A stretch of DNA of 29,769 bases from Bdellovibrionota bacterium (lineage in GTDB: Bacteria; Bdellovibrionota_C; UBA2361; JBGSMV01), in assembly GCA_044356455.1 (NCBI GenBank), contig JBIKWF010000048.1, positions 1-29,769 on the forward strand, given 5' to 3'. Shown piece by piece: positions 1-29,769 of this stretch. A program made the translations under genes and the position numbers. Each line of letters opens with the position of its first letter. The stretch's first letter is position 1. The notes beneath the pieces were generated by a model. The model saw nothing but the letters and a program-made list of their open reading frames with translations, did no database searches and was not told where the DNA came from.

Positions 1-80
1 CTGCGGGAACTTCTCTTTTTCTTGCCGGGGGTCTGCCTGACTCCGCTGCACTGGTAGGGGAAGGGCTATGCCGCATAGAA

Positions 81-1052
81 ATGCACGGGACCGTCCCTTT
101 CAGCCTACCGGTTCAGCAGTCCCTTGTGGGAGCTGAGGAGATGCTTCTAACGGCTTCAAAAATTGTGTGCGAGAAGCGACTCTATAGTGCCTATTTAGAG
201 CAGGGGGCAGTCGAGCGAACCTGCCCGCGGGAGGAAGTGCTTACTCTCGTTCGTCAATTTGAATTCGGATTTACTCAAAATCGATTCACCTCTCAGCTTC
301 TTCAGAGGGCAACCCAAAGTTTTATAGAGGACAAGCAAAGCCTAGTGCCCGAGGAGAGGGCTCACGAGGAACGCGCCCTCGCTTTTACTAGTTTTCTTGT
401 CGCCCTTAAAAATTATGCCGATACCAAGAAGCACGCAGGGATACTGCCTCTTGTTGCGGGTGCTGCGGGGGCTCCCTTCTTTGAGCTCGGTGTAAAATTG
501 CGCCGGGAGCGTTTTCTCACCTCGCTGCGGCTATCCTCTTTGCATATGCCCAAAAAGGCAGAGCGTATTTCTGGGGGAACGGTGCTCTGCCAAGAGGGCG
601 ATCCGGCGCGCTGCATGTATGTGCTTCTTGAGGGGAAAATTGCAGTGCTGCAGTCACAGAAAGTAGTGGCCCGGATTCAAGAGCCCGGCGAGGCTTTTGG
701 TGAAATGGCGCTCTTTCTTGAAGGGAAGCGTACCGCGAGGCTCGTTGCGGAGATGGATAGTGCAGTGTTCTTAGTGAAAGAAGATGACATGCCTGAGTTC
801 CATCGCTCCCATCCTGAGGTATTTTTTAATGTCGGTGCAACGCTAGCTCAGAGGCTTCAGGCTACGCTAAAGGGGATTCGTTCGGTCTCGGATCGCAAAG
901 CGAATAAGGGGCTCTATCTTGCAGAGCAGATTGCTGAGGGTAAGCGCGAGGTTTCGCAGCTATGGGCTCGATTAGAAGGGCTAAGGAGCATCCCGCGAAA
1001 CGTGGAGTTTGAGATTGTTTTGGATGACTATCGCGCCACATTGGCAGTCTAA
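81..1052 (+). CDS. Cyclic nucleotide-binding (cNMP, Crp-type) domain protein
   Basis: 323-aa ORF with cNMP motifs LCQEGDPARCMYVLLEGKIAV and PGEAFGEMALFLEGKRTARLVA; no clear C-terminal HTH; alternative start ATG at 141. Confidence 0.8.
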   Translation: MHGTVPFSLPVQQSLVGAEEMLLTASKIVCEKRLYSAYLEQGAVERTCPREEVLTLVRQFEFGFTQNRFTSQLLQRATQSFIEDKQSLVPEERAHEERALAFTSFLVALKNYADTKKHAGILPLVAGAAGAPFFELGVKLRRERFLTSLRLSSLHMPKKAERISGGTVLCQEGDPARCMYVLLEGKIAVLQSQKVVARIQEPGEAFGEMALFLEGKRTARLVAEMDSAVFLVKEDDMPEFHRSHPEVFFNVGATLAQRLQATLKGIRSVSDRKANKGLYLAEQIAEGKREVSQLWARLEGLRSIPRNVEFEIVLDDYRATLAV

Positions 1053-1079
1053 GAGAGGCCTCTTGTGAGCAATCGCGGC

Positions 1080-1194
1080 TAGGAGTCTATCCCGTAGAAA
1101 CATAAATCTACACTTTGGACACAATCGGTAGGTAGGCTGTCCCGTTGCCACCACAACATGTAGGGGTAGAAATTTCTTACCGGACAGACTCCTA
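1080..1194. mobile_element. MITE-like element, full copy with imperfect terminal inverted repeats
   Basis: Left end TAGGAGTCTATCCCGTA and right end TACCGGACAGACTCCTA are near reverse complements with TA at both outer ends; the right half recurs at 25997-26053 and 21229-21285. Confidence 0.65.
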
Positions 1195-1200
1195 AGGGGG

Positions 1201-1287
1201 CGTTTAGAAGGGCTAAGGAGTATTCCGCGAAACGTGCAATTTGAGATGATTCTGGATTAACATCGCGCAGCCTTGGCAGCCGGGTAG
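1201..1287 (+). pseudogene. Degenerate duplicate of the 3' end of the upstream cNMP gene
   Basis: Aligns without gaps to 969-1052 (RLEGLRSIPRNVQFEMILD*HRAALAAG* vs RLEGLRSIPRNVEFEIVLDDYRATLAV*); 11 mismatches in the first 68 nt; in-frame TAA. Confidence 0.75.
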
Positions 1288-1322
1288 TGCCGCCAACTTG
1301 TTCGAGATGTTCCTTACCGCCT

Positions 1323-1694
1323 ATGGAAACAGCCGCAGCACGAACCGCCATCGAGCAAACCGTCAACAAGTATTTCCGCGGAATGCATTTTCGCAGCCTA
1401 GAGGAGCTGCGGAGCGTCTTTCATCCGACCGCGCACTTGTATGGGCACTTGAGCGGAGTCTTTTCGCACCGCTCGCTTGAAGAGTGGCTTGAGGGAGTTG
1501 CCTCGCGCCCGGTTCCTGCAGAGAGCGGGGAGCCGTTTGATATGAAAATAATCTCGATTGAGATCACAGGCCAGATCGCTGTAGTAAAGGTTGAAGACTT
1601 GTACCGTGGTTTCTACTTCACAGACTATCTCTCTTTAGTCGAGACCGAAGGGCAGTGGCAGATTGTAAATAAAATTTTTCACTACGATCCCTAA
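1323..1694 (+). CDS. NTF2-like / putative lumazine-binding (Lumazine_bd_2-type) protein
   Basis: Pattern AIEQTVNKYFRG...LRSVFHPTA...FTDYLSLVETEGQWQIVNKIF is typical of this family; ATG at 1323 preferred over the track start at 1287. Confidence 0.85.
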   Translation: METAAARTAIEQTVNKYFRGMHFRSLEELRSVFHPTAHLYGHLSGVFSHRSLEEWLEGVASRPVPAESGEPFDMKIISIEITGQIAVVKVEDLYRGFYFTDYLSLVETEGQWQIVNKIFHYDP

Positions 1695-1737
1695 GCTTAT
1701 TGGATGCTCATCGATTCTCAGGTCAAAAGCCCCGTTG

Positions 1738-3606
1738 TTATGCGTGACTCACGTATTCCGAACGCACTAAAATACCTGTCGGCTGCAGAAGCCAGTAGCT
1801 AGTGACCGTATTCCGCAGGAAGCTGACGTCATGACTTACGAGGAGTAGAGCACCCTTAAAATCAACGAGGGCTCGCTCGAGCGCACGTCGACTTGAGATA
1901 TCAAGGTGGTTAGTGGGCTCGTCCAGCACTATGATCGATGGCTCCTTCAGAAGGATCTCCGCAACCGCAACTTTGGTACGTTCTCCTCCACTTAGATAGC
2001 GGAGCGGAATCTCTATGCTTGTCGGTTCAAGCTGAAGGTCGCCCAAAACCTGACGTATTCTGCGGTACGAGCTTCGGGAAGTTGACTCGAGTAGTTCGAT
2101 TGAAGTGAGGTTTTCGGCCATCTCGCTTTCAATCTGAGAAAGGTATCCAATCTCAACCCCGGGCCCAATTAGGACCTCGCCTGCAAGAGGGGGAAGATCT
2201 CCCACAAGTGTCTTTAAGAGCGTCGATTTCCCAATTCCATTTCGCCCAATGACTCCGATTCTGCTGGCGGGGGGGATATCTAGCCGCTCAATAGCGGGCA
2301 GCAGGGCTCGAGAGCCGTATCCAATCACTACATTTCGAAGAGAACACATTTGGTCGGGAGGACGCCCCACTGTTCTAAATTTGAGGTTCGCAACTTCCGC
2401 AGGAGAGTGACTGATGCGTGGCAGATCCTTCCTCAGTCGCTCAGCTTTGTCACGGTAGGTTCGGGCTTTGGCTGATGTAGTTCCTCGATTCAACCTCTGG
2501 TAGGTCTCTAAGGCTCTTTCAATCGCTTTCTCCTTTGCTTCATAGCTCCGTTGCTCTGAGAGGTGGGAGCGGGTTTTTTGTTCCTCGAATTGCCTGTAAT
2601 TTCCCGGGTATTCAACAGCTTTCCCATTTTCCAGCTCTACCATGCTCGTGAAGTGCTGATTGAGAAAATCGCGCTCATGGGAAACGCATAAAACAGCCCG
2701 CGGCCATTGAGCGATAAAAGAGCTGAGCCATTGTAGCCCCTCTACGTCCATACTATTCGTCGGTTCATCAAGAATAATTAGATCGGGAGCGTCAAGGACG
2801 ATTTTCGCTAGTAGAAGTCGCGTGAGTTGGCCTCCGCTGAGGGTGTTTACCGCTTGGTATGCAATTTCTCCCCCCAAGCCAAAGGCATCTAACAGCTCAA
2901 AATATCTGCCCTCAATTTCGAATCCATGGCTCCTTTCAAAATTTTCGAGAGCATCACAGAGCTGCTGCGAGTACTTGAAGAGTTCTTGGTCTCTCTTCGC
3001 GCCGGATAGCCTCGCTTGTGCCTCGTCAATTTCACTCCTGAGAAGATTGAGCCGAGTAGGTGCTTTGCGTATCTCTTGCACTACGAGTTGCGTTGACTCA
3101 GCAAATGCCGCTGGAGTCACTTGTGGAAGGTAGGCAAACGTTCGGTCTGGAGCGATGCTCACCGTCCCGCTGTCTGGCAAAATTTCCCCCGAAAGCATCC
3201 TCAAGAGTGTAGATTTACCAGTGCCATTCCTTCCCACTATGGCTTTCTTTTCACTCGCACCTATCGATAAAGTTACCTCCCTCAAGAGTTCACGTTCCCC
3301 GAGCTTCAAGCCAACCTTATAAAATGATGCAACTGCCCCATCTCGTGCGACGGAGCGATCGGAGAAATAGGACGGGAGAGTAAGTGTGGAGGAGGGGTAG
3401 CGCCCCTTTTCCGGAAGTGCGAGTTCTCTTCGGAGTCGCGTGACGATCTCGGCTGCTGAACTAGAATTCCCGTGAGGCAGGAGTTCTGATCCAAGGTGAA
3501 ATAAATCCTGTGCCTCCTTGCGGCCTTTGCCCAGTCGAATTTGTATCTCGCTCACCAACGCCTCGACAACTCCGCTCGGGAGATGGTGACTTGCTTCAAG
3601 ACTCAA
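1738..3606 (-). CDS. ABC-F family ATPase (ribosome-associated, no transmembrane domain)
   Basis: Two ABC domains: GRNGTGKST / LSGGQ / LDEPTN / SHER and GRNGIGKST / LSGGE / LDEPTNHLD / SHD, joined by a helical linker; probable TTG start at 3606 after GAGGAG (track extends to 3774). Confidence 0.9.
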   Translation of the reverse strand: MSLEASHHLPSGVVEALVSEIQIRLGKGRKEAQDLFHLGSELLPHGNSSSAAEIVTRLRRELALPEKGRYPSSTLTLPSYFSDRSVARDGAVASFYKVGLKLGERELLREVTLSIGASEKKAIVGRNGTGKSTLLRMLSGEILPDSGTVSIAPDRTFAYLPQVTPAAFAESTQLVVQEIRKAPTRLNLLRSEIDEAQARLSGAKRDQELFKYSQQLCDALENFERSHGFEIEGRYFELLDAFGLGGEIAYQAVNTLSGGQLTRLLLAKIVLDAPDLIILDEPTNSMDVEGLQWLSSFIAQWPRAVLCVSHERDFLNQHFTSMVELENGKAVEYPGNYRQFEEQKTRSHLSEQRSYEAKEKAIERALETYQRLNRGTTSAKARTYRDKAERLRKDLPRISHSPAEVANLKFRTVGRPPDQMCSLRNVVIGYGSRALLPAIERLDIPPASRIGVIGRNGIGKSTLLKTLVGDLPPLAGEVLIGPGVEIGYLSQIESEMAENLTSIELLESTSRSSYRRIRQVLGDLQLEPTSIEIPLRYLSGGERTKVAVAEILLKEPSIIVLDEPTNHLDISSRRALERALVDFKGALLLVSHDVSFLRNTVTSYWLLQPTGILVRSEYVSHA

Positions 3607-3661
3607 GGTATTCTCCTCGGAAATGTTGCTTCGTAAACACGCCTTCGGCAGTTTCACGAAT

Positions 3662-4459
3662 ATGGCTAAAATACCGCTAAATACTGATATTTCCTTCCCT
3701 CGCGATAACGAGAGAGAGCCTTTTTCTGCTTGCGCAACGAGTGCAAGTTTGGCGCATGCACGGGACCTATACAATCAGTGCAGCGGCGATTCTGAATTCT
3801 TCTCTGATTCTGTGTTTCTTTCTTTTCATCGATTAGTCGAGTCTTATGCTAATTCTTCTTCATGCGGGGAAGTAACAGGCCGAATCGCAAAGTACTATGT
3901 GGGACCCGGCGATAGAGCTTTCGCTGCTGCGCAAGAGTTTCATTTATTACCCTTTGTGATGACGCGCTTTTCACTCGACAGCGAGCAACAAGCATTCCAT
4001 CCCGCCTGTGATTTTCGCTCGACAGGTGGAGCTGAGTATCACATCTGCCCGGATGCTCCGTTCGGTGATGTTATTTTTTGGAAGGGGACTCCTCAAGCCT
4101 TAGTTGCGTATCGCCCCTGTGATCCAGATACCTTGATGATCTGTCAGATCCAGGGCACCAGAGGGTACATTTTTGATTTGGAGACTGGCGCTCCCAGAGA
4201 GACCCATAATCGCGGCTTAGCAAAGTTGCGGTGGAAGGACTTCCTCGTAGAGCATGTCGCTGAGAGGGCGAAGACTCTTGGATTTCGGAATTTGAAGATC
4301 CTCGCACCTGAGAATAATCCGTGGGTGGTTCCTTCGAGAGTTCGCGATGGTCCCCCTCACATGTCTCTTGAGAAGGCAAAAGAGATTTACGACACTATTG
4401 CGTTGAGGCATGGGTTTGAGAAGGCATCTGATGGAAATTGGCATAAGTCTCTTCTCTGA
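3662..4459 (+). CDS. Hypothetical protein, possibly GNAT-like fold
   Basis: Long ORF overlapping the next gene; C-terminal half ICQIQG...LRWKDFLVEHVAERAKTLGFRNLKI...YDTIALRHGF loosely resembles acetyltransferase motifs A and B; start uncertain (3623 or 3662). Confidence 0.6.
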   Translation: MAKIPLNTDISFPRDNEREPFSACATSASLAHARDLYNQCSGDSEFFSDSVFLSFHRLVESYANSSSCGEVTGRIAKYYVGPGDRAFAAAQEFHLLPFVMTRFSLDSEQQAFHPACDFRSTGGAEYHICPDAPFGDVIFWKGTPQALVAYRPCDPDTLMICQIQGTRGYIFDLETGAPRETHNRGLAKLRWKDFLVEHVAERAKTLGFRNLKILAPENNPWVVPSRVRDGPPHMSLEKAKEIYDTIALRHGFEKASDGNWHKSLL

Positions 4460-5375
4460 TTGTCCCCAGGGTCAGGTGTATGTGGCGAGACGTGATATCT
4501 TTCCTCTGAGAGAGAAGGCTGAGGAGCTACTCGCTCGCTGCGTCCAAGATCGCTATATTTCTCCCTTAGTTGAGGAGGAAGACCTTTGGCGCTTTCATGT
4601 CCAATCACCTACAGACTCGGGCTGGTACCGAGATCCGGATCTCGGAAAGCATTTGCTTGATTTGGGATACCACATTGAAGACCTCCCGACGAGCTACACA
4701 CTCTTCCCCGGAAAACTTCCAATCTTATGGTCATTCCATCATTGCTGGGCCCTCCTCGCGTGGTCCTTGATTTTCTCTGACATCGTTTCTTCACGACAGG
4801 TTCGTTTGCTTCATTTTGATGCTCACGACGATATGGCCACTCCTGCTCTTCGCTACCTACCTGATGGGAGCTTTTCTACACCTACAAGCCTCGAAGCCCT
4901 GCGGTTAGAGGACCCTTGGTCAACCCATACTTTTATTCGGCGGGGACTCGTCGGCATTGGTGGATTCATCCAGCCTCTGCTTCAGAGGGTGCCGCACGTT
5001 GAAATGACTCATGTAGTGCCTGCGGGAGAGCAGTTGAGGTCAACGGAAGGGGGAGTTGCTTCGTTTCAACTTAATGCCACCAGTCTCAGGGCATTTCAGG
5101 CCGAGAACTCCAACCCTATATTATTAGACATAGATCTCGATTATTTCTGCAATGAACTAGATAATCATCGCGAGCAGCGGGTACAACTGGACGATGTGAT
5201 CCTGAGCGGGCGAATGTATGAGTTCCTCGCGCTCTTGGAAGAATTTTCTGTCATGAAGAGTGTGATCGGGATCACTTGCTCGCTCTCCGCCGGATTTTAT
5301 CCATCGAGGTTTTGGTCCTTGTTCTTTGATATCCTTCTTCCACGATTACAGCATCTTGCTGCCAGCAATGAGTGA
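4431..5375 (+). CDS. UPF0489 / arginase-fold metalloenzyme (candidate peptide arginase)
   Basis: Motifs HHCWALLAW, LLHFDAHDD (DxHxD), LLDIDLDYF (DxD) and C-terminal SAGFYP; overlaps both neighbours; start at 4410 or 4431. Confidence 0.75.
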   Translation: MEIGISLFSDCPQGQVYVARRDIFPLREKAEELLARCVQDRYISPLVEEEDLWRFHVQSPTDSGWYRDPDLGKHLLDLGYHIEDLPTSYTLFPGKLPILWSFHHCWALLAWSLIFSDIVSSRQVRLLHFDAHDDMATPALRYLPDGSFSTPTSLEALRLEDPWSTHTFIRRGLVGIGGFIQPLLQRVPHVEMTHVVPAGEQLRSTEGGVASFQLNATSLRAFQAENSNPILLDIDLDYFCNELDNHREQRVQLDDVILSGRMYEFLALLEEFSVMKSVIGITCSLSAGFYPSRFWSLFFDILLPRLQHLAASNE

Positions 5376-6855
5376 AGCCCTTCTCGAAAGATTGTATCTT
5401 CGCCTCAAGGGAGTCGCTACGCTTAGCGCTCTTGAGCAGCAAGTGCTGTGGCGAGAAGCTACCCAATGCGTCGATGCCTTCAACCTTCTGCCGAGCAGTA
5501 CCGGTGCCCTCCTTGAGAGTCTTGCTTTGCTCAGACGCCGGCTGCGCGAGGGAGAGGAAACAAGAAGTATGGTCAGGGCTCTGTCGGCGGCTGAACTGTC
5601 GTCTCACGACCACTTCAATGTCGCTCAGATTGCTAGAGAACTGACACGAGACCAGAGAATTCCTGATTCTCTCAAAGACCTGAAAGATTCTCTCATAGCA
5701 AAGGCGATAACAGGATACCGTGCGGCCGAATCCAGCGGCGACTTCCGGATAGTAGAGCCTCTCTATTCGGCCTTATTCAAAGTCTGGCGTCAGGAGTCGT
5801 CCTACTTCCCAGAATATTCTCATCCCTACAATTACTTTCTCGATCTCTTTAGTCCCGGACTTCAGTGGGAGTTTCTTAGAGAAGCCATGCACACACTCGA
5901 TCCAAAGCGATGGATGGCAAAACCTAAGCCGAGAACCTCTTCCCGAAGGGGCCCGCTAGGCGAGCTTCCTCTCGGCGTGGAAGTTCAGAAGTTGGTAATT
6001 GCAAGGATAGCCGAGCACTTTGGTTTGGCGGGCCATCTCGTATGCGCACAGGGTAGCCCAGCACTCTATAATTGTGGGCCAGGAGATCAGCGCCTTGCAC
6101 TTCGCTTCGATCCTTGGGACTTTCGCGTCGCTTTGTTTGATGCGTTGCATGAAATGGGACATGCACTCTATAATTTCCGTCTCCCAAAGCAGTATTGGGG
6201 AGCTCCTTTGGGGAGTGAGGCATCTGTCGCAGCCCAGGAGACCCTCGCGAAGTTTTTTGAGAACTGTTTGGGTCGTGACCCATCGTTTTTATCCTTTATA
6301 TTTTCCCTTGTTCGTGATTTCGCGGCACCTCTCGGTGTGACCTGGGAGCTAGAGGATCTGGTTTGTTCAGCAAATCGGAGAAATTTTTTGCACACTCGGA
6401 TAGACGCAGATGAAGTAACGTATCTATTTCACCTGCGGCATCGACTGGAGCTAGAAGCAGAAATAGCATCGGCACAAATTCTTGATGCGGAGTCTGCTCG
6501 AACACGTTGGAATGAGCTCCACGCGGTTTTTCTTGGAACAAGCCCTCCCTCCGACAAAACCGGGATCCTCCAGGAGGCGAGTTGGGCATACGGGACACTC
6601 GGCTATTTTGGAGCCTATTTCATCGGGAACATTGCAGCATTTCGCCTTTTCCTTCAGCTTCAGGAGTCCTTCCCAAGGGAGCTCACGCCGTGGCTCTGCG
6701 CAGGGGAATGCATGCCTATTCTAGAGTGGCTGGATGAGCGCGTAATTTCTCGTGGCGCGAAAAGTGCGGTGGCTGAGTTTAAGGAAAGCGGCGAGCTCAC
6801 AGAAACGTTTTCCCGTTATCTTGATTCGCTGCGCTCTCGTTACGGCGGGTCCTAA
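5368..6855 (+). CDS. Divergent M32 (carboxypeptidase Taq-like) metallocarboxypeptidase
   Basis: HEMGHALY (HExxH), RIDADEVTY.FH..R.ELE, GILQE..W..G.LGYFGAY.IGN; about 495 aa; ATG at 5368 overlaps the upstream stop (ATGAGTGA). Confidence 0.85.
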   Translation: MSEALLERLYLRLKGVATLSALEQQVLWREATQCVDAFNLLPSSTGALLESLALLRRRLREGEETRSMVRALSAAELSSHDHFNVAQIARELTRDQRIPDSLKDLKDSLIAKAITGYRAAESSGDFRIVEPLYSALFKVWRQESSYFPEYSHPYNYFLDLFSPGLQWEFLREAMHTLDPKRWMAKPKPRTSSRRGPLGELPLGVEVQKLVIARIAEHFGLAGHLVCAQGSPALYNCGPGDQRLALRFDPWDFRVALFDALHEMGHALYNFRLPKQYWGAPLGSEASVAAQETLAKFFENCLGRDPSFLSFIFSLVRDFAAPLGVTWELEDLVCSANRRNFLHTRIDADEVTYLFHLRHRLELEAEIASAQILDAESARTRWNELHAVFLGTSPPSDKTGILQEASWAYGTLGYFGAYFIGNIAAFRLFLQLQESFPRELTPWLCAGECMPILEWLDERVISRGAKSAVAEFKESGELTETFSRYLDSLRSRYGGS

Positions 6856-6878
6856 TCAGTCCTAGAGCTGTCCGACCT

Positions 6879-7613
6879 CTATTCGGCAAAAATCATGAAT
6901 CGAATTCGCGGATAGTCGGTTCTTGGCATACGATGGAGAAGCGGCCTTCCGGACGAGGAGTCACCTTTCCAGATGCCTATTGAGCCTCTCGACATAGACC
7001 GAATTGATTCTTTGCCCGACTTGAGAAACGGCGCCGATTCGTCCATGGTTCTGAGTCTTGCAATACCGAGCTCTTTCTCGTCGCCGCTCTGAAGCCTCTC
7101 GAGTGAGGAAGCGAGACTGTGCCGCGCTTCCCAATAGCTCTGATAGGCTTTCCAGTTAACTTCGTCGTAAAGAGCATACTCTGTTCCCGGCCCGTCGTAC
7201 GTACACAACATCGCAGCTTGATAGCCGTCAGTGTGAAAGATGCAGTCATCAATTGGCAGCTTCCCGCGTGAGAAAATCCCAGAAAAGTAATTGCCCTTTG
7301 TTAAGGAAGCAAAGCAATCAATTTGGGCGAGGATGTCCTCAATCGTCCGATTGGCGATCTCGGTGCCCCCAAGCACCTCTTGAAGTTTCTCGTTGGCAAT
7401 TCGCATGAGTCCAATTGCATCGCCTTCCAAAGACACCGATACTCGCTCCCCAGCCAGGCCTAAAACGGCTCTCGGGTTGGGTGCGTCGGCTCTCTCAATG
7501 AGCAAAAGTTCGGTCTCCTCCGAATGAAACGATGCATGGAGGGCATCGATATCAAGCAGAGAAGAATATACTCCGACAGGGAGCGCGGGTTGATTCTGAA
7601 GAGCGAGTCCCAT
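6879..7613 (-). CDS. DUF1826-like protein (putative Fe(II)/2-oxoglutarate oxygenase fold)
   Basis: FHTDG...LCTYDGPGTEY...KG...LLHRMP...R pattern (HxD...H facial triad); ATG at 7613 with RBS GAGGTG just after the radical SAM stop. Confidence 0.75.
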   Translation of the reverse strand: MGLALQNQPALPVGVYSSLLDIDALHASFHSEETELLLIERADAPNPRAVLGLAGERVSVSLEGDAIGLMRIANEKLQEVLGGTEIANRTIEDILAQIDCFASLTKGNYFSGIFSRGKLPIDDCIFHTDGYQAAMLCTYDGPGTEYALYDEVNWKAYQSYWEARHSLASSLERLQSGDEKELGIARLRTMDESAPFLKSGKESIRSMSRGSIGIWKGDSSSGRPLLHRMPRTDYPRIRFMIFAE

Positions 7614-7623
7614 ATTCACCTCA

Positions 7624-9030
7624 TTAATTACACCGTTGTTCGTGTTCCGAAAGCGCAGGAGATTTCTGTACGTATGGATCGTCTCCGATAAACTCAGCTC
7701 CATAGCCTAGTGCATTGAGTTCTTCGAGATTGCAGGCCACTGCGGCGAAAAGCGTATAATAGAAATCGCAATAGATTGTTCGCTCGTAGCCAGGTCGCTT
7801 GGACTCTTCTTCGCATCCTCCGGCGCATGAATATTTGAATGCACAGGTGCTGCATCCTGGTATCGAATCGAGATTCTTGAAGAAGCGAAAGTTTTTTGGT
7901 GACTGCATCTTCTCTCTGAGGTCGCCCTGGCAGGCGTGTATGTTGCCGAGGGAGTATTCCGGCATGTCCGCAGTTACGTCACAGGGACCAAACCGGCCAT
8001 CGTGGCTTATCGTAATATTTTGAATCTTGTATTCGTTTAGGACACATTTGAGGCACGCATCTGTATAAGTTCCTCCATGAAGTGCCACAAGAACATCTGA
8101 TAGGTTTCGAAATGCTATTTTGTTTCCTCTGCGATGATGGTCTATCACGTAGTCACAAACCTTCAGGACCTCCTCTGTCATCACATTGATATCGGGGAGA
8201 AGCGCTGCTATCTGTTCCCGCCCGTGTGGCATCATCGGTAGAAAATGAAATTTGGTGAACTTTAGGTCCTCAACAAAGTGTTTAGCCGCATCGAAAAGAT
8301 GCCCCTGGTTATTCTTCGTTACGGTAAGAATGGTGTTCTCAACCGTCGTACGCTTTAGATTGGAGAGGATTTTCTCGTAGGTTCCGCCTCGTTTGTTCAC
8401 CTGAACTCTTTGGGAGTCATGAATTTGGGCACGTCCATCGAGACTCGTCCCTACGGTGACACCCAAGGCTCTCAATTCGTCCCTCAGAGCATCAGGGAAG
8501 TGGTAGAGATTGGAATGAGTGTGAAAGGAAGCCTTCGTGGAGCTTGGCATCTTTGCGCGGAACGTGTGCACAAAAAACCGAATTACTTCCATGTTAAGAG
8601 TCGGTTCTCCCCCGTGAAATAATACCTCATAGTAGTCCTGGCCTAGGAGCAGCATCTCATCGATGACCTTAGAAGCCGTCTCTGTAGTCATGCGCCTCGA
8701 TTTCGGCATCGCATTTTCATAGCAATAGGTGCAGCCCATGTTGCAGTGGTCGGCAACCTTTAAGGTCCAGGGGTTTATACTTTTAAATTCTTTCTGTCGG
8801 TGCCACTTCCTCTCAACTATTCCTTTCTCGAGTAATGGATAATGTTCAAAAAGCTCGCGGAGCTCCATCGAGCTTATTTTTTTATGAAGCGCTTCGTTGC
8901 CTGTTACCCATGCGCCCGATCGGATATTGGAAATAAAGCATCGGCCGTTGTTCCCCAGAATACTCGTTACTTTACCGAGTGTCGGATCTTGAATGGTTAC
9001 CTGTTCTTTGATAGCGAATTCCGAAAACAT
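7624..9030 (-). CDS. Radical SAM/SPASM-domain protein, probable peptide maturase
   Basis: CNMGCTYC (CxxxCxxC), FHGGEP, SLDG; SPASM cysteines CLKC...GPC...CSTCAFKYSCAGGC-x14-C; about 85-aa N-terminal extension resembling an RRE. Confidence 0.92.
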   Translation of the reverse strand: MFSEFAIKEQVTIQDPTLGKVTSILGNNGRCFISNIRSGAWVTGNEALHKKISSMELRELFEHYPLLEKGIVERKWHRQKEFKSINPWTLKVADHCNMGCTYCYENAMPKSRRMTTETASKVIDEMLLLGQDYYEVLFHGGEPTLNMEVIRFFVHTFRAKMPSSTKASFHTHSNLYHFPDALRDELRALGVTVGTSLDGRAQIHDSQRVQVNKRGGTYEKILSNLKRTTVENTILTVTKNNQGHLFDAAKHFVEDLKFTKFHFLPMMPHGREQIAALLPDINVMTEEVLKVCDYVIDHHRRGNKIAFRNLSDVLVALHGGTYTDACLKCVLNEYKIQNITISHDGRFGPCDVTADMPEYSLGNIHACQGDLREKMQSPKNFRFFKNLDSIPGCSTCAFKYSCAGGCEEESKRPGYERTIYCDFYYTLFAAVACNLEELNALGYGAEFIGDDPYVQKSPALSEHEQRCN

Positions 9031-9078
9031 AGTGGGATAAGCTCACAACAAGAAGAATGTCAAACGAAGGGCAAGAGA

Positions 9079-9104
9079 GAAGGAGTGGCTTACGCCACTC
9101 CTTC
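9079..9104 (-). terminator. Stem-loop between precursor and radical SAM genes (leaky terminator or mRNA-stabilising hairpin)
   Basis: Perfect 11-bp stem GAAGGAGTGGC / GCCACTCCTTC with a GTAA (GNRA) loop on the minus strand, 7 nt after the peptide stop, followed only by a weak pyrimidine tract (TCTCTT). Confidence 0.75.
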
Positions 9105-9111
9105 GTGAGAC

Positions 9112-9291
9112 CTACTTACGCTGCCAGGACCAGGCGCGCGCGGCTTGACCCGGTGAGGTCTCCGTGGCGACTGACTTCGGCACTGTAATTTCCACTTCCC
9201 CAGATTGAGCAACATCGGCACTTGGTCGACCCGAGGAACGTGCATCAATGGGCTTAGACAGTGAGGGAACTGAGGTTGTTTGAGTTGGCAT
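9112..9291 (-). CDS. Putative RiPP precursor peptide (59 aa) with C-terminal WSWQRK core
   Basis: Translated by hand: MPTQTTSVPSLSKPIDARSSGRPSADVAQSGEVEITVPKSVATETSPGQAARAWSWQRK*; GGAGA RBS 4 nt before the ATG; directly upstream of and co-oriented with the radical SAM gene; just under the apparent 60-aa cutoff of the track. Confidence 0.85.
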   Translation of the reverse strand: MPTQTTSVPSLSKPIDARSSGRPSADVAQSGEVEITVPKSVATETSPGQAARAWSWQRK

Positions 9292-10012
9292 ATATTCTCC
9301 ATTTAACGTTTATTCGCGCCATGACTGTAACATTCTTGCCGCGTCCTCATCGGGCGCGACACTGAAATATTCCGCAGGAATTATGAATATTCATGCACCT
9401 CGTGGCGTGAAACTTGAGAGACGTTACTTGATTGAGATGCCTTTCGTAAGCTTTAAAAGAAATTCTGAATTCTTATCTGAACTGAGATCGGCTCAAGAAA
9501 AACACTCGTGATCTCTTCAGAGAAAGAGCTTACGTTGCGATAAATGCGCACCAGTGGTTTCTCGGTTTCGTAAGGTTTGATTAGCTGGCGGTGATTTCCC
9601 CTAGGAAAGTTTGGTCGCGCCTAAGATATAGGTTTCGTCTTCGAGTCAAATCTCGCGCGTTTCGAATGCGACTAATGTAAAGCGAGAGACACGGACGGAA
9701 GAAAGCGCAATTCAAGATCTTCATGCCTATGACGCCCTCGTCTCCGCTCAGGCGATATTATCGCGGCTGTGAAGCTGGGCTCGCCGTAGTCTTATTTTGG
9801 GGGTAGGGCCTTGGTGTGAAAATCGATAAACCAACACGGCCACTGACACGAGCTGCATCTTCAATTTCCGCCTGTTGCGGCTAACGAGCCGTGTCACCTT
9901 CACCAGGGGAGGCTTGATTGCTGGAATAATTATCTTCAAGATTATGTCACTAGCACGCTGACTATCTGCATAACATCGGTACTTGGGGGGTCTCTCGTCT
10001 AGTGGAGACCTT

Positions 10013-11248
10013 ATGGTTAGTCGATATCTTGTGTCTGGTTGTTCCTTTGCGCTTTCCCTTGTCATTTCGCTGACTTTTGCATCTCCTCGTGTCGAGGCAG
10101 AGACTACCGGTATGGTGGTTCTTCCCGCCGGCCCCGGTCAGTCTAACCCACCGAATTCATCAGATCCTGCTCCTCCAGGGGGAGGCGCGTGTAACCCCGA
10201 TGGCCAGATTTGCCAATCTCACTGTGACCCTCTGATTAACTCTGATGGCTCCCAGATGGTTGATAGTTCTGGTGCGCTCGTGTGTAACCCTGCAACCTAT
10301 GTCTGTGACGTAGTTCCTGAATGTGCCGGCCTTGGCTACGGCTGCGTTTGTGTATTCTATCCCGATCCGCCCACTGGCTCCTCAAGTTCAGAGTCCAGCA
10401 TCTCAAGCTCAAGTTCTGTGTCGTCGGAATCCTCTAGTTCTTCAACAAGTCAGTCACAAAGCTCTTCCTTCTCAAGCAGTTTATCTTCTTCCTCGATGAG
10501 CTCTTCCGAGATCTCATCGAGCGCAAGCTCTGAGCAATCATCGAGCCTTTCTTCAAGCTCAGCTCAGAGTTCTTCAGTAGCGGCGAGTTCTGAGAGCAGC
10601 TCTTCAAGTGTCTCTGAATCGTCGGCGAGCAGTGAGCAATCGAACATCTCTGAGAGCTCCTCCAGTAGTTCCAGCGCGCCGAGCGCTTCATCCGACTCTA
10701 GTCAAGGCAGCGCGGGCAATTCTGAGAGCGCGGCTTCAAGCTCTGCAGTACCTAGTTGCCTCTCGCAGAGCATTGAAGAGAAACAACTGGCGCTAGGATT
10801 AGGGCCAAAAGAGCTTAAAACTTACGCCCTGCGGGCTCACAAGAAACTAATCCGCAGTGCCGCAAAAACAAACAAAACACTTGGGAAGCGGCTTGCACTC
10901 TCCGCCAAGAAATCTGAGAAGAAAATGGACAAATACATTCTTGAAGCTACGGTAGCTCTTAATGCACTCCCTAAGGTGGTGCTGATCTGCCCACTGGATG
11001 AGCCGGGCTGCACGAGCATTGATCACAGCGCACTCATTGAGCAGCATCGCCGGGCAGTAATTAAACTTCGTCAGCTCGTTATTCGGATGCTTAATCGCGC
11101 CACCCGCCTTGTTTACGGGGGCACGGTGAAGGCTAGAAAAGCTACCTCAGCTCATGGCAAAGGTGCGAGGAGAATTAGCAAGGGCTTGGTAGCTGATGCT
11201 GATGCACTGCCGAAGTATCACTCAGAGTGCCCTCAGTTTCAGATGTGA
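10013..11248 (+). CDS. Secreted protein: Cys-rich N-domain, Ser-rich linker, basic helical C-domain
   Basis: Hydrophobic N-terminal signal (…SPRVEA), 7 Cys in about 55 aa, Ser-rich tract of about 120 aa, Lys/Arg-rich C-terminus with 4 Cys; ATG at 10013 after GGAG. Confidence 0.75.
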   Translation: MVSRYLVSGCSFALSLVISLTFASPRVEAETTGMVVLPAGPGQSNPPNSSDPAPPGGGACNPDGQICQSHCDPLINSDGSQMVDSSGALVCNPATYVCDVVPECAGLGYGCVCVFYPDPPTGSSSSESSISSSSSVSSESSSSSTSQSQSSSFSSSLSSSSMSSSEISSSASSEQSSSLSSSSAQSSSVAASSESSSSSVSESSASSEQSNISESSSSSSSAPSASSDSSQGSAGNSESAASSSAVPSCLSQSIEEKQLALGLGPKELKTYALRAHKKLIRSAAKTNKTLGKRLALSAKKSEKKMDKYILEATVALNALPKVVLICPLDEPGCTSIDHSALIEQHRRAVIKLRQLVIRMLNRATRLVYGGTVKARKATSAHGKGARRISKGLVADADALPKYHSECPQFQM

Positions 11249-11283
11249 GTACTTGGGAGCCTCGATATTTTTCTCTCTGCGAT

Positions 11284-11338
11284 CTCTGTGTCCTCTGTGG
11301 TTGATTTAAATTATTGAAAAACCACAGAGGGCACAGAG
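11284..11338. terminator. Inverted repeat between convergent genes (bidirectional terminator or REP-like)
   Basis: CTCTGTGTCCTCTGTGGTT ... AACCACAGAGGGCACAGAG, 19-bp arms with one G:U position and an AT-rich loop. Confidence 0.7.
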
Positions 11339-11358
11339 CAGACTTTTTCGGAGGTTCC

Positions 11359-13557
11359 CTAGTCTAGCTTGACCCGGGGAAGCCATTCGAGCCAGCGGGG
11401 CAGGTACCAGTTCAATCTTCCAAGAAGCACCATGCTTGCGGGAAGAAGCATGGTGCGCACGATTGTCGCATCGATTATCACTGCAACGGCGAGACCAAGG
11501 CCGAGCTGTTTCATCACGGGGAGTTCCAAACAGGCGATAGTGAGAAAAACACAAGCCATAATAAGCGCGGCGCTGGTTATGGTGCGATAACACGCGAGAA
11601 TTCCAGTAAGGATTGCTTCATGCGTAGGAGCGCCTTTTTGGACTTCTTCTTGGATTCGGGAGAGGAGAAGGACGTGATAATCCATGGAAAGTCCAAAGAG
11701 AACGGCAAAGAGAAGAGCCGGGACAAAGCCTTCAATTACTCCATAGGAGAGAGGAGGGAATAGGCTGCCTTGAAACACAAAGACTAAGGTGCCAAAGGAA
11801 GTCATGGTGGACAAAAGGTTAAGCGCCATTGCTTTTGCGGGTACGACTAGGGAACGAAACGCAATCAGCAGAAAAACCATGCTAAAGATGAGAACCGCCC
11901 CAAGAACTTGTGGAGTCCGGTCAAGGTAACGCTCCATCTCATCTACCACATAGGCTACTTCCCCGCTTGCTTCAGCGCTGACCCCTAGGGGAGCAAGGTA
12001 CTCAGGTATGAGTTTCTCTCGAATCCGGTGCAGGAGGGCGCGGCTTGCTGGTTCATTAGAGGTGCCCTCGAGTCCAAAACGATATCGAGCAACAGTTCTG
12101 TCGTTTGACCAGTCTATTTCATAGGGGCCAAAGGCAATATCGCTTTCGAGAAAAGCGCTAAAGAATGGTTGCAGCTCACCTTCATCCTCAAGGACATCTA
12201 ATTTGGGTGAAGAAAGCACGAGAGAAAGCTCAGTTCCAGAAAACTTAGGAAAATGCTCCTTGATGAGTCCAAAAGCATGTGCGGATTGCATGCGCTGAGG
12301 GAGAAGGTGGCGATCCATGACACTTCCGAGTGAGATCTTCGTGGCGTAGAGCGAAATCAAGATAAGCGGAACCGCCGCCAGAAACAGCATTCTCACAGGG
12401 TACTTGGTGCTAAGCGAAATCCACTTTTCTGCGCGTGATGACTGCGGCCCCTTGCAAGACGACCGAAGGATAACTCGTGGGAATAGCAGCAAGAGGGAAG
12501 GGAGGGCCAAAAGGGTGCCTATCACGGTGATTCCTACCGCAACCACAGAGACAAGGGCCATGGACGAGAGAACCGTATCCTTCATTAAGAACAGGCCCGC
12601 TAAAGAAACGGCTACGGTGACCCCGCTCCAAAGCACAGAAAGCCCCGCGGTTTTTCGGGCAATAATAACCGACTCTTCGAAGGAATACCCACGAGCAAGA
12701 TCCTCGCGAACCCTGCTTACGAGAAAAAGGGAGTAGTCGACACCTATCGCAAGAACAAGAAGCACCACGAGCTGGTTGGCGGTTGCGCTAATGGGGCCAA
12801 AGGGATGGCTGAGGAGAGCGGCGCCTCCAAGAGATGCCGCGAGGCTAATAAGTGCCACCGCAAGAGGGATGAGCGCAGCTCTTAGAGAGCCAAATGCCCA
12901 CATCAGAACCAAAAGCGTCAGAGGCAGCGTAAAGATCAGGGAATTGTCGAGATCTCGATGGATAAGTTCAAATATTTCACTGTCGGCGCTCCCAAAGCTC
13001 AAGTAATTGAGAGAAATTCCGGGGTGGTTCTTTACTGCTTTCTCCAGCGGCTCTCGCCAGCGCGGGAATTCTGAAGCCGCCTCAAAGACGGGCACAGAGG
13101 TCCGCGCGCGAATGAGTGCGTGTTTTCCGTCGCGAGAGGTAAACAGCGCATCGCCGTCATCAACAAGGGTGCGCCCCTTGGTCATCACACTGGTAAAAAG
13201 CTTTGTGCCGTCGCCGCGCGAAATCTGGAGTAGTCTTTGGGAGAGATCTTCGGTTGCAGCAGAAAGCTGAGGTCCAGGTGTTCCCTTAGAGAGAGGTTCT
13301 GCTTGGCTACTGAGCACGAGCACTACCGTGTCCGTAGGTGGAATTCCACTCTCAACTGCGCGTCTCTCGCCCGGATTTCTTAGGAGCGCTTCGAGGGAAG
13401 AGGGGCCCGGAAGGGAGGTGTGAGATCCTCGCAGGATTCCGAATAAGCCAAGGCAAAGGGCAATACCAAGCCATGCCCCTACAATCAGACCAGGCTTCGC
13501 TAACCAGAGAGGGCGCTTGGTGGCGCCTGTTTGATATGTAGTCCCAGAAGCATTCAT
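11359..13557 (-). CDS. MMPL family (RND superfamily) transporter
   Basis: Two repeats of a soluble loop plus TM bundle; LAIGVDYSLFLVSRVRE and FGLSMDYHVLLLSRIQEE motifs; C-terminal DATIVR..LLPA...WYLPRWL. Confidence 0.92.
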   Translation of the reverse strand: MNASGTTYQTGATKRPLWLAKPGLIVGAWLGIALCLGLFGILRGSHTSLPGPSSLEALLRNPGERRAVESGIPPTDTVVLVLSSQAEPLSKGTPGPQLSAATEDLSQRLLQISRGDGTKLFTSVMTKGRTLVDDGDALFTSRDGKHALIRARTSVPVFEAASEFPRWREPLEKAVKNHPGISLNYLSFGSADSEIFELIHRDLDNSLIFTLPLTLLVLMWAFGSLRAALIPLAVALISLAASLGGAALLSHPFGPISATANQLVVLLVLAIGVDYSLFLVSRVREDLARGYSFEESVIIARKTAGLSVLWSGVTVAVSLAGLFLMKDTVLSSMALVSVVAVGITVIGTLLALPSLLLLFPRVILRSSCKGPQSSRAEKWISLSTKYPVRMLFLAAVPLILISLYATKISLGSVMDRHLLPQRMQSAHAFGLIKEHFPKFSGTELSLVLSSPKLDVLEDEGELQPFFSAFLESDIAFGPYEIDWSNDRTVARYRFGLEGTSNEPASRALLHRIREKLIPEYLAPLGVSAEASGEVAYVVDEMERYLDRTPQVLGAVLIFSMVFLLIAFRSLVVPAKAMALNLLSTMTSFGTLVFVFQGSLFPPLSYGVIEGFVPALLFAVLFGLSMDYHVLLLSRIQEEVQKGAPTHEAILTGILACYRTITSAALIMACVFLTIACLELPVMKQLGLGLAVAVIIDATIVRTMLLPASMVLLGRLNWYLPRWLEWLPRVKLD

Positions 13558-13822
13558 GCCGAGTACTTAGCCGCCACGTGCAGAACAAAAGTCTTGAAGC
13601 ATTCTTTGCGGTCCTGAAGCAGAGGATATTTAAATCGCATGCACGCTTTTCAAGTTTCACCGATTTGTCTGCGGCAAAGCTGAGACTAAAACCCGCAGCT
13701 CAGCTTTCGAAGGAGTGGTGCTGCAAACACTAGCTTAAGAATGACCTAAACGGGCATGGAAGCATATAGGGTACTTTGCGCTGATAGTCGCGGAAAGATT
13801 CTCCGTACCAGCGGGCAAATCG

Positions 13823-13840
13823 CCGCTCTTTAAAGAGCGG
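13823..13840. repeat. Perfect 18-bp palindrome related to the 16-bp tandem unit at 16785-16880
   Basis: CCGCTCTTTAAAGAGCGG. Confidence 0.6.
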
Positions 13841-14138
13841 TCCTATAAAGCAATAGAGACCCCACACCAGGCTAAAGAGCGCATGATCAGGAGTCCAGAC
13901 AGGACCCGTAAACAGTATGAGCGCAAATGCGAGGTAAATAGGCTGACGGAGAACTGTATACCCCCCCTTGGTAGCGAGCGTAACTCACTGAATCTTCCAG
14001 AAATAACGACGCTTATCGTTAGCGATTGAAAAGCATCGTGTGGGAACATCTTCTGTGATGCGCAGAACTTTCCAAAACCAAGAGACCCACTCGGCCTTGG
14101 CCTCATAACTGGTTTGGTACGCCAGTACGAGGTCTCTT

Positions 14139-14576
14139 ATGAGCACGATTCACAATTCTCAAGCTGCTGGGGAAAATTTCGGTGACAGGAATAAGATTGC
14201 TCTGAGCACTGCGGAGCTTAAGAAACTCGTGGACCAAATTTTAGCTTGGGCCGGTGGAGAAGGGAGTGATACCAAGGAGGTAGAGCTGCAAGATGGTCTG
14301 GGTCCCCAAATGGTTGCCGCTATCTCACCGAACCTCTCAAGTCTAAAACCAGAGGAGCAGGAAGTCATTCTTGCTTGGGCTAAGGTTGAAGCAATTTACC
14401 CCTTTCGCTCGCCAGATGATCACGGCCACCAAGAAGCGGTACTCCGCCTCTTGGATATCTCCGCTAATTATTCTTCATTGCAAGAGTCTATTCTAGAGAA
14501 ATTCCTGCCAATTCTTGTCTTCGCCTGTCGACCTCTTATTGGTATAAGTTCGCAAGGCGGAGGATCTTGGGAGTAA
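14139..14576 (+). CDS. Hypothetical protein
   Basis: 145-aa ATG ORF with GAGG upstream, not overlapping other likely genes; helical-looking composition. Confidence 0.55.
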   Translation: MSTIHNSQAAGENFGDRNKIALSTAELKKLVDQILAWAGGEGSDTKEVELQDGLGPQMVAAISPNLSSLKPEEQEVILAWAKVEAIYPFRSPDDHGHQEAVLRLLDISANYSSLQESILEKFLPILVFACRPLIGISSQGGGSWE

Positions 14577-14634
14577 CATTGATTGGGCTGAGGCCTCGAT
14601 AAGTGGGCGGCTAGTTCTAAGTTGAAGAATTGCC

Positions 14635-15651
14635 CTACGAGTATTGAGCGAAGGAGCAGATCTCCCCGTTTAGCATTACCCCTAAACGAAGCGCGGCAAT
14701 TTCTCGCGTAAGCACCTTATTCGAGGAAGGACTAAGCGAGATGAGGGCTCTGGCGCCGCTGTCTAACGCGCCCAGCATATTTGCCGCATTATCCTCAAGG
14801 ACAGCCACAGAACTCATGGAGGTGAAGCGCTCTTTTAGGGCCCTTTGAGCTGCTGCGATCCACAGTTCACCCATTGCCTTAGCTCTTGGGAACTCGCGGC
14901 GCGAAAATGTGTCACATCCTTGATACGACGATATATAAGGATCCGCCCCCACCTCGCAGGCAAGCGCTTGAACTATGCTGGTTGGTGTCATGGTCACTAC
15001 GTGGAGCTCAAGACCTTCCTGCGCAAGGTGTGCCAGGAAAGGAACGAAGAGAGGTTGTGGAAGAATCGGACTTTCAAAGGAGAGCGCGCCCGCAGAAAGT
15101 GCATGCCCGAGTTTATCGGTAGCTTCATGAAAGCCGGCGACAATCTCCTGAGTAAGTTCAGCCGAAGCTCCGTATGCCTGCAGAATGTTCTCAACCAGAT
15201 TAGTAGCCATCAGCACATCCCAGGGGACGCCGTGAGGAGCGATGGTACATCCAACTAAGGTAGAGGCTCGAGAGAGGTATGCCTCTTGTAAAAACTGAAC
15301 ATTTCCGACGTAGGCTGCTTCAGCTTCATCGAGAGTCAGGGCAATTCCTCTCTGGGCGGCGAATGTCGTAAAGGCAGGGACGTGAAGCAGGGCTTCTCTT
15401 GCAATCCAGCCGTGAACTTTGCCATTCACCGGGATCACGCAGCCGTCAAAATCCACAAGAAGTGTCCTGATGCCAGAGTCTTTTAGGGCCTGGGAGATTT
15501 GAGAGAACGTGCGTTCAGAGGACGAAAGTCCACGCTCGATAAGGGTGCCGAGCCATCCAGATTGAGCGGGCGCCATTCGGTCTAGCGCCCTATCTAAGAC
15601 GGCAGAATGGGAGCGACCTGAGCCAAAGTGCCTTTCAAGCTGTGTATTCAT
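14635..15651 (-). CDS. HAD-superfamily hydrolase (phosphatase-like)
   Basis: Motif I LLVDFDG, motif II VVT, motif IV VLEDNAAN; start overlaps the upstream Fic-like gene stop (ATGA). Confidence 0.75.
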   Translation of the reverse strand: MNTQLERHFGSGRSHSAVLDRALDRMAPAQSGWLGTLIERGLSSSERTFSQISQALKDSGIRTLLVDFDGCVIPVNGKVHGWIAREALLHVPAFTTFAAQRGIALTLDEAEAAYVGNVQFLQEAYLSRASTLVGCTIAPHGVPWDVLMATNLVENILQAYGASAELTQEIVAGFHEATDKLGHALSAGALSFESPILPQPLFVPFLAHLAQEGLELHVVTMTPTSIVQALACEVGADPYISSYQGCDTFSRREFPRAKAMGELWIAAAQRALKERFTSMSSVAVLEDNAANMLGALDSGARALISLSPSSNKVLTREIAALRLGVMLNGEICSFAQYS

Positions 15652-16433
15652 AAGATTCCCTTTTTCTTGCCACCCTCAGCCTGCGAGCGTGCAAAGAGAT
15701 CAGCCGCGCTGGTTTGAGGGCCAATGTCGGAGCGTTCGCCCACAAGAAAGGGGCGAATTCGAAAGGGGGAGTAGTGCGGCTCTGACAGCTGCTCAAGTCC
15801 CCAGTTCTTCCTTAGGATATTTATCATTGGTGCTAAATCATGGGTGCGCTGCACTGTTCTTAGCGCGGAATAGTAATCATCATGCGTAGGTGAATCGAAG
15901 GACCAGTGAGGCAGTGAACCAAAGACGTGCGCCAGCCAGACAGAAGCTTGAAGCCTCGTGGTTCGCTTGTTCCCATCATTCACTGGCTGAATGCATTTTG
16001 CGCGAATGTGAAAGAACGCCGCAGAAGCAAGAACGGAATCTAACGTCGCTGCTTCGCCAAGAAGCTTCGGAAGCTGCAAACGCAATAGTTCCCACTCGGT
16101 GGTGATGCGTGAGGGATCTGCCGGCATGGAGACTCCTGCCGTTACCGCTTTCGATCGTAGAACTCCAGCCTCCTTATAGAGGTTCCCAAAGAGCATCTTG
16201 TGTACTTCGAGGGTCGTTTCAAGGGATACAAGGGCATCAAAGTTAAGGCTCAAAAGGTGCTTTACCGTAGCGGGATAGGCCGATAGAAACCGCTTTTGAT
16301 ATTCATCGAGGGTTGTTACTTCGGGAAGCAAGATCCCTCGATCTTTCAAGCGCTTCCAGGCGTCTCCTTGCAAGGGCGACGAGCTTGGATTTGGGGCTCC
16401 TGAGCCGCCATTTTGAGGCTGAATATTGCCCAT
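15648..16433 (-). CDS. Fic/Doc-family protein with degenerate active-site motif
   Basis: EVHKMLFGNLYKEAGVLR and IQPVNDGNKRTTR (canonical HPFxDGNGRxxR); ATG at 16433 preferred, track start 16565. Confidence 0.75.
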   Translation of the reverse strand: MGNIQPQNGGSGAPNPSSSPLQGDAWKRLKDRGILLPEVTTLDEYQKRFLSAYPATVKHLLSLNFDALVSLETTLEVHKMLFGNLYKEAGVLRSKAVTAGVSMPADPSRITTEWELLRLQLPKLLGEAATLDSVLASAAFFHIRAKCIQPVNDGNKRTTRLQASVWLAHVFGSLPHWSFDSPTHDDYYSALRTVQRTHDLAPMINILRKNWGLEQLSEPHYSPFRIRPFLVGERSDIGPQTSAADLFARSQAEGGKKKGIL

Positions 16434-16784
16434 ACTTCTGTCTTGATTATCATAGGGGATAGCCTTAGTCTTGCGTTGGGCCTGTCCCGGCAGAATGCCC
16501 GGGAGGTGGAGAAGAGTAATGTCAGCAGCAAGCTCCCTTGTTAGTCCAAGTATGCAGGCCGCCATGGCAAAGCTTACCGGCGGTGCGAACCGTGCAACGG
16601 TTACTGATGCGGACGCGGCGGATCACGGGAAGGCTGCGCTTTCAATTGAAGGTCTTGGTGGCGGGCTTGCAGTTCCTAGTCATGCCGGGCCAACGGGCAT
16701 TGGCAGCGCCAGAGAGCTTCCTCAACTCGGGGCTCTCAAGGCTGCCCCCTCTGAGAAGTAATTCTTAATTTGAACCTACGTACA

Positions 16785-16880
16785 GTGCTCTTTTAAAGAG
16801 GTGCTCTTTTAAAGAGGTGCTCTTTTAAAGAGGTGCTCTTTTAAAGAGGTGCTCTTTTAAAGAGGCGCTCTTCGAAAGAG
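16785..16880. repeat. Tandem array of a 16-bp internally palindromic unit
   Basis: GTGCTCTTTTAAAGAG five times exactly plus one variant GCGCTCTTCGAAAGAG; no spacers. Confidence 0.95.
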
Positions 16881-16963
16881 GTGATCCTTAGTGGTCTCTG
16901 TGTTCTTAGTGGTTGTCCCAATCCTAAAAACAACCCATGCAATAAAGGCGAACGTAGCCTCTA

Positions 16964-18535
16964 TTACTTCCTAGGACCCCGCGCAGGCTTATCCGCCCCA
17001 CGTCTGTTTCTATCAGGGCCTCTAGCTTCGGAACGCTGACCGCGGAAATGCCTACGTGGTCCTCCGCCACCTCGATTGTCGCGAGAAGATCCTCGCCTAT
17101 CTCCACCTCTTCTGTCCCCGCCGCGATGCTCCCTCTCCTTAGGAACTTCTGCTTCTTCAAGTACCAGAGGCGACTTTTTCTGGGCCATGCAACACAAGGC
17201 TGCCGCCACATCAGTGACAGAGCAGCCTTTTTCAACGGAAAGCTCTTCAACCACTTTACGGAAGAAGTCGAGCGGCTGTTCGCTCATCACTTTGGAGATA
17301 GTGTCCTTGAAACGCTTTACGCGAAGTTCTGAAACATCTTTTTTCGTAGGGAGAGCAAGCTCCGAGAGAGGTTGGCGGGTCGCATACTCTATTGAGCGCA
17401 AAAGATGTCGCTCGCGAGGCGAGACAAAAAGAATGGCGGTTCCGGAACGCCCCGCGCGTCCAGTTCGGCCGATGCGATGCACATAGGTCTGCGCGTCGTA
17501 AGGAATGTCAAAATTTACGACAAGGCTGATTCTATCAACATCGAGTCCGCGAGCCGCCACGTCCGTTGCGACTACAAGATCTAGTTTCCCAGACTTAAGC
17601 GCCTCCACCGTACGTTCACGATGAACTTGCGTGAGGTCTCCATTGAGCGCGGCGACGCGATACCCGCGTGCTTCGAGCTTTTCGGCAAGTTCAACAGTTG
17701 CAGTCTTGGTCCTTACAAAAAGGAGCCCAGCATCAAAGTCGCTCGTTTCAAGAATGCGGGTGAGCGCATCAAGTTTGTGTAGGCCCGAAACAACCCAGTA
17801 ATGCTGGCTCACTGCTTTAACGGTAGTGGTTTCGCTTTCGATCTTAATTTCAGGCGCATTTTTTAAGTGTTTACGAGCCACGCGGCGAATCGGATCAGGC
17901 ATCGTCGCTGAAAAGAGCGCTATTTGCTTTTCGGCAGGCGTATGCTCAAGGATCCATTCGATATCCTCAAGAAACCCCATGTTCAGCATCTCGTCAGCTT
18001 CGTCGAGCACCACGGTCTTAAGCGCACTTAGATCTAAGGTCTTTCGGCGCAAGTGATCCATGACTCGGCCCGGGGTTCCTACAATAATCTGCGCGCCCCG
18101 TCGCAACTGAGAAATTTGCTGCCCCATTGATTGGCCACCGTACATGGGGAGGACGTGGACCCAGCGCATATTCTGCGCATAACTATGGAAGGCCTCCGCT
18201 ACTTGCAGCGCAAGCTCGCGAGTAGGAGTGAGTACAAGAATTTGAGGAGTTTGCGCCGTCTTCTCGAGGCGACTTAACAAAGGAAGTGCAAAGGCTCCCG
18301 TTTTGCCAGTTCCGGTTTGTGCCTGACCTAAGAGAGATTTCCCTTCAAGCAGGACTGGGATTGCTCGCTCTTGAATAGGGGTAGGGGCTTCGTACCCAAG
18401 GGTCTTAAGGACACTTACAATTTCGGGAAGCAGACCTAAGTCATCGAACCCTGTAGCCTCGCTAAGAGGCGCTTCAAAATCAGACAGGGGAAGTGCGGGG
18501 GCTGCAGAAGTAGACGAGGGGTGAGGAATATTCAT
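16964..18535 (-). CDS. deaD: DEAD-box RNA helicase, DeaD/CsdA-like
   Basis: Q motif PTPIQ, AQTGTGKT, PTRELA, TPGR, LDEADEMLNMGF, SAT, ARGLD, HRIGRTGRAG; Arg/Gly-rich tail; start 18535 or 18550. Confidence 0.9.
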   Translation of the reverse strand: MNIPHPSSTSAAPALPLSDFEAPLSEATGFDDLGLLPEIVSVLKTLGYEAPTPIQERAIPVLLEGKSLLGQAQTGTGKTGAFALPLLSRLEKTAQTPQILVLTPTRELALQVAEAFHSYAQNMRWVHVLPMYGGQSMGQQISQLRRGAQIIVGTPGRVMDHLRRKTLDLSALKTVVLDEADEMLNMGFLEDIEWILEHTPAEKQIALFSATMPDPIRRVARKHLKNAPEIKIESETTTVKAVSQHYWVVSGLHKLDALTRILETSDFDAGLLFVRTKTATVELAEKLEARGYRVAALNGDLTQVHRERTVEALKSGKLDLVVATDVAARGLDVDRISLVVNFDIPYDAQTYVHRIGRTGRAGRSGTAILFVSPRERHLLRSIEYATRQPLSELALPTKKDVSELRVKRFKDTISKVMSEQPLDFFRKVVEELSVEKGCSVTDVAAALCCMAQKKSPLVLEEAEVPKEREHRGGDRRGGDRRGSSRDNRGGGGPRRHFRGQRSEARGPDRNRRGADKPARGPRK

Positions 18536-18896
18536 AGAAAGGGTGTGCACAAAGGAGGCCTTAAGGCCTCGGACAATAAAATTGAATTCAGTACTTCTGG
18601 TTTCAGCAGAGGCAGTTCAAAGGAGGACGTCAACACACCGAAGAGAGCCTCCCTCCGACGCAAACGAGTCGCGTTATAATAGGGGAAAGGTGGCCCTGAA
18701 GCAAAACTTTGAGCCATTTCAGGCGTTAACAGGCCTATGACGAAGGCTCTCTCCCTTCAACTCTCTGCCTACTATGGATGTAAGCGCTTGAATTGATGTG
18801 TGAAAACCAGCTAAGGACGATTGGCGCCCCTCTGTCTCAAACCAGAAGAATCAAACACCATAGGATGGCGCGGAAGTGTGCTCTTTAGCGGTCTCT

Positions 18897-20996
18897 TTAG
18901 AGGGCGACCCCATGCCCCTCGCTGCAGTAAAGCCCCTCTGCCGCCTTAAATCCGTTCTGCACCGCAAACAATCTCACAGTGAGAATCTTCAAGACTTCAT
19001 CTACATCCGGCATGCCAATCTGCATATCGGGAGGTGCCATCATGAGGCCCATTGGAATGAAGCTGCGGGCAAGTTCAAGCAGTGGCTCTGTTGAAAGCAC
19101 GGCATAAAAGTCGCTCGTTGCAGCCTTTCCACCTAAGGCCCGGGCAGAAAGAACTGTTTCATTTATGAGGGACGCGCCGCTTTCAAGTTGCTTCTTGAGG
19201 GCTTGAAGCGCGAGGAAATCCTTTCCAAGCACCAGAATCTTTTCGGAGAAGACGCTCCCCACAAGTTCATTGCCACCAAGATTTACTCGAATTACTTCCT
19301 TAAATGGAATCTGTCCATCTGGGCCAGGAGTCCCAGGCTCAACGACTGCAACAGGAAGTTGAACCATGCCGCTATCGCCTGCCAATAATACCGCTGCGTC
19401 ATTTAGCATCTGCGCAATATCCGCGAGATTCACCGCAGCGTCGAATTCAAATACTACGCCAAGATCGGGAGTCGGCGCTCCTCCCTGGGGAGACATGGCA
19501 AGGGCCATCTGTTCTGGGCGCGGGGCATTTACCAAAAGACCAATTTCACGCACCGATCGCTTGTTAAGCAGGCGACCAAGCGCCTCGTATGTCTTCTGAT
19601 ACTTCTGCCACTCGGGGTCTTGATTCGCTTTGCTGGCGCCCGCTTGGCTAGAAGCGCCGGTGCGAAGCACGCGCGAGGCCGCTGTATAAAGCTTGATGAA
19701 CTCCCCGGAAATATTGAAGGCTGCGAGAGTTTTCGAGTCTACCATTTTAAGAAGAGCTGGCTCGATTCCAGCTGTCCGTTTCTCAAAGGCCTCTTCATAC
19801 ACTTTTGCGAGTTCTGAGCCCCTCGCGATGGTTACGCAAGAGCGTGCGCCAATTCCGTTGATGGCATTAAAGGAGACGCCAATGGTCTCAAGGTCCTTCA
19901 TGCCAGGCGGTGAGAGGGCAGGGCGCGCTTCGGAAGAGGCTGAACCAGATTCCCCACTGGGAGCGCCTGAAAGCGCCGCAAGCTCGGCAGCTGCTGCGGG
20001 ATCAAAAGATTTGAGTGATTTCTCGAGATAGGGGAGAAATTGCCGCGCATCATAAAAGCCAAAGAGCGCAGGGCGTTCAAGGATGCTCATGCGCAAATCA
20101 GACCAGCGAACGGTATCCTTGAGAGCAGGGCCTTGCGCTGAGCCGCCTGCGGCAGAAGAGATAAAACTTCGGTACTCGGAGGCTCCAATCGAAACAAGCA
20201 TGCGGGTCTGTTCAAACTCAATAGCGCCCTCGATGCCGCCAGGCGCAGGAGAGGTGCCATCAGAGCTTTCTCCTGGACCTGCTCCTTGAGCTTTAAGACT
20301 AATTTTGGTGCCCAGCGAATTCTCCTTGGCGACCGTAACCCCATTCATGGTCACGCTTTTTTCGGCGCCAAGAAGTTTCTCAATCACCAACTTCCGAACG
20401 CGTTCTCTTGAGTCTTCGTCCTTAAAAGAAAGCGCAATGATGGTGCGGGGAGTATTCATCCCTGGGGAAACCTCAAAAGTTTCGGCGCTAAGAGCAATTA
20501 CAAATTCATCGAGTCGAGACCACTCTTCACGGAGGATATTGATAATTTCAGCGGGCGTAAGCGTTACATTCGCCGCAAGAGCTCCGGCGCCCATAGCAGC
20601 CTCTGGAGAAGCGCCGCTTAAAGCGCCAAGTGCGGGACCACCAAGCTGATCGACGCTTTGGTTCATGTATTGTTCGAGCAGTTGATCAAGGCCAGCCTTT
20701 TTCCAAAGTGCCGTTTTCGCGAACCGCTCTCTCACATTCACAAAATGATCCCCAAGGGGATCAAAGTTGCGGGGGTCTAGCGAAACGACCGCCATGATTT
20801 GTTCGCTTAAAGAGGGAATGATGCTGCCCGCGGGGAGCTCACCAACAGCGATCTGGACTGGTTCGGAAGGCGTAAGCATGGAACTGACGCTGCTTGAGGT
20901 ACTTCCGCCTTTGGAGAAAAACTGCTGCCAAAGAATAAATCCGCCAATTGCGAGAAATACAAAGGGGACAACGAGAATGAGAATTTTCTTATTCAT
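18897..20996 (-). CDS. Hypothetical membrane-anchored exported protein
   Basis: 699 aa; MNKK followed by a single hydrophobic N-terminal helix, remainder soluble; no motif recognised. Confidence 0.75.
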   Translation of the reverse strand: MNKKILILVVPFVFLAIGGFILWQQFFSKGGSTSSSVSSMLTPSEPVQIAVGELPAGSIIPSLSEQIMAVVSLDPRNFDPLGDHFVNVRERFAKTALWKKAGLDQLLEQYMNQSVDQLGGPALGALSGASPEAAMGAGALAANVTLTPAEIINILREEWSRLDEFVIALSAETFEVSPGMNTPRTIIALSFKDEDSRERVRKLVIEKLLGAEKSVTMNGVTVAKENSLGTKISLKAQGAGPGESSDGTSPAPGGIEGAIEFEQTRMLVSIGASEYRSFISSAAGGSAQGPALKDTVRWSDLRMSILERPALFGFYDARQFLPYLEKSLKSFDPAAAAELAALSGAPSGESGSASSEARPALSPPGMKDLETIGVSFNAINGIGARSCVTIARGSELAKVYEEAFEKRTAGIEPALLKMVDSKTLAAFNISGEFIKLYTAASRVLRTGASSQAGASKANQDPEWQKYQKTYEALGRLLNKRSVREIGLLVNAPRPEQMALAMSPQGGAPTPDLGVVFEFDAAVNLADIAQMLNDAAVLLAGDSGMVQLPVAVVEPGTPGPDGQIPFKEVIRVNLGGNELVGSVFSEKILVLGKDFLALQALKKQLESGASLINETVLSARALGGKAATSDFYAVLSTEPLLELARSFIPMGLMMAPPDMQIGMPDVDEVLKILTVRLFAVQNGFKAAEGLYCSEGHGVAL

Positions 20997-21228
20997 GCAG
21001 CACCAACGCTCAACAGAAAAAGTGGCCTTCGATAGGTTGCTTGATTCGTTGCGCTAACCTGCTACGCGGAGCAAGCCAACGAAGAAGCACGGCGCCTGTA
21101 GAAGACTCTCCCGAAGAAGACTCAATAGAGGCGACACTCGCCGTCTAAGAGCACGCACGTTGTACCAGGTAAGTCCTCGAAAGTTCAAGGGGATTTTCAG
21201 CTTTTGTTAGGCCATGCGCGCCGGGTGT

Positions 21229-21285
21229 GTCCCGTTGCCACAGCCTCCCTGCAGCGGTAGAGATTTTTAGGGGACACAGTCCTAG
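21229..21285 (+). repeat. Diverged right-half copy of the MITE-like element
   Basis: GTCCCGTTGCCAC...GGTAGAGATTTTTAGGGGACACAGTCCTAG matches 1139-1194 at both ends. Confidence 0.55.
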
Positions 21286-21448
21286 GCTTGCCTGCTCGTA
21301 CATGCCTGCTATTTGGCATTTATGTGAGATATAACGGCTACGCGACGAAAGGCTTATAGCGCAGCAGTATTCTTGCGCAGACCCAAACGAGGCGCCCCAA
21401 AAAACTGCGTGAGTAGTGCGTCGGCACCTTTTCTCCACGGACTCTTTA

Positions 21449-23191
21449 ATGAAATCAATTCAAGAAATTGCCGCCATATTCGAGGAAACCGCAGTGTTTA
21501 TGGATCTAAAGGGCGAGAATCCTTTTAAGATCAAAGCGCACGCAAACGCCGCCCGCATCATTGAGAACTGGGGCGATAGCGTGCCAGCGCTTCTTGAGGC
21601 GGTGCAAGCTGGTCAAGTGCGTGGAATCGGCGCGGGCCTCAAGGATAAAGTCGAGATTATCGCGCGCACAGGGGAGCACCCTGAACATGCTGCGTTAAAG
21701 GCCTCAATCCCACCGGGTGTGCTTGCAATGCTGCGGGTGCCAGGGCTTGGGCCCAAGAAAGTGAAAGTTCTCTGGACGGAGCTCTCGCTCACGTCTCTTG
21801 AGGGGCTCGAGCAAGCGTGCGCAGCGCATGCGGTGGCTGCGCTTAAAGGGTTTGGTACTAAGACGGAGCAGAATATTCTTGCGGGCATCGCGAGGATAAG
21901 GAGTTTTGCCGATCAGTTCCGGTATGTAGAGGCTGCGCGGTTCGCGGGCGAACTGAATGCATACCTCGCTTCCTCAAAGGCCTGCGTCTCCCTTGAGATA
22001 GCGGGGTCTTTGCGCCGCGCCAAGGAAATAGTTCGAGACATTGATTTTGTTGCTACCTCGAAAGACCCCCTGGAGTTGCTTACGCATTTTACGAAAGCTC
22101 CACGTGTCGCTTCTGTTTCTGGGCAAGGAGAGACAAAAGCCTCTGTGGTCCTTGAAAATGGGCTCGCGGTGGATTTGCGAGTAGTAAAGGACTCTGAGTT
22201 TTCAACTGCCTTCAATTATTTTTCAGGAAGCAAAGCGCATAACATTCGGCTTCGTACGCGGGCCGAGGAGCGAGGCCTGAAGCTTAATGAATATGGCCTT
22301 TTTCGGGGAGAAGAAGTTATTCCGATTGCCTCAGAGGAGCAGCTCTATCATGCACTCGAGCTCGCTTATATTCCGCCTGAGCTGAGAGAAGATAGAGGAG
22401 AGATTGAGCGTGCCGAGGCCGCCTTTCGTGAGAAGCTAGAGCTCCCGCGACTTGTAGAAGCTAAGGATCTACGCGGGATACTGCACTGCCACAGCACCTA
22501 TAGCGATGGCCGAAATACTTTGCGCGAGATGGCGCTCGCGGTGAAGGGACTGGGATTTGAATATTTTGGTATTACGGATCATTCGCGCTCGGCGGGATAT
22601 GCAGGAGGGCTCTCGATTCAGCGGGTAGAGGAGCAGCATCTTGAGATAGATAAGCTCAACCGCGAACTTGCACCCTTTAAAATATTCAAAGGAATCGAAT
22701 CGGATATTCTTTCTGATGGCAGTCTCGACTACCCAGATGAAATACTGCGGACGTTTGATTTTGTCGTTGCCTCGGTGCATTCGGGGTTTAGCATGCCCGA
22801 GAAGGAGATGACGCAGCGCATAATTCGGGCTCTGCGCCATCCTGCGACTACTATCTTAGGGCACATGACAGGCCGATTGCTTCTTGAGCGTGAAGCATAT
22901 GCCCTTGATATCCCCGAAATAGTAAAGGTGGCAGCAGAAGAAGGAGTTGCGATAGAGCTCAATGCCAATCCCTTTCGATTAGATCTCGATTGGCGCTTTC
23001 ATGAGTCGGCAAGGTCTCTTGGGGTGCAAATTCCGATAAACCCCGATGCACATTCTGTGGAGGGGCTAGCGGATGTGTTTATCGGCATTGGGATAGCGAG
23101 AAAGGGGGGCTGTACCGCAAACGACGTGCCAAATTGTTTAAATCTTTCTGCCTTCGCATCTTGGCTTTCTAAAAGGCAAAAAATTAAGTGA
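21449..23191 (+). CDS. polX: DNA polymerase X family with C-terminal PHP domain
   Basis: GENPFKI, HhH motifs GIGAG / VPGLGPKK / KGFG, GSLRR, DID and VDLRV catalytic aspartates, GSKAHN, LNEYGL; PHP motifs HCHSTYSDG, TDHS, GIESDI, PDAH. Confidence 0.95.
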   Translation: MKSIQEIAAIFEETAVFMDLKGENPFKIKAHANAARIIENWGDSVPALLEAVQAGQVRGIGAGLKDKVEIIARTGEHPEHAALKASIPPGVLAMLRVPGLGPKKVKVLWTELSLTSLEGLEQACAAHAVAALKGFGTKTEQNILAGIARIRSFADQFRYVEAARFAGELNAYLASSKACVSLEIAGSLRRAKEIVRDIDFVATSKDPLELLTHFTKAPRVASVSGQGETKASVVLENGLAVDLRVVKDSEFSTAFNYFSGSKAHNIRLRTRAEERGLKLNEYGLFRGEEVIPIASEEQLYHALELAYIPPELREDRGEIERAEAAFREKLELPRLVEAKDLRGILHCHSTYSDGRNTLREMALAVKGLGFEYFGITDHSRSAGYAGGLSIQRVEEQHLEIDKLNRELAPFKIFKGIESDILSDGSLDYPDEILRTFDFVVASVHSGFSMPEKEMTQRIIRALRHPATTILGHMTGRLLLEREAYALDIPEIVKVAAEEGVAIELNANPFRLDLDWRFHESARSLGVQIPINPDAHSVEGLADVFIGIGIARKGGCTANDVPNCLNLSAFASWLSKRQKIK

Positions 23192-23222
23192 GTAGGCACT
23201 AGAATCGTGATACCAGAATCCG

Positions 23223-24854
23223 ATGAATAGCCTTGGAGCAAATCCGCCGCATGAACCCTCCTCTAATGCCGCCCGCGCCGCTGTGCTTCTCCGAAATGGC
23301 GAGATAGAAGAAGCGTGTGTCCTCCTGGTGGGAAGTTCTGATGTCTCTCCCCGCGAGGCGACAGCTCTTTTAGCCAATTGCCTGCACGCGCTTGAAGTTT
23401 CGTATGAAGAGGAGCAGGCAAAGAGCGATATTGTTAAGGTGCGCGCTTTGGCCATGGATCTCACGGGCGTAGATATTACCCAAGATAGTGCCGGGGCAAC
23501 TTCTCGCCAAACTCCGGTAAGAAGTAAGGTAGAGGAGCTAGGCCGAACGCTGATTGAGATTCTTTCTCCCAATCCTGAGGCGGGCGCAGCACTTCTCGAA
23601 GAGCAGCTTGAATGCGGGTTCGATAGTGTTTGGGACGCCTGCGCGTTAGGGCTCGAGCTCAGCGGGAATCAGCGGCGTGCCTTTGCTCTTGTAGAGGCCC
23701 TTGTGAAAAGGTGGTCAGCAAAGTCCCAGGGCGGCGAGCCACTTATCCCAAGCGAGGAATTTACGAGAGTAGTTGCCGCGCAGTGCGACGAAGCTCCAGG
23801 TTTGGCAGTTCACTTTGAGCGCTGCGTTGTTGCGGGCAACTGCTGGACGCCAGTTGCAGAGAGAGTGCTTGAGAAACTGGGATTCTTGCCGCTCTTGAAG
23901 GACCCCTCTCTTTTGTTTTCCCGCGTCTTCGAAGCTACGGATCCCCGCTCTCTTAAGGAAACGCGGGCCCTTCTTTGTAGAGCGCTGCGGGACGGACAGC
24001 AAAAAGCGGTTGAGGATTTCGCCCTGCTCCTCAAGGCAGAAGCCACGGCTGTCTCTACTCAAGACGCATCTTCAAATTCTCCTTACCCTGCCTTACGTTT
24101 TCTTGCGGATCTGTTTCCGTCTAAGGGACGCTTCTTCCCATCCTCTGTAGAAGCGTATCTTGCGCAGCTTGCAGGCAAGAAAATTTCGCCTCCGCCAGAG
24201 GATACTGCTCAGACCCTCATAGAGGCGGTGCGCCTATATCCAAAACAAGAGAGTAGTGAGTTTGCTTTGCTTAAAGAGCGTGCCTTGGCTTGGTGCGGGC
24301 CAGCTGCCAAGGACGAAACTATGGCTCTCTGTGAGGCCGCTAATTCATTTCCCCAGACTGGAAACGGTATCGATCGGGCCTCCCACGCCCTCGCGGCAGC
24401 ACTTGCGATAGGTGAACCACTCCCGCTCCTTGAATCTACCCTGCTTGAAGCTTGGGAGGAGTGCAAATCAAGAGTTTGGGAAGAACCTCCTGCGTCAGAT
24501 GTAGAGGTCAGCTTTCGGTTTCGAGTAAAATTGATTTGTTCTGGTTTGGCAGCTCTTTCGAATAGGAGCAGCGCGTGCTCCGAAAAATTGAGCGAGGCTC
24601 TTCAGCCGTGGAAGGGTTTTATCGCCTATGGAGCGCTATGTGCAGTGGAACTTGTGCCTGACCCCGGCCAGGCGAAGGAGTTAGTTACCGAGGTCTTATT
24701 TTCTGAGCACGACCTCCCCATGAAAAATCGCGCAGTTGATGCAGCGAAAGCACTTGGCGAGCCGGGGCTGCAACTTCTTAGGAATGCGCTCAAAGGGTCA
24801 GAGGTGCCAGAGCAAGTGCAGGAAAGAATGCGGGCTGCAATTCGCGGGTGGTAG
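23223..24854 (+). CDS. Hypothetical alpha-helical protein (HEAT-like C-terminus)
   Basis: 543-aa Ala/Leu/Glu-rich ORF 31 nt after polX; C-terminal RAVDAAKALG is HEAT-like. Confidence 0.65.
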   Translation: MNSLGANPPHEPSSNAARAAVLLRNGEIEEACVLLVGSSDVSPREATALLANCLHALEVSYEEEQAKSDIVKVRALAMDLTGVDITQDSAGATSRQTPVRSKVEELGRTLIEILSPNPEAGAALLEEQLECGFDSVWDACALGLELSGNQRRAFALVEALVKRWSAKSQGGEPLIPSEEFTRVVAAQCDEAPGLAVHFERCVVAGNCWTPVAERVLEKLGFLPLLKDPSLLFSRVFEATDPRSLKETRALLCRALRDGQQKAVEDFALLLKAEATAVSTQDASSNSPYPALRFLADLFPSKGRFFPSSVEAYLAQLAGKKISPPPEDTAQTLIEAVRLYPKQESSEFALLKERALAWCGPAAKDETMALCEAANSFPQTGNGIDRASHALAAALAIGEPLPLLESTLLEAWEECKSRVWEEPPASDVEVSFRFRVKLICSGLAALSNRSSACSEKLSEALQPWKGFIAYGALCAVELVPDPGQAKELVTEVLFSEHDLPMKNRAVDAAKALGEPGLQLLRNALKGSEVPEQVQERMRAAIRGW

Positions 24855-25006
24855 TAGAATCGCTCGCGGCCTTATAGGCGAGATTCAGAAGGCAAGCGCC
24901 GCGGGGCTGTGAGCCATGCCGGCTAAATGGGTAATGAGTGGTGCGATAACGCAGGTATTCACATCCCCCAATAGAGTGTTTGGGAGAATTCAGCGAGAGG
25001 GAAGTC

Positions 25007-25984
25007 ATGAATAGTCAAGCGAGCCCGAATTTAGCGTTTGGTGAACTCCTATGGGATGTCCTCCATAGAGAGAGCACGCAATACGTCTTGGGCGGTGCCC
25101 CCTCAAATTTCGCTTTTAGGCTCAGTTCGCTGGGGTATTCAACCTTACCTGTAAGTCGGGTTGGAGAGGATCCCCTGGGGCAACGCGCGTTACAACAGCT
25201 GCAAGCTGCAGGAGTTGATACCAGGCTGATTCAACGCGATTTGGGTTTTGCCACTGGCACTGTAGACGTTTTCTTCAAAGGTGGCGGCCACGACTTCACC
25301 ATTCATCCTGGAGTAGCTTATGACCATATTTCTCTTACTGAACCGCTTCGAATAGCTGCGCAAGAGACAAGGCTCATCTGTTTTGGTTCCCTAATCCAGC
25401 GAAATGAGATTTCCCGAAAAACATTAGAAGCGGTGCTCGCGTTAGCTCCAGAGGCTGAGAAAATAGTCGATATTAATCTGCGCAAAAATTGTTACTCGCT
25501 TGAGTCCGTGCGCTGGTCCATAGAGCATGGCACTATTTTAAAACTTAATGACGAAGAGGCCCTAGAGATCTCGGCGATGATGCAATCTCAGGCAACGGAA
25601 GTTCCGGCGATCGCATCCGAGCTGATGGAGCGATTCCCGAATCTCTCTGCCTGTATTGTTACCAGAGGGCCTCATGGCGCCTACGCCATCTCTCGCAATA
25701 ACGAGCGAGTAGATGTCCCAGGGCATAAGGTAGCTGTTGCTGATACCATTGGATCTGGTGATTCGTTTACCGCAGGATTTGCGGCGAAACGGCTCGAGCA
25801 GGCCTCATTTGAGGAGTGTGTAAGATTCGGAAACGCCCTTGGTGCCTTAGTTGCCACGAAACCGGGCGGAATGTGTGTGGTTTCACATGAAGAAATTGAG
25901 CAGCTTCTTCTCGGTGAACGAACGCTTGGATTCGGGGCCTTGCCACAACCAGAACTTCGGCCTCCACCTGGACTCCAGCCTTGA
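25007..25984 (+). CDS. PfkB-family carbohydrate kinase (fructokinase-like)
   Basis: FGELLWD, GGAPSNFA, DINLR, KLNDEE, DTIGSGDSFTAG signature. Confidence 0.93.
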   Translation: MNSQASPNLAFGELLWDVLHRESTQYVLGGAPSNFAFRLSSLGYSTLPVSRVGEDPLGQRALQQLQAAGVDTRLIQRDLGFATGTVDVFFKGGGHDFTIHPGVAYDHISLTEPLRIAAQETRLICFGSLIQRNEISRKTLEAVLALAPEAEKIVDINLRKNCYSLESVRWSIEHGTILKLNDEEALEISAMMQSQATEVPAIASELMERFPNLSACIVTRGPHGAYAISRNNERVDVPGHKVAVADTIGSGDSFTAGFAAKRLEQASFEECVRFGNALGALVATKPGGMCVVSHEEIEQLLLGERTLGFGALPQPELRPPPGLQP

Positions 25985-25996
25985 AAACAGAAGCGC

Positions 25997-26053
25997 GTCC
26001 CGTTGTCACCACAACATGTCGTGGTAGAAATTTCCTACGGGACAGACTCCTAG
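25997..26053 (+). repeat. Right-half copy of the MITE-like element between convergent genes
   Basis: 51 of 56 nt identical to 1139-1194; nested hairpins GTCCCGT/ACGGGAC and ACCAC/GTGGT. Confidence 0.8.
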
Positions 26054-26063
26054 CGCTACCTAT

Positions 26064-26963
26064 TCAGGGCTTTCTTGGACCGTGGGCAAGCAGCCGTCCC
26101 CGAGGAACTCGAGTAACGCCTCGAACTTTAGGTTTAAAGGTACACCCCGGCTTGGGCCTTTTGACGCTGCCCCCGACAGGAGAACAACCTGACGGAGAGC
26201 CAACGCCCTGGACGATTTCGGCTTCTATGGTAATTTGGACGAGCGCATTCTCAATCGGCAGGCGCCCTAGCACTGAAAATCCTCGAAAGTCTCCGAGAGT
26301 CAAATTTATTCGAATTGGCCCGCCCCGATAACGGACAGCAAGAGTCGCTAGTCCAGCGCTATTGGTTTCAGCGCCCAGGCTCCCAATCGAAACTTGCATG
26401 TTTGGAATTGGGGAATTGTTGGGCTCAACCACGGTGACCTCGATTTGAAGCGATGCCTCCGAAGTGGGGCTGGGAGTTGGCGACGGGGTTGTTGGCTGCG
26501 GTGGTGGAGATGGCGAAGCCGCGGGTGGGCCTGCTCCTGGAGTCGACGTTGGAAGCGGCGATATCTGAATTGACCGCACTCTGATATTTCCAGATTGATC
26601 AAGAATTAAAACGACCACAGCGTTTGGTGCGTCGGGAGAGAGCGTCCCAATAGCGACGCTGCCCCCTTGTCCGCTGCTAGTCCGTACGGTGAGTGCGAGA
26701 GGCTCTGACGAGATCATGGCAGATATCTCAAAAGAACCGTCGCTGGCGGTCGTAGTGCGGTCGTCTGTGTTCTCAAGCAGTATTGAGGCTTGAGAAATGC
26801 CGTTTCCACTCTCATCTTCAAGAGAGCCCGAGATAGTACTTCGAAATGACGTCGAGCCACCTGCGTCGGTGCCGCTTGTGCCTCCTCCGCAGCCACCGAG
26901 AAGGAAAATTCCGAGAAGACACAGTGACAGATAAAAATATGCGCTAGTTCTATACAACTTCAT
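26064..26963 (-). CDS. Lipoprotein with two beta-sandwich (carboxypeptidase-regulatory-like) domains and a Pro/Ser/Thr linker
   Basis: Lipobox LGGC followed by GGGTSGTD; ISGSLEDESGNGISQASI...TTTASDGSF; PAASPSPPPQPTTPSPTPSPT linker. Confidence 0.8.
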   Translation of the reverse strand: MKLYRTSAYFYLSLCLLGIFLLGGCGGGTSGTDAGGSTSFRSTISGSLEDESGNGISQASILLENTDDRTTTASDGSFEISAMISSEPLALTVRTSSGQGGSVAIGTLSPDAPNAVVVLILDQSGNIRVRSIQISPLPTSTPGAGPPAASPSPPPQPTTPSPTPSPTSEASLQIEVTVVEPNNSPIPNMQVSIGSLGAETNSAGLATLAVRYRGGPIRINLTLGDFRGFSVLGRLPIENALVQITIEAEIVQGVGSPSGCSPVGGSVKRPKPGCTFKPKVRGVTRVPRGRLLAHGPRKP

Positions 26964-27777
26964 CGTTCTTCTCCTTAGCCTCGGGCGTCACAACATGACT
27001 CACGGCGCCGACGGCAACTTCTGCAAATGTTCCTTGGTAGGTCGGATCGGGATTTACATCCTGATCGTGCTCTGCCAAAAGAGCTCGCACCTCTGCATGA
27101 AACTTGTGCCCCGCGCGGACGAGCTCCGCACGTAACGCAGTCAGATTTGTCGTGCGAATTCTGTCAAAATATGTGCGTGCATGCAGGTTCGGCACGGCTA
27201 GATTGCCCGTGAGATTTTCCTCCACTGCAGCCAACAACGAATCGACATCCCTTGTTGCAATGGAAAACCCTGCCTCAGCATCCTTCGCAGGAACATAAGA
27301 CTGCTTAAGTAGCCTTACGCCTCGAGTGGTTCTTTCAAGTGAGCCAGTTCTTTCGAGCTCGAAGAGAATAGTTGCCGGATTAAGATCTTTGCTCACGCTG
27401 CGCACCAGACTGCTGAACTGCGACTCTACGAAGCCATGGCTCAAGAGTCGTGGGAGTCCGTGCGCGGTAAGGTAATCTTCATTGGTTTGCCACATACCCA
27501 TCACTTTTGCGAGAAGATCCACTTCTTGACTGGGCTTTCCAGTATGGGATTGAAGCCGCGCAATTTCCCTGCGATGAAGGCCAGAAATAATGCTGAGGCG
27601 GCTCCCGGTAATCGCCTCTCCGTCTCGCTCGAGTTGCTCACTCGCTACCGAGAGCGCCGCCTGCCTGAGACATTCCGAGATGTCTTGAAGCTTTAAAGAA
27701 TGCCGAAGGCATAGGCGAACAATCGGCCGCAGCAGGCCACCGATAATTCTCAAGAGTACTTCGCGGCTGATTTTCAT
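26950..27777 (-). CDS. DUF6502-like protein
   Basis: LLRPIVRLCLRH, SRLSIISGLHRREI (HTH-like), W.T...Y...G.PR.L, F..LVRSVSKD..P..IL.EL.R.G; overlaps the downstream lipoprotein gene. Confidence 0.75.
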   Translation of the reverse strand: MKISREVLLRIIGGLLRPIVRLCLRHSLKLQDISECLRQAALSVASEQLERDGEAITGSRLSIISGLHRREIARLQSHTGKPSQEVDLLAKVMGMWQTNEDYLTAHGLPRLLSHGFVESQFSSLVRSVSKDLNPATILFELERTGSLERTTRGVRLLKQSYVPAKDAEAGFSIATRDVDSLLAAVEENLTGNLAVPNLHARTYFDRIRTTNLTALRAELVRAGHKFHAEVRALLAEHDQDVNPDPTYQGTFAEVAVGAVSHVVTPEAKEKNDEVV

Positions 27778-27957
27778 ACGCGTTGTTTCGGCAGTTTAGC
27801 ACATAAATGATATCATAAATGGCAGTAAAATCACCCCCGCCACCCTTATGACTCATAACTTATTGAAAATAAGCTTTTAAAATAGTGAGCAGCGGTTGAT
27901 TAGCCCACAGGACAAAGTAGAGTGGTATGTGTAATATGCACACATTGGAGGTTCGTT

Positions 27958-28488
27958 ATGAAAAGCGTATTAATGGTCGTTGGGATTATGAAGGTAGCCT
28001 TAGTGTTAGGAGCGGTTTTGGTTTTGATAGGAGGCCCGATTGCAGCAACTGCAGAGAGCCGGGATCCTATCGTTGGCATTCCGGCCAGAATGTCCCTCCG
28101 GGCTCTGGGTGAATGCAAAGGTTTATTCGAAAGTATTACTTTCTCCTCAATGGTTGCGGACGAGAGAGGCCTACTTTTGCTGCTTCAAGTGGGGAAGTTG
28201 CCAAAGGAGGTTGCCTGCAAGTTCAGGGTTGCAATCCCAATCTCGAGAATGCCGCCCCCTTTTCGCGTGACTCGTAAAGCGAGGTTTTACAGAGAGGATG
28301 ATAGCAAGGTTGGGATCCAAGCCGAGGACGCTTCCAATCGTGCTGAATATGTTGACGTAGTGCTGCGCGGGGAAAAAGTGCTCACCGGCACCGCTCGATT
28401 CGTTCTAAAGGCCGAAAGTGAAAATATAATTTTAGTCAAGATACTCCCATCGAGCAAACTTCCCGGCAGAAACCCAGGAATTCAATAG
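27958..28488 (+). CDS. Hypothetical exported protein
   Basis: GGAGG RBS before ATG 27958; hydrophobic signal ending ATA; beta-rich remainder. Confidence 0.6.
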   Translation: MKSVLMVVGIMKVALVLGAVLVLIGGPIAATAESRDPIVGIPARMSLRALGECKGLFESITFSSMVADERGLLLLLQVGKLPKEVACKFRVAIPISRMPPPFRVTRKARFYREDDSKVGIQAEDASNRAEYVDVVLRGEKVLTGTARFVLKAESENIILVKILPSSKLPGRNPGIQ

Positions 28489-28557
28489 TTGAAAGACGAA
28501 TTATTTTCGGTCTTGCCAATTCACTTGAACCGGCATCGAACTCGCCCCTAATTGTGC

Positions 28558-28589
28558 TATCTCACGGCCCCTTAGGGGGCCGTGAGATA
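28558..28589. terminator. GC-rich hairpin between convergent genes
   Basis: TATCTCACGGCCCC-TTAG-GGGGCCGTGAGATA, perfect 14-bp stem; no clear U-tract. Confidence 0.6.
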
Positions 28590-28761
28590 ACGAGGGGGTG
28601 GGTTGCTGCCGGTTCTCTATTGGCGTGGAAAGCTCTTTGGCACACCCACTCTTTCGAATTGCCGGAATGGAATTATCGGCATTTTATTGGTGATTCCAGG
28701 TTTTTGCGGCATAGAAAAATCCCTGGAGCTCGCTAAGGTTGGGTGTCCCAGGATGCTTCTC

Positions 28762-29061
28762 TCAATCGCCGGCCGGAAGTCCAGCCCGCTGCCTGCGACA
28801 CATAAGGAGAGCGTCCTGACAGCCCTGACTTCCCTGAGAGTGATTGCTCGCGGCACTCGAGAGGCACTCTTTTAGCTCGCTGTCGTCTAGCGCGCCCATC
28901 TTGTGAGCATCAGCGCAAGCGGCAAGCTCACGGTGGTATTGCAAGGTCACCTCCCACCCGCAGTTGTCAAAGTTGTCGGAACACTTGTCTGCGTATGCGC
29001 TGCTGGCAGTGAAAACACTGAGCCCCAAAACGGCACTAAGTAAAACGTTCGAAATTCTCAT
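28762..29061 (-). CDS. Small secreted Cys-rich protein (99 aa)
   Basis: AGGAGA RBS; signal peptide ending AYA; six Cys spaced C-x6-C-x14-C ... C-x14-C-x6-C. Confidence 0.75.
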   Translation of the reverse strand: MRISNVLLSAVLGLSVFTASSAYADKCSDNFDNCGWEVTLQYHRELAACADAHKMGALDDSELKECLSSAASNHSQGSQGCQDALLMCRRQRAGLPAGD

Positions 29062-29117
29062 ATAGATTTCTCCTAATTTTGATTTTTTTCTCGTAACTGG
29101 CGCCAAGATCTCAGGAA

Positions 29118-29420
29118 TCAAGGGGGAGGCGGAACTGTCCAGGGAGAACGCCAGGGTCTAGCTCTCGGAGAGTGTTCAACTTTGCATAGTCGAACCGCCT
29201 CCCTGAATGCGCGCTCTGCCGCTTCGGCGCAGGCCCCCGCATCAGCGTTCGCAGCACACGCAGCTTGATCGGCTACGTATCGCGCATGGGCGGCCGCAAT
29301 ACATGAGGCGAGGCTGGCTTGGCCTGCTGCGGTTGCAGTGCTCGGAAGCACTAGAGAAGCAGCAACGGTGCAAGCCAAGCTGCACTGCGCTGCGATAACC
29401 TTACAATTTTTGAGTAGCAT
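29118..29420 (-). CDS. Small secreted Cys/Ala-rich protein (100 aa)
   Basis: GGAGG RBS; signal-like N-terminus ending ATA; mature part C-x14-C-x8-C-x14-C and a Pro-rich tail. Confidence 0.7.
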   Translation of the reverse strand: MLLKNCKVIAAQCSLACTVAASLVLPSTATAAGQASLASCIAAAHARYVADQAACAANADAGACAEAAERAFREAVRLCKVEHSPRARPWRSPWTVPPPP

Positions 29421-29640
29421 ACAACCTCCACATTGGTTTCTTGGAATATAGTCGTGTTGGTTTGTAGCTTTGCTTCTAAAAAACGCAAAAATTTTGCGGC
29501 ACAATCATATCAACCAGTTAGAAGGCTGTACTCAACTCATGGTCGAATGACTCTCTTCCTGCGCCGAATTTCGGTTCGAAAAGTTCTTTTTGGGCTTAGC
29601 GGAGAATATCTAATGCTTGCTCCGATTCGGATTTTGTTGC

Positions 29641-29677
29641 GCGCTAGGAGTCTGTCCCGTAGGACGGGCCAGACTCC
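29641..29677. repeat. Collapsed mini-copy of the MITE-like element
   Basis: 29641-29664 is the exact reverse complement of 26033-26056; GGAGTCTG...CAGACTCC closes a hairpin. Confidence 0.75.
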
Positions 29678-29769
29678 ATAGAATCCTGCGTTCCCTATCG
29701 GTCACGCGATGATGAGGAAGAAGTATTTTCGTCTCTGAGCTGAAGTGGTAGCGAAAGGGAATGCCGACA

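Follow-up and report, generated by a model that had tools for sequence, protein, structure and literature searches.

A 59-residue peptide ending in WSWQRK beside a radical SAM/SPASM enzyme probably represents a new radical-SAM RiPP family in a Bdellovibrionota bacterium

Here, we report that a 59-aa open reading frame (ORF) on a 29,769-nucleotide stretch of DNA from a Bdellovibrionota bacterium (hereafter, the window) very probably encodes the RiPP precursor on which the neighboring radical SAM/SPASM enzyme acts, and that the locus, judged by sequence comparison, probably represents a new radical-SAM RiPP family. The product is most likely a Trp-to-Arg three-residue cyclophane; the whole course, from this precursor through this maturase to a W-Q-R cyclophane, is the reading that we favor with moderate confidence. 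Darobactin and dynobactin are radical-SAM cross-linked peptides that serve as leads against Gram-negative bacteria. The putative maturase described here belongs to a family of only eight known members, none of which has been characterized. The features of the locus are listed in Table 1.

Table 1 Features of the putative RiPP locus and neighboring genes, in window coordinates.
Feature	Position	Strand	Details
Putative precursor peptide gene	9112..9291	-	59 aa; ORF and translation, codon usage, identical called protein P0073
Shine-Dalgarno sequence GGAG	9297..9300	-	Read from the sequence; spacer to ATG is AATAT (5 bases)
Hairpin	9079..9104	-	11-bp stem, GUAA loop; 7 bases past the precursor stop, 5′ of the radical SAM gene
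Radical SAM/SPASM enzyme (putative maturase)	7624..9030	-	468 aa; Pfam, NCBIfam, alignment, model and structural matches
DUF1826 protein	6879..7613	-	244 aa, counted from an ATG at 7613; starts 10 bases past the radical SAM stop
M32 (Taq-type) metallocarboxypeptidase	5326..6855	+	509 aa; Pfam PF02074, 215.5 bits; HEMGH at residue 275
Distant relative of peptide arginases (UPF0489)	4410..5375	+	321 aa; weak profile scores and motif alignment
278-aa protein	3623..4459	+	No Pfam match
ABC-F ATPase	1738..3774	-	678 aa; extra N-terminal region of ~150 residues

The candidate precursor gene translates to MPTQTTSVPSLSKPIDARSSGRPSADVAQSGEVEITVPKSVATETSPGQAARAWSWQRK followed by a stop codon, with AARAWSWQRK at its C-terminus. 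Its open frame, the GGAG with a 5-nt spacer and the radical SAM gene on the same strand 81 bases downstream all support a precursor role, and these signals agree with what an earlier, sequence-only reading of the DNA had described. That reading had also pictured a Ser/Thr/Pro-rich leader free of aromatic residues; the composition (S10, A7, P6, T6; no Phe, Tyr, His, Cys or Asn) bears this out, the only aromatic residues being W54 and W56. We take residues 1–53 as the putative leader and WSWQRK (54–59) as the putative core. The ORF had been presented as hidden, yet an identical 59-aa product, P0073, is already called as a gene in a public protein collection, so that at least one gene caller has picked it up.

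Scored against the codon usage of 1768 long ORFs from the same genome, the precursor frame reached +3.3 bits, the best of the six frames, with the remaining five at −7 to −29; 0.7% of 3000 shuffles scored as high. This is a low score for a gene, as windows of real genes have a mean of 12 and a 5th percentile of 2.7. A word-indexed search of 5.8 billion proteins found no homologue besides the peptide itself, and phmmer against 1.84 billion representatives returned only the peptide and one 1100-aa low-complexity match (P0077). Both the missing homologue and the weak codon score, little above the lowest 5% of real-gene windows, would suit a chance frame or an untranslated leader region, with another protein or a small molecule as the substrate of the radical SAM enzyme. 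Against this stand the Shine-Dalgarno sequence, the correct position and strand, and the fact that this frame alone of the six scores positively.

A sigma-70 promoter scan found no site upstream of the precursor ORF (2 sites in the region versus 2.7 expected), and no RNA run was among the 24 runs listed. Positions 6800–9500 showed no differences from contigs of four other lake-water runs under patchy cover; bins 9166–9256 were covered by one of these runs only, and the comparison is uninformative on selection. Over a 101-nt stretch, the hairpin between the two genes folds at −33.7 kcal/mol, a stability matched by 1 of 200 shuffles (z = −3.84); it has no clean U tract. We infer that it acts as an intra-operon attenuator or an mRNA stabilizer.

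The adjoining enzyme contains the Pfam domains Radical_SAM, Fer4_12 and SPASM, the last at 22.9 bits against a cut-off of 21.5. In addition to the CxxxCxxC motif (C96/C100/C103), it has eight further cysteines (C326, C329, C350, C367, C393, C396, C402 and C406) that are invariant in 8/8 sequences and include the spacing C393-x2-C396-x5-C402-x3-C406. The SPASM Cys set for two auxiliary clusters is thus present, and all cluster cysteines are invariant across the eight aligned sequences. The enzyme nevertheless belongs to no curated family, every NCBIfam score lying far under its cut-off: PapB gave 127.4 bits (cut-off 340), anSME 112, QhpD 103 and DynA 99. PapB was the top curated model in all four family members scanned (114–140 bits). 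Among 5.8 billion proteins, we found seven true homologues, with 43–51% identity. A metagenome scan yielded 80 loci, one of which (L022, 44% identity) fell within the family and the other 79 at 22–34%. Genome contigs contributed two enzyme-like loci at 23–28% identity only, and viral contigs 28 loci with none in the family; the top matches were 28% identical in plasmids and, excluding self, 27% in 61 related genomes (G000 included). Given an enzyme far under all curated cut-offs and a peptide without a homologue, the possibility of a new family raised by the sequence-only reading can be stated as probable.

The closest solved fold to the predicted enzyme structure was anSME (Z 23.2, rmsd 3.8, 325 residues aligned), followed by CteB (Z 21.9, rmsd 4.8, 367 aligned, covering model residues 19–437), ChlB (Z 20.5, rmsd 4.4, 327 aligned) and SuiB (Z 15.3, rmsd 4.7, 297 aligned). 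The CteB alignment begins at model residue 19 and that of anSME at residue 84. The N-terminal 67 residues of the model form four strands and two helices (pLDDT ~85), and in this model the first ~70 residues look like a peptide-recognition-like domain.

The predicted complex of the enzyme with the 59-aa peptide scored 0.82, compared with 0.54 for the top of three controls, in a run that used its own 8-row alignment and riding ligands and thus lies outside the calibration, in which 116 of 157 solved complexes passed the mark, as did 2 of 215 mismatched pairs. At least 33% of contacts are common to the runs, with a partner pLDDT of at least 39. In the complex model, peptide residues 31–41 (GEVEITVPKSV) contact enzyme residues 41–51 and 64–70, and residues 56–59 (WQRK) contact barrel residues; residues 31–41 are accordingly the predicted leader recognition strand for the N-terminal domain of the modeled enzyme. 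The pass may reflect likeness to the solved maturase–leader complexes of CteB, SuiB and ChlB. These structural results bear again on the idea that the small ORF is not a gene. That anSME is the closest solved fold and the second-best curated model would fit an enzyme with a different substrate, but the N-terminal domain is missing from anSME, the complex prediction exceeds its controls, and no sulfatase or QhpC-like gene occurs among the 12 ORFs scanned. A small ORF is also conserved at the matching spot in a sister clade, as described below. Taken together, we regard a chance or untranslated frame as very improbable.

Upstream DNA was read for one enzyme homologue, at L022. There, a 64-aa ORF with the ribosome-binding site AAGGAGA occupies the corresponding position; its sequence is unrelated to the window precursor, and a hairpin analogous to that of the window (z = −3.76) follows it. 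This ORF has two relatives, and doubled cores of the form [SA][GA]DW[HR]KCA[SA]P are conserved in all three. For one of these relatives, the longest contig (84288) matches in length that of the enzyme homologue P0008. Each core has one Trp (DW[HR]KC), and its Cys is invariant and flanked by Asp/Glu at positions −4 and +5. The enzymes of the window and sister clades are 40–44% identical, and both clades combine a Trp-free leader with a core containing W-x-(K/R), namely WQR in the window and WHK/WRK in the sister clade; Trp is the sole residue class that marks the cores of both. A homologue locus had been expected to show a small upstream ORF ending in WxWx[RK]; the ORF was found, with single-Trp DW[HR]KC cores and not WxWx[RK]. 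Given these DW[HR]KCA[SA]P repeats, the element common to the clades is W-x-(K/R), not W-x-W, although so short a motif is expected in ~8% of random 59-mers by a rough estimate. Of the two rings once proposed for the window core, the Trp-x-Arg/Lys motif behind W3-R5 thus recurs in both clades, whereas W1-W3 does not and, with one Trp per sister core, cannot be family-wide chemistry.

The sister cores also raise the alternative that the peptide is a true precursor modified by another chemistry. With an invariant Cys between conserved acidic residues, and with PapB, a Cys-to-Asp thioether former, as the top curated model in every member scanned, the sister clade may, on sequence grounds, make Cys-Asp/Glu thioethers like those of ranthipeptides, in which case the sharing of W-x-K/R would be coincidence. 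For the window peptide, the options would be a Trp-Lys59 link, a W54-W56 C–C link, epimerization, or β-hydroxylation or another change on Q57, R58 or K59, and enzymes just 40–44% identical leave room for differing chemistry. A thioether is impossible there, as Cys is absent from the peptide and Asp/Glu do not occur after E44; its enzyme is also well short of the PapB model, and Trp remains the only residue class marking cores in both clades. We consider another chemistry unlikely.

The sequence-only reading had likened the core to darobactin. The daropeptide core pattern is given as aromatic1-X2-aromatic3, with W3-X4-(K/R)5 in addition in the bicyclic type (PMC9055067, PMC12912966), and W54-S-W56-Q-R58 conforms to it. 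Like DarA/DarE, the window pairs a W-x-W-x-(K/R) sequence, ending a leader-bearing peptide of about 60 aa, with a single radical SAM/SPASM maturase. The statement that Arg5 variants exist was correct: PMC9055067 describes Yersinia WNWx(K/R)xF cores and a WNWSRSF core made bicyclic by DarE, together with certain daropeptide precursors that lack a follower. On these grounds, and with DynA ranking third among the curated models for the enzyme family (98–121 bits) and the C-terminal residues placed in the barrel of the complex model, one enzyme of a non-DarE lineage might convergently form a darobactin-type fused bicycle, consisting of a W54-O-W56 ether and a W56-R58 C–C bond. However, the DarE model (NF038005) gave 60.7 bits on the enzyme and 64–81 on its homologues, where the cut-off is 650, and DarW gave 74 against the same value. 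PapB, anSME, QhpD and DynA all score higher on the enzyme, and these scores do not support the label darobactin-like. The window leader is unrelated to that of daropeptides, the core is six residues long instead of seven and lacks the terminal aromatic residue at position seven, and no DarBCD-like exporter is present in the 12 ORFs scanned. In addition, the enzyme's relatives are paired with single-Trp cores, which argues that a two-aromatic ether is not a family trait. The resemblance to darobactin is therefore partial and unproven, and, with DarE at 61 bits against 650, a darobactin-like bicycle is possible but unsupported; we rate it as rather improbable.

A Trp-to-Arg link within W-Q-R, the outcome we favor, is suggested by the W-x-K/R shared between clades and by known enzymes. 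Triceptide maturases (XyeB/XncB, PauB, YhhB, GrrM/OscB, FxsB, ChlB and MicB) are likewise radical SAM/SPASM enzymes acting on an aromatic1-X2-X3 motif, which occurs as WSW and WQR in the window and as WHK/WRK in the sister clade; ChlB is also among the strong structural matches reported above. XncB joins Trp-C6 to Asn or Arg (PMC11851443, SI Table S1). The window enzyme differs in lying far under the three-residue cyclophane models YhhB (NF041707; 66 bits, cut-off 445), FxsB (TIGR04269; 51, cut-off 370) and AmcB (NF041718; 49, cut-off 425), and its core consists of one motif at the C-terminal end with two overlapping candidates, WSW and WQR. A further chemical parallel comes from WprB/WgkB of RaS-RiPP cluster C11, for which W-x-R/K is a site of Trp-to-Arg/Lys C–C bonding: WprB links Trp-C5 to Arg-Cγ at WPR motifs, and its cluster includes precursors with a single WxR/K (PMC11851443). 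Repeated cores (WPRH three times) recall the core doubling seen in the sister clade, and some cluster C11 precursors are short peptides that carry the motif close to their C-terminus; none of those listed resembles the window peptide. By its description there, WprB has a twitch domain without Aux I cysteines and needs a separate partner, WprC, whereas the window enzyme has the full SPASM Cys set and a fused N-terminal domain. DarE itself joins Trp to Lys/Arg at W-x-K/R (PMC9055067).

From these comparisons, we propose the following course. The precursor, hairpin, radical SAM and DUF1826 genes would be transcribed as a single unit, with the hairpin presumably maintaining an excess of precursor message. 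The enzyme's N-terminal domain is predicted by the model to bind the leader strand near V33–V37, and the C-terminal WQRK to enter the SAM/[4Fe-4S] barrel. A 5′-deoxyadenosyl radical would take a side-chain hydrogen of R58, and the resulting carbon radical would add to the W56 indole, giving the three-residue W-Q-R cyclophane with a change of −2 Da; W54 could be tied in or left free. The DUF1826 protein might then oxidize the peptide, and, more speculatively, the products of the convergent peptide-arginase-like and M32 genes would convert or trim the RK tail. A six-residue C-terminal core with two overlapping aromatic motifs would offer a compact test of the choice among ether, Trp-Trp and Trp-Arg links.

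Neighboring genes, which adjacency in a single genome links to the precursor, suggest such further tailoring of the QRK tail. A longer DUF1826 ORF, from 7703, overlaps the radical SAM gene. The DUF1826 gene matches PF08856 at 41.6 bits (cut-off 22), and its product joins DUF1826 clusters in the Atlas with a feature score of 0.95 and a structural TM of 0.71. The protein carries H127-x-D129, H227 and R236, with H, D, H, P and R invariant in 11/11 sequences. All Foldseek matches listed were Fe/2OG oxygenases, at TM 0.3–0.4 from a model of pLDDT 63, and we regard the protein as a putative Fe(II)/2-oxoglutarate oxygenase. A search of PDB sequences with the DUF1826 profile matched no chain at E up to 0.1, leaving kinship with MicC (9VKM) neither supported nor contradicted, and none of 10 DUF1826 loci in nine other genomes of the phylum had an adjoining radical-SAM-like large ORF on inspection of the ORF listing by eye. 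A 2OG/Fe enzyme, MicC, accompanies a triceptide radical SAM enzyme in the mic cluster, as PMC12912966 reports; here, the partner would be the DUF1826 protein. In the literature found, DUF1826 is discussed beside zinc-chaperone genes only. Peptide maturation by a likely Fe/2OG oxygenase would be its first functional context.

Convergent with the radical SAM operon lie the arginase-like and M32 genes, whose membership in the cluster we infer from adjacency in one genome. The former scored 26.9 bits with Pfam UPF0489 (cut-off 27) and 41.6 bits over residues 111–148 with the peptide arginase model FlmR/OhkR (NF052474, cut-off 350); its top PDB sequence match was OspR (8BRP, E = 0.21), and the alignment covers the motifs LLHxDxHxD and LDIDxDYF. 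Its candidate metal ligands, H111, D137/H139/D141 and D240/D242, follow the binuclear-Mn pattern H, DxHxD, DxD of OhkR (PMC12703449), which OspR and FlmR share, and the putative core contains an Arg. The similarity to peptide arginases is very weak, and the protein has an extra N-terminal region of ~100 residues; it was absent from the 123 other genomes of the phylum searched. The M32 enzyme was the single one found in the source genome and is 27–31% identical to those in three of the four closest relatives. If both act on the peptide, they would form a tailoring combination not reported together in the literature found.

No leader protease or dedicated exporter was detected in the operon by Pfam among the 12 ORFs scanned, and DNA synteny with the four closest relatives was limited to four short matches, so no island borders could be drawn. 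The ABC-F gene scored 370.3 bits with the ribosomal protection-like model NF000355 (cut-off 380), and its top matches in the four closest relatives are 29–32% identical; a self-protection role is speculative. In the most elaborate scenario, a non-DarE lineage would have converged on the W54-O-W56 plus W56-R58 bicycle, with DUF1826, arginase and M32 tailoring and ABC-F self-protection. The DUF1826 protein would then be an Fe/2OG oxygenase, Arg would become ornithine and M32 would remove Lys59, while ABC-F self-protection would suggest the ribosome, and not BamA, as the target. We hold this full combination to be remote. Finally, the 278-aa protein encoded at 3623–4459 resembles an Atlas cluster with DUF535 in 18% of its members (feature score 0.96), and its structural matches include GNAT acetyltransferases at TM 0.36–0.46 by query; we treat its assignment as a DUF535/VirK-like protein of GNAT-like fold as no more than a lead.

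On the minus strand of the contig, an ORF encoding a 59-aa candidate RiPP precursor is followed by a hairpin, a radical SAM/SPASM (rSAM) maturase gene and a DUF1826 gene. Its translation and the five-base spacing of its GGAG were verified, as was a Ser/Thr/Pro-rich leader free of aromatic residues: S, A, P and T make up half of the peptide, F, Y, H, C and N are absent, and W54 and W56, within the putative core WSWQRK (residues 54–59), are the sole aromatics. Against codon usage derived from the genome's own long ORFs (1768 of them), the precursor frame gave +3.3 bits, versus −7 to −29 in the other five frames; just 0.7% of shuffles attained this value, which is low against real genes (mean 12, 5th percentile 2.7). 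The sequence-only reading had called the ORF hidden, which holds for its own annotation track only, because an identical 59-aa protein (P0073) is already called as a gene in a public protein collection.

Features of the precursor locus, its surroundings and the homologue locus L022
Feature	Position	Strand	Remarks
Precursor ORF	9112-9291	-	product MPTQTTSVPSLSKPIDARSSGRPSADVAQSGEVEITVPKSVATETSPGQAARAWSWQRK
Shine-Dalgarno GGAG of precursor ORF	9297-9300	-	five-base gap to ATG
Hairpin, 11-bp stem, GUAA loop	9079-9104	-	seven bases past precursor stop; z -3.84
Radical SAM/SPASM gene, 468 aa	7624-9030	-	Radical_SAM, Fer4_12 and SPASM domains; next after hairpin
DUF1826 gene	6879-7613	-	start ten bases past rSAM stop
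M32 carboxypeptidase gene	5326-6855	+	
Arginase-like gene, 321 aa	4410-5375	+	
278-aa protein gene	3623-4459	+	
ABC-F ATPase, 678 aa	1738-3774	-	~150 additional N-terminal residues
421-aa protein	9983-11248	+	N-terminal hydrophobic segment, Cys-rich stretch, ~150-residue nearly all-Ser run
Aminotransferase-like gene, class I/II	L022 3330-4451	+	after rSAM gene
MFS transporter gene	L022 347-1570	-	before rSAM gene, opposite strand

The maturase is rare and scored far too low for any curated NCBIfam model: PapB (127 bits, cut-off 340), anSME (112, 349), QhpD (103, 453), DynA (99, 450), SCIFF (93, 425), DarW (74, 650), YhhB (66, 445), DarE (61, 650) and FxsB (51, 370), a ranking identical in three of its homologues. 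Among 5.8 billion proteins there were 72 matches, of which the true family comprises seven (P0002–P0008, 43–51% identity); beyond it lay one 100%-identical fragment and a next best match at 26%. No family members were found in 60 related genomes, in GTDB at one genome per species, in viral contigs or on plasmids. In all eight sequences C96/C100/C103 are kept, as are another eight cysteines, Cx2Cx5Cx3C among them. The AlphaFold model (pLDDT 70.8) aligned with anSME (4k39; Z 23.2, rmsd 3.8, 325 residues), CteB (5why; Z 21.9, rmsd 4.8, 367 residues), ChlB (9gmc; Z 20.5, rmsd 4.4, 327 residues) and SuiB (5v1q; Z 15.3, rmsd 4.7, 297 residues). Because CteB aligns from residue 19 and anSME only from residue 84, the N-terminal domain, modelled confidently as four strands and two helices, appears to be the counterpart of the CteB peptide-recognition region.

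Upstream ORFs were compared at the one homologue locus with DNA, L022, which encodes P0007. There, a same-strand 64-aa ORF with AAGGAGA in front and a hairpin after it (z −3.76) immediately precedes the rSAM gene. The encoded peptide, like two relatives at 77% and 51% identity, carries two copies of [SA][GA]DW[HR]KCA[SA]P[LI][DE]P after a Trp-free leader; for one relative, P0075, and the rSAM homologue P0008, the longest contig is 84288 in both. A conserved Trp-core small ORF thus appears to accompany the rSAM family, and its occurrence in this sister clade refutes the outcome that homologues have no precursor. That 9112–9291 is not a gene is very improbable, given the Trp-core ORF in the same position at L022. 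Common to both clades is W-x-(K/R), namely WQR in the window and WHK or WRK in the sister clade, but the W-x-W expected by the sequence-only reading is not, as each sister-clade core has a single Trp. A darobactin-like bicycle is on this ground quite unlikely. The sequence-only interpretation is supported in part: a precursor beside a probably new rSAM family is very probable, whereas darobactin kinship falls with the DarE score; the likeness amounts to five letters, with no relationship.

The most economical reading is an R58–W56 cyclophane RiPP, in which the enzyme would abstract a hydrogen from the R58 side chain and addition to the W56 indole would then yield a three-residue cyclophane. 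The analogy is with WprB, which in excerpts of PMC11851443 links Trp-C5 to Arg-C-gamma at WPR motifs and whose sequence cluster includes precursors with a single WYK, WNK, WDK, WGK or WNR motif; with XncB, joining Trp-C6 to Asn or Arg (same excerpts); and with DarE, joining Trp to Lys or Arg at W-x-K/R (excerpts of PMC9055067). We moderately favour the view that the ORF encodes the precursor for a novel rSAM RiPP family whose product is probably a Trp–Arg cyclophane. The locus would act like triceptide, daropeptide and WprB-type cyclophane systems, but its enzyme is in none of their families, and the best place for the locus is a new family inside the known radical-SAM RiPP class. Its minimal C-terminal core, the WSW/WQR overlap and the DUF1826 partner are unusual. 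PapB, which forms Cys-to-Asp thioethers, is the best-scoring model for the family; as the sister-clade cores keep one invariant Cys flanked by acidic residues (positions −4 and +5), thioethers may be what that clade makes, and the common W-x-K/R would then be coincidence. For the window enzyme acting on its precursor, thioether chemistry is excluded by the lack of Cys, and a real precursor with some other chemistry is unlikely. The locus is a concrete, cheaply testable genome-mining lead and no surprise to the field.

A model of the enzyme (8-row alignment) with the peptide, three [4Fe-4S] clusters and SAM scored 0.82, versus 0.54 for the best control, passing a mark that, in a calibration from which this set-up departed, 116 of 157 solved complexes but just 2 of 215 mismatched pairs attained. 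Contact agreement between runs was at least 33%, and partner pLDDT at least 39. Peptide residues 31–41 (GEVEITVPKSV) are predicted to contact enzyme residues 41–51 and 64–70, with the tail 56–59 (WQRK) placed in the barrel beside residues 89, 137, 172, 234, 262, 264 and 308–329. Because maturase–leader complexes of CteB, SuiB and ChlB are solved, the pass may reflect likeness rather than prove binding.

The DUF1826 family (PF08856; 41.6 bits for the window product) may be an unrecognised oxygenase clade, because an invariant HxD...H...R signature, kept in the window product and at loci L142–L152, coincides with model matches to Fe(II)/2-oxoglutarate oxygenases only. In an 11-sequence alignment from the phylum, H127, D129, H227, P230 and R236 are invariant past the initial Met, and H127-x-D129, H227 and R236 form that signature. 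All Foldseek matches listed for the middling model (pLDDT 63) are such oxygenases (CurA halogenase, E 4e-4; CsiD, TtnM, KDM5A and KdoO), with TM just 0.3–0.4. Literature excerpts name DUF1826 only beside COG0523 zinc-chaperone genes; in a triceptide pathway, the 2OG/Fe enzyme MicC, whose function was formerly unknown, was recently shown to remove a C-terminal follower (excerpts of PMC12912966).

Three overlapping plus-strand genes converge on the rSAM operon. As listed, each overlap is exactly 50 bases (4410–4459 and 5326–5375); the genes may really start further downstream, or translation may be coupled. The 321-aa protein scored 26.9 bits against UPF0489 (cut-off 27) and 41.6 bits, as a local match, against the FlmR/OhkR peptide-arginase model (cut-off 350), and its top PDB sequence match was the peptide arginase OspR (E 0.21). 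Both motifs align with OspR (LLHFDAHDD/LLHVDEHSD and LDIDLDYF/LDIDIDYF), so the ligand pattern H111, D137/H139/D141, D240/D242 is kept, suggesting a distant relative of peptide arginases. The M32 enzyme retains HEMGH, is the only one found in the genome and is just 27–31% identical to M32s found in three of the four closest relatives. Speculatively, converting Arg to ornithine and trimming off Lys59 would be attractive for the ...QRK end, on the basis of adjacency in one genome. In the four closest genomes (81–93% complete), none of the rSAM, DUF1826 and arginase-like genes turned up. L022 lacks DUF1826, arginase and M32 genes, so the two clades do not have the tailoring set in common. The 278-aa protein was assigned no family, DUF535/GNAT-like being a lead only.

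The region is flanked by an ABC-F ATPase and an MMPL transporter. The ATPase scored 370.3 bits, 10 short of the 'ribosomal protection-like' cut-off of 380, and its top matches in the four closest genomes are just 29–32% identical; an accessory function in resistance or self-protection is possible. The 421-aa protein had no match in Pfam or NCBIfam. Unrelated to the precursor locus, a tandem pair of genes at 14635–16565 (−) encodes a Fic/DOC-domain protein and a HAD-like hydrolase.
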